This document shows, one piece after another, positions 1 to 46,660 of a DNA stretch of 46,660 nucleotides. The notes under the pieces were generated by a model, which worked only from the letters and a program-made list of their open reading frames with translations, had not been told where the DNA came from and searched no databases. This DNA is from a virus (lineage: Duplodnaviria; Caudoviricetes), in IMG/VR virus record IMGVR_UViG_3300047555_000001, positions 1 to 46,660 of that record. One strand, 5' to 3'. Position numbers and translations under genes: made by a program. Each line of letters starts with the position of its first letter. Positions within the stretch are counted from its first letter, which is position 1.

Positions 1-181
1 CTTTATTATCTATAGCTCCGAAGCACCATAAAGTGTCTGCAAGGTCGTTCGACTCTAATACGCTTGAGAGTGGGAACGGCGTATCCATTCCTAAATGCTC
101 ATGGGCCTTGAGTACCTTCTTCCACCCGCCAGTACCCAGTTGCGCTTTACGGATTTGATTTAATGTAATATATACGGTCAT
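1..181 (-). CDS. 5' part of triplicated Ala-rich protein, copy A (continues at window end 46297-46660)
   Basis: ATG at 181; reads MTVYITLNQIRKAQLGTGGWKKVLK..., near-identical to 6262-6786 and 23730-24341. Confidence 0.85.
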   Translation of the reverse strand, partial: MTVYITLNQIRKAQLGTGGWKKVLKAHEHLGMDTPFPLSSVLESNDLADTLWCFGAIDNK

Positions 182-212
182 TTTGCTTTCTCTCTGTTTG
201 GTTGATGGAATG

Positions 213-241
213 ACTATAAATCACTTTGACGGACTGGTCAA
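213..241 (-). promoter_or_regulatory. sigma70-type promoter with TTGAC-N6-GTCAA palindrome
   Basis: TTGACC(241-236)-17 bp-TATAGT(218-213); palindrome 226-241. Confidence 0.8.
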
Positions 242-2377
242 CAGTGGTAACACTAATTTTTCAGCTTCTGCGATGTACCAATCATAATTTAATTCTGACC
301 AGTTGAAATCATCAGCATTGGCACACTCTGTAACGCGCCAGCCAGCGCATAGCGATGTCTCAGTAGAATGACCGTGCTTAGTCCCCTTTTTATTGTGAAT
401 ACGGTCGTCCCAAGGCACACCAGCCGCATCCACGTTGTCACCGCCTGTTCCTTGTATTTCTCTAATTACAGCTTGATAAAAATCATCAGTTAATTTGTTT
501 TTTCTTTTAAACGTCCCCGGTTGCCCTTTTGGTTGAGAAACTTTAATAAATTGGCACCCATTTCGACTGATAAAATACCGTGTGATGCTTTGAGTTTGCA
601 CTTCTGTTTCGAATTCAGGCCAACGTTTTATTATTTTGCATGATTTGTCAACTTTAGCCCTGCACATAAAATCAAAAGGGTCACGGTGCGACGTAATGAA
701 TGACCGGATGTCGATACCATGAACCAACGCCGCCTCTGCCGCTTTAGGTACGACCAACGCGGAAGGGTCTTTATTATACGGAACCTCGCGTGTTGCTGGG
801 TTCTCGTCTGATCTGACATACGCGTAAGCGCCGATGCGTTTTATATTTTTGGGGTTTTTAACAGCCAGGTATGAATTTACATCACGTATGCACATCTTTT
901 CATATGTGACATCTTCTAATTCCAACTTTGTTACAGACTCCCACCATCTAAACAGAGTGTTCGCATGGTCTACATACTGATGAGGGCATTTGAACGTAAT
1001 GCCATCAGTATTAGCTTGTATTAATTTTAACCCCGGTATTTCTACCAACTTCTCAGCCAACATACACAGTAGTAATTGCCCGTTGATAGTTGTGGACATA
1101 GTGTACTGCGGGTCTAAAAATGGAGAGTGTGCATTATTAGACCCGCCATACGCGCCATTCAACGCTAGTTTGAAAGCCCCATTCTCAGGTGCGGTTTTAG
1201 GATATTGTTTACGAGTTTGATAAACCCCATCATAGGCGTCACAAAACGCTTCACCTAAATGGGCCGGATAAATACGGTTCGCTATGGCAAAGTTAGGATA
1301 AAAACTAGCGACATCAGCGTCTATAATCACACCTTCTTCATCACTTACGATTATTTCATTTTTTACAGACGCGTGCATCCCACCTTTACCAAACGCAAAC
1401 TCAATACCACCGATAACAGGTAGGTTGAGACCCTCAAAAGATCCTTTCGTTTCTTTTATTGACTGAGTTTTCAAGAAGGATAAAACCCTGTCAAATTCAG
1501 GATTAGTGAAATTTATAAAAGGTAATACGAAATCTGATATTTTTATTTCATTTCGTATCGTTTGTTTTTTTACATTTCGGCCACCTACTACTTCGTAGCA
1601 GTTAATGCCTCTTTTTTTCATTTCAATAACAAGGATGGTTTCACCCATTTTCACATCTGACATGTTAATGAAATTTCTTTTAAACGTTTTTGACAACTCT
1701 TCACGCAACTTAATAGCTGTCAATGACCTCACATAAAATTTTAAAGTTTCTCTAGTGTCCCTGCGGTTGTAAACTATCAATTCGTCTCGTTCAGCATCGT
1801 TAAGTATTTTGGCATGGTGAAATGGCAGGTCTTGGACAATGTGAGACCGCATCATTATCTCAAGTGCTTTTAAGCTAGTCGCCTTTGAGACGTTATCAAA
1901 ATGCCATATTTTATATAAATCTATTTGTTTGAATATTTGGTCATCGTCCCATACAGTAGGTGCGTACTGACCAAATGGTACAATTTGTTTCTGTGCTTTA
2001 TCATATACTTGGTCAACTGTGCAACTTGGATTGTGAGCTATCCAATGCAATACAGGATAATCGAACGATAAGTTATTAAACCCTACCCCACGCGCTCCAG
2101 ATTTACCAAGTGAGAAAATAAATTCAGATAGCGCGATACCGTCATGCTTTCTATCTGATATTTCGAACTCTTGAATTAAACCGGTAGCAGCGTGAATAAA
2201 ACACACTGTGAAAGTATTCTTGATTGTCTCAATATCATAACCCCAATCACGTACATCGAGTGGTGCAGGAGTTGAGAAAGCGGCAACTGCCCCACAGTGG
2301 GGGCAGTTGTGCAAATCAGATGGATAAGTCTTACCGCAACCCGCCATAGGGTCACACTGGGATAGGAAGTGTGTCAT
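221..2377 (-). CDS. family B DNA polymerase with 3'-5' exonuclease domain
   Basis: Exo motifs DIET, GFNNLSFD; polymerase motifs DVASFYP, KLALNGAYG, NTDG. Confidence 0.9.
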   Translation of the reverse strand: MTHFLSQCDPMAGCGKTYPSDLHNCPHCGAVAAFSTPAPLDVRDWGYDIETIKNTFTVCFIHAATGLIQEFEISDRKHDGIALSEFIFSLGKSGARGVGFNNLSFDYPVLHWIAHNPSCTVDQVYDKAQKQIVPFGQYAPTVWDDDQIFKQIDLYKIWHFDNVSKATSLKALEIMMRSHIVQDLPFHHAKILNDAERDELIVYNRRDTRETLKFYVRSLTAIKLREELSKTFKRNFINMSDVKMGETILVIEMKKRGINCYEVVGGRNVKKQTIRNEIKISDFVLPFINFTNPEFDRVLSFLKTQSIKETKGSFEGLNLPVIGGIEFAFGKGGMHASVKNEIIVSDEEGVIIDADVASFYPNFAIANRIYPAHLGEAFCDAYDGVYQTRKQYPKTAPENGAFKLALNGAYGGSNNAHSPFLDPQYTMSTTINGQLLLCMLAEKLVEIPGLKLIQANTDGITFKCPHQYVDHANTLFRWWESVTKLELEDVTYEKMCIRDVNSYLAVKNPKNIKRIGAYAYVRSDENPATREVPYNKDPSALVVPKAAEAALVHGIDIRSFITSHRDPFDFMCRAKVDKSCKIIKRWPEFETEVQTQSITRYFISRNGCQFIKVSQPKGQPGTFKRKNKLTDDFYQAVIREIQGTGGDNVDAAGVPWDDRIHNKKGTKHGHSTETSLCAGWRVTECANADDFNWSELNYDWYIAEAEKLVLPLLTSPSK

Positions 2378-2399
2378 ATCATTCTCTCTGTGTTAAATA

Positions 2400-2939
2400 C
2401 TACAACTCGAAACAGGCTTTACTTGCAATTTGAATCAGGTGGACAGCTTGCGATTTGGCATCGTCTAATGCGTTGTGGTGTGTTCCAACACGTTGTATTT
2501 CCACATCTGAATGAATGTTTTTAATTGTGCGATAACACATATCATTCCAGAATTTCCAAGGTTGTTCTAAATTAGACAGCCTGTAGGCGTTACCCAAAAT
2601 AACATTATCAAACGCCGCACCATTTCCCCATACTTTAACCTTACTACCGTTAGTACCTACAAACTGCGAAAATTTACTAAGAGCAACCCATAACGGATCG
2701 GCATATTCATTACCTTTAAATGCTGAACGGGCTTGGTCAGACTGTTTCAACCACCACAGGACGGTAGAGGTATCAATCTCAGCACCTAATTTCACATGTG
2801 ACTCTAATTGAACCTGTGTATAAAATTCCCCACCTAACCCATTTTGGTCGAAATATACAGCACCGATGGTAATTAAAGGTGAGTTAGAATTATTACCCAT
2901 CGTTTCTAAATCAAGCATGATATTGTTCAAAAGATACAC
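2400..2939 (-). CDS. DEDD 3'-5' exonuclease
   Basis: MLDLET, WGNGAAFDNVIL, HNALDDA motifs. Confidence 0.85.
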   Translation of the reverse strand: MYLLNNIMLDLETMGNNSNSPLITIGAVYFDQNGLGGEFYTQVQLESHVKLGAEIDTSTVLWWLKQSDQARSAFKGNEYADPLWVALSKFSQFVGTNGSKVKVWGNGAAFDNVILGNAYRLSNLEQPWKFWNDMCYRTIKNIHSDVEIQRVGTHHNALDDAKSQAVHLIQIASKACFEL

Positions 2940-2945
2940 CTTATT

Positions 2946-2966
2946 AAAAACCCCGCCGAAGCGGGG
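2946..2966 (-). terminator. intrinsic terminator after SSB gene
   Basis: CCCCGC-TTCG-GCGGGG-TTTTT on minus strand. Confidence 0.75.
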
Positions 2967-2975
2967 CTGGTAGAA

Positions 2976-3809
2976 TTACGCGCGAGGTAGATTAGTTAAG
3001 TGGGCTTCACTCCATCCCGGCATTGCCAGTAATTGAGCTTTGGTATGCACCACACCGTTCACATTATACTTTTCTTCCACCGGTGGAGCTGGCGGTGCAA
3101 CAATTAAGTCGGTTGCAGGTGGTGGAGTCTGTACCACTGGTGGAGCAGTTGGGGTAGGCATTGCTGGTGCTACGCTGGTATCAACATGTGCGCCTACTGG
3201 AATCACCGGTGCAGATACACCGAACACGCTTGAAGCCGCTGGGGTGTTACTGGTGCTCACGATTTCAATACCGGCGCGAGACAGTTCGAACATCTGTGGA
3301 TTGATATAAACGCCTGGTGACTGTGACGGTTTATTACCTTTAACCTGACACATTACACGACAGTAATCACCCTTCTTAATTTCTGCCTTATTCTGAATTG
3401 CTTGCATTGGCTCATAACGCCCAACATGATAGCAATTATAAACGATACGTGTAGACATATGGACTACCCAATGACCTTTATACCCTTCCTGGTCACAAGG
3501 TTTATTACCTTTTTTATTAGGTACGGTACTGTCACCGTCTACAACTTTCCAACTGAATGCAGGTTGACCAATCTCACCATTAGGATAACCATTAACAGGG
3601 TCTTGAGCAGCAGCATAAATTTTAGCGCCCCACTCAGTCTGATTCCAATGTGTTTCAGTACCTTTAGGAAATGCAACACCGATGTAACGCTGTGTAGTAG
3701 GTACGCCATCCGCACCGATTACAGGCTTGTCGTTATTATCAGTTACAGCCTGTGGTTCCATCGGATGACCTGAAACCAAACGACCAACGGGGAATAATAC
3801 TTCTGACAT
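2976..3809 (-). CDS. putative single-stranded DNA-binding protein
   Basis: Position between polymerase and Cas4-like nuclease; FSWKVVDGD and GVYIN motifs; Pro-rich tail. Confidence 0.65.
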   Translation of the reverse strand: MSEVLFPVGRLVSGHPMEPQAVTDNNDKPVIGADGVPTTQRYIGVAFPKGTETHWNQTEWGAKIYAAAQDPVNGYPNGEIGQPAFSWKVVDGDSTVPNKKGNKPCDQEGYKGHWVVHMSTRIVYNCYHVGRYEPMQAIQNKAEIKKGDYCRVMCQVKGNKPSQSPGVYINPQMFELSRAGIEIVSTSNTPAASSVFGVSAPVIPVGAHVDTSVAPAMPTPTAPPVVQTPPPATDLIVAPPAPPVEEKYNVNGVVHTKAQLLAMPGWSEAHLTNLPRA

Positions 3810-3851
3810 AATTATGTTCCTTTTATCTCTGTGTTTGTGGTTGACGAGGTA

Positions 3852-3880
3852 ATACTAAGGCACTTTGACCAGTCCGTCAA
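3852..3880 (-). promoter_or_regulatory. palindrome-containing promoter
   Basis: TTGAC-CAGTCC-GTCAA 3865-3880; minus strand TTGACG-17-TAGTAT. Confidence 0.65.
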
Positions 3881-5034
3881 CATGTTTTATCGAATATTAA
3901 TTTTACTGATTTTTCATCACGTTCAACGAGTTTTAAACCGGTTGTCGGTGTCTCACTGTACTGTGCGATCACTTCTTCACTGATACCCTTTTTACGCACC
4001 TGTGACGGTGTATCAAGTTCTACTGGTTTACGAATATCAACACCCATCAAATCACCCATCATGATAACCTGGTCAGTTGGCACGTCTTTCTTCCAGCGTT
4101 CCCGACCTTTCCCAGCTTGAGCACCAAAGAATGATACGTTCTTGCCGGATTTGATTTCGTGAATAGCCTGTTCCTCCAACCCAGATAACCGATATTCCAG
4201 CATCTTCTTGGCGCGTTGTAACAGCTTCAACTCCACACCTAGCGAATGACCTGTAAGCGTGTGAGTCGATAAGTCGCGCATGTAGTCGATGTTGTCATAA
4301 TTTACACTTGATAATGTGTCACAATTACTACGTGCTGAACAATACAGGCATTGCGGCCCGACTACTGTCGGTGGTGTAGGATTGCGCACACTGTTCAATG
4401 CTTGAGTCAGCCGGGTTTCATAGATGAACAGATCGGCACGGCTCAATGACCACTCACGAATGATACCCCCACTGTGAAAACCTCGCGGCTGTACAACTCG
4501 TAAAGTAATGAGCGTTTGGTTATTCGGTCCCATTTCTTCAACTTTACCCATCGCATAAATCAGCATGGGCCAATTCTCAAACGCTTCTACCAGTCGATGA
4601 CCAAATTTAGCGTCCCAAATGACCAGAGTATTCTCAAGCGGGTTATATACCACTGCGTCAGGAATACCGTACCATTCCGGTAAATATTTACTCAGACTAA
4701 CACGCTGTTCAACTTGTAGTGCTTCAGTCAGACCGTTCTCACGGCAATACTTGAGTACATCATTGACATACTCCCGTGCCGCTTCGAATAGTTCCTGAGT
4801 GATGAGTACACCATCTTTCGATAATGATCCAACCAACTCACTGAATAATGGTGTATCTGGTTCATTGCGAAATACGGCTATGATTTTTTGCGCCACTTCA
4901 TGACATGCGCGACCTTCGAGTTTTGATTCGGATAATTCCCCCGGCGTACCGGGGTGTACTTCCTGAGCCAAAACCGAACCGTTGCACTTCATCCACTGGT
5001 TCGCACTATTGACTGTCGGTAGCATATTATTCAC
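3877..5034 (-). CDS. Cas4-like / PD-(D/E)XK exonuclease (DUF2800-like)
   Basis: N-terminal Cys, EGRACHE, GIPDAV, IWDAKFG, C-x2-C-x5-C. Confidence 0.75.
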   Translation of the reverse strand: MNNMLPTVNSANQWMKCNGSVLAQEVHPGTPGELSESKLEGRACHEVAQKIIAVFRNEPDTPLFSELVGSLSKDGVLITQELFEAAREYVNDVLKYCRENGLTEALQVEQRVSLSKYLPEWYGIPDAVVYNPLENTLVIWDAKFGHRLVEAFENWPMLIYAMGKVEEMGPNNQTLITLRVVQPRGFHSGGIIREWSLSRADLFIYETRLTQALNSVRNPTPPTVVGPQCLYCSARSNCDTLSSVNYDNIDYMRDLSTHTLTGHSLGVELKLLQRAKKMLEYRLSGLEEQAIHEIKSGKNVSFFGAQAGKGRERWKKDVPTDQVIMMGDLMGVDIRKPVELDTPSQVRKKGISEEVIAQYSETPTTGLKLVERDEKSVKLIFDKTC

Positions 5035-6019
5035 CTACCATTACGCGGAGTTCTGCAATTACCTGTGGGATCAGGTCGGGACGTTGTGCAAGGTTTTGCA
5101 GTGCTGGCAAACCATGTGATGATACAACACCGTTAATCTGTTCAACCGTTATTTTCCCATGACGAGCAGTCAACCAGGTCATTAGTTGCGGGAATGTCAC
5201 AGTTTCGATAGTTGTCACTGGTGGTGGAACAACTACAGGTGGTGCGATAGGGGTAACAACCGCAGTATATGCCTGAGATAAACCACCATCGACAGGAACG
5301 GGTTCACCGACTTCAATCACCTGTGTCATTACATGGGTAGCGTCAACCGGCGGAGCAGGGATAAATACTTCTGCGGCTGGTGGTGGAACAACTACGGTGT
5401 CGCATAGCTCTGGCTCAACGCTACCCACCGGAATTTGCATCAGTTGTTTCAGTTCGGCGATAACTTCATCGTAGTATTCTGTCCACTGTTCGGGTGTTTT
5501 GTCTTTCGGTGTACGACGAATACGCCATGAGTCATCAGCATTACGCGCTTTACTTGCAGCGTGGATACGAACGTCCCACGGTAAACCATTGACATCTAAC
5601 ACAGCAGATGTACCAGCATCACGCCATGCGGCTTGTTGTTCTGCTGTGTAACGTATAAAGCCTTGCGATTCATAATCAGCAACTTCATTATCTGAACGAC
5701 CCAACGAATAAGCATCGTTTACAGCGTCATACATATAAACAAATTGATCGGTCGGGTAACGTTCGTCACCGGTTAACGCCAAAGGGGCTTCAGGTAATGA
5801 TGAGTCGCCGAGTTGAACCTCGCCGCTATTAGGTTCAGATTGAGCAATATTAAAAGTTATAGGGTTTAATGTAGGCGATTTAGAAATTTCACCGTTAAAT
5901 GATTCAGGAGTGCTTTTTACATGCCCATTGTCAAACGCAATTTTCTGCAACGCCTCGCCAAAATAATTCATAGCGCTTAGGTCATTGGATGGGATGATTA
6001 AAGTGTATGTATCGGACAT
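5027..6019 (-). CDS. hypothetical protein of replication cluster
   Basis: 330-aa ORF overlapping neighbours; LPWDVRIHA motif. Confidence 0.75.
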   Translation of the reverse strand: MSDTYTLIIPSNDLSAMNYFGEALQKIAFDNGHVKSTPESFNGEISKSPTLNPITFNIAQSEPNSGEVQLGDSSLPEAPLALTGDERYPTDQFVYMYDAVNDAYSLGRSDNEVADYESQGFIRYTAEQQAAWRDAGTSAVLDVNGLPWDVRIHAASKARNADDSWRIRRTPKDKTPEQWTEYYDEVIAELKQLMQIPVGSVEPELCDTVVVPPPAAEVFIPAPPVDATHVMTQVIEVGEPVPVDGGLSQAYTAVVTPIAPPVVVPPPVTTIETVTFPQLMTWLTARHGKITVEQINGVVSSHGLPALQNLAQRPDLIPQVIAELRVMVGE

Positions 6020-6265
6020 TATTTGTATTCCTTATCTGCGTTATAAATTTTAGAACGGTAAGTTGATTTTTTAATCTCACCGTCAATCTGTTCATCTTCT
6101 TGGGGATAACTGCCAGTTGGTACTGTTTCGATTGGTAGTTATCCCCAAGGTGTCATCGGCGCTATGAATACCGTGGACAGTACCAAATACGTTTCGATAT
6201 TGCATACCATCCGGCGCGGTAAACCAGTTGTCTGTAGTAATCAAATATTCAACATTCAGTTTCAT
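6019..6265 (-). pseudogene. frameshifted small gene
   Basis: 57-aa ORF 6265-6092 (ATGA-coupled to copy B); second frame EQIDGEIKKSTYRSKIYNADKEYK* ends in TAATG overlap at 6019; inverted repeat at the break. Confidence 0.55.
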
Positions 6266-6786
6266 GACAACATCTCTTTCAGTTTAACAACCTGTGCTTG
6301 TCGAGCATCAGAAGCAGAAGCAGCATAAGCAGCATAAGCAGCATAAGCAGCATAATCAGCAGCATCATAAGCAGCATCATAAGCATCAGAAGCAGCATCA
6401 GCAGCATGATAAGTAGCAGCATCATAAGCATCAGCAGCAGCATAAGCAGCATGATAAGTAGCAGCATAAGCAGCACGTCTGGCAGCGATTAATTCATCTT
6501 TCGTAGCTTTACCGTCTAAATACTGTTCGACTACATCAAGCGCCTTCTTACTGTCTTCGGTTTCCACTTGGCGAGCACACCAGAGAGCGAAACGTTGAGG
6601 GATTTCTTTATTATCTATAGCTCCGAAGCACCATAAAGTGTCTGCAAGGTCGTTCGACTCTAATACGCTTGAGAGTGGGAACGGCGTATCCATTCCTAAA
6701 TGCTCATGGGCCTTGAGTACCTTCTTCCATCCGTCAGTACACGGTTGCGCTTTGCGGATTTGATTTAATGTAATATATACGGTCAT
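6262..6786 (-). CDS. triplicated Ala-rich protein, copy B
   Basis: 174 aa; constant N-terminus, A/Y/D/T/H/S tract near C-terminus. Confidence 0.9.
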   Translation of the reverse strand: MTVYITLNQIRKAQPCTDGWKKVLKAHEHLGMDTPFPLSSVLESNDLADTLWCFGAIDNKEIPQRFALWCARQVETEDSKKALDVVEQYLDGKATKDELIAARRAAYAATYHAAYAAADAYDAATYHAADAASDAYDAAYDAADYAAYAAYAAYAASASDARQAQVVKLKEMLS

Positions 6787-6851
6787 TTTGCTTTCTCTCT
6801 GTTTGGTTGATGGAATGACTATAAATCACTTTGACGGACTGGTCAACACTT
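6486..6851. repeat. 366-bp direct repeat (constant gene part + leader + promoter)
   Basis: Identical by eye to 24041-24406; near-identical to 46551-46660 + 1-243. Confidence 0.9.
6818..6846 (-). promoter_or_regulatory. palindrome-containing promoter
   Basis: TTGACC-17-TATAGT; palindrome 6831-6846. Confidence 0.8.
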
Positions 6852-6893
6852 TTCATGATATGATGCGATTGAAAATTAACCATAGGGGGTTTT

Positions 6894-7307
6894 ATGGACA
6901 TCACAAGTGAAATGGTTACGGCGTTTCGTGACCAGTTTAAAGACTTTGTAGACTTAATCAAATGGCCCGATGAAACGGTGGAACTGGCGCTGTGTGAGGC
7001 GGATACTGAAACAGGTGGCCGAGGTTGGGGCACTTACCAAGACGTCTGTCAGAATTTCAAACGTCGCGGAATGTTCTACTTTGCTGCTGCCTGGTTATCG
7101 TCTAACTATGGTGACGGTGGTGTAGCGAACGGTATAGCCTCAGAAGCTCGCCTAAACGTCGCCAGTAAGTCCATCGGTGATGAGTCAATAGCCTATCGAG
7201 TACCTGCAATGATGGAGGTGAACAACGACTGGCTCACTTACACAGTGTACGGGCAGATGTTCTACCGACTACGAAAGCGCGCGGGTATGGGTGCAAGAGC
7301 GGTGTAA
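6894..7307 (+). CDS. head-tail adaptor (DUF4054-like)
   Basis: [31 protein letters not shown] motifs. Confidence 0.75.
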
Positions 7308-7311
7308 GGGC

Positions 7312-7332
7312 AAAAGCCCCATTACGGGGCTT
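7312..7332. terminator. hairpin terminator between convergent genes
   Basis: AAAAGCCCCC-ATTAC-GGGGCTT. Confidence 0.6.
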
Positions 7333-7338
7333 CATCTA

Positions 7339-7488
7339 CTATCCCACTTTATGTTTAAATCCGTTCACCGCAATAAATTGCGCCAGTTTATCCGTATCGA
7401 CCCAACGCTGAACCGGATACAGAATGTAGATGAGCGGGAACACCCACCATTTACATTCTGTACTAACCGTCGTGTATAATTTAGCCAT
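7339..7488 (-). CDS. small hypothetical protein (49 aa)
   Basis: MAKLYTTVSTECKWWVF...; GAGG upstream; below ORF-track cutoff. Confidence 0.5.
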   Translation of the reverse strand: MAKLYTTVSTECKWWVFPLIYILYPVQRWVDTDKLAQFIAVNGFKHKVG

Positions 7489-7555
7489 ATCTTACCTCTG
7501 CTGGTTTAGGTTGTTCACCGTTTTCTCGAATGATTCGAGTAGCGGTACAATATTA

Positions 7556-7729
7556 TCACACCATCCACCCTTTGCGAGCCGTGTTAACTTTCAATAACTC
7601 TTCTATAGTTCGCCTCGCGTCGTCACGTCCTGCCATATAACCTTTGAACCAATCGGTGTTGTCCGATTCAGTCGGAACATGTTTCAATTCTGCAATAAGT
7701 GATTCAAGTAATTGCTGATTGGTCACCAT
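7556..7729 (-). CDS. small hypothetical protein (57 aa)
   Basis: MVTNQQLLESLIAEL...; AAGGA upstream. Confidence 0.55.
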   Translation of the reverse strand: MVTNQQLLESLIAELKHVPTESDNTDWFKGYMAGRDDARRTIEELLKVNTARKGWMV

Positions 7730-7810
7730 ATCAATCCTTTCGTTGTTCGTAACGTTCTGCTAAAGGGCGTCCCAATTGTTGAGCAAGCTGTTTAGCTGTT
7801 TCATAATTGG

Positions 7811-8128
7811 TCACTCGCATGTATCCAAAATCCCATGTGTTAGTGCGTGGGTCATATGGAATAGGCATTGGTCCTCCGCTGGCTTGGTTTCTAGGTACAA
7901 TAGTGTGCCATCCTGAAAGTTATTCCAATCAGCCTGGTCATGTAGACAAACCACTCGCGCTGGTCTCGTGCCGTCAGAATCATAATCACCCAGCACAATC
8001 TGACCTATCGGCTCCAACGCTTTCAACTCTGCAAGTTGCTCACGCAGTGATAGCAGCTCGGTGGCGAGGGCTATCGTTATCTCACTGGCAGGGCTATTGA
8101 TTATCTCTTTCAAGTCGTCCTTAGTCAT
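7811..8128 (-). CDS. hypothetical protein
   Basis: 105 aa, overlaps upstream gene. Confidence 0.65.
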   Translation of the reverse strand: MTKDDLKEIINSPASEITIALATELLSLREQLAELKALEPIGQIVLGDYDSDGTRPARVVCLHDQADWNNFQDGTLLYLETKPAEDQCLFHMTHALTHGILDTCE

Positions 8129-8672
8129 AACGTGAGCCCTCCACCTTAAAACCGGCTACGCGGATTGCGTGTTCAACATCGAAACGGGAAAGCCAGTTAC
8201 CGCCATCTTTAGGTATCATGACATTTCGCTCGGATTCGTTAATTGGATGTCCGGCACGAACTGCGTAACAAATTGGCAGCACAACAGGCTTACTCAGCCT
8301 CTCGTTTGCCGCTGATAATGCGGCTTCTGCTTTATCGGCGCGTACACGCATTTTGTCTAGCTCGTCATCGTCATACCATTTGCGATATGTTTGGCCCTCT
8401 AACCGTTGAATAAGCTCACCGATTGGCAACGGCCTGAACAGTGCCCGCTCTGCGGCTTCCAGTTTGGAGCGTAAAACCTCGCTAATCCCTTCTGTTTTCC
8501 GAATGGATAAATCAAAATGGCGGTTAAGCTCTTTCAATTCATCGCGCTCTTTCTGTACCGATTCCAGTTGGGCTATCAGCTTTTTATATTCACTATAAGT
8601 AACATACGACCCATTTTCCGACTCAACCAAGTCATACATACCTAATTCGTTTGAGTTGTATCGCTGTACCAT
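8121..8672 (-). CDS. Ead/Ea22-like coiled-coil protein
   Basis: Coiled-coil core and C-terminal VVLP...DVEHAIRVAGFKV pattern. Confidence 0.55.
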   Translation of the reverse strand: MVQRYNSNELGMYDLVESENGSYVTYSEYKKLIAQLESVQKERDELKELNRHFDLSIRKTEGISEVLRSKLEAAERALFRPLPIGELIQRLEGQTYRKWYDDDELDKMRVRADKAEAALSAANERLSKPVVLPICYAVRAGHPINESERNVMIPKDGGNWLSRFDVEHAIRVAGFKVEGSRYD

Positions 8673-8709
8673 CTCTCACTTACTCCGGTTATTTGCTCTC
8701 AGTGATTCA

Positions 8710-8738
8710 ACTCTACATCACTTTGACCGTCTCGTCAA
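8710..8738 (-). promoter_or_regulatory. palindrome-containing promoter
   Basis: TTGAC-CGTCTC-GTCAA 8723-8738; minus strand TTGACG-17-TAGAGT. Confidence 0.7.
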
Positions 8739-9002
8739 TACCTGTAACTCAATTTACCCTGAATACAGGGTAGCGTCAGGGGTGCTGTAAGTGTATGATT
8801 TCACACTGTAAAGTAGCGTTACCTGAAATACCCCGCGATTTCTCTACCTATTCACGGCTGGCGGTGTATATCCCCTACCATATTATCTCTATAGTAATTT
8901 CTTTTATAAGGGGTATTAAGGTAAATAGTGTATAGAGTAAATAAAACAGTCACTTACAATACCTGAAAAATTACCCTGTATGGTGTATTGTTCGGGGTTA
9001 TT
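8739..9002. repeat. noncoding direct repeat copy 1 (origin-like)
   Basis: Near-identical to 32185-32488 except central 11 vs 51 nt; many TACC(C) motifs in both orientations. Confidence 0.9.
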
Positions 9003-9046
9003 ACTATTTGTGAAATTATGCGATACTTGCTCAAGAGGTGACCAAT

Positions 9047-9532
9047 ATGTCAATAACGTTAAAAACTGTCGATTTTCAACTGGCTAAAAATGAACTGATG
9101 CTGGAGATTAAAAAGTTTCGCGGCGGTAAGTCAGTTACAGTGGGAATACATGAAGGTGCGCCAGCGGTCGAGGGTGCAGCAGAAATTAATATGGCTACAC
9201 TCGGTGCGGTGTTGAACTTCGGTACGGATGACGGTCATATACCGGCCCGCCCCTGGTTGGCCCCCGGTGTAGAATCTGGTACACAGGAATACATCGCTGA
9301 AATCGCAAGCGCTGTCAAAGATGGGTCAACACTTGACCAGACATTAGAAATTATCGGTAATATTGCAGTGGGTAAAGTGCAAGAGTTTATGACCGAACTT
9401 GACAGCCCACCAAACGCCCCCAGCACGATTGCACAAAAGGGTAGCGATAATCCCCTTATTGCAGACGGTCATTTGCGTCAGAGTGTTACCTACGCTGTCA
9501 CAAGCGATAAATTAGAGGAAGGTCTATCATGA
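9047..9532 (+). CDS. neck / tail completion protein
   Basis: VTVGI, NFGT, IPARPWL, PPNAPSTI..KG..PLI..GHLRQSVTY; ATG 9047 after GAGG. Confidence 0.75.
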   Translation: MSITLKTVDFQLAKNELMLEIKKFRGGKSVTVGIHEGAPAVEGAAEINMATLGAVLNFGTDDGHIPARPWLAPGVESGTQEYIAEIASAVKDGSTLDQTLEIIGNIAVGKVQEFMTELDSPPNAPSTIAQKGSDNPLIADGHLRQSVTYAVTSDKLEEGLS

Positions 9533-9888
9533 GTTTGAGCATGGTTGGTCATGTTGATGCAGTATTTAAATCCGTCACAGCGGTACGAACGTCAACGAGT
9601 GAGGGCGGTTATGTCGATGGTGTATGGGTTCCGGGCACTTCTCTGACTGAATCATTTGTTGCCAACGTACAACCAGCGACAGATAGAGAAATTGATTTTC
9701 TGATCCAGGGTGGTGAGCGTGTTGTCGATGTGCGTCGGGTATATATCAACCGGGGTAACATGCAAAATATCGACCAAACGGGTGATTGGGAATTTCTTGG
9801 TCAGAAATGGAAAACGGTAAAGTGTGATAACCGTTACTGGCGCAACTACTGTAAATTACTGGTGAGTCGATACGATGAACAACCTTGA
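9529..9888 (+). CDS. putative head-closure protein
   Basis: Synteny; GGYVDGVW, ANVQP motifs. Confidence 0.6.
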   Translation: MSLSMVGHVDAVFKSVTAVRTSTSEGGYVDGVWVPGTSLTESFVANVQPATDREIDFLIQGGERVVDVRRVYINRGNMQNIDQTGDWEFLGQKWKTVKCDNRYWRNYCKLLVSRYDEQP

Positions 9889-10396
9889 GCTATTTCAAAT
9901 ACTGCGCCCCATCGTCCAAACTGTGACAGGTGTTCAGACTGTCATATTGGCAGACCAGAACCAGGCGGCACCGAAAGGCGAATATGTGACCATACGCCCG
10001 CGTCAATCAATTAATGAGCGTGGACAAGCCAACATTCGCACAAAGAATGTTCCGGGTGATAAAGTCAGTACCGATGTACGAGCGCAAATCATCGCCACAT
10101 GTAGCCTTAATTTCTATCGTGGCGAGGCGATGGCAAATGCTCAAAAACTGAAACAGTGTAATAAACGTCCTGATGTCAGCATGTCACTGTTTAAATCTAA
10201 AATCGGTTGGGGTGGTACTGATGCGGTCAATAACTTGACATCGCTACAGTCGAGCAATTGGGAACAACGCGCACAGGTTATGATTCGATTATTGTACGAA
10301 ACATCTGATGTTGTTGAAATTAATAATATTTTATCAACGCAGGTCATTCTACAGAATGAGAAAGGCACAACTTTGCAGATTATTGATGTTCCGTGA
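9875..10396 (+). CDS. putative tail terminator
   Basis: Directly upstream of sheath; 173 aa. Confidence 0.6.
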   Translation: MNNLELFQILRPIVQTVTGVQTVILADQNQAAPKGEYVTIRPRQSINERGQANIRTKNVPGDKVSTDVRAQIIATCSLNFYRGEAMANAQKLKQCNKRPDVSMSLFKSKIGWGGTDAVNNLTSLQSSNWEQRAQVMIRLLYETSDVVEINNILSTQVILQNEKGTTLQIIDVP

Positions 10397-10434
10397 TAAA
10401 CTGGCAATGATTGCAATCAATTGAGGTTACCTAA

Positions 10435-11577
10435 ATGTCATATCCAGCGGGAAATATCATCCCCATCAACGTAAGAATCTCGCCAACAGGTTTGGCTACG
10501 GCTAACTTTGCTAGTGCGATGCTATTTGCATCAGAAGCCGAAGCGCCGGTTAGTTTCATCAAAGATACATATCGCGAGTATTTTAATCTCAAATCGTTAC
10601 AAGCTGATTTTGATGATGATACTGAGACATATAAAGCAGGTTCTAAATGGTTAGGCGGTACACCTGCAACACGTTCTCTACGTGTATGGTGTCGTGCTAC
10701 AGCGGATGCTACATGGCCTGCATCACTCGCTAAAGCGTTTGATAAAACATGGTGGTATTGGACTATGGTTACAGCCACATCATATGCTGTACCTGAGGAT
10801 GTTATCGCCATTGCAGAATGGTGTGAAGCCAGTAATATCATGTTCATCAACGACCAAACAGGTGCAGCAGCTACGAAGATCCGCGACCCCGGTGCAAGTG
10901 ATGACATTGCTACACAATTAACCACTCTTGGTTATCGCCATGTGTATACAGCTTGTCATGCTACCGATTCGTACAGCGGTAATGCACTGGCTAAACATTT
11001 CGCAGCGGTGAATTATTCAGCTACACGTTCAACCATCACAGGCGAGTTTAAAAAGTCACCAGGTGTAGCGGCTGAGAGTTTGAGCGATACAGAATATGCA
11101 GCAATGCAGAAAGATACCAAAAAAGCTGTATTCTATACCGTTGTCGATTTGCAAGGTTCAACTGACCAAGGTCGTTGGTTAAATACTATCACTCACAGTA
11201 CCTATGGTGAGTTCATTGACGATGTTGTGAACTTGGATGCCATGATCAATGGTTTGACAGTTTCATTATTTAACCTACTGGGTGGTCAGGTAACAAAATT
11301 ACCACAGACTCCAGTCGGTCAGGCTATGTTAATTGGTGCCGCCCGCGCTGTAGGTGAACAATATATTCGTAATGGGTATCTGGGGCCACGTAACTACACC
11401 GACCCCGATGATGGTTTAGAAAAATATACAGTAGGTTATGAAATTCTGACCAAGCCGGAAGATATCCTTGATATCTCTGAAGCAGATCGCGATGCTCGCA
11501 AATCAGCAGCGTTGCGTATACGTTTATTCCGTGCGGGTGCTGTACATCAAGCGCCGGTTGACGTTGACGTTTATTAA
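10435..11577 (+). CDS. tail sheath protein (DUF3383-like)
   Basis: IIPINVRI N-terminus, FIDDVVNLD, KLPQT..G, AGAVH. Confidence 0.85.
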   Translation: MSYPAGNIIPINVRISPTGLATANFASAMLFASEAEAPVSFIKDTYREYFNLKSLQADFDDDTETYKAGSKWLGGTPATRSLRVWCRATADATWPASLAKAFDKTWWYWTMVTATSYAVPEDVIAIAEWCEASNIMFINDQTGAAATKIRDPGASDDIATQLTTLGYRHVYTACHATDSYSGNALAKHFAAVNYSATRSTITGEFKKSPGVAAESLSDTEYAAMQKDTKKAVFYTVVDLQGSTDQGRWLNTITHSTYGEFIDDVVNLDAMINGLTVSLFNLLGGQVTKLPQTPVGQAMLIGAARAVGEQYIRNGYLGPRNYTDPDDGLEKYTVGYEILTKPEDILDISEADRDARKSAALRIRLFRAGAVHQAPVDVDVY

Positions 11578-11592
11578 TAGGAGCCGTTAATT

Positions 11593-12006
11593 ATGGCATT
11601 GAATAATTTTAGTACGGATTTAACGGTTGTTACTGTTAACGGACGTCAGATCACAGACTGGGGCGACACTGCAACACCTGTTACCGATGAGCCGATTGAC
11701 CCACGTTCTACATTGCGTCGCGGCATGGGTGGTAATGCGATACGTCTTGATCGTATTAACCCCGGTCGTCGGGTTAATTTATATCTGAATCCCGGTGGTA
11801 CAGATAGTGCATTCATGCAGGGGTTGTTTAACTCAAACGCAAATATCACCTACACCTTCACTCAAATCGGCACGCTTGAAACAGCGGTTGGTACTGAGGG
11901 GGTAATGGTAAATGACGCATCACGTGGACGCGGCGGCACCACTATCAGCGATGACCAGTTCATTATGGAATTTAACGCGTGGACTGGTTTACGAGGTGGT
12001 AACTAA
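11593..12006 (+). CDS. tail tube protein
   Basis: 137 aa after sheath; VTVNGRQITDWG. Confidence 0.75.
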   Translation: MALNNFSTDLTVVTVNGRQITDWGDTATPVTDEPIDPRSTLRRGMGGNAIRLDRINPGRRVNLYLNPGGTDSAFMQGLFNSNANITYTFTQIGTLETAVGTEGVMVNDASRGRGGTTISDDQFIMEFNAWTGLRGGN

Positions 12007-12410
12007 TGTCACAGGTTAAATCGTTTACCATTGGTAACGTTACTTACAATGCGGCTATGGCATCAGCTATTCAACAGGACGAATTATTGAGCCTGTTGAC
12101 AGCATCGGTTATGCAGCGCGGGTTACAGGCTGCGTTGAGTGATACGAACATGGGCGAATATATCCTCGTTCCTATGTTCATGGCGATGCCTCAAGAAATC
12201 AAACGTCAAGTTGCCGGTAAACTACTTCATAAAACAGTAGTGAACGGCGGTAAAGACATCATCACTGTTGAAAATTTCAGCGGTAAGATGGTTGAATACA
12301 ACAAACTACTGTCGCAGTTATTGCAATGGAACCTATCCGATTTTTTTATTTGGTTGGAAAGCGCCCTAAAAGACGCCAGACCACCTCACCAAAACGACCC
12401 GGTGTTGTAA
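12006..12410 (+). CDS. tail assembly chaperone
   Basis: Between tube and tape measure; T-TTT-TTT slippery site at 12341-12347. Confidence 0.7.
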   Translation: MSQVKSFTIGNVTYNAAMASAIQQDELLSLLTASVMQRGLQAALSDTNMGEYILVPMFMAMPQEIKRQVAGKLLHKTVVNGGKDIITVENFSGKMVEYNKLLSQLLQWNLSDFFIWLESALKDARPPHQNDPVL

Positions 12411-12565
12411 ATTGGTATATGATGCGTCCATGTACCGGGATAGTGGGATTGTGTCCACCACTTTGCACATGGGCCGAATTGAACGACGGAACATATTCAC
12501 TTGCGGACGTTGAACGATTCAATCAAGCAATAGCTGAAATGGTCGCAGTAAGGGAGGCAGGGTGA
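12341..12565 (+). CDS. -1 frameshift extension of tail chaperone
   Basis: Open -1 frame (track ORF 12326-12565) with ELNDGTYSLADV motif. Confidence 0.6.
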   Translation, partial: FFYLVGKRPKRRQTTSPKRPGVVNWYMMRPCTGIVGLCPPLCTWAELNDGTYSLADVERFNQAIAEMVAVREAG

Positions 12566-12595
12566 AAACCCTGTCTTTATTTTTAGGGGGTTATA

Positions 12596-14056
12596 ATGTC
12601 GTCAGTTTTAACACAATTTCTCATCGGGATCGGCTGGCAGACCGATGATTTCAATAAGGGCGAACGCGAAATTAATCGCGGCCTTGAAAACGTCAAAACA
12701 AAAGTTACTGTAACTGGTGCTGCTATGGTGGGCGCTTTTATTGGTGTGGGGAACCAGGTGGCGGATGTTGCTCATAAGGTTAACAGTATGTCTCTAAATA
12801 CCAACACTTTGAACGCCAGTACACGATTCGTCAACAACTATGGGTTAGCCTTGCGTGGCCTCGGTGGTGATGCTGGTGACGCCGTAGGAGAAATCAAAGG
12901 GGCTGAATCAGCATTAATGGATTTACGTCTCAAAGGCGAGGCTGGGCCATTTGGTGGTGCATTGCAATTAGCAGGGGTAAGCGTTGACCCGTTGATGGTG
13001 GCTGAATCGGGCGCTGAGTTCATGCAAGAAATTGCTAAACAAATGCCGTCGCTAACAAAAGAACAACGATTATCAGTTCAACAAATCCTCAATCTTTCAC
13101 CAGCCGGTGTCGAACTATTAGCTAAAGGTGAAGCAGAATATAAAAAGATCCTAAACCATGTGAATGCGGTCGCTGGGTTAACCCCTGAATTGATTTCAAA
13201 CAGTAAAGAATTAAACGCTGCATTAGCGGAGACAGAATTGAGATGGGAGGGTATAAAAAACACAATTGCTCTCGGTATAATGCCGCGAATGACCGAAATG
13301 ATAAAAGCCAGTAACGAATGGGTTACCGATACCATTAAACCATTGGCTGAGAAAAGCCCCGTCAGCACTGCCGTAGGTGGTACAATGATAGGTGCTGGGG
13401 TAGGTGCTGGCGCTGCCGCCCCATTACTTGGTGCTGTAGGTGCAACAGGTGTGGGTGCTGCCGCTGGCGCTGCCGCTGCCCCTTTGGTTATATTGGGTGC
13501 AGGTGCTGTAGCATTCAATATGGACCAGAAAGATGTCAAAAACACCACTGGATTAGATTTACCAGAATGGATGTTTAAACCGATCGGCGAGCTGATCGAT
13601 GATAGCGGAATGAAGCCGGTTGCCAATCCTTACGGACGTGGTATATACAATCCCACAATAGAAAGTTTTTCAGCTCCTGACGCAGAAAAAGCATACGAAG
13701 GTGGTATATACAATCCCACAATAGGAAGTTTTTCAGCTCCTGATGTCGAAAAAGCATACGAAGGTGGTATATATAATCCCACAATAGGAAGTTTTTCAGC
13801 TCCTGACGCAGAAAAAGCATATGAAGGTAGCGGGTATGAGGACATCAAATCAGCATTTAGTAAAATATTTAGTACAGAATCACTCGCACCTACTCAAAAA
13901 GTAGAAGTGCAGTTGAAGTCATCAAATCTACCTCCTATTCAGAATAATATTACTGTAGAATTAGACGGTAGAACATTTGAACATAAAGTGATGGAAATTA
14001 ACGACAGACAAGCGCAAGGTGCGCAAGATGATTTGATGTCCACAACGGCGAGGTAA
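12596..14056 (+). CDS. tape measure protein
   Basis: Position; helical Ala/Gly-rich sequence; FLIGIGW start. Confidence 0.8.
   Translation: MSSVLTQFLIGIGWQTDDFNKGEREINRGLENVKTKVTVTGAAMVGAFIGVGNQVADVAHKVNSMSLNTNTLNASTRFVNNYGLALRGLGGDAGDAVGEIKGAESALMDLRLKGEAGPFGGALQLAGVSVDPLMVAESGAEFMQEIAKQMPSLTKEQRLSVQQILNLSPAGVELLAKGEAEYKKILNHVNAVAGLTPELISNSKELNAALAETELRWEGIKNTIALGIMPRMTEMIKASNEWVTDTIKPLAEKSPVSTAVGGTMIGAGVGAGAAAPLLGAVGATGVGAAAGAAAAPLVILGAGAVAFNMDQKDVKNTTGLDLPEWMFKPIGELIDDSGMKPVANPYGRGIYNPTIESFSAPDAEKAYEGGIYNPTIGSFSAPDVEKAYEGGIYNPTIGSFSAPDAEKAYEGSGYEDIKSAFSKIFSTESLAPTQKVEVQLKSSNLPPIQNNITVELDGRTFEHKVMEINDRQAQGAQDDLMSTTAR
13640..13828 (+). repeat. 3 x 63-bp in-frame tandem repeat
   Basis: GIYNPTI(E/G)SFSAPD(A/V)EKAYEG at 13640, 13703, 13766. 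Confidence 0.95.
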
Positions 14057-14057
14057 T

Positions 14058-14714
14058 ATGTCAATAATCAATGTATTTACCAAGCAAGCGCCTACGCTGG
14101 CTGGACATTCGTTCGATGCGGTGCTGGAAGATTCACTCGATGCATCGGTCGAGTGGACAACCTACCCGGTTGAATCAGGCGTGAATGTCAATGACCATCG
14201 GATTATTCAACCCATCAAATGGTCGTTGACGGGTGCAATCAGCAATAACCCATTACAGACACAAATCACTGATTTCCTCGGTGGTGCATTATCTAACCTG
14301 ACTAATAACCCTTACGTGGCAACTATTGCCGGTTTATCTGCGGGATTTCTAGCTGGTAGTAATGAAACTCGCGCCAGTTCGACATTAAACCTTCTGATTA
14401 ATTTAATGGTTGTTGGTGACCCGTTCGATGTGGATGCAGGTGATATTCAATTAAAAAATATGGTTATATCTCGCATTGGTCGAGTTAAAGACCCGTCGAA
14501 TGAGAACGGATTAATATTTGTTGCTGACCTGCAAGAATTAATCACTCTTGACCGACTGGCAACACTTGGACAACCACGTCAATCTCAATTGCGCGATGGG
14601 GATGTCGCTAAATCGGGTATGGCTCGTATAATTAATAAAGGTCAGCAACTTACAAGTGAAGCGCCCAAAGCGGTTAGCAACGCTGCAAATGAAGTGCTAG
14701 ATGGGATATTCTAA
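14058..14714 (+). CDS. baseplate/tail tube initiator protein
   Basis: FDAVLED, TTYPVESG..VNDH motif. Confidence 0.7.
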   Translation: MSIINVFTKQAPTLAGHSFDAVLEDSLDASVEWTTYPVESGVNVNDHRIIQPIKWSLTGAISNNPLQTQITDFLGGALSNLTNNPYVATIAGLSAGFLAGSNETRASSTLNLLINLMVVGDPFDVDAGDIQLKNMVISRIGRVKDPSNENGLIFVADLQELITLDRLATLGQPRQSQLRDGDVAKSGMARIINKGQQLTSEAPKAVSNAANEVLDGIF

Positions 14715-15010
14715 TGATTGAGATACCTCTTACAAATGGTTCGGCGAATGCACATCAAAAATTCAGCGTTCAATTAGGTGCGAATTATCTTGATTTTGAA
14801 ATCAATTTTATTTCATATCTTGATGCTCCTGCATGGACAATGAATGTAAAACGTGACGGGTATCCTCTAGTGTTAGGCGCAATGTTGGTTCCTGGCGCTG
14901 ATGTCATTTCCACATATCGAGCCGGAATAGGTCGGTTGGTATTCGTTGGTGACGATGTAACATTAGATAACCTTGGTACAAATAATCATCTGGTATGGGT
15001 GGAACAATAA
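14714..15010 (+). CDS. small baseplate protein
   Basis: 98 aa; synteny; TAATG coupling. Confidence 0.6.
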   Translation: MIEIPLTNGSANAHQKFSVQLGANYLDFEINFISYLDAPAWTMNVKRDGYPLVLGAMLVPGADVISTYRAGIGRLVFVGDDVTLDNLGTNNHLVWVEQ

Positions 15011-16428
15011 TGACAACACGCCGCCTATGGAGCATGGATATCAACGGTAGCCCTTTCATTCTTCCATCAGACAACCGCCAATTTAGAGTTACTTTTGATG
15101 TCATTGTAACCCCCGCTGAAACACTGAGTTTCGCTGATATCCGATTGTATAACCTTGCAAAAACGACTGAGATTACACAGAAAAAGTCTATTACTTTCCG
15201 CGCCGGTTTCACAAATGCAGTTGATACTATTTTCAGCGGCTACGTGACAAACGTATACCGCGAACGTGAGGGGGCGAGCGTAGTCACTCGTCTACTGTGT
15301 AAATCAGGTGATGCTCGTGAGGATAGAAACACCATAAATTCATCATACGGGCCTGGGGTTATGTTGGTTGATATATTAAAAGATCTGGCCCAGTCATGGC
15401 CGCGCCGATTAAATATTGATGAGTCTCAGTTTAACGATGTGGCACCTTTCAGTAGTGGGTATGTAGCGAATGGTGATATACCCACAATTCTTAATAAGTT
15501 AAAATACGCGTTTAATTTCGAATGGGTTCAAGATAGAGGGCAGATTGTCGTAACTCGCATTGATAAAAAACGCAACGGTGTCATATCGGAAGTTTCACAG
15601 TTTACCGGTATGATTGGTATACCGGAAGTTGCAGATGGGCCTAACGGTATAACTGTATTTGTGAGTCATACCCTCAACCCTTACTTCCGTATCAATGGTC
15701 GTATCAATGTTAAATCTGAATTTAGTACATTCAACACAGGTAACATGTTCGTCTCTGAAATGTCTGGCGATGCAAAGGCGTCTGGCGAGTATAACATATT
15801 CGCGTTGCGACACCGTGGGGATAGCTGGGGCAATCAATGGGTCAGTGAAATAGATGGTAAACGCGCGGGTACGACAACACGTACAGTAAGTACGGGTGCG
15901 TTAGTATGGGGCGGGGGTGCTAATGTTGACCAGGCTTTCCGTGCGAAGGTGCGGGAAATCGCAGAACGTTTGGGGTTCGACCCTAATTGGTTGATGGCTA
16001 TTATGGCATTTGAAACAGGTCGCACCTTCCTTCCTTCACAAAAGAATATAGGAGGTAGCGGGGCTACTGGTTTGATTCAATTCATGCCAGCCACAGCCAA
16101 AGGATTGAAACCACCAACCACAACAGCAAAGCTTGCTCGAATGACAGCGGTTGAACAATTGGACTACGTGGAGGCATATTTTCGACCTACTAAGTCACGC
16201 GTTCGTAATTTAGGGGATTGTTATATAACGGTATTAGCTGGCCCTAATTCTAGCGCAATAGGTCGCCCCGATAGTTACATAGTGTGGAGAGAGGGATCGC
16301 GTGAATATAATTCAAATAGAAACTTGGACGGTATAGACAAAACCCCAGTCAAAGGATACATAACCAGAGGTGACATGGTATACATGGTGAATAGGGAAAT
16401 GATAAGTGGTCAACAATTCGCTAAATAA
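15010..16428 (+). CDS. baseplate hub fused to lytic transglycosylase-like domain
   Basis: Hub motifs IRLYNL, TGMIGIPE, HRGDSWG; C-terminal AIMAFETG...ATGLIQFMP. Confidence 0.75.
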   Translation: MTTRRLWSMDINGSPFILPSDNRQFRVTFDVIVTPAETLSFADIRLYNLAKTTEITQKKSITFRAGFTNAVDTIFSGYVTNVYREREGASVVTRLLCKSGDAREDRNTINSSYGPGVMLVDILKDLAQSWPRRLNIDESQFNDVAPFSSGYVANGDIPTILNKLKYAFNFEWVQDRGQIVVTRIDKKRNGVISEVSQFTGMIGIPEVADGPNGITVFVSHTLNPYFRINGRINVKSEFSTFNTGNMFVSEMSGDAKASGEYNIFALRHRGDSWGNQWVSEIDGKRAGTTTRTVSTGALVWGGGANVDQAFRAKVREIAERLGFDPNWLMAIMAFETGRTFLPSQKNIGGSGATGLIQFMPATAKGLKPPTTTAKLARMTAVEQLDYVEAYFRPTKSRVRNLGDCYITVLAGPNSSAIGRPDSYIVWREGSREYNSNRNLDGIDKTPVKGYITRGDMVYMVNREMISGQQFAK

Positions 16429-16439
16429 AAAAAGCCCCA

Positions 16440-16817
16440 TTAAGGGGCTTCATTCATCTTCAGGAATACAATCATTGCAGCGCGAAGTGGGTTTGAGTCA
16501 TCGTGATAGTGAGTCGGGTTATTATCCCAACACCAGCACCCTTCAATCATGACCCCACCAACGTGTGCGCACCATGATTTTTCAGTTTCACTCCAATTAA
16601 GGCTGATTTTATTCTCAATAATGATGGGCCATGTTTCGTCTGGATTGTTGCAATAATCCGGCAAATAGCTAGTTTCATCCTCGATATCTCGATGAATAAG
16701 ATCATCGGTCATCAAAGTTAAATTACCTTCAATTTGTCTGTCTTGTTCAGGATGTTCCGAGCAAAGATAGACTTGAAAATTTATTTCAGGGTCAGTCATC
16801 TCGATATAGGATTCCAC
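16440..16817 (-). CDS. NinX-like protein
   Basis: DYCNNP..WPIIIENKISL...NPLRAAMIVFL. Confidence 0.7.
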   Translation of the reverse strand: MESYIEMTDPEINFQVYLCSEHPEQDRQIEGNLTLMTDDLIHRDIEDETSYLPDYCNNPDETWPIIIENKISLNWSETEKSWCAHVGGVMIEGCWCWDNNPTHYHDDSNPLRAAMIVFLKMNEAP

Positions 16818-16847
16818 TGTATTTCCTCTGTGTTGGTTGATGCACTT

Positions 16848-16876
16848 AATATATCAACCGTTGACGGACTAGTCAA
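16848..16876 (-). promoter_or_regulatory. palindrome-containing promoter
   Basis: TTGACT-17-TATATT; palindrome 16861-16876. Confidence 0.8.
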
Positions 16877-16891
16877 TGCTTTTATGCAAAT

Positions 16892-16998
16892 AAAAAAAAG
16901 CCCTCCGAAGAGGGCTACAACCTACACAGAGAGGATGATACAGTTTACATAGAGCAAAGCTGTAATAGTGTTACTACGACTCGTAGCATCTTTGCTCT
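16892..16998 (-). ncRNA. candidate trans-acting small RNA (~107 nt)
   Basis: Own promoter, 5' stem, unpaired anti-RBS segment, AGCCCTC-TTCG-GAGGGCT + T-run terminator; no convincing ORF. Confidence 0.6.
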
Positions 16999-17011
16999 AT
17001 GTAAACTGTAT
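16938..17011. repeat. perfect 22-bp inverted repeat
   Basis: ATACAGTTTACATAGAGCAAAG (16938-16959) / CTTTGCTCTATGTAAACTGTAT (16990-17011). Confidence 0.95.
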
Positions 17012-17033
17012 TGCAATTTGACGTGACTGTCAA
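17005..17033 (-). promoter_or_regulatory. palindrome-containing promoter of candidate sRNA
   Basis: TTGACA(17033-17028)-17-TACAGT(17010-17005); palindrome 17018-17033. Confidence 0.75.
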
Positions 17034-17066
17034 CACGTAAAACGTTAATATGTCGATAGAGGTGAT

Positions 17067-17753
17067 TTGATGATTAATAACTCAAATGTATACAGGGCAG
17101 CACATAGAGAACTATCAAAAGATACTTACACTTCCATACCGGGACATGTGCTTGCTTTCGATCCTAAATTACAGCGCGCTCAAATTCAGATAGGCATCAT
17201 CCGTGTGGATGTCAACGGTGCTGAGTTTAACCCTCCGCCGATTGTAGATGTACCAGTGCAGTTCCCCGGTGATGGTTTCTGTATGGAATTCCAGATAGAC
17301 CCAAACTGCGAGGGTATAGTGCATTTCAGCCAACGGTGTATAGATGCGTGGAAGAGTACAGGCGGTATCGCTAATAATCCTATCGGTCGCTTCCATGATA
17401 TGCAGGATGCCATGTTTGTGCCGGGTGTACGCTCTCAAGGTAATGTGATACAAGGTTTCAGTAATAACGGCGTGAAACTACGTAACAAAGCCGGTACACA
17501 ATATGCCTGGTTAAAGAATGACGGTTCAATAGACCTTAATAACGGTAGCGGTCATGTTACAATTGGTGCGGATGGTATAGTCAATATCAATGGTGTAATA
17601 TTCGATACATTGGGTAACGTCACCACGCCTACCATTGTTAAAGCTAAAACAGTTACAGCTACCGATTCATTAACTGTGAAAGGTAAAGAAATGAATGAGC
17701 ATGTTCACAGTGGTGTAACAACGGGTACAGGTAACACGGGGAAACCGGTATGA
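17067..17753 (+). CDS. baseplate spike (Gp138-like)
   Basis: TSIPGHVLAFDP, FSQRCIDAW, RFHDMQDA, C-terminal HVHSGV. Confidence 0.85.
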   Translation: MMINNSNVYRAAHRELSKDTYTSIPGHVLAFDPKLQRAQIQIGIIRVDVNGAEFNPPPIVDVPVQFPGDGFCMEFQIDPNCEGIVHFSQRCIDAWKSTGGIANNPIGRFHDMQDAMFVPGVRSQGNVIQGFSNNGVKLRNKAGTQYAWLKNDGSIDLNNGSGHVTIGADGIVNINGVIFDTLGNVTTPTIVKAKTVTATDSLTVKGKEMNEHVHSGVTTGTGNTGKPV

Positions 17754-18097
17754 CAGTTCGTTTATTAGATGAAAATGGTGACATTGTCACACGTGGTGAA
17801 CAATTCACTACTGGTCAAACTGAAATAGCTCAAACAATTAAAACACGTTTAGCATTGTTCCTGGGTGAGTATTTCCGTGACGTCACCGATGGTACACCAT
17901 GGTTTGAGCAAATCCTTGGTAAAGGTGTCGGTAATGATACTCGCGAAGCGGCATTACGTAACCGGATCGCTCGATCGCCTGGTGTCATCCGATTAACTTA
18001 TTTCTCTGCTGATTTCGATATCAATTCGCGTAAATATAGCGTGACAGCGGGTGTACTAACTCAATATGGTACGGACATGGTGACAGTCAATGGCTGA
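17750..18097 (+). CDS. baseplate wedge subunit
   Basis: LDENGD, IAQTIKTRL..FLGEYF.D...GTPW. Confidence 0.75.
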   Translation: MTVRLLDENGDIVTRGEQFTTGQTEIAQTIKTRLALFLGEYFRDVTDGTPWFEQILGKGVGNDTREAALRNRIARSPGVIRLTYFSADFDINSRKYSVTAGVLTQYGTDMVTVNG

Positions 18098-19304
18098 GTT
18101 AACCCCACAAGGTTATAATTTAAAAACGCAAAACGAATGGTTCGATGAAGAGAAACAGCTTTATCTCGATATCGATCCACTGTGGAACCTTGACCCTTCT
18201 ACACCTGATGGTTTGAAACTGGCACATGATGCTGAGATATTCGGCTCGGTCGATGAGACATTACAGCAAGCGTATAACTCCAAAGACCCCAATAAAGCAA
18301 CATTCGTAGACCTTGACACTTTATGCGCTTTAACAGGTACAACGCGTGGCGAAGGTACGGCCGGCACAGTGTACCTCACGCTATCAGGTACAGCGGGTAC
18401 TCTCATTCCAGCCGGTCGACGTGTTGAATCTGTCGCCAATGGTTCGCGTTGGGTGACAGAACAGGCGTTCACTCTTGATTCCACTGGCTCGGCCACCGTG
18501 CCGGCTATCTGTGCAACAGTGGGGGTCATACAGGCTGATATAGGCACGATAACGCGTATCGTAGATAATGTGGGAGGATGGGTAAGCGTTACTAATCTTA
18601 CACCTGCCACAGTGGGGACGGATGTAGAGACTGATTCTACATTACGTGTCAAACGTGCAACAGCGGTAGGTCGCCCCGGCAATAACCAAATTGATTCAAT
18701 GTTGGGTGAACTGTTTGCGGTTAATGGTGTACGCCGTGTAAAAGTGTATGAGAATGATACGAATAGTGCAGCGGTGACGGTTGATAATCCGCATGGACTA
18801 CCCGCTCACTCTATCGCCCCTGTTATTGATGGTGGTATTGATACCGCTGTCGCGATGGCGATATACATCAAAAAGAACCCAGGTGTTTCATTGTACCAAG
18901 CGGGTACACCGGTGAGTGAAACAGTTGTATCACCCGTATATCCTACCAATTCAAAGTTAATCAAATTTAGTCGCCCTATTTATGTGGATATGGTGATTGC
19001 AATCACTTTGAAAAACGATGGTACTTTACCGGCTGATGTTGAATTACAAATCCAAAATGCGTTTATGGAATTTGCAGCGGGGGGGCTAGTTCCAGCCCAA
19101 TACGGGTTTAAGGTTCAAGGGTTTGATATTGGGGAAGATGTACCGTACAGCACGTTATTCACACCTATCAACCAAGTAATAGGGCAGTTCGGTAATAGCT
19201 ACGTGCAAACAATGACAGTGAACGGTACTACAGCTAATACTACGATCTCATATAACAAGTTGTCACGTTGGACAACTTCTAATATCACGGTGACTATCGT
19301 ATGA
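18090..19304 (+). CDS. baseplate J-like protein
   Basis: G.DVETDSTLRVKR, VYENDT, LPAHSI. Confidence 0.85.
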   Translation: MAELTPQGYNLKTQNEWFDEEKQLYLDIDPLWNLDPSTPDGLKLAHDAEIFGSVDETLQQAYNSKDPNKATFVDLDTLCALTGTTRGEGTAGTVYLTLSGTAGTLIPAGRRVESVANGSRWVTEQAFTLDSTGSATVPAICATVGVIQADIGTITRIVDNVGGWVSVTNLTPATVGTDVETDSTLRVKRATAVGRPGNNQIDSMLGELFAVNGVRRVKVYENDTNSAAVTVDNPHGLPAHSIAPVIDGGIDTAVAMAIYIKKNPGVSLYQAGTPVSETVVSPVYPTNSKLIKFSRPIYVDMVIAITLKNDGTLPADVELQIQNAFMEFAAGGLVPAQYGFKVQGFDIGEDVPYSTLFTPINQVIGQFGNSYVQTMTVNGTTANTTISYNKLSRWTTSNITVTIV

Positions 19305-19942
19305 ATGTTCCTGACCGCATATATGCTCAATATCGGACAAAACCCAAGGCTGTAGCATGGTACGCAATCACCCGCACCATGAGTGGGGCAATTATTGATA
19401 CCGCTGAACTGGTGCGGGTGATGTATGATATTGACAATGCAGCAGGGGAACAATTAAATATTATCGGTCGTATAGTGGTGGTCGACAGGTCATTTATCGC
19501 TGATATTGAATTATTCCCCGGCTTATTTGATTTAACAGACGGTGACCAGTTCGGTGATGACGAAGCTATGTTCAGCGGTTTAAGCGCCGGTGAAGATAGT
19601 CAAATGTCTGATGATTTATACCGATTAGCAATAAAAGCCAAAATTATAAAAAACAATGGCGACGCTACAATTGAATCTATTTTACAAGGTATGAACTTTC
19701 TATTACCTAATGCCGAAGTGCTAAGGGTGACGGACGGCGAGGACATGTCTTTTAGTATTGAATTTTATGGTAGTATAACAGAATTACAACGTTGGGCGCT
19801 TTTAAATGCTAACCTTATACCAAAACCTCAAGGTGTCAGATTTAACGGATTTCTTGAAGGTTATCAATATGTCGAATTTGGTGATGATGACGCTGAATTT
19901 GGTGATGAAACTGCCGAATTTGTCGGCTTCATAGGAGTTTAA
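19301..19942 (+). CDS. baseplate protein (DUF2612-like)
   Basis: QYRTKPK, DIDNAAGEQLNIIGRIV, PKPQGV. Confidence 0.75.
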   Translation: MNVPDRIYAQYRTKPKAVAWYAITRTMSGAIIDTAELVRVMYDIDNAAGEQLNIIGRIVVVDRSFIADIELFPGLFDLTDGDQFGDDEAMFSGLSAGEDSQMSDDLYRLAIKAKIIKNNGDATIESILQGMNFLLPNAEVLRVTDGEDMSFSIEFYGSITELQRWALLNANLIPKPQGVRFNGFLEGYQYVEFGDDDAEFGDETAEFVGFIGV

Positions 19943-19945
19943 TCA

Positions 19946-20839
19946 ATGGCTTTAAAACTTAATGAACGATACCCCGGTCGATTCAATTCACCGAATGCAC
20001 AGTATCCACAGGGTTCTTTTAAAAACCGTACAGCGCCGGGTGCTAAAGACGGTTCGTACCTCGAACAAGATTGGGCTAATGATGAGTTAGCATTTTTCTC
20101 ATCATTACTATCTGGTGCGAGTATCACCCCAAACGGCCAAGTGGATACAGTGGGAGCTAGTCAGTATTATACAGCATTGCAAAATATAGTAAAAAAGGCA
20201 GGGCTAGAGTTTAATAAAATCTTCACTTTTCTTGTATCAGGGGCAATTCCTTTATCACATTTAGGTGGTGAAATAGTTGTAAATGGTTCTGGTGATATAG
20301 CATTGAGCCTCCCAACAACAGTGGGTCTAGACCCCGGTCTGTATGGTAAACTTATTATTTTACTGAATGCCTCTTCAGGTGACGTAACACTTACTGCTGC
20401 GGGGGCTGATAGTATTACAGCCGGCGCAGATTCTGTATCTTCAATAGTAATTAAAAGCGGTGACAGAGCAATAATCTCCCTAGCGTCGGCAAACTTCTGG
20501 CACTTAATTGGCGGTGAGGCGTCGCTTAAATATTCCGGGTCATTTAAATTTTCAAATACCCAAAATGGATATCAGAAATTACCCACTGGAATGATTTTGC
20601 AGTGGGGTATCACAAATAACGCTTTAGTCAATCCACAAACTGTAAACCTACCCGTGGCTTTTCCCAATGTTGGCCTCGTAATTGTTGCTTCGGATGCGAG
20701 CGGTTCATATACGCCGACTACAGTGATTTCGATTTGCTCAGGTCGTTACCTTTCAAACAGCCAAATTCAGGTCGCAAGCGCATATCAATACAATGTGCTT
20801 GGCTCAGATTCCATCCAGTGGTTTGCAATAGGATACTAA
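19946..20839 (+). CDS. tail fiber protein
   Basis: YPQGSFKN N-terminus; NGYQKLPTGMILQWG...WFAIGY C-terminus. Confidence 0.85.
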   Translation: MALKLNERYPGRFNSPNAQYPQGSFKNRTAPGAKDGSYLEQDWANDELAFFSSLLSGASITPNGQVDTVGASQYYTALQNIVKKAGLEFNKIFTFLVSGAIPLSHLGGEIVVNGSGDIALSLPTTVGLDPGLYGKLIILLNASSGDVTLTAAGADSITAGADSVSSIVIKSGDRAIISLASANFWHLIGGEASLKYSGSFKFSNTQNGYQKLPTGMILQWGITNNALVNPQTVNLPVAFPNVGLVIVASDASGSYTPTTVISICSGRYLSNSQIQVASAYQYNVLGSDSIQWFAIGY

Positions 20840-20840
20840 A

Positions 20841-21242
20841 ATGAGATATTCGTCAAGCGCATCTGGGTTTTACCCAGAAGATATTGATTATGGCAGCAAT
20901 TCACCTAATGATCTGGTAACTATATCCCATGACCTTTACTTATCCCTGCTTGAAGGGCAGTCATCAGGCAAGGTCATAACAGCAGGAGATGACGGTATGC
21001 CATTCCTGGCCGATCCGCCAGCCCCGACTGCCGCCGAACTAGTTACGGCGGCAGAGAGAAAAAAAGTGTCGATATTACAAAGTATCAATGCAAAGACACA
21101 AATATGGCAGACTCAACTTGTGCTTGGAATGATTAGCGATATAGATAAAGCGACCCTAATCATCTGGATGAAGTACGCGCAAGCTATCTGCGCTATAGAC
21201 GCAAGTACTGCGCCAGATATTGAATGGCCTATAGCCCCCTAG
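20841..21242 (+). CDS. tail fiber assembly protein
   Basis: GFY, LLEGQSSGKVI, APDIEWP. Confidence 0.85.
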   Translation: MRYSSSASGFYPEDIDYGSNSPNDLVTISHDLYLSLLEGQSSGKVITAGDDGMPFLADPPAPTAAELVTAAERKKVSILQSINAKTQIWQTQLVLGMISDIDKATLIIWMKYAQAICAIDASTAPDIEWPIAP

Positions 21243-21251
21243 GGGGCTTTT
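21233..21251. terminator. palindromic hairpin containing both convergent stop codons
   Basis: AGCCCCCTAGGGGGCT followed by TTT. Confidence 0.65.
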
Positions 21252-21487
21252 GTTTTATACCAGTTCTGCCAACGTTCCAATGTATCCCGATCTTTGAGTA
21301 ATACCTCACCATTATATTTAATCACCGTGGCGGCTCGTTCAGGGTCGCCATTAGTCGCCATTAGTGGTGCAGGTACCGTGAGCATATCATTTGATACTGT
21401 CGGACATCCCAAGGGCAGCGTCGTAGAGTTCGAGCAGCCCGCTATCACGAACGCAGTCATGCACAACAACATTTTTAATCCTGTCAC
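21239..21487 (-). CDS. o-spanin (Rz1-like lipoprotein)
   Basis: Lipobox VIAGC; overlaps i-spanin 3' end. Confidence 0.75.
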   Translation of the reverse strand: MTGLKMLLCMTAFVIAGCSNSTTLPLGCPTVSNDMLTVPAPLMATNGDPERAATVIKYNGEVLLKDRDTLERWQNWYKTKAP

Positions 21488-21731
21488 GATATACCACCTC
21501 TTTTTTAATGACTGTTTCGGTTATGACTTGTTGCTTCTTGGATTGTTCAGTGATTAACGCCTGATCAGACTTGTCTAGTTTGGTCTGCAATTCGTCGCGT
21601 TGTTTATATGCTTTACTTAGTGATTCGGCTTGTTTGAGTCGTTCGGATGATACACCTGTAGACCTGCCGACGAGAAAGGAACTTGCTATAATCATCACTA
21701 TCGCTACGACAGCTACCAAATATTCTTTCAT
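21387..21731 (-). CDS. i-spanin (Rz-like)
   Basis: N-terminal TM segment, coiled coil, follows endolysin. Confidence 0.75.
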   Translation of the reverse strand: MKEYLVAVVAIVMIIASSFLVGRSTGVSSERLKQAESLSKAYKQRDELQTKLDKSDQALITEQSKKQQVITETVIKKEVVYRDRIKNVVVHDCVRDSGLLELYDAALGMSDSIK

Positions 21732-22285
21732 AGTGTCGCCCCGTCTGCGTCCATCGGTTTACTTCCTAACATGATAAGCGCCTGTTGAGGAGTGACTTTA
21801 CCAAGGCAGATATCTTGCTCAATCTGGCGACGCTTCCACACTCCACTGCAATTGTTCGACTTGATAGAGCAATCCAGCTTTTTACCATTCACGGTAACAA
21901 ATCGCCATTTGGGTAACTCCGCACAGGCTTTATCATATTGACCGGACTTGAGGTATTTCCACGCTGTCGAAGATGTGGCAGCGCCTGTACCAATATTATA
22001 TGTCCAGTCCAGCATAGCCAGGTGAACATTTTGAGGGAGTTCGTTCGGTAGCGATTCGAACGGTTTGTTATGTCGTGCGAGGGATTGCATCAACATATTA
22101 TTACATTGTTCGGATGTAGCTTTATCGCCCTTCTTTACACCGAGTGTTTCACCGTAACAGATGGTCCATACTTTGCCGGTATCGGGATATGCATCGGTTC
22201 GAAACCCTTCGAAACCGAATATCAATCCCATCGCTATACCTAATATCCCACCTGTACCGCCGATTAAAATATTTCTCTTTTGCAT
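21728..22285 (-). CDS. SAR endolysin (GH24 lysozyme)
   Basis: Gly-rich N-terminal anchor; EG-x7-D-x5-T (FEGFRTDAYPDTGKVWTICYG); likely start MQKRN at 22285. Confidence 0.9.
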   Translation of the reverse strand: MQKRNILIGGTGGILGIAMGLIFGFEGFRTDAYPDTGKVWTICYGETLGVKKGDKATSEQCNNMLMQSLARHNKPFESLPNELPQNVHLAMLDWTYNIGTGAATSSTAWKYLKSGQYDKACAELPKWRFVTVNGKKLDCSIKSNNCSGVWKRRQIEQDICLGKVTPQQALIMLGSKPMDADGATL

Positions 22286-22338
22286 AATGTCACCTTGTTG
22301 TACAATTCTAAAACACATTTTAACAGGAGTTAAATAGA

Positions 22339-22455
22339 ATGGCTAAGAAACCAGTACGTAAACCTGCAAAAGACGCTGGCGGTAACGGTAAGAGTAAAAC
22401 CCCTACATCTTCATCGGATGCCGGTGGTAAAGGTCGAGTTAAGCAAAAGGCATAG
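22339..22455 (+). CDS. 38-aa basic peptide
   Basis: AGGAG RBS; MAKKPVRKPAKDAGGNGKSKTPTSSSDAGGKGRVKQKA. Confidence 0.6.
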   Translation: MAKKPVRKPAKDAGGNGKSKTPTSSSDAGGKGRVKQKA

Positions 22456-22458
22456 CAT

Positions 22459-22905
22459 ATGACTGTCCTATCAATATTACTAACCATTGCTACTTGTATC
22501 AGACCATCGATAGCGGCTATTATGTTTACAGCCGTTACTGTGGTATTTAGTGTGTTATGGGATAGTCTGGACGGTATGCTTTATTATCCGGCGGCAGCAT
22601 TAGCAGATTTCACAGTGATACTCATGTTATCATTCTTCACAGTTACCCCCGTTATCATTAGATTGTTCTGGTTATCAATATTATCAGTTCTGTTCAATGC
22701 CGGTGGGTGGTTGCTGTGGTGGGCTTATATGCTGCCGACTGTTTACAATTGGTGTTTTGGGTTACTCTATACTGTCGCAATCATTGTGATATTACTAAGG
22801 AATGATACGGATGGACTACGGTTTATTAGACTATGTATCCGTCGGTTTAATCTTCATCGTAATAATATGTCGCGGGTTGCTGATGGTACAAAGGGCGGTA
22901 GATAA
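22459..22905 (+). CDS. multi-pass membrane protein
   Basis: Four or more hydrophobic segments. Confidence 0.7.
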   Translation: MTVLSILLTIATCIRPSIAAIMFTAVTVVFSVLWDSLDGMLYYPAAALADFTVILMLSFFTVTPVIIRLFWLSILSVLFNAGGWLLWWAYMLPTVYNWCFGLLYTVAIIVILLRNDTDGLRFIRLCIRRFNLHRNNMSRVADGTKGGR

Positions 22906-22907
22906 AT

Positions 22908-23150
22908 ATGAATTTACTAGACGGGCGAATAGGCGGCAGTGTCGCAACGGGGACGATCGGAAGCGGGATGGGGACATGGTTAGACGTGATCCCGAATGAG
23001 GTTGGTAAACTGGCAACTCTGGTCGGTATCATCCTTTCTATTACCCTCATCATTATGTACATTCGCAAAATGCGCCAAGAAGCACGTGAAAGTGATTTGA
23101 AATTAGAACTATTACGATTACAACTGGCAAAAGAAAAAAACCCGGTGTAG
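22908..23150 (+). CDS. putative holin
   Basis: 80 aa, TM segment, charged C-terminus, beside lysis genes. Confidence 0.55.
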   Translation: MNLLDGRIGGSVATGTIGSGMGTWLDVIPNEVGKLATLVGIILSITLIIMYIRKMRQEARESDLKLELLRLQLAKEKNPV

Positions 23151-23168
23151 TGCCGGGTTTGCTTATCG

Positions 23169-23390
23169 TTAGACTGAGTTGTTCATTTTATCTTTACATT
23201 CATCAAAGATAGTTGAGTGATAAGGTAAATCTGAATAAGAAACAGTCCTACAAAAGCAAAGTCTCTTTTTATTATCACGTGAATGCCACCGCCAAACACA
23301 TGTAAACCCCCCATCATCGGTGTCTTTTATTGTCAATTCAGCAGATGGGTTTGCTGCTTTTGCAGCATCAAGAATATCACCGATAATCAT
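23169..23390 (-). CDS. hypothetical protein
   Basis: 73 aa, end of minus-strand island. Confidence 0.6.
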   Translation of the reverse strand: MIIGDILDAAKAANPSAELTIKDTDDGGFTCVWRWHSRDNKKRLCFCRTVSYSDLPYHSTIFDECKDKMNNSV

Positions 23391-23391
23391 C

Positions 23392-23733
23392 TCACTTCAC
23401 CTCTTTGCAGTTGTCCATGTACGCCCAAGTATCACCCGTATTGTTACTGAACTGGTATGTCCCTTCGCGTTTAATGAAAATGGTGTTACCCATTATAGAA
23501 CGCTGAATACCGGGTTTAATTGTCATCAGCATTGGCACAACTTGGTCGTTGTAAATCAATTGAAAACGTGAACCATTATCCGATATGAGAACCGGCTCTG
23601 ACGCGGTATCAAGTGTCTTAGTTGGTTCGCCATCTATCGCTGCAATCACATAACCCTGACATACTTTAGTGAATACTTTTGCATGTGCTGGTAATGCGGC
23701 GGCAACAAGCGCCAGTACTATAATACGTTTCAT
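23392..23733 (-). CDS. exported protein with signal peptide
   Basis: MKRIIVLALVAAALPAHA; ATGA-coupled to copy C. Confidence 0.7.
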   Translation of the reverse strand: MKRIIVLALVAAALPAHAKVFTKVCQGYVIAAIDGEPTKTLDTASEPVLISDNGSRFQLIYNDQVVPMLMTIKPGIQRSIMGNTIFIKREGTYQFSNNTGDTWAYMDNCKEVK

Positions 23734-24341
23734 GATAACATTTCTTTCAGTTTAGCAACCTGAGCCTGTCGAGCAGCATCAGCAGCAGCACAAGCAGCAT
23801 CAGCAGCAGCAGCATAATCAGCACGTCTGGCAGCATAAGCAGCACATCTGGCAGCATCAGCAGCACGTCTGGCAGCATAATCAGCACAAACAGCACAAGC
23901 AGCATCAACAGCAGCATAATCAGCAGCATCAACAGCATAATCAACAGCAGCACAAGCAGCACAAGCAGCACAAGCAGCATCAGCAGCATCAGCAGCAGCA
24001 TCAGCAGCATAAGCAGCATAATCAACAGCACGGCTGGTAACGATTAATTCATCTTTCGTAGCTTTACCGTCTAAATACTGTTCGACTACATCAAGCGCCT
24101 TCTTACTGTCTTCGGTTTCCACTTGGCGAGCACACCAGAGAGCGAAACGTTGAGGGATTTCTTTATTATCTATAGCTCCGAAGCACCATAAAGTGTCTGC
24201 AAGGTCGTTCGACTCTAATACGCTTGAGAGTGGGAACGGCGTATCCATTCCTAAATGCTCATGGGCCTTGAGTACCTTCTTCCATCCGTCAGTACACGGT
24301 TGCGCTTTGCGGATTTGATTTAATGTAATATATACGGTCAT
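23730..24341 (-). CDS. triplicated Ala-rich protein, copy C
   Basis: 203 aa; A/D/Y/C/V/R tract. Confidence 0.9.
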   Translation of the reverse strand: MTVYITLNQIRKAQPCTDGWKKVLKAHEHLGMDTPFPLSSVLESNDLADTLWCFGAIDNKEIPQRFALWCARQVETEDSKKALDVVEQYLDGKATKDELIVTSRAVDYAAYAADAAADAADAACAACAACAAVDYAVDAADYAAVDAACAVCADYAARRAADAARCAAYAARRADYAAAADAACAAADAARQAQVAKLKEMLS

Positions 24342-24372
24342 TTTGCTTTCTCTCTGTTTGGTTGATGGAATG

Positions 24373-24445
24373 ACTATAAATCACTTTGACGGACTGGTCA
24401 ACACTTAATTATCAAGTTGACGGACTGGTCAACATCGTATAGGCT
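24373..24445. promoter_or_regulatory. back-to-back palindrome promoters
   Basis: Palindromes 24386-24401 (minus TTGACC-17-TATAGT) and 24417-24432 (plus TTGACG-17-TAGGCT). Confidence 0.75.
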
Positions 24446-24465
24446 TACACATATTAACCGGACAG

Positions 24466-24648
24466 ATGGGAGCAAAACAAATGACAACCACCTTAACCTT
24501 CGATACCAAAACAACCATCTTAGATGTCATGACGGCGCTTGCGATAAAGCGTGAAGAACTGATGTCAACGCATAACGTGAGCAATGCGGTAATGACATAT
24601 AAAGATGGTCAAGCCTGTTTCACCCTTCAGTGTGTGGAGCGCAAATGA
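24466..24648 (+). CDS. hypothetical protein (likely start 24481)
   Basis: GGGAG before ATG 24481. Confidence 0.55.
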   Translation: MGAKQMTTTLTFDTKTTILDVMTALAIKREELMSTHNVSNAVMTYKDGQACFTLQCVERK

Positions 24649-24833
24649 TAATAATTAAACATCTTATCCGACCCTCTTACGGCTGGTATAAATCAACGAG
24701 TAAGAAAGATAAATATTACATTGAAGGGGTTAGCGTACCCCCTTACATTGCACAAAAATTGATACGCAAAGCCCGATGTGTGGAATCTAACGCACAGCGG
24801 AAAATGTACGAACTGACGAGTATGAAACCCTAA
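24645..24833 (+). CDS. hypothetical protein
   Basis: ATGA overlap, GGAG RBS. Confidence 0.55.
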   Translation: MIIIKHLIRPSYGWYKSTSKKDKYYIEGVSVPPYIAQKLIRKARCVESNAQRKMYELTSMKP

Positions 24834-24891
24834 TAGACAACACAAGTCACTTCGTGTATAAGATATACGTATGTAATTTAGAGGATATGAC

Positions 24892-25545
24892 ATGGCTAAC
24901 AAACGAAGGGATATAACCGGAGAAGTATTTGGAAAACTTACAGCTATAGCCCCTATACGACCTGATGGTGCAGGGCGTTGGGTATGGTTATTCAAGTGTG
25001 AATGTGGCCAATTGGTCGAACGTAATTCATATCGAGTTATTTCTAGCAAACGACTAAATAGCACTCCACACTGCGGATGTTCCCCATCGCTTAAAACCCA
25101 CGGTCTGAGTAACGAGTTTAAAAAACTCAATTGGGTATGGGTATCAATGAAACAACGGTGCAATAACACAACATGTAAAGATTACGCAAGATATGGCGCG
25201 CGAGGAATAAAAGTTTGCAATGAATGGTTAGATTTTAAAAACTTTCACAGTTGGGCAATGTCATCAGGGTACAAAAAAAATGTAACCATAGAAAGAATTG
25301 ATGTAAATAAAGGTTATCACCCTGATAATTGTACTTGGATTGAAAATGAAAAACAGGCATTGAATAGAGAACATACTGTAAAGTTTGATTACAAAGGTAG
25401 CCGTTATACAATTAGAGAACTATCTCAACTTGCGGGTATTAGTTACTATACGATGAAAGGCCGTCTTATGAATTACGGGTGGAATACAGAACGAGCCGTA
25501 AACGAACCTGCATTCAAAGGTAAGAATAAAACTTATAAAGGTTAA
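24892..25545 (+). CDS. HNH-type homing endonuclease
   Basis: FGKLT, CECG, MKQRC, YGARGIKVC.EW, TIERIDVNKGYHPDNC.W. Confidence 0.85.
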   Translation: MANKRRDITGEVFGKLTAIAPIRPDGAGRWVWLFKCECGQLVERNSYRVISSKRLNSTPHCGCSPSLKTHGLSNEFKKLNWVWVSMKQRCNNTTCKDYARYGARGIKVCNEWLDFKNFHSWAMSSGYKKNVTIERIDVNKGYHPDNCTWIENEKQALNREHTVKFDYKGSRYTIRELSQLAGISYYTMKGRLMNYGWNTERAVNEPAFKGKNKTYKG

Positions 25546-25550
25546 TTCAA

Positions 25551-27215
25551 ATGTTAATAATGCGACCCTATCAACAAAAAGCCATAGATGATGTTTACAC
25601 TCAGTGGGACACATTTAAAAAACAATTTGTGGCATTAGTAATGCCTACAGGGTCAGGTAAAGCAGCATGTCTATGTAATATAGCGAAAAGTGAAGCTGCA
25701 AGAGGACAAACTGTTTTAATCACAGCACATAGGCAAGAATTAATTACACAGTTGAGCAATACACTAGCTCGAAATGGAGTATTTCATAGTGTTATAGCAT
25801 CTAAAAATACAATAAAAAATACAGTTCGTGTACATATGGAAGACCACGGTAAGAATTTTTGTATTCCTAATTCAAGAATAATAGTGGCATCCGTCCAATC
25901 TGTTAAACCTGAAGATATGGCGCGATTAATTCCATTGAAGGATAGACTAACGATTATTGGTGACGAATATCACCATTATACTAAGCAATCACAGACATGG
26001 GGTAAAATTTTTACTCCCCTCGATAAAGCCGGTGCACGGGGGCTTGGGCTGACAGCAACACCTTTGAGAGCTGACGGAAAAGGTTTATCACGTGAAACTG
26101 ATGGGTATGCCGATGCTATTGTAATTGGGCCTACGATGCGAGACCTCATTAACATGGGGTTTCTCAGCGATTATAAAATTTATTGCCCCCCATCAGATTT
26201 ACACCTCGAACGAGTTAAAATAAGTCAAAGTACAGGTGAATATGCAGAAAAAGAGTTAAAGGAAGAAATAGGAAAATCGCAAATTGTCGGAGATATAGTT
26301 AACCATTATTTAAGATTTGCACCGGGAAAAAGAGGTATTACATTTACTGTTGGTGTAGATATGGCAGAGCAAGTTGCCGAACAATATCGGATGCGGGGAG
26401 TACCTGCAATAGCAGTATCGGGAAATATGTCAGACCATGATCGGGTGCAAGCATTACGTGATTTAAGAAGTGGAAAAATATTACAAGTGGTAAACGATAG
26501 TGTATTGACAGAAGGTACAGACGAGCCAAGTGTGGAAGTTATATCCTTTGCGCGGCCAACTCAAAGTTTTGGCTTATACTGTCAGATGTTTGGGAGAGGT
26601 ACTCGTATATCACCAAATACCGGTAAAACTCACGCTATAATTATCGATGCCGTATCTAATGTCATGCGTCATGGACTACCGGATGCACCTCGCGAGTGGT
26701 CACTTGACAGACGCGAACGCCGTAGCGCTGGTAAAAGCGATGCGGAAACAGTACGCACCTGTCAAGAATGCACTGCCGTATACGAACGTTATCTCGATGC
26801 TTGTCCATTCTGTGGTGAACCTGTACCCACACCTGCCATTCGTTCCGGTCCTGAATTTGTAGACGGTGATTTGTATGAACTGACTGCCGAAGTGTTAGCG
26901 CAGTTGCGAGGTGCTGTGGCCCGTGTCGATATGTCACCTCAAGATTACCGTGACCAGTTAGCACGGCAAGGCGTCCCGCAAATCGGTATCATGGCGAACG
27001 TTAAGCGACATGTGACACGCCAGGAGACAGTGAGTGTACTACGAGACACAATGGCACAGTGGGGCGGTTGGGAACGTGCTAGGGGATTATCGGATAAAGA
27101 AATATTCCGCAAGTTTTATCTTACCTACGGCGTGGATTGGTTGACTGCTCAAGCGAGTAAAACCGATGGCGCTTTATCATTAATTGAAAAATTGAACAAG
27201 GATATGCCCGTATAA
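25551..27215 (+). CDS. SF2 DNA helicase with C-terminal Zn-binding region
   Basis: RPYQ, PTGSGK, DEYHH, TATP, QMFGRGTR; CxxC..CxxC. Confidence 0.9.
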   Translation: MLIMRPYQQKAIDDVYTQWDTFKKQFVALVMPTGSGKAACLCNIAKSEAARGQTVLITAHRQELITQLSNTLARNGVFHSVIASKNTIKNTVRVHMEDHGKNFCIPNSRIIVASVQSVKPEDMARLIPLKDRLTIIGDEYHHYTKQSQTWGKIFTPLDKAGARGLGLTATPLRADGKGLSRETDGYADAIVIGPTMRDLINMGFLSDYKIYCPPSDLHLERVKISQSTGEYAEKELKEEIGKSQIVGDIVNHYLRFAPGKRGITFTVGVDMAEQVAEQYRMRGVPAIAVSGNMSDHDRVQALRDLRSGKILQVVNDSVLTEGTDEPSVEVISFARPTQSFGLYCQMFGRGTRISPNTGKTHAIIIDAVSNVMRHGLPDAPREWSLDRRERRSAGKSDAETVRTCQECTAVYERYLDACPFCGEPVPTPAIRSGPEFVDGDLYELTAEVLAQLRGAVARVDMSPQDYRDQLARQGVPQIGIMANVKRHVTRQETVSVLRDTMAQWGGWERARGLSDKEIFRKFYLTYGVDWLTAQASKTDGALSLIEKLNKDMPV

Positions 27216-27334
27216 TGAGTAATTCAGAATGGTGTGAACATATGAAAGATAACGCGCCGGACGGTGAGACAGCGTATCATTATCATCAGCTTGCAGAACT
27301 GTGGCGCAAACGTGAAGAGGAAGCGGGGAAATGA
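27215..27334 (+). CDS. small hypothetical protein (39 aa)
   Basis: TAATG and ATGA overlaps with both neighbours. Confidence 0.5.
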   Translation: MSNSEWCEHMKDNAPDGETAYHYHQLAELWRKREEEAGK

Positions 27335-27543
27335 ATATTAAGAGGCCCGTTATGACAGATACGCAAGAGACAATCGGTTATCCGGGGAACAGGCAACTTC
27401 CCGACTCGTACATGTGGGTTAATGTAGTGACATATAAAAAACAAAAAGGCCGTGCGTACTGGAGTGGTAATAGGTGGGTTACAGATGGTACGTGGAGAAT
27501 AAACAGTTACGGTTCAGACCGCATATATAAGTGGTGGTTATAA
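27331..27543 (+). CDS. hypothetical protein
   Basis: 70 aa, coupled ends. Confidence 0.55.
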   Translation: MNIKRPVMTDTQETIGYPGNRQLPDSYMWVNVVTYKKQKGRAYWSGNRWVTDGTWRINSYGSDRIYKWWL

Positions 27544-28022
27544 TGACCAATATTATACAGTGGGCTATTCGTCATGGTGTGTCACATATAGCGCTGGCTG
27601 AGTTGCGCCAGTTGATGGGTGTTGATAAGTCGACAGATGTAGCGAGTGATAATGGTAAGTCTGAAGCGGCGGTTCAAACGGCTGTACGCCTTGAAGCGTC
27701 GCGAGTTGGTGCAAGACTGTGGCGTCAGAACGTGGGAGCCTGTAAAGACGATACAGGGCGCATGATACGTTACGGGTTATGTAACGATTCGGCGGCACTC
27801 AATAAGCGTATCAAGTCCTCGGATTTAGTGGGTATTCGCCCCGTTACCATCACTCCTGATATGGTCGGTCATACTATCGGACAGTTTATTGCACGCGAGA
27901 TTAAAAAACCGTCATGGTATTACACTGGTACTGATAGAGAGAAAGCACAGTTGGCATTCGGTGAACTGGTTATCAGCTTGGGTGGTGATTTCGCATTTGC
28001 TAATTCAGAGGGGACGTTATGA
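27543..28022 (+). CDS. VRR-NUC nuclease / resolvase
   Basis: SEAAVQ, LWRQNVG, SSDLVG, REIKK. Confidence 0.8.
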   Translation: MTNIIQWAIRHGVSHIALAELRQLMGVDKSTDVASDNGKSEAAVQTAVRLEASRVGARLWRQNVGACKDDTGRMIRYGLCNDSAALNKRIKSSDLVGIRPVTITPDMVGHTIGQFIAREIKKPSWYYTGTDREKAQLAFGELVISLGGDFAFANSEGTL

Positions 28023-28024
28023 GA

Positions 28025-28053
28025 TTGACAAGTCCGTCAACGCATGACACACT
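28025..28053 (+). promoter_or_regulatory. palindrome-containing promoter upstream of TetR-like gene
   Basis: TTGAC-AAGTCC-GTCAA; TTGACA-17-CACACT with TG extension. Confidence 0.65.
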
Positions 28054-28083
28054 GGCGCAATATAACAATGACGGAATAGAAAA

Positions 28084-28386
28084 ATGAATCGATATAAACA
28101 AATGAACAAGGCATCACGCGATAAAATTGTTAACGCTGCTTTCACAATGGCGGTGGAAGATGGGTTATTAAGTATTCGTCGTAACACAGTGGCCGAACGA
28201 GCCGGTATCGCGCACAGCTTAGTAACATATTATTTCAATATGAATGAATTACGCGACGCTATTATCCAACGTGCTATCGAATGTGAGCAAGTCGATATTT
28301 TGGCGCAAGGGTTGGCATTGAGTAACAGCGTAGCTGTGGCGGCACCTGCCAAACTAAAGAGTAAAGCACTCGCTACATTGTTGTAA
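28084..28386 (+). CDS. TetR-like HTH regulator
   Basis: RDKIVNAA...G....RNTVAERAGIAHSLVTYYF..NEL. Confidence 0.8.
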   Translation: MNRYKQMNKASRDKIVNAAFTMAVEDGLLSIRRNTVAERAGIAHSLVTYYFNMNELRDAIIQRAIECEQVDILAQGLALSNSVAVAAPAKLKSKALATLL

Positions 28387-28411
28387 CCGTCAACACAGAG
28401 AGAATAACAAC

Positions 28412-30781
28412 ATGCAAACTATCCCCCCAGCATTGGGGGCTATGAAGCCCTTTGCTCAATTTATGCTATACATCCTCGTACCCTCAACGAGTCGGCCCGG
28501 TAAAACTGATAAATTCCCTTGTAATTTGGAGGGTAAAGTCGTATCTGCGCATGAACGTCAATATTGGGTAGATGCTGATACTGCTTGCGCCGAAGCAACA
28601 CGGCGCGGCGATGGTTGGGGTGTCGCCTTCGTCCTATCCGATGATGACCCGTTCTTTTTTATTGATATAGATAATTGCCTCATTGATGGCGCTTGGTCAG
28701 CGCTGGCGCTGGAACTGTGTAATTCATTCCCCGGCGCGGCTGTAGAAGTATCGCAATCGGGTCGTGGGTTACATATCCTCGGTTCAATTGATATTGTTCC
28801 TGACCATGCTTGTAAGAATGTTCCGTTAGGTCTGGAGTGTTATACCTCCAAGCGATTTATAGCCCTAACCGGCAATGGCGCAACAGGTGATATTGCGTCA
28901 CGTCACGATGGGGCGTTCAATACCGTTGTAGCGCGATATTTCCCACAATCTGGTCAGGTTACAACCGCCGCTTGGACTACTGAACCGGTAGCGGGGAGCA
29001 GCCCCATTGAGGACGACGCTCGACTCATTGAGAAAGCCTCTAAGACGACTAGCGCGGCAAGTGTATTCGACTGTAATAAGGCATCATTTGCAGACCTGTG
29101 GACGCGCAATATAGATGCACTAGCAGCGGCATATCCCGATGACTCCCGCGAATTCGATTTATCTAGCGCTGATGCGGCACTGGCCCAACACCTCGCATTT
29201 TGGACAGGTGGACAGTGTGACCGTATTGAACGATTAATGAGACAGTCGGCGCTGGCTCGTCCTAAATGGGATAAACATAAATCCTACATGCAACGCACCA
29301 TTACCGGAGCTACCAGTCGTCAGAGCACTTATTATAGTGTCGGCGCACCCATCGAAATGACATCTGTCACGGCTGTGGTGGAGGCGGCGAACCCAGTCGT
29401 TCGTTCTGGCTTTCAATTCCTCGGTATCACGCAAGTAATGGAACATTTTAAAGGTTGCGTCTATATCGCTGATGCTCACAGGGTGTTCACTCCAAACGGT
29501 GCGATGTTAAAGACGGAACAATTTAATTCTATGTACGGCGGGTATGCTTTCTCACTGGATGAAAACGCTGATAAAAGCACCAAGAAAGCATGGGAAGCAT
29601 TTACGGAGTCGCAATGCATTGTGTTTCCCAAAGTGGATAGTTTCGTATTCCGTCCAAGTATTGCACCGGGCGCTATCATTGAGGAGGAAGGCCGGAGACT
29701 GGTTAACACCTATATTCCGCTAGATATCCCCATGATACCGGGCGACGTCGAACCGTTCATGATTCACCTGCGCAAAGTTCTACCTGACCCGCGTGACCAG
29801 CAAATTCTACTCAGCTACATGGCAGCTGTGGTTCAATATAAGGGTCATAAAATACAATGGGCACCACTGCTGCAAGGCTGTGAGGGTAATGGTAAAACAT
29901 TCTTCACTCGTTGCGTGGCTTATGCGGTTGGGCAACGTTATACCCACATGCCACCAGCCAGTGAGATAAGCGAGAAATTTAATTCTTGGTTATTTGATAA
30001 AATATTTATCGGTGTGGAAGATATTTACGTTCCTGACCAGAAATTAGAGGTGTTGGAAATCCTGAAACCGATGATTACAGGTGACAGATTAGCCCGTCGC
30101 GCAATGCAGCAAGACCAGGTAATGCATGATGTATGCGCTAACTTCATGTTTAACTCTAACCACCGCAACGCCATTAAAAAGACGCTCAATGACCGCCGTT
30201 TTGCCGTATTTTATACCGCCCAACAGGAAGCAATAGATTTACAACGTGACGGGATGAATGATAGTTATTTCCCCGACCTGTACGATTGGGCGCGCAACGA
30301 TGGATTTGCTAAGGTGGCTCACTTTCTCAGCAATTATATCATCCCATCACAGTTCAATCCGGTAACAGAGTGTCAACGTGCGCCAGTGACTAGCACCACC
30401 GCCGAAGCAGTGACCGCCTCACTAGGTGGTGTGGAACAGGAAATTATGGAAGCTATCGATGAGGGGCGAACAGGCTTTGCCGGTGGTTGGGTCAGTTCGT
30501 TTGCATTGGATAAGTTGATAGAGCGATTAAGAGCAGACAGACAGATACCACGTAACAAGCGCCGCGACCTGATGCGATCGTTAGGATATGACTGGCACCC
30601 GGCGCTTAAAGATGGGCGTGTGAATAATGTGATAATGATTGACCAGGGTAAACCTCGGTTATTTATCAAGTCTGGTCATATCATGTGCAACTTGAGCAAC
30701 GTAGCAGAGGTAACGAGACATTATCAGGCGGCACAAGGTGACCCGGTAGCTATTACACAGGTTCAACAATCAGCCCCTTAA
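28412..30781 (+). CDS. primase-polymerase / helicase fusion
   Basis: IDIDNC, EVSQSGRGLHI, SSADAALA, Walker A GCEGNGKT. Confidence 0.85.
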   Translation: MQTIPPALGAMKPFAQFMLYILVPSTSRPGKTDKFPCNLEGKVVSAHERQYWVDADTACAEATRRGDGWGVAFVLSDDDPFFFIDIDNCLIDGAWSALALELCNSFPGAAVEVSQSGRGLHILGSIDIVPDHACKNVPLGLECYTSKRFIALTGNGATGDIASRHDGAFNTVVARYFPQSGQVTTAAWTTEPVAGSSPIEDDARLIEKASKTTSAASVFDCNKASFADLWTRNIDALAAAYPDDSREFDLSSADAALAQHLAFWTGGQCDRIERLMRQSALARPKWDKHKSYMQRTITGATSRQSTYYSVGAPIEMTSVTAVVEAANPVVRSGFQFLGITQVMEHFKGCVYIADAHRVFTPNGAMLKTEQFNSMYGGYAFSLDENADKSTKKAWEAFTESQCIVFPKVDSFVFRPSIAPGAIIEEEGRRLVNTYIPLDIPMIPGDVEPFMIHLRKVLPDPRDQQILLSYMAAVVQYKGHKIQWAPLLQGCEGNGKTFFTRCVAYAVGQRYTHMPPASEISEKFNSWLFDKIFIGVEDIYVPDQKLEVLEILKPMITGDRLARRAMQQDQVMHDVCANFMFNSNHRNAIKKTLNDRRFAVFYTAQQEAIDLQRDGMNDSYFPDLYDWARNDGFAKVAHFLSNYIIPSQFNPVTECQRAPVTSTTAEAVTASLGGVEQEIMEAIDEGRTGFAGGWVSSFALDKLIERLRADRQIPRNKRRDLMRSLGYDWHPALKDGRVNNVIMIDQGKPRLFIKSGHIMCNLSNVAEVTRHYQAAQGDPVAITQVQQSAP

Positions 30782-30811
30782 TTGGGGCTTTATTTTATTT
30801 GTATAAAAGCA

Positions 30812-30840
30812 TTGACCAGTTCGTCAACGGTTGCTATATT
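30812..30840 (+). promoter_or_regulatory. palindrome-containing promoter
   Basis: TTGACC-17-TATATT with TG extension; palindrome 30812-30827. Confidence 0.8.
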
Positions 30841-30873
30841 GAGTGCATCAACCACAAAGAAGGATAAAGCAAA

Positions 30874-31047
30874 ATGATTATGAAATTAAACAGTCTGGTC
30901 AAGTCAGGTAAAATGTCAGAATTACAGGCCCGTAACTATATGTTACGTATTCGAGACAACGCTTATCGGGACGGTGCTAAAATTACGCGCATTATTCAAC
31001 AGGGTGTCGTCGTAGAACAACGTATCATAGGGTGGGTGAAGCCATGA
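30874..31047 (+). CDS. small hypothetical protein (57 aa)
   Basis: AAGGA RBS; ATGA overlap with next gene. Confidence 0.6.
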   Translation: MIMKLNSLVKSGKMSELQARNYMLRIRDNAYRDGAKITRIIQQGVVVEQRIIGWVKP

Positions 31048-31376
31048 CTAAACGTCTACTCATTATAGCAGCACTCACCCTACCGCTCAGTGTCAACGCG
31101 ACACAGTGTGACGGTACGCGACTGGCTGACTATATGACCAACATGCTTCAAGAGGGTGACGCTTGTGTCAACTTCATGCAGCGGTTCGGCGAGAAACTTA
31201 TGTGGGAGGGTGCGCCAGGTGATGCGTGTTATGACATGCGAGACTACCTGACACGCGCTGAACGTGAGAGTAAGCGACTCAAAGCGGCGGGATGTACATC
31301 ATTATCACATTATCCGGCTGAGTTACCGCGCCGGGCTAAACAACTGAGTAAGGACTTGAAAAATGTTATTAATTGA
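31044..31376 (+). CDS. exported protein with signal peptide
   Basis: MTKRLLIIAALTLPLSVNA; four Cys. Confidence 0.65.
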   Translation: MTKRLLIIAALTLPLSVNATQCDGTRLADYMTNMLQEGDACVNFMQRFGEKLMWEGAPGDACYDMRDYLTRAERESKRLKAAGCTSLSHYPAELPRRAKQLSKDLKNVIN

Positions 31377-31944
31377 CCTGCTGGTTCAAGAGTTGCCGAA
31401 GCACGGTGGATGGCCTGCGGGGGCGACACGGTGTGTTCAAGATGGTGATGGAACGATTAAATTTGATCGTTGTGTGTCAGGTATAACCCGTATGGACCGC
31501 GTATGGTTATTGAATGGTCAGCTCCCTAACTGTGGATTTAAACATGATATATGTGACGATTGGGGATTTCGTCGGGTTTATCAGAAGGAGTACGAAGCAG
31601 CGTTAAAACCTGTATGGGATGGTACAGGTGTGCCGCCTGTTGGAACTGAGTGTGAACTGTATAAAGGGGACTTTTCATTTAGCGACCGTATAAAAGATGG
31701 TGCTACTGTTAAAGTTATTGCTCATTTTGAAAATCATGGTGGTATTACTATAAATGCCGTCACTTACTCGGATGATAATGGAAATGCGATGTGTACGGGT
31801 GTAATAACCCAATGCCTGCGACCCATTCGGACAGAGCGAGATAAATTTGTTGATAGTGTGTCAGAGATTTTATGTTTACCGCCTTGGGTAGACGTAAAAC
31901 TAGCGGCTGTTAAATTATGGAACGCTGGTTATCGTAAAGTATAA
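31363..31944 (+). CDS. hypothetical protein
   Basis: 193 aa; WDGTGVPPVGTECE motif. Confidence 0.7.
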   Translation: MLLIDLLVQELPKHGGWPAGATRCVQDGDGTIKFDRCVSGITRMDRVWLLNGQLPNCGFKHDICDDWGFRRVYQKEYEAALKPVWDGTGVPPVGTECELYKGDFSFSDRIKDGATVKVIAHFENHGGITINAVTYSDDNGNAMCTGVITQCLRPIRTERDKFVDSVSEILCLPPWVDVKLAAVKLWNAGYRKV

Positions 31945-31953
31945 TTTTAACGG

Positions 31954-31977
31954 ACTGCCCCTAGTGGGCAGTTTTTT
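31954..31977 (+). terminator. intrinsic terminator
   Basis: ACTGCCC-CTAGT-GGGCAGT-TTTTT. Confidence 0.75.
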
Positions 31978-32184
31978 ATAGCGTCAGTAAATTACTCATC
32001 TGATAAATCACTACCTTTTACCCCTCCAGCCAGTTTAAACCTCCAGAATTAAATAACACTCAACATAATATTCTGTTTCCAATGTGGCACGTTAATAACG
32101 TTCTACAAGTGGTTAAAAATGCGCCACTTGTCAACCTGAGTAATTACTGGAGTTTACAACTGGTCAAATATCATGCGGTGTTTT

Positions 32185-32488
32185 TACCTGTAACTCAATT
32201 TACCCTGAATACAGGGTAGCGTCAGGGGTGCTGTAAGTGTATGATTTCACACTGTAAAGTAGAGTTACCTGAAATACCCCGCGATTTCTTTACCTATTCA
32301 CGGCTGGCGTCTCGCGGGTGTGACGTGTACACACGTGGGTGCTGCGACAGTCTCTTATAGCTACCATATTATCTCTATAGTAATTTCTTTTATAAGGGGT
32401 ATTAAGGTAAATAGTATATAGAGTAAATAAAACAGTCACTTACGATACCTCAAAATTTACCCTGTACGGTGTATTGTTCGGGGTTATT
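32185..32488. repeat. noncoding direct repeat copy 2 (origin-like)
   Basis: Matches 8739-9002; GC-rich 51-nt centre 32310-32360. Confidence 0.9.
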
Positions 32489-32546
32489 GGCGAAACTGTC
32501 AATTCTGTGGCATTATTGGGACATGTGATTATAACGGAACAGTGTT

Positions 32547-32966
32547 ATGAAAAATGAATACGGATTGACGGACAAGCAGGAGAAGTTTGTTCAAATTTAT
32601 ATCGAAACTAAAAATGCTTCTGAAGCTTATCGTCAGTCGTATAACGCTGGGAAGATGAAAGATACGTCTGTGAATGTGAACGCCAGTAAAATGTTAGCCA
32701 ATGCAAAGGTAGCGCTAAGGTTGGCTCAATTGCGCGGTGAAATTAAACAGCGTCATAACGTTACAGTCGATTCACTCATCAAAGAATTAGAAGATGCTCG
32801 ACGTGCTGCGCTCGGTGCTGAAACACCTCAGACCGGTGCAGCGGTTGCTGCAACGATGGGTAAAGCGAAACTGTGTGGACTTGACAAGCAATTAGTCGAA
32901 TTATCCGGTGATGTAACAACGCGTATGACTTTGAGCGATTTCTATGCAACCAACGTTAAATCCTAA
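32547..32966 (+). CDS. terS: terminase small subunit
   Basis: LTDKQEKFVQ.Y..T.NASEAYR..Y; overlaps large subunit. Confidence 0.9.
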   Translation: MKNEYGLTDKQEKFVQIYIETKNASEAYRQSYNAGKMKDTSVNVNASKMLANAKVALRLAQLRGEIKQRHNVTVDSLIKELEDARRAALGAETPQTGAAVAATMGKAKLCGLDKQLVELSGDVTTRMTLSDFYATNVKS

Positions 32967-34335
32967 CCTGCGGATATTTTGGGAAACGCGAGAAACCCCC
33001 GAAGGTATCCCAATTCGCTTCCGTACGCTCTATGGCGGGCGTATGTCATCAAAGTCGCATGATGTTGCAGGTATTGCGATAGCGCGCTCAAATTTCCATA
33101 CAGAGCGTTTCCTGTGCCTCCGTATGTATCAGAACCGTATCGCCGATTCGGTGTATACATTGCTCAAAGATAAAATTGATTATTTCGGCCTCAGCAACCA
33201 ATTTAAAATTTATGCCGATGCGATAGAACATAAAACCAATGGTTCAATTTTCCGGTTTTATGGGATGGCACGTAACGTTGACGAAATTAAATCATTCGAA
33301 GGTGCTACGGTTGCCTGGATTGAAGAAGCGCATAATTTAACGGAAAACATGTTCAACACGATCCGCCCTACAATCATGCGTAACGAGGGCGCGGAAATAT
33401 GGACAACGTTTAACCCTAAGTTGGCTACTGATTTTGCGTATAAGCGATTAGTGCTCAATCCTCCTACTGGTTCAATCGTTCATCAGATTAACTATCCTGA
33501 TAATCCCTTCCTGTCTGCTACAGCTTTAGCCGATATTGAATCGTCCAAGAATGAAGATTATGAAGAATTTCAGCATATTTATCTTGGTGTGCCACGTGAC
33601 AATGATGATCGGGTTGTTATCAAACGTTCATGGTTACAGGCTGCAATCGGTGCTCATCTGGAAGTTATACCTTCGATCGGTATTTGGCGCGGGGCTAAAA
33701 CACTTGGTTATGACGTCGCTGATGATGGCGGTGATAAAAACGCTACAACAGGTATGGATGGCTCAGTTTGTATCAGCCTGGACGAATGGAAAGGCGGTGA
33801 AGATGAATTACGCGAGTCGGCTGCACGTGCGAAACAGTCAGCAGAGGCTATCAACGCCTCACAGTTGGGTTATGACAGCATAGGGGTAGGCGCTGGCACA
33901 GGTTCACACTTAAACGCGTTAGGATGGCGCTCACACTTTAAATTCAACGCAGGTGGGAAAGTTAGCGAACCTAAACGTCAGTATGGAACGACTAAAATTC
34001 CCAATGAAGAATTTTTTTCCAATCTCAAAGCGCAAACATGGTGGCTCACCGCTGACCGGTTCCGTAACACTTTCTTAGCTGTCACAAAGGGTCGACGCTT
34101 TCCAGCTGACCAAATGATAAGCCTGTCGAGTGATTGTGACCCCAAATTACTTGATAAACTGATTGATGAGCTTTCCACCCCTCAACGGGATTTCGATAAC
34201 GGCGGTAAAGTCAAGGTCGAATCTAAGAAAGATTTAGCCAAACGTGAGGTAGCATCGCCAAACATCGCCGATTCGTTTATCATTGCAAACAGTCGCGGCT
34301 TATTGGCTCGTCGCTCATTGAAGGAAATCATGTGA
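32944..34335 (+). CDS. terL: terminase large subunit
   Basis: YGGRMSSKS, WIEEA, TFNP, GYDVAD, SPNIADS. Confidence 0.92.
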   Translation: MQPTLNPNLRIFWETRETPEGIPIRFRTLYGGRMSSKSHDVAGIAIARSNFHTERFLCLRMYQNRIADSVYTLLKDKIDYFGLSNQFKIYADAIEHKTNGSIFRFYGMARNVDEIKSFEGATVAWIEEAHNLTENMFNTIRPTIMRNEGAEIWTTFNPKLATDFAYKRLVLNPPTGSIVHQINYPDNPFLSATALADIESSKNEDYEEFQHIYLGVPRDNDDRVVIKRSWLQAAIGAHLEVIPSIGIWRGAKTLGYDVADDGGDKNATTGMDGSVCISLDEWKGGEDELRESAARAKQSAEAINASQLGYDSIGVGAGTGSHLNALGWRSHFKFNAGGKVSEPKRQYGTTKIPNEEFFSNLKAQTWWLTADRFRNTFLAVTKGRRFPADQMISLSSDCDPKLLDKLIDELSTPQRDFDNGGKVKVESKKDLAKREVASPNIADSFIIANSRGLLARRSLKEIM

Positions 34336-35744
34336 AATCACAAAATACTACAAACGTAGCCGATGGACTGGTTAACGTTGCGTCGGGCCTTGGGACTGCT
34401 AAGGCTAAACGTTCGCATAACCAGTTCACCTACGCAGCATTCAACACTTGGCAACAGTGGGACGCTGCGTATCAGACCAACTGGTTGGCGCGTCAGATTG
34501 TTGACATCCCCGCTGAAGATATGACGCGAGAATGGCGAACCATCAAGTGTGAAGGCGCTGAAGATATACGCATCGAAGAAGACCGGTTGATGATACCCAC
34601 AATGGTACAGGAAGCTGAGTCATGGGCGCGCCTATACGGTGGCGGCGGCATCTTGATGATCACCGGTCAGGACTTGACCAAACCGTTGAATCTGAACGCT
34701 ATCAAACGCGGCGGGCTGCAACGTTGTATCGTATTTGACCGTTATGACATGTCAGCAATGACACTCAATACTTGGAATATCCTAGCGACCAATTACATGC
34801 AGCCTGAGTTTTACACTATTACCGGTGGTGGTCAGCAAATTCATTGGTCACACTTTGCGCGGTTCCACGGTGCGCGGTTACCACGCCGTCAGATGGTACA
34901 AACGCAAGGTTGGGGTGACTCAGAGTTACGCAAATGCCTTGACGATATTATGGATATTGTCGCATCGAAAGACGGTATCGCCGAGTTGATGCAAGAAGCC
35001 AATATTGATGTGATTACCCGCAAAGGTTTAAGTGAGGAATTGGCTACCGACCAAGAAGATATGATTATCGACCGGTATGCTGTTTTCAGTCAGATGAAAT
35101 CTATCATTCAGATGGCGTTATTGGACGGTGACGAGACGCTCGAACGTCAGACGTTGAACCTGTCCGGTGTTGCACCAGTGATTGAAACGTTCATGACCTG
35201 GATTAGTGGCGCGGCTGATATTCCTGTTACTCGCCTATTCGGTACGTCTGCCAAGGGGCTGAATGCAACGGGCGAAGGGGACTTGACCAACTATTTCAAC
35301 TCCATCCGTTCGAAGCAGTTGACCCAGCTTGACCCCGGTATGCGTATGTTGGATGAAGTATTAGTTCGTTCAGCAATGGGACGCTGGCCTAAAGATTACA
35401 ACTACCAGTGGAACCCCCTCCGGCAACCAGACCAAGTTGAATTAGCTAACGCCAGTAAAATTATTGCTGACCGTGATTCTATTTATCTGGAACGCGGTGT
35501 GGTACAGGTTTCACAGGTTCAGCGTAACTTGCAAGCGGGTGAAGTGTATCAGTACAAAGATGAAGATATTGAAGAACTGGAAGGGCTTGAGGACGCCAAC
35601 ATGTTCACTGAGCCTGTAGCGCCTGAACCTACCGACGCGCCGCAATTAGACAGTAAAACATTCATGGATGGGTATAAAACGCTGATTGACAGCGGAATAA
35701 CGCATGAAATGGCAATGGCGACTTTAACAGTAAACGCCCCATAA
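34332..35744 (+). CDS. portal protein (DUF1073-like)
   Basis: IVDIPAEDMTREW, WARLYGG, IPVTRLFG...GLNATGEGD. Confidence 0.88.
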   Translation: MKSQNTTNVADGLVNVASGLGTAKAKRSHNQFTYAAFNTWQQWDAAYQTNWLARQIVDIPAEDMTREWRTIKCEGAEDIRIEEDRLMIPTMVQEAESWARLYGGGGILMITGQDLTKPLNLNAIKRGGLQRCIVFDRYDMSAMTLNTWNILATNYMQPEFYTITGGGQQIHWSHFARFHGARLPRRQMVQTQGWGDSELRKCLDDIMDIVASKDGIAELMQEANIDVITRKGLSEELATDQEDMIIDRYAVFSQMKSIIQMALLDGDETLERQTLNLSGVAPVIETFMTWISGAADIPVTRLFGTSAKGLNATGEGDLTNYFNSIRSKQLTQLDPGMRMLDEVLVRSAMGRWPKDYNYQWNPLRQPDQVELANASKIIADRDSIYLERGVVQVSQVQRNLQAGEVYQYKDEDIEELEGLEDANMFTEPVAPEPTDAPQLDSKTFMDGYKTLIDSGITHEMAMATLTVNAP

Positions 35745-35758
35745 CGGGGCGGTATTTA

Positions 35759-35929
35759 TTAATTCAAAGGCTCTCCTAAGAATCCGCGGAGAGTTGTTTT
35801 ATGAAAACATTTAGTAATTAATCCAGTATTGTATCGTATTTCAGTTGCTGCTTTTTCACATTGTGATTCATTATAGAAATTAGTTTTATCAATTTGACCG
35901 GTTGAGAGAAACACCATTAATACCCACAT
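35759..35929 (-). CDS. small hypothetical protein (56 aa)
   Basis: GAGG RBS; MWVLMVFLSTG... Confidence 0.5.
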   Translation of the reverse strand: MWVLMVFLSTGQIDKTNFYNESQCEKAATEIRYNTGLITKCFHKTTLRGFLGEPLN

Positions 35930-35938
35930 GTTCGCCTC

Positions 35939-36193
35939 TTACAAGTTATAATAATCATCTTCAGTTATTCCCGGTACGATACAATTACCGAAAACTATTT
36001 CACCATCTAAACACCGTATAAATCGGAAATTCTTATACGGTGTTGTGGGCTGTATATCACTGTCCATCGACTTTGGAAAATGACCTACATTACGTCTCAG
36101 CCAGTACACCGCGTCAAGCCTGATAGCTTCAGTGTGTAATTGCTCCATCTGGTAACTTGTCATACTGCTACCGCCTCTACCATCGATACCCAT
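35939..36193 (-). CDS. hypothetical protein (likely start 36163)
   Basis: ORF in minus-strand island. Confidence 0.55.
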   Translation of the reverse strand: MGIDGRGGSSMTSYQMEQLHTEAIRLDAVYWLRRNVGHFPKSMDSDIQPTTPYKNFRFIRCLDGEIVFGNCIVPGITEDDYYNL

Positions 36194-36357
36194 ATCTCCC
36201 GACCATCAGCGAATCGGACAAGGTGAATGGGTTTTCCGCTGCTTGTCCCACGCATATAACAACCGTACTGACCTTTCAAATAATGATACGGGCTTAACGG
36301 TTCGTCACATACATGGACAACTTTCACACATTGACCTTTGGTAAATTCTTTGCTCAT
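36160..36357 (-). CDS. hypothetical protein
   Basis: ATGA-coupled. Confidence 0.55.
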   Translation of the reverse strand: MSKEFTKGQCVKVVHVCDEPLSPYHYLKGQYGCYMRGTSSGKPIHLVRFADGREIWVSMVEAVAV

Positions 36358-36695
36358 TCTTCCCCAAGTGCTTTATTGATTACCCTTCTCGCCAATCTCA
36401 TCGGATGATTACTCACTACGAGAGACTCTTCTCCATCTTGCCAGTAATAATCTTCAACATAATCTCGGAGTTGACGCAACGCATCTAACAATTCTGGTGC
36501 GGCTGCTATTAGTTTGGCGTTAGCTCTGGTTTCTTTTGATTCAAAAGGTAATACCCCAGCACAATTAGGCGTTAATACGTTAGCTATTTTATAACGACAA
36601 CCAAGTTTAGTACCTCTAATTCGGATATACGACTTATCTACTTCTTCACTCAGTTGTGACCAAGGCCCCGGCGTACCTTTAAATTGTTTGCTCAT
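36354..36695 (-). CDS. hypothetical protein
   Basis: TPGPW...ANAKLIAAAPELLDAL motif common in phage proteins. Confidence 0.75.
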   Translation of the reverse strand: MSKQFKGTPGPWSQLSEEVDKSYIRIRGTKLGCRYKIANVLTPNCAGVLPFESKETRANAKLIAAAPELLDALRQLRDYVEDYYWQDGEESLVVSNHPMRLARRVINKALGEE

Positions 36696-36957
36696 TTCTT
36701 CTCACCCTCTGAATTAATCTACGTAGCCACGATGGAGGAATGGGTTCGAAATACGCAGCTTCAATTCCACATGTTTTGCCCATCTCGTGAAACATTCCTA
36801 TTGTGTCCTCTCTCATTGTGAATGTATGTTCAACATCAGGTGTACCATCGTCTACATTAGTGCCCGTCAATATTCTATTGTTACACCACGATGTATGCCA
36901 TAGACCGGGTGGTGTATAATGCTTGCAATCCTCGCACTTTTTCATAATTCTTCTCAT
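36679..36957 (-). CDS. hypothetical Cys-containing protein
   Basis: CEDCKHY; first gene after promoter. Confidence 0.6.
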   Translation of the reverse strand: MRRIMKKCEDCKHYTPPGLWHTSWCNNRILTGTNVDDGTPDVEHTFTMREDTIGMFHEMGKTCGIEAAYFEPIPPSWLRRLIQRVRRNEQTI

Positions 36958-36980
36958 CCTCTGAATGTGATAACATGTTC

Positions 36981-37009
36981 AATATAGCGCACATTGACGG
37001 ACTGGTCAA
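36981..37009 (-). promoter_or_regulatory. palindrome-containing promoter
   Basis: TTGACC-17-TATATT; palindrome 36994-37009. Confidence 0.8.
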
Positions 37010-37010
37010 C

Positions 37011-37787
37011 ATGAAATTAGCAGGAATTCAATACAACGTACAATTGCAACGAATGGTCAGAGCATTGAAGCGTGATATCGATGCTGAGATTGTACCATTG
37101 CTGAAACAGCTTGCGCCGGAGTATATACAAGATGCAGGCTGGTCGGATGTTGTAGCCGGTGCATTGAAACGATTGCTTGACCGCTGGACGAGTCCGTTTA
37201 GTCGTCGGGTAGCACAGGATATCGCTGATAAATTTGTTAAAAGTGCAACCACTACTCCTACGGGCCAGACATCATTTGGTATAGATATCTTCCAGAACTC
37301 ACAACAGTTGCAAGATTATCTATCTGCCGCATCTTGGCAGAACTCACAGTTAATTACATCGATACCGGTGCAATACATTGACCAGGTGTCGAATATTGTC
37401 ATGGGTAACATGCGCCAAGGTATGCGACCGAGTTACATTGAGAAAGCGCTTCAACAACAGTTCGGTGTGACACAACGTCGGGCCAAGATGATAGCGCGTG
37501 ACCAGACTGCTAAGGTTACTGGCGAGATTGCTAAACAGCGTCAACAGGGCGCAGGCTTTCAATATTTCAGATGGGTAGATAGTCATGACCAACGTGTACG
37601 TCATCGTCACCGTGAGATTGCCAATAAGATGACAGAGTACGGGAAAGGGGTATATCGTTGGGATGACTTACCGCTGAGCGATAAAGGTGAACCAATTCAA
37701 CCAGGCTCAGATTACCAATGTCGGTGTGTTGCCGTGGCTGCAAGTAATAGCGCCGTAGAAAAGTACCGGCGCGAACAAAAGGGTTAA
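37011..37787 (+). CDS. head morphogenesis protein (SPP1 gp7 / Mu F-like)
   Basis: RAKMIARDQ, W....D.RVRH.H, PG.DYQCRC. Confidence 0.85.
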   Translation: MKLAGIQYNVQLQRMVRALKRDIDAEIVPLLKQLAPEYIQDAGWSDVVAGALKRLLDRWTSPFSRRVAQDIADKFVKSATTTPTGQTSFGIDIFQNSQQLQDYLSAASWQNSQLITSIPVQYIDQVSNIVMGNMRQGMRPSYIEKALQQQFGVTQRRAKMIARDQTAKVTGEIAKQRQQGAGFQYFRWVDSHDQRVRHRHREIANKMTEYGKGVYRWDDLPLSDKGEPIQPGSDYQCRCVAVAASNSAVEKYRREQKG

Positions 37788-37954
37788 CAAGGTGAACGGG
37801 TGGAATACATCGTGTACTGTTTATAATTACCTTTACATTGGGTTACGGTCATGGTGCCGTCTTTTTTCTGTACCACTTTTTGGTGTCTGAATTCTGTTTT
37901 CTTTATGTACAATGCTTCTTCAATCGCTGCGTTGATATCGGTGAAGACGGTCAT
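37784..37954 (-). CDS. small hypothetical protein (56 aa)
   Basis: GGAG RBS; MTVFTDINAAIEEA. Confidence 0.55.
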   Translation of the reverse strand: MTVFTDINAAIEEALYIKKTEFRHQKVVQKKDGTMTVTQCKGNYKQYTMYSTRSPC

Positions 37955-37986
37955 TTCTCCATATCCTTAATCAGTCGTTCCAAATA

Positions 37987-38433
37987 TCAACGGGCTTTTT
38001 TCACATCCTCCAGACCGTTCTTTTCTTCATAGCGCCATAGGTATTTAACAATGTTCGCCACACATACCGCTTCCATTGGTTTCTTACCCACGGTAGCGGC
38101 CTTGATAGCGTCGATACACTCTATCCCACCCTGTGTATAGTGTGACGGGTGATTCACGTTGTCTTTGTTGGGGCACTTCTCACTGACGAGCGGTAAGTCG
38201 TTAAGATGGTCATATTCCACACGTTCACGCTGTGCAATAATACTGAATAAAGTAGGGTTAGCTATATTGAACAACATTCTTCCAGACCGTACCAATTGAG
38301 CTTTACACATATAATCAAAATCTTTCGCCCATAGTGATTCGCTGAGGTTATTTTCTTGGATTTTATGGGTGGCCCAATCTGGCGCACCTTCGAAATCAAA
38401 CGCAGACCCTTTGATATATCTAAATTCAGACAT
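37987..38433 (-). CDS. DUF3310 protein (T7 gp1.7-like), slightly truncated
   Basis: VNHPSHY..GGIECIDAI..KYLWR...KNGLEDVKKA. Confidence 0.8.
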   Translation of the reverse strand: MSEFRYIKGSAFDFEGAPDWATHKIQENNLSESLWAKDFDYMCKAQLVRSGRMLFNIANPTLFSIIAQRERVEYDHLNDLPLVSEKCPNKDNVNHPSHYTQGGIECIDAIKAATVGKKPMEAVCVANIVKYLWRYEEKNGLEDVKKAR

Positions 38434-38647
38434 GCTTTACCACCCATTTGCATAATTTATAAATCCAGATACCTGCAACTGGCACACCTAGCGCCAGAAT
38501 GAACCAAGCTGTGACAGGTATCCACCAAACGTATTGACCCGGTACATATGCTGACACCGAGCTATATGTCCAAAGAAGAACCCACACCACGAACATCAAC
38601 GCACCAATGCGACCCATACTATAGCCCCCGTAATAAGTAGCGCCCAA
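38426..38647 (-). CDS. small membrane protein
   Basis: Two hydrophobic segments. Confidence 0.55.
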   Translation of the reverse strand: MGATYYGGYSMGRIGALMFVVWVLLWTYSSVSAYVPGQYVWWIPVTAWFILALGVPVAGIWIYKLCKWVVKHV

Positions 38648-38683
38648 TCTGCGCGATTACCTTGCAGCAACCAGTCTAACCAT

Positions 38684-38878
38684 TCATACAACATGTTTGA
38701 TTTCCTTGTATTGCGGGTGGTCTACGGCTCGAATTTGGTTAGACTCAAACAACTCATCCCATTCTTTACCGTTAGCCGAACATTCCGTACCAATAAACTC
38801 GCGCAACTCGTCACGTTCTTTTTCCAGTGCTTTCATGTGTAGATATAATTGTTCATAGCTCATTTCAATTCTCCACAA
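38684..38878 (-). CDS. hypothetical protein
   Basis: 64 aa, coupled to upstream gene. Confidence 0.55.
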   Translation of the reverse strand: MWRIEMSYEQLYLHMKALEKERDELREFIGTECSANGKEWDELFESNQIRAVDHPQYKEIKHVV

Positions 38879-39069
38879 AGATAAGAAACACGCGCAATGA
38901 TTTCGCGACGGTGACCGGCTTCACTTACAAAGCGGTTATACATTTCCTGACTGCCGTTAATCTTCGCTACGATATCGCGGCATACGCGCTCATTGTTCGC
39001 GTTGGTTAATTTAGACGACCCCATGAGAGGGGTAACGTACCAGTAATCACGGTAAGTAAAAGTGTTCAT
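38860..39069 (-). CDS. hypothetical protein
   Basis: First gene after promoter; AAGGA RBS. Confidence 0.65.
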   Translation of the reverse strand: MNTFTYRDYWYVTPLMGSSKLTNANNERVCRDIVAKINGSQEMYNRFVSEAGHRREIIARVSYLCGELK

Positions 39070-39102
39070 TTTGCTTTATCCTTCTTTGTGGTTGACGCAC
39101 TT

Positions 39103-39131
39103 AATATAGCAACCGTTGACGGAGTGGTCAA
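39103..39131 (-). promoter_or_regulatory. palindrome-containing promoter
   Basis: TTGACC-17-TATATT; palindrome 39116-39131; inverted near-copy of 30812-30876. Confidence 0.8.
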
Positions 39132-39149
39132 CACTTATTTATCGCTTAT

Positions 39150-39177
39150 TTGACACTTTTTTTCACCGTGCTATCAT
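39150..39177 (+). promoter_or_regulatory. promoter of head operon
   Basis: TTGACA-16-TATCAT with TG extension. Confidence 0.6.
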
Positions 39178-39205
39178 GCTTACATCAAAGGACGCGGGTA
39201 GACCC

Positions 39206-40318
39206 ATGCAAATATTAGTCAACGACAGAATGAGTTACCGTATCACTCATCGGGAATATACCGATGAGGGATATTTACGTGTTCCTGGTAATGTGGCACG
39301 TAGCGGTATTCAGGAATATTTAGCGAGTGAGTTAGGTCTGGATGGTAACCCGAACCGCATTATCAAAGTTTATCGCCCGCCTGAAGAAGTGTTCTCATCT
39401 GATTCATTGGCTTCATACGACGGTGTAGACATCACCATAAATCACCCTGACGGGTTGGTCAACAGTAAAAACTACAAACGAGTATCAGTAGGTTTTATTC
39501 GCGGCATCGGTCGTCAAGCTGAGGATAATCACGTTGAATGTGACCACATTATCAAGGCACAGGAAGCAATCGACGCGATTAACTCTGGCAAGTGTGAACT
39601 CTCAGCGGGTTATACAGCCGTTTACGATGCGACACCCGGTACTACGCCAGAGGGTGAAGCATACGATTATATTCAACGTAGTATTAGAATTAACCATGTA
39701 GCAATTGTTGACCGTGCTCGTGCGGGTGCAACAGCAAGAATTTTCGACCACAAACCATTAGGAGGCATTTCGATGTCTGTATTGATCACGATTGACAGTG
39801 GACGCAGCGTTGATGTTGCTGATACTACAAACGCACAGTTGGTAGCGGATGCATTTGACCGTCTTACTAAACGTGTAACAGATGCCGAAGCGAGTCAACA
39901 GACTGCTCAGGCTATTTCTGATACTCTTGCTGACCAGGTTAAAGAACTTAAAACCGTGTCGAGTGATGAAGCTATCGCCAGTCGTGTAAAAGCTATCGCC
40001 GAACGTCAGATGACTGCTCGTAAAATCTGCGGCGACTCATTTACTTGTGACAGCGTTGACCCAGTTGAAATCATGAAAGCAGCGTTGACCGTTAAACTGC
40101 CAAAACGTGATTGGGCTGATAAATCGACTGCATATCTACAAGCCTCATTTGACATGGCGGCTGAACAGATTGAAGAGGAAGAGGAAGAAACTAAAGATAA
40201 TGCTGCTCAATTGGCACAGGTTGCCGCTGACGCTGCTGCTCGTAATAACGTGTATGATTCCACATCGGCATATGCTAAACGCAAGGCTGAACTTTCAAAT
40301 GCTTGGAAAGGAGCGTAA
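39206..40318 (+). CDS. head maturation protease/scaffold (DUF2213-like)
   Basis: ARSGIQEY, VYRPPEEVF, ELSAGY, NHVAIV..ARAG; likely start 39206. Confidence 0.85.
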   Translation: MQILVNDRMSYRITHREYTDEGYLRVPGNVARSGIQEYLASELGLDGNPNRIIKVYRPPEEVFSSDSLASYDGVDITINHPDGLVNSKNYKRVSVGFIRGIGRQAEDNHVECDHIIKAQEAIDAINSGKCELSAGYTAVYDATPGTTPEGEAYDYIQRSIRINHVAIVDRARAGATARIFDHKPLGGISMSVLITIDSGRSVDVADTTNAQLVADAFDRLTKRVTDAEASQQTAQAISDTLADQVKELKTVSSDEAIASRVKAIAERQMTARKICGDSFTCDSVDPVEIMKAALTVKLPKRDWADKSTAYLQASFDMAAEQIEEEEEETKDNAAQLAQVAADAAARNNVYDSTSAYAKRKAELSNAWKGA

Positions 40319-40320
40319 TA

Positions 40321-40824
40321 ATGCCTGTACAAAGTGCAACTTCTTATTCAACTACGCACGGTGCGGCGTATGCGGGTATGTTGGCTGACCAACAAGTTTA
40401 CAACACAGTATCCCGATTGAATAAATCATCAACCGTAACTATCCCATTTGGATATGGTGTTGTTAGTGATGGTGATAACGGTGCGAGATTGCCCGTTGCC
40501 AGTTCATTAAATGAAAACATCGTGGGTATTGCGATGCGCGAACTGACCCGTGCTTATCAGGAAAATGATGTATTCGGTGCCGTACCTACTCGAGACTTTG
40601 CTGTCATTACTCGCGGTGTTGTATATGTAACCGCTACAGTCAATGTAACCAAAGACCAACCAGTATATTTAATCGTTGGTGACGGTACAGGTACTAACCA
40701 AGGTAAATTCTCTAACGTAGTCGGTACAGGTGCCAATTTGGGTATTCTTGTAGTCGGTGCGAAATGGGTCACCAGTGCAGCCGCCGGTGCTTTAGCTCAG
40801 ATTTCATTGTCTCTCGGGGGTTAA
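40321..40824 (+). CDS. head decoration/cement protein
   Basis: Between protease and capsid; IPFGYGVV, RGVVYV. Confidence 0.7.
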   Translation: MPVQSATSYSTTHGAAYAGMLADQQVYNTVSRLNKSSTVTIPFGYGVVSDGDNGARLPVASSLNENIVGIAMRELTRAYQENDVFGAVPTRDFAVITRGVVYVTATVNVTKDQPVYLIVGDGTGTNQGKFSNVVGTGANLGILVVGAKWVTSAAAGALAQISLSLGG

Positions 40825-40826
40825 TA

Positions 40827-41807
40827 ATGCATTTAGTAACAGTTAACGATAGCGCTACTGGTCAATCGTACCAGTATGACGCAGATATGGTAATCAATAG
40901 TGCCGACAGTGGTTTAGCTTTTTACCTAAGTCAGTTGAACGTTCTGGAATCTAAAATTTACGAAGTAAAATATCGTAATATTATTTATCAGGACATTATC
41001 CCTGTTGATACTTCTGACCCTGAGTGGGTCGATAGCGTGAACTACATCAGTTACGACGGTGTGACAATGGGTAAATTCATTGCCGCTAACGGTAAAGATT
41101 TGCCACAGTCTGATATTGATGCAAGCATTTCAGAAATTAAGATCGGTTATGCTGGCAACAGCTACGGTTATACTCTGGAAGAATTGCGTAAATCTCAACA
41201 GATGCGTATGCCGTTGGACGTAACTAAAGCGCGTGTAACATTCCGTGGTGCTCAAGAACATATGCAGAAAGTCGCATTCTTTGGTGACTTGTCACGTAAA
41301 ATGACCGGTATGTTTAACAACCCAAATATCCCGTTGGGTAACTCCACTGTTAACTGGACGCTTCCGGCTACTACCGGTGCTGAGATGGTTAAAGATATGA
41401 ATGACTTGCTGGTCAGTGTTTGGACTAACTCAGCTAACGTTCATGTGCCGGGTGTGCTGCTGTTGCCGTCTGATAAGTGGGCCATCGCAAGTTCAAAACG
41501 TATGGATACCGGTACAGATACAACTGTAATGGAATTCTTCCGTTTGAATAACTTGTATACCGGTCTAACTGGTCAAGAGATTGAAATCCGTCCTATTCTG
41601 GAACTTCAGACAGCCGGTGCAAGCTCTAAACCGCGTATGATGGCGTATGAGAAGAATCCTGATAACCTGACACTGCGTCAACCTATTCCGTGGCGTTCAC
41701 TGGCTCCGCAACCTACCGGTCTGCGTATTGAAGTGCCATGTGAATATAAGACGAGCGGCGTTGAGTTTAGGTACCCCGGTTCAGCGGGTTACAAAGATAT
41801 GGTGTAA
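40827..41807 (+). CDS. major capsid protein (DUF2184-like)
   Basis: LESKIYEV.Y, YTLEEL, AFFGD....GMFNNP, GVEFRYP. Confidence 0.88.
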   Translation: MHLVTVNDSATGQSYQYDADMVINSADSGLAFYLSQLNVLESKIYEVKYRNIIYQDIIPVDTSDPEWVDSVNYISYDGVTMGKFIAANGKDLPQSDIDASISEIKIGYAGNSYGYTLEELRKSQQMRMPLDVTKARVTFRGAQEHMQKVAFFGDLSRKMTGMFNNPNIPLGNSTVNWTLPATTGAEMVKDMNDLLVSVWTNSANVHVPGVLLLPSDKWAIASSKRMDTGTDTTVMEFFRLNNLYTGLTGQEIEIRPILELQTAGASSKPRMMAYEKNPDNLTLRQPIPWRSLAPQPTGLRIEVPCEYKTSGVEFRYPGSAGYKDMV

Positions 41808-41820
41808 AATCAATAACTTA

Positions 41821-41844
41821 GACCCTCTTCGGAGGGTTTTTTTT
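41821..41844 (+). terminator. intrinsic terminator after capsid gene
   Basis: ACCCTC-TTCG-GAGGGT + T-run. Confidence 0.85.
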
Positions 41845-41849
41845 AACCG

Positions 41850-41906
41850 TTGTGCCTCAGTATAAAACATGTATAATTGGTTACTTGGGTTTATACTGAG
41901 GCACAA
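41850..41906 (+). promoter_or_regulatory. 17-bp inverted repeat enclosing a promoter and covering the endonuclease RBS
   Basis: TTGTGCCTCAGTATAAA / TTTATACTGAGGCACAA; TATAAT at 41872-41877; GAGG at 41898-41901. Confidence 0.7.
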
Positions 41907-41912
41907 TAAGCG

Positions 41913-43337
41913 ATGACAGCAAAAAGAGTTAGAGTTACCAAAGATATATTTGTAGAACGTGCTAACAATACTCATAACCATAGATATAAGTACGACGCAG
42001 TGCAGTTTAAAACTGTCCACGATTTCATCAGCATATCATGCCCCATTCATGGAATATTCGAGCAGAAAGCATACTCCCACTTGGCTGGCGTAGGGTGTAA
42101 ACAATGTGGACATGATGAAAGCGCTGGAAAAAGAAGAATGGAAGAAAGTGAGTTTCTAAAAAGAGCTGACGAAGTACATTTTGATACGTATAATTACTCA
42201 CTAGTAAAGTATATAAAATCGTCATTAAATATTAAAATTATTTGCAAGGTACACGGGGTTTTCAATCAGAATCCCAAAGACCACTTGCGTGGTCAGGGTT
42301 GCCCCAAATGTAACGCAGGTGGAAGGTTATCACTGGATGACTTTCTAAAAAGAGCCAAAGAAGTACATTCCGATACATACGATTATTCGAAAGTGGAATA
42401 CGTACATTCAAAAAAGACAGTAACCATTATCTGTAAAATTCACGGTGTGTTCCATCAAACCCCTGAGTCACATGTTAAACAACGGTCAGGCTGTCAATCG
42501 TGTGCAGCAAGTATGGGAGTATCAAAAGGTGAGACCGAACTTTACAGATTCGTTAAAAGTTTAACCCCGGACGCCATGCGAACAGATAGAACAGTCATAC
42601 ACCCTAAAGAGCTAGATATCGTAGTACCCTCACAAAAAATAGCGGTAGAATATAACGGAGTATATTGGCATAGTGATTCATCAAATAAAAATACACATCG
42701 GCACTTTGAAAAGCGTTTAAAAACTGAAAAAGAAGGTTATAGATTGATAAGCATTCGTTCAGACCTTTGGGAGGGGCGACGCACACAGGTTGAATCAATT
42801 ATACGAAACGCATTACAGAGTAATAAAGAAAAAATATTTGCTCGAAAATGTACAATCTCCCCCATATCTCATAACACCGCCAAACCTTTTTTGGATGTGT
42901 ATCATATTCAAGGGTCTAGACCGGCATCACAATACTGGGGCATGTTTTACAATGGTACATTGGTGGCAGTGATGACCATCACCTATAAAAACAAAACAGA
43001 TTCATGGGAGCTTATTAGATTTGCAACATGTTGTAATGTGGTTGGCGGTCTTAGTAAAATGTGGAAACACATCACCAGGGTGAACAATATATGTGCGGCT
43101 TTTTCTTACGTAGATAGGGACTTATTTACCGGGGGTAGTTATAGAAACGCAGGCTTCATGTATGATTCCACTACTGTAGGGTTTCGTATTGTAGTGGGTA
43201 AAAATACTGAATCGCGTCAGAAATGGAACAAGGCTCCCGATGGGTTGACTCAATCAGAATGGTACTCTCGCGAGGGAGTGTCAAGAATTTATGATTCTGG
43301 TCAAGATAAAATTGTGTGGTATACTCAAAACATATGA
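41913..43337 (+). CDS. Hef-like free-standing homing endonuclease
   Basis: Three C..HG.F...H..G.GC..C repeats; ELDI...AVEYNGVYWH nuclease motif; ARKC...HIQG...ELIRFA C-terminal domain. Confidence 0.7.
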   Translation: MTAKRVRVTKDIFVERANNTHNHRYKYDAVQFKTVHDFISISCPIHGIFEQKAYSHLAGVGCKQCGHDESAGKRRMEESEFLKRADEVHFDTYNYSLVKYIKSSLNIKIICKVHGVFNQNPKDHLRGQGCPKCNAGGRLSLDDFLKRAKEVHSDTYDYSKVEYVHSKKTVTIICKIHGVFHQTPESHVKQRSGCQSCAASMGVSKGETELYRFVKSLTPDAMRTDRTVIHPKELDIVVPSQKIAVEYNGVYWHSDSSNKNTHRHFEKRLKTEKEGYRLISIRSDLWEGRRTQVESIIRNALQSNKEKIFARKCTISPISHNTAKPFLDVYHIQGSRPASQYWGMFYNGTLVAVMTITYKNKTDSWELIRFATCCNVVGGLSKMWKHITRVNNICAAFSYVDRDLFTGGSYRNAGFMYDSTTVGFRIVVGKNTESRQKWNKAPDGLTQSEWYSREGVSRIYDSGQDKIVWYTQNI

Positions 43338-43360
43338 CAACCCGAGGATGAAACCTAATT

Positions 43361-43696
43361 ATGACAATTTTAAAATGCGCACCACATACAGCACGTATGA
43401 TTATCATTAACATTGGTGATGAACTGGATACAAATTATCGACTACTACCCGGTGGCCCGGATGCACCGGCTGTTGAAGTACCTGAATCAGTGTTACAAAT
43501 TGATTTTGTGAAATCACTGATCAAACTGGGTGATATTGTAGTCGTTCACCAGTTTGCAGATGAAGAGCCTGAAGTTGAAATGGCAGGGGTAGATATTGAT
43601 AGTCTACGCAAACAATGTGACCTGTTAGGTATCGAATATACCCGTAAATGGGATGAAGCCAAGTTACAAATGGCTATTGACGCAGCTACTAAATAA
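43361..43696 (+). CDS. hypothetical head-associated protein
   Basis: Position after capsid; helical C-terminal LRKQCDLLGIEY. Confidence 0.65.
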   Translation: MTILKCAPHTARMIIINIGDELDTNYRLLPGGPDAPAVEVPESVLQIDFVKSLIKLGDIVVVHQFADEEPEVEMAGVDIDSLRKQCDLLGIEYTRKWDEAKLQMAIDAATK

Positions 43697-43710
43697 AAAT
43701 ATCGCCCCGA

Positions 43711-43869
43711 TTAAGGGGCGTTTTCTTTACGTTCTCTAATCATTTTCCGCTGCCTACACCTCGCACGACACATAATCTGTTTTGAACTTGTCTTAGTAAA
43801 CCACTCGCCACACTCTGGACAACGGTACTGTAAAGTCCCGCATGACGTACAACGACGCCTATCCGTCAT
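43711..43869 (-). CDS. 52-aa zinc-finger-like protein
   Basis: MTDRRRCTSCGTLQYRCPECGEWF...MCRARCRQR...ENAP; AAGGGG RBS. Confidence 0.55.
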   Translation of the reverse strand: MTDRRRCTSCGTLQYRCPECGEWFTKTSSKQIMCRARCRQRKMIRERKENAP

Positions 43870-43957
43870 AGTATCTCACACCCCTTTTATTACCCTGCGT
43901 ACTGTACCACTATTTAGTTATCGCTAACATTGGCGGTGCTTAAATAGGTAAACAAAA

Positions 43958-44674
43958 ATGACTGATATGACTTTGATTCCTACTGGTGGTGATGCTGGTA
44001 TGACTGGTGTCGCCGCCGCCGCCGGTGCGTTTATTGGGTCTGCATTCACCAATGGCGGTTTTGGTCGCGGTGCAGTGGTCGCGGATGGTGCTAATGCATC
44101 CACAACTGCTGTTGCAGGTGCCGCAGCAAACATGCTGACCACTGCTCTTGTTAGTGATATTGGCTCTATTCAGGACAGTTTGAACACTATCGGGTTGAAC
44201 ATTGTTCAGGGTCAAGGTACTACAAATATGACCGTAGCTAACGCAGCGGCATCAAGTTATACCGGTTTAACCTCTCAGAACACGCAAAACATGCTGGCTA
44301 ACTTGAATAGTTTTGCCAATGTCAATGCGAGTGTCGCGGCAGGTAACAGCGCTATATTGTCTACCCTGAACACCAATGAAGTTAATAACCTCACTCGTAG
44401 CTTCCAAGCTCAACTTGCCGCCGCTGCCTGTTGCTGCGAGACAAACCTGAATATCGAGCGTCAGGGTAACGCTACTCGTGATTTAATGCGCGACCAGTTC
44501 GCAACCTCTCAAGCTGTTTTAATTTGTGATTTAAAAGCACAGCAAAACGCATTGCAATTCCAACTGTCTCAAGCTGCTCAAACTGCTCACCTGGACTGCA
44601 AAATTAATAATGTTGCACAGTTGGTCAATTTCAAAATTCCAACACCGCCAACACCGCCAACCGGTTGTTGCTGA
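43958..44674 (+). CDS. Gly-rich/coiled-coil protein with CCCET motif
   Basis: 238 aa, AGGT RBS, terminator directly after. Confidence 0.8.
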   Translation: MTDMTLIPTGGDAGMTGVAAAAGAFIGSAFTNGGFGRGAVVADGANASTTAVAGAAANMLTTALVSDIGSIQDSLNTIGLNIVQGQGTTNMTVANAAASSYTGLTSQNTQNMLANLNSFANVNASVAAGNSAILSTLNTNEVNNLTRSFQAQLAAAACCCETNLNIERQGNATRDLMRDQFATSQAVLICDLKAQQNALQFQLSQAAQTAHLDCKINNVAQLVNFKIPTPPTPPTGCC

Positions 44675-44681
44675 TAACTCC

Positions 44682-44705
44682 GCGCCCCTTAGGGGGCGCT
44701 TTTTT
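44682..44705 (+). terminator. intrinsic terminator
   Basis: GCGCCCC-TTAG-GGGGCGC-T6. Confidence 0.8.
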
Positions 44706-44716
44706 AAGGGTTCAAT

Positions 44717-44962
44717 ATGTCTAAATATTTAATGGTTAAAAAAGCGGAAAAGGATGTTGACATTGCAGAAGTTGTGGAACGTCTGACAGAACACCCCAAA
44801 GAATGGGCCGCATACGGAGATAGTTTGAATGGGTTATCCCAGATAGTGGGATTGGAATACGCACAGTTTCAAGTCGCTAAAACTGATAATGACCGTCAGG
44901 CGATGAAAGACGAAGCAACAGAGTTAGCCGCTGCCTGTATAAACTTAATAAAACACATGTAA
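44717..44962 (+). CDS. hypothetical helical protein
   Basis: 81 aa, AAGGG RBS. Confidence 0.7.
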   Translation: MSKYLMVKKAEKDVDIAEVVERLTEHPKEWAAYGDSLNGLSQIVGLEYAQFQVAKTDNDRQAMKDEATELAAACINLIKHM

Positions 44963-44978
44963 TAAATAGGGAACCGAC

Positions 44979-45485
44979 ATGGCAATCGAATCATTACCTG
45001 CGCTGGGCGTATCTCAAATAAAAGAAGTCGACACTAAGCAAGTCATAATGATAGGTAACGACGAGTGGCGATTGAAACGTGACGCGTCAGACTCTTCATC
45101 CAATTTCGCACACGAACGTGTTAATTGGATTGAACAAGGTTGTCACAAGGTATTCAATCAACCTTTCTACGCTTGTTGGATCAAAGGTGTGATATTACCT
45201 GCGCCAAATTCGCTGGAAAAATCACTATACGTCATGTATGTCGGTTTCCATTCTAACCAGATTAACATGTCACCGGCATCACTGACCGTTGATGATTTAA
45301 AATGTATGCATATTTATGGACGCTCGGAGCCACGCTTCCCGGAAGAGTTTGTGAATAGCTTCCTGGGTGTGGAAATAGTCGAGGAAGTGAAACGCGAACC
45401 GATATCAGCACAACCGCCAAAAATGAAGAGTGCGCCGCGTAAGAATGTGGAGGTAGTGAAAGATGCCGAAACAGACAATGAGTGA
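44979..45485 (+). CDS. hypothetical protein
   Basis: 168 aa, AGGGA RBS. Confidence 0.7.
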   Translation: MAIESLPALGVSQIKEVDTKQVIMIGNDEWRLKRDASDSSSNFAHERVNWIEQGCHKVFNQPFYACWIKGVILPAPNSLEKSLYVMYVGFHSNQINMSPASLTVDDLKCMHIYGRSEPRFPEEFVNSFLGVEIVEEVKREPISAQPPKMKSAPRKNVEVVKDAETDNE

Positions 45486-45708
45486 GCTGTCGGAATCACT
45501 GGCTGACCGGGCAGATATTATCATAGCGGAAGGTCATTCCCCACTTGATATCATGAAATCAGCCTTTGCAGACTTCCGGGCGTTGGGTAGCATGTCCGGC
45601 GTCATGTCGGTAATGTCCACTGGTAAGTTGACGCAGAATCAAATCGACATATCGAAACGTATTGTCGCTAAAGTGCTGGCGGTGATTAATAAGCAAGAAG
45701 CCCCGTAA
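45463..45708 (+). CDS. hypothetical protein
   Basis: 81 aa, GGAGG upstream. Confidence 0.65.
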   Translation: MPKQTMSELSESLADRADIIIAEGHSPLDIMKSAFADFRALGSMSGVMSVMSTGKLTQNQIDISKRIVAKVLAVINKQEAP

Positions 45709-45725
45709 TGGGGCTTAATCATTAC

Positions 45726-46271
45726 TCACGCCTCTGGTGGTGTTGGTACGCCGATCATATTGTTCAAGTCGGTTATCTGTACAGTGGGTAGATTGATAAC
45801 AGGTTTTTCAATTTCGGACGGTATCAATTCCGCCCAAACGTTCACTCGAACCGTTTCTCTTATTTCTTTACGTTTCTCTTTCTTATTGTGAATGTTATCA
45901 AACATGTCAGATAATGGGTTATCAGCGAGAATGACATACCGATTACATCCGTTATTATATGGGAAAATTACTTCATCCTCGAAACCCCAATTGACAGATT
46001 TACCTGCGATATTTAATTGGACAATCGAATCCGTATTAATATGGTCGCAATCTTTACGTATCAAAAAGTCTTCGGGGATTACTGATATAAATTTAGCAAA
46101 CTGTTTTTTCAGTTTGGTCAACTCTTAAATCTTATCACCGGTAGCGAATTTAATTAATTCAGCGCTGAACGCATTTCCCAATGCTTTAATTTCTTCATTT
46201 TGTACAACAGTTGCTTTTTCTATAGCTTTATTGACAATCTGGGTGCGAATTGTATTTGTAAGACGTGTCAT
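45726..46271 (-). pseudogene. Nmad5-like gene interrupted by in-frame TAA
   Basis: ATG 46271 (MTRLTNTIRTQIVNKAIEKA) in frame with ORF 45726-46121; TAA at 46127-46125. Confidence 0.6.
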
Positions 46272-46296
46272 AATTTGCTTTCTCTCTGTGTTTAAA

Positions 46297-46660
46297 TTAA
46301 ATGTCTAACATCTCTTTCAGTTTAGCAATTTGAGCCTTTCGAGCAGCAGCATAAGCAGCATAAGCAGCATAAGCATCAGCAGCATCAGCAGCATCAGCAG
46401 CATCAGCAGCATAAGCAGCATAAGCAGCAGCAGCAGCATCAGCAGCATAAGCAGCAGCAGCATCAGCATCATAAGCAGCATCAGCAGCATCAGCAGCAGC
46501 AGCACAAGCAGCATAAGCAGCATAAGCACCAGCAGCAGCACGTCTGGCAGCGATTAATTCATCTTTCGTAGCTTTACCGTCTAAATACTGTTCGACTACA
46601 TCAAGCGCCTTCTTACTGTCTTCGGTTTCCACTTGGCGAGCACACCAGAGAGCGAAACGT
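46297..46660 (-). CDS. 3' part of triplicated Ala-rich protein, copy A
   Basis: RFALWCARQVETEDSKKALD...A/Y/D tract...KLKEMLDI. Confidence 0.85.
   Translation of the reverse strand, partial: RFALWCARQVETEDSKKALDVVEQYLDGKATKDELIAARRAAAGAYAAYAACAAAADAADAAYDADAAAAYAADAAAAAYAAYAADAADAADAADAYAAYAAYAAARKAQIAKLKEMLDI

What the first reader, a model, noticed from the sequence alone, without database searches (positions are those of the whole stretch)
16892..17033. Candidate phage sRNA antisense to the ribosome-binding leaders of replication and early genes
Seen: a minus-strand TTGACA-17-TACAGT promoter points into an apparently noncoding ~107-nt unit that ends in a UUCG-loop terminator with a U-run. 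The predicted RNA has a 5' stem (AGAGCAAAG/CUUUGCUCU) and then an unpaired stretch UAUCAUCCUCUCUGUGUAGGUUG. This stretch is complementary at 16/17 nt to the polymerase leader including the A of its AUG (2377-2393). It also matches the primase leader (28393-28402, 10 nt), the Nmad5-like leader (46282-46291, 10 nt), the NinX leader (16826-16839, 13/14), the SSB leader (3827-3834, 8 nt) and the three repeat-gene leaders (CTCTCTGT + GGTTG). Known: antisense RNAs that occlude an RBS repress translation (e.g. P22 sar). Inference: one trans-acting sRNA could shut off a dispersed ACACAGAGAG-leader regulon, either as an early-to-late switch or against superinfecting relatives.
Basis: partly seen in the sequence, partly recalled or inferred. 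Interest (0 to 1): 0.85.

Follow-up and report, generated by a model that had tools for sequence, protein, structure and literature searches.

The report
Phage small RNA targeting replication leaders
A family of bacterial viruses carries a short non-coding unit whose sequence matches, and changes in step with, the ribosome-binding regions of each virus's own polymerase, primase and other early genes, so it is likely made into a small RNA that would turn down production of the replication proteins.

Summary
The minus-strand unit (early-type promoter 17033-17005, about 107 nt, terminator 16916-16892) is complementary over at least 8 nt to 9 of 77 called leaders (shuffles 1.1, p=0.002): 8 of 46 non-late, 1 of 31 late. 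The same promoter-seed-terminator unit lies antisense upstream of the baseplate spike gene in relatives (MSW-3, KpV52, PEAT2, KsaM-C1, IMG/VR phages); in several it is about 50 nt, just seed plus terminator. Across 10 lineages each seed fits its own polymerase, primase and SSB leader better than foreign ones (permutation p 3e-5, 2e-5, 0.009); helicase and four structural leaders show no such fit. This holds without the window. The 5' stem is not conserved, the seed is partly folded, and four AAM22-like phages lack a matching 3' seed. Best reading: a trans-acting, multi-target phage sRNA that likely blocks translation of replication and early genes, made from an early-type promoter, so more a feedback brake than a late switch. 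Transcription, pairing and repression are untested. No Rfam family; no paper found.

The parts
17018..17033 (.). TTGAC-N6-GTCAA palindrome; holds the -35 box (TTGACA, 17033-17028, minus) of the sRNA promoter; its 6-bp core may be the -35 of a divergent plus-strand promoter
   Evidence: same element upstream of the spike gene in relatives
17005..17010 (-). -10 box TACAGT, 17-bp spacing; predicted +1 near 16998
   Evidence: start site inferred from spacing
16892..16998 (-). predicted sRNA, about 107 nt; longest ATG-started ORF 14 codons
16951..16998 (-). variable 5' domain: 9-bp outer stem (16998-16990/16959-16951) with inner hairpin 16988-16972; not conserved
16938..17011 (.). perfect 22-bp inverted repeat (16938-16959/16990-17011) with a 30-bp spacer; likely a lineage-specific template-switch product
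   Evidence: same form in run X3, other form in X5, X6, X7
16917..16948 (-). seed region, core 16924-16940, complementary to early and replication leaders; loop CUCUGUGU exposed
16892..16916 (-). intrinsic terminator: 7-bp stem, UUCG loop, U-run
17023..17051 (+). predicted divergent promoter toward the spike gene (GTGACT-17-TAATAT), overlapping the sRNA promoter
   Evidence: same spacing in 12 of 16 genomes listed; inference
2377..2393 (-). predicted target: DNA polymerase leader and start codon; best predicted interaction, -19.3 kcal/mol
28393..28402 (+). predicted target: primase leader
3826..3834 (-). predicted target: SSB leader
16815..16839 (-). predicted target: NinX leader (PF10765); pairing predicted up to the GTG
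46282..46291 (-). predicted target: leader of an Nmad5-like gene (46271-45726, one in-frame stop)
6795..6809 (-). predicted target: leader of repeat gene 6262-6786
24350..24364 (-). predicted target: leader of repeat gene 23730-24341
190..204 (-). predicted target: leader of the third repeat gene, which crosses the window ends and so was not among the 77 called genes
17067..17753 (+). baseplate spike gene, the synteny anchor
28084..28386 (+). small protein with a TetR-like N-terminal HTH; candidate binder of the promoter palindromes (untested)
   Evidence: best E 7e-4; no Pfam hit

Best explanation
The unit is likely transcribed from an early-type host-polymerase promoter into a small RNA whose seed, just before the terminator, is complementary to the A/C-rich stretch and Shine-Dalgarno region of the phage's own polymerase, primase, SSB and other early leaders and is predicted to pair with them in trans and lower their translation. 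Shown by sequence and comparison: promoter family, terminator, conserved position, complementarity, preference for non-late genes, lineage-by-lineage covariation. Inferred: that the RNA is made, that pairing represses, that Hfq may help (U-tail), and the purpose. The promoter is of the same type as those of its targets, so the RNA would build up with time and genome copy number and act as a delayed brake on replication-protein synthesis. The long forms in Jedunavirus-like phages would carry the same seed at their 3' end.
For: Window: 9 of 77 leaders with at least 8-nt complement versus 1.08 in 2000 shuffles (p=0.002); 8 of 46 non-late, 1 of 31 late; 0.0001 of all other 32-nt windows not overlapping a leader score as high. 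With accessibility, 16 of 46 non-late and 2 of 31 late leaders reach -10 kcal/mol or better, polymerase first. Synteny: promoter and terminator called in 16 of 22 genomes and 16 of 62 further non-duplicate loci, 3 of them genomes already seen; in G001/G002, G003, MSW-3 and PVN06 the transcript is about 45-60 nt, seed plus terminator. Covariation over 10 lineages: polymerase p=3e-5 (longest match) and 2e-5 (energy), primase 2e-5 and 7e-4, SSB (9 lineages) 0.009 and 0.0009; helicase, capsid, sheath, portal, wedge 0.14-0.85. Without the window, exact permutations: polymerase 2/5040 and 1/5040, primase 1/5040 and 6/5040, SSB 2/720 and 1/720 (first set). In G011/G012 the polymerase leader has a different sequence (GTCACCAC) and their seed matches it over 8 nt. 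The unit's pre-terminator segment ranks first among such segments in 16 of 17 genomes outside the AAM22 group where its terminator was called (one tied); none of 203 other segments reaches 7. Host proxy: 1 of 172 E. coli leaders.
Against: No transcript or repression data. The per-genome shuffle test reaches p<0.05 in only 6 of 13 genomes (not G001, G002, G003, G005, G006, G007, KpV52) and 4 of 6 (not G014, G017; one of G012's four hits overlaps the unit itself). By top-6 duplex energy the own-genome z is strong for the window (-5.5), MSW-3 (-4.5), G005 and G001 (-2.7) but 0 for G004 and G006, and the window seed also scores -1.5 to -3.6 on all 13 other genomes, a generic anti-SD component. AAM22, G008, G009 and G010 keep promoter and terminator but their 3' segment matches 0, 0, 0 and 2 leaders. 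No excess of G-U-compatible mismatches beside the matches (38:23 versus 310:155, p=0.57), so RNA pairing was not told apart from plain sequence likeness this way. In G011/G012 the plus-strand copy precedes a 5-7-codon ORF just ahead of the spike gene. Lineages are related, gene starts come from my own simple caller, and one control (portal, longest match, 20/720) was borderline in one of three sets.
Confidence: 0.7

Rival explanations
1. The motif matters on the plus strand or as DNA: a leader-like copy kept alike by recombination between leader cassettes, a ribosome-binding site for a tiny upstream ORF, or a decoy site for a protein that reads these leaders. The minus-strand transcript is incidental.
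For: Each phage has its own leader style, which could give covariation without pairing. In G011/G012 a 5-7-codon ORF follows the plus-strand copy. No G-U excess. The window's early cassettes are repeated at DNA level.
Against: The copy is in the opposite orientation and sits between a minus-strand promoter and a minus-strand terminator in every lineage that has it; in the 50-nt forms nothing else is transcribed. In G001, G002 and KpV52 no ATG/GTG follows the copy, in the window only a 5-codon ORF abutting the GAGG. No RNA-binding protein family was found among 28 mostly unassigned proteins scanned with Pfam.
Confidence: 0.12
2. The RNA is made, but its main job is to block early translation of co-infecting relatives; matches to its own leaders follow from kinship.
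For: The window seed matches 5-8 leaders each in G006, G007, KsaM, KpV52 and PEAT2.
Against: Seeds track their own polymerase and primase leaders better than foreign ones; the window seed matches 0 leaders in MSW-3 and PVN06; a phage could escape its own RNA by changing its leaders, yet these stay matched.
Confidence: 0.07
3. The RNA is a general anti-Shine-Dalgarno or GcvB-like repressor aimed at host mRNAs (host shut-off).
For: The window seed scores below shuffles on every genome tested; the MSW-3 seed matches 6 of 172 E. coli leaders.
Against: 10 of 11 seeds match 0-3 of 172 E. coli leaders (E. coli is only a proxy, the host is unknown); covariation is with phage replication leaders.
Confidence: 0.06
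4. The transcript acts in cis, for example by competing with the overlapping spike promoter or as antisense to read-through late RNA; or pairing stabilises rather than represses the targets.
For: The promoter overlaps a predicted divergent spike promoter; the AAM22 group keeps the transcription unit without a matching 3' seed.
Against: A cis role does not explain covariation with distant leaders; predicted pairing covers the SD region and, for polymerase, the start codon; G020 has a similar unit away from the spike gene.
Confidence: 0.05

Closest known systems
GcvB sRNA of enteric bacteria (PMC3879156, abstract seen)
   Same: Multi-target sRNA that blocks translation by pairing just upstream of the SD with ACA-containing enhancer sequences; the predicted targets here are ACA-rich leaders.
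   Different: Host-encoded, about 200 nt, regulates amino-acid genes. The window scores 14 bits against the GcvB model (gathering 42). Here phage-encoded, pairing extends over the SD, seeds differ by lineage.
c4 antisense RNA of P1/P7 and sar RNA of P22 (PMC12197685, sections 2 and 7 read)
   Same: Phage RNAs that block translation of a phage mRNA by pairing at the ribosome-binding region.
   Different: Described there as acting on the antirepressor mRNA of temperate phages. Here about ten dispersed early and replication leaders, in phages where the window shows no integrase hit; no Rfam match.
PreS of lambda and VpdS of VP882 (10.1101/2024.10.31.621285 passages; review)
   Same: Phage-encoded trans-acting sRNAs with a seed shared by many targets.
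   Different: Temperate phages; PreS targets are mainly host mRNAs and both favour replication. Here the predicted targets are the phage's own replication genes and the predicted effect is repression.
PAK_P3 sRNA1 and sRNA2 (PMC4933390 and PMC10914365 passages)
   Same: Small intergenic RNAs of a virulent phage.
   Different: Late, processed, with no shared leader target set reported; here an own promoter, a terminator and a covarying target set.
Start-associated sequences (SAS/ESAS) of cluster K mycobacteriophages (PMC3203893 section 15 part 1; PMC11373665 passages)
   Same: A conserved RBS-overlapping motif before non-structural genes, upstream inverted repeats, and a single opposite-orientation copy not tied to a gene; function described as unknown.
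   Different: Unrelated temperate phages and motif; the passages read propose no antisense RNA at the reverse copy. In Anaya and Adephagia that copy folds into a hairpin loop; none in the 50 kb of Pixie read.

Membership tests
any Rfam family | score at or above gathering threshold | tested here: not met
   0 hits in the window, 6 loci, 3 genomes; only sub-threshold hits by E-value
trans-acting base-pairing sRNA | own promoter and intrinsic terminator, no conserved ORF | tested here: met
   (sequence level)
trans-acting base-pairing sRNA | accessible seed complementary to translation-initiation regions encoded elsewhere | tested here: met
trans-acting base-pairing sRNA | seed and targets conserved or covarying | tested here: met
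   not in the AAM22 group
trans-acting base-pairing sRNA | G-U-tolerant changes that favour RNA pairing over DNA identity | tested here: inconclusive
   p=0.57
trans-acting base-pairing sRNA | transcript detected and target expression changed | not testable with these tools
   needs infection RNA data and reporter assays
Hfq-dependent sRNA | binds Hfq through a 3' U-tail | not testable with these tools
   U-run present; binding untested
cis-encoded antisense RNA (sar/OOP type) | encoded opposite its target | tested here: not met
   predicted targets lie elsewhere; overlap with the spike upstream region only in G011/G012
GcvB (RF00022) | covariance-model match | tested here: not met
   14.1 bits versus 42
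tRNA | ARAGORN call in the units | tested here: not met
   0 of 18 units

The most novel reading that the evidence does not exclude
Phages without a repressor-based cycle use one small RNA as a copy-number-sensing brake on their whole replication regulon, with the seed rewritten in each lineage to follow its leaders. The same design (one reversed copy of a leader motif shown in an RNA loop) has arisen separately in cluster K mycobacteriophages and is what their start-associated sequences are for.
Probability: 0.25. Interest if true: 0.9.

Novelty: new variant of a known kind. Interest (0 to 1): 0.78.

Why it matters
The phage sRNAs with known targets in the papers read come from temperate phages and act on one phage mRNA or mainly on host mRNAs; those reported from virulent phages lack assigned targets. 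This would be a family-wide sRNA controlling the phage's own polymerase, primase and SSB, with compensating changes visible across lineages. It can be tested in cultured phages (KpV52, PEAT2, MSW-3, KsaM-C1). It also gives a concrete, testable idea for the unexplained start-associated sequences of cluster K mycobacteriophages.

Tried and rejected
Expression: no RNA holder listed; runs X8 and X9 laid nothing. BLASTN of the unit against 50,697 phage records gave only short terminator-type matches, so the family is seen by synteny, not similarity. A promoter-plus-seed pattern found 0 stretches in viral contigs. Of 30 promoter-pattern hits, 18 had no spike gene in the locus and were set aside. A MAFFT alignment of 13 seed regions was unusable because several of my coordinates were off; no covariance model was built. 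The G-U test was negative. Coding role rejected: a 14-codon ORF only, in the part that differs in relatives. A functional 22-bp stem in the RNA rejected: half of the 5' arm lies upstream of the predicted start and relatives lack the long arm. A CsrA-type decoy (motif recalled) rejected: the G001 copy has no GGA. No matching seed stood out along the units of the AAM22 group or Vibrio phage 138 (at most 3 leaders per 20-nt window). High-scoring pre-terminator segments in V120 and PLPE lie in or at gene ends and were not accepted. Earlier findings: 4 look-ups, nothing. Literature: 10 searches listed no paper on this unit; most subscription journals are not in the library, and the review's supplementary table of 38 undescribed phage sRNAs was not read. 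Searches gave no usable result and were redone.

Full report
Setting. The window is a 46.7-kb myovirus genome with polymerase, SSB, primase, helicase, head and contractile-tail genes; no integrase was listed among 75 ORFs scanned. Its spike gene is closest to Pantoea phage AAM22 and Klebsiella Jedunavirus-like phages; by a tail-sheath tree it groups with G001, MSW-3/PVN06 and G011/G012. Early cassettes lie between late genes on the opposite strand. The unit sits between the NinX cassette and the baseplate spike gene.

Observation. The promoter is 1 of 12 perfect TTGAC-N6-GTCAA palindromes (0.03 expected). In this and related genomes such promoters are mostly followed by a start codon after 40-60 nt; this one is not. 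The fold has the 9-bp 5' stem; the seed forms a weak hairpin with CUCUGUGU in the loop. Run X3, from another study, has the window's sequence over 16849-17093 without a difference. Runs X5, X6 and X7 have the loop in the other orientation; X6 and X7 also show a shorter 3' arm and one change in the seed, and X6 has about 56 extra letters. I infer that the long repeat is a recent template-switch product and that the 5' domain is free to vary.

More than chance in the window. I called genes with a simple script whose start choice does not use the seed. The 32 nt before the terminator complement at least 8 nt in 9 of 77 leaders (-25 to +3), against 1.08 for 2000 dinucleotide shuffles (p=0.002); 8 of 46 are non-late and 1 of 31 late. 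To control for picking this region after the fact, I scored every 32-nt window on both strands: a fraction 0.0001 of those not overlapping a leader scores as high. With opening energies, polymerase ranks first (-19.3 kcal/mol, covering SD and start), then NinX; 16 of 46 non-late and 2 of 31 late leaders reach -10. The same seed matches 1 of 172 called E. coli leaders, a proxy host.

Conservation. BLASTN finds no homologue, but synteny does. Of 22 genomes, 16 had a TTGAC promoter and a called terminator antisense upstream of the spike gene; G008 has both but its terminator was placed by motif; Vibrio phage 138 has the promoter only; PLPE, V120 and YZU01 have none and BcepB1A gave no spike hit. 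Of 62 further non-duplicate loci 16 had the unit, 3 being genomes already seen; two more (G011, G012) have an extended -10 promoter, seen by eye; most of the rest have none. The unit is about 45-60 nt in G001/G002, G003, MSW-3, PVN06 and similar loci, and 220-770 nt in KpV52, PEAT2, KsaM-C1 and G004-G007, where the pyrimidine/GU-rich segment stays directly before the terminator and is the peak or near-peak of leader complementarity.

Covariation. Seeds were defined by position alone (up to 32 nt before the terminator). For 10 lineage representatives I compared each seed with the orthologous leader of every phage and permuted the pairings. Polymerase: own matches 10,7,8,8,4,8,9,8,5,8 nt versus 5.3 for foreign pairs, p=3e-5; energy p=2e-5. 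Primase p=2e-5 and 7e-4. SSB (9 lineages) p=0.009 and 0.0009. Helicase, capsid, sheath, portal and wedge p=0.14-0.85. Exact permutations on two sets without the window gave polymerase 2/5040 and 1/5040 by match, primase 1/5040 and 4/720, SSB 2/720 and 65/720; by energy all six were 11/720 or less; one control value was 20/720. Examples of primase leader motifs matched by the own seed: ACACAGAGAG (window), ACAAGAGAGAA (G001), ACACGGAGAG (G004), CACAACAGGA (MSW-3). In MSW-3 and KpV52, where the polymerase leader itself does not match, the matching leader belongs to a small ORF that abuts the polymerase start, which suggests translational coupling (inference). Among pre-terminator segments the unit ranks first in 16 of 17 genomes outside the AAM22 group where its terminator was called (G014 tied; the partial G002 second; MSW-3 and PVN06 not called). 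G020 lacks the unit at the spike gene but has a similar short one elsewhere that matches its primase leader and the gene before polymerase; this was found after the fact.

Results against. Single-genome shuffle tests pass p<0.05 in 6 of 13 and 4 of 6 genomes. Top-6 duplex energies favour the own genome clearly only for the window, MSW-3 and G005; G004 and G006 score z=0, and the window seed pairs better than shuffles with all genomes, so part of it is a generic anti-SD. The AAM22 group (4 genomes) keeps a long structured unit without a matching 3' seed. There is no excess of G-U-compatible mismatches. In G011/G012 the plus-strand copy could serve a tiny ORF ahead of the spike gene. The pooled count of 63 of 607 non-late versus 1 of 277 late leaders comes from related genomes and is not a set of independent trials. 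Two leaders overlapping their own unit (G004, G006) were dropped before counting.

Mechanism. Shown: architecture, position, complementarity, target class, covariation. Inferred: an RNA from an early-type sigma-70 promoter; loop-initiated pairing over the ACA-rich stretch and SD; lower translation, by analogy with GcvB, which silences ACA enhancers upstream of the SD (PMC3879156, abstract). The promoter type argues against a late-made switch; the palindrome core also fits the -35 of a divergent promoter toward the spike gene in 12 of 16 genomes listed, and a TetR-like HTH protein is a candidate binder. The simplest role is a brake that grows with time and genome copies, easing the hand-over to late synthesis. 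Blocking of relatives may be a side effect, since the window seed matches 5-8 leaders in five Jedunavirus-like genomes.

Known systems. No Rfam family. It works like a GcvB-type multi-target sRNA and like c4/sar in blocking a phage RBS, but is a member of neither. In the texts read, c4 and sar act on antirepressor mRNA (PMC12197685 sections 2 and 7), PreS mainly on host mRNAs (bioRxiv 2024.10.31.621285, passages), and PAK_P3 sRNAs have no shared target set (PMC4933390, PMC10914365, passages). Ten searches listed no paper on this unit; supplements were not read. A parallel: cluster K mycobacteriophages have an unexplained leader motif with a single reversed copy in four K1 phages (PMC3203893, section 15). 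In 50 kb each of Anaya and Adephagia I found 16 forward copies and 1 reversed, intergenic and predicted in a hairpin loop on the plus strand; Pixie had 18 and 0. This is a lead only.

Verdict. A real, conserved feature and probably a new family of phage trans-acting sRNAs aimed at the phage's own replication and early genes (0.7). New variant of a known kind; interest 0.78, limited by the lack of any expression or functional data.

Noticed in passing
L200:49035-49047 (Anaya) and L201:49036-49048 (Adephagia): The single reversed start-associated sequence of these cluster K1 mycobacteriophages is intergenic and folds so that CCUCCUAUCC lies in a hairpin loop on the plus strand: a candidate antisense RNA to SAS leaders. 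None in the 50 kb of Pixie read.
   Followed up: partly
window 226, 3865, 6831, 8723, 16861, 17018, 24386, 24417, 28025, 30812, 36994, 39116: Family of TTGAC-N6-GTCAA palindromes over the -35 box of early promoters, shared by related phages; candidate operator for the TetR-like HTH protein at 28084-28386.
   Followed up: partly
window 16936-16944: Through the inverted repeat, the plus strand has an extended -10-like TGATACAGT mirroring the sRNA promoter; it could give a convergent transcript in this lineage only.
   Followed up: no
L026:24510-24874 (AAM22), L005-L009, L011, L015, L056, L059, L061: A conserved structured non-coding unit of about 240-340 nt at the same locus without a matching 3' seed; a variable long hairpin is inserted at one site, tRNA-like by eye in AAM22 but not called by ARAGORN. 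No Rfam hit.
   Followed up: partly
G004, G005, KsaM-C1, G017 units; G011 at 21133: A mobile RNA-like cassette with complementary loop motifs (CAGGCTGAT and GATCAGC) and long repeated hairpins in the long units; c4/IsrK-like by recollection only; no Rfam hit.
   Followed up: partly
G020:C1 about 15520-15590, minus strand: A short extended -10/seed/terminator unit away from the spike gene that complements primase and other early leaders.
   Followed up: partly
G011 and G012, upstream of the spike gene: A 5-7-codon ORF follows the plus-strand copy of the leader motif just ahead of the spike gene.
   Followed up: partly
window 45726-46271: Nmad5-like gene with one in-frame stop after codon 48.
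   Followed up: no
window 1-243, 6262-6848, 23730-24403, 46297-46660: Three copies of an early gene with 98% identical promoter and 5' parts and variable Ala-rich repeat tails.
   Followed up: no
window 8739-9002 and 32185-32488; 13631-13828: Two intergenic repeats of about 125 nt (96-98% identical) before the neck and terminase genes; a 63-nt triple repeat inside the tail gene 12596-14056.
   Followed up: no
L073:37907-38186 (Vibrio phage 138): Promoter at the same place followed by about 300 nt of non-coding sequence with no called terminator or seed.
   Followed up: no
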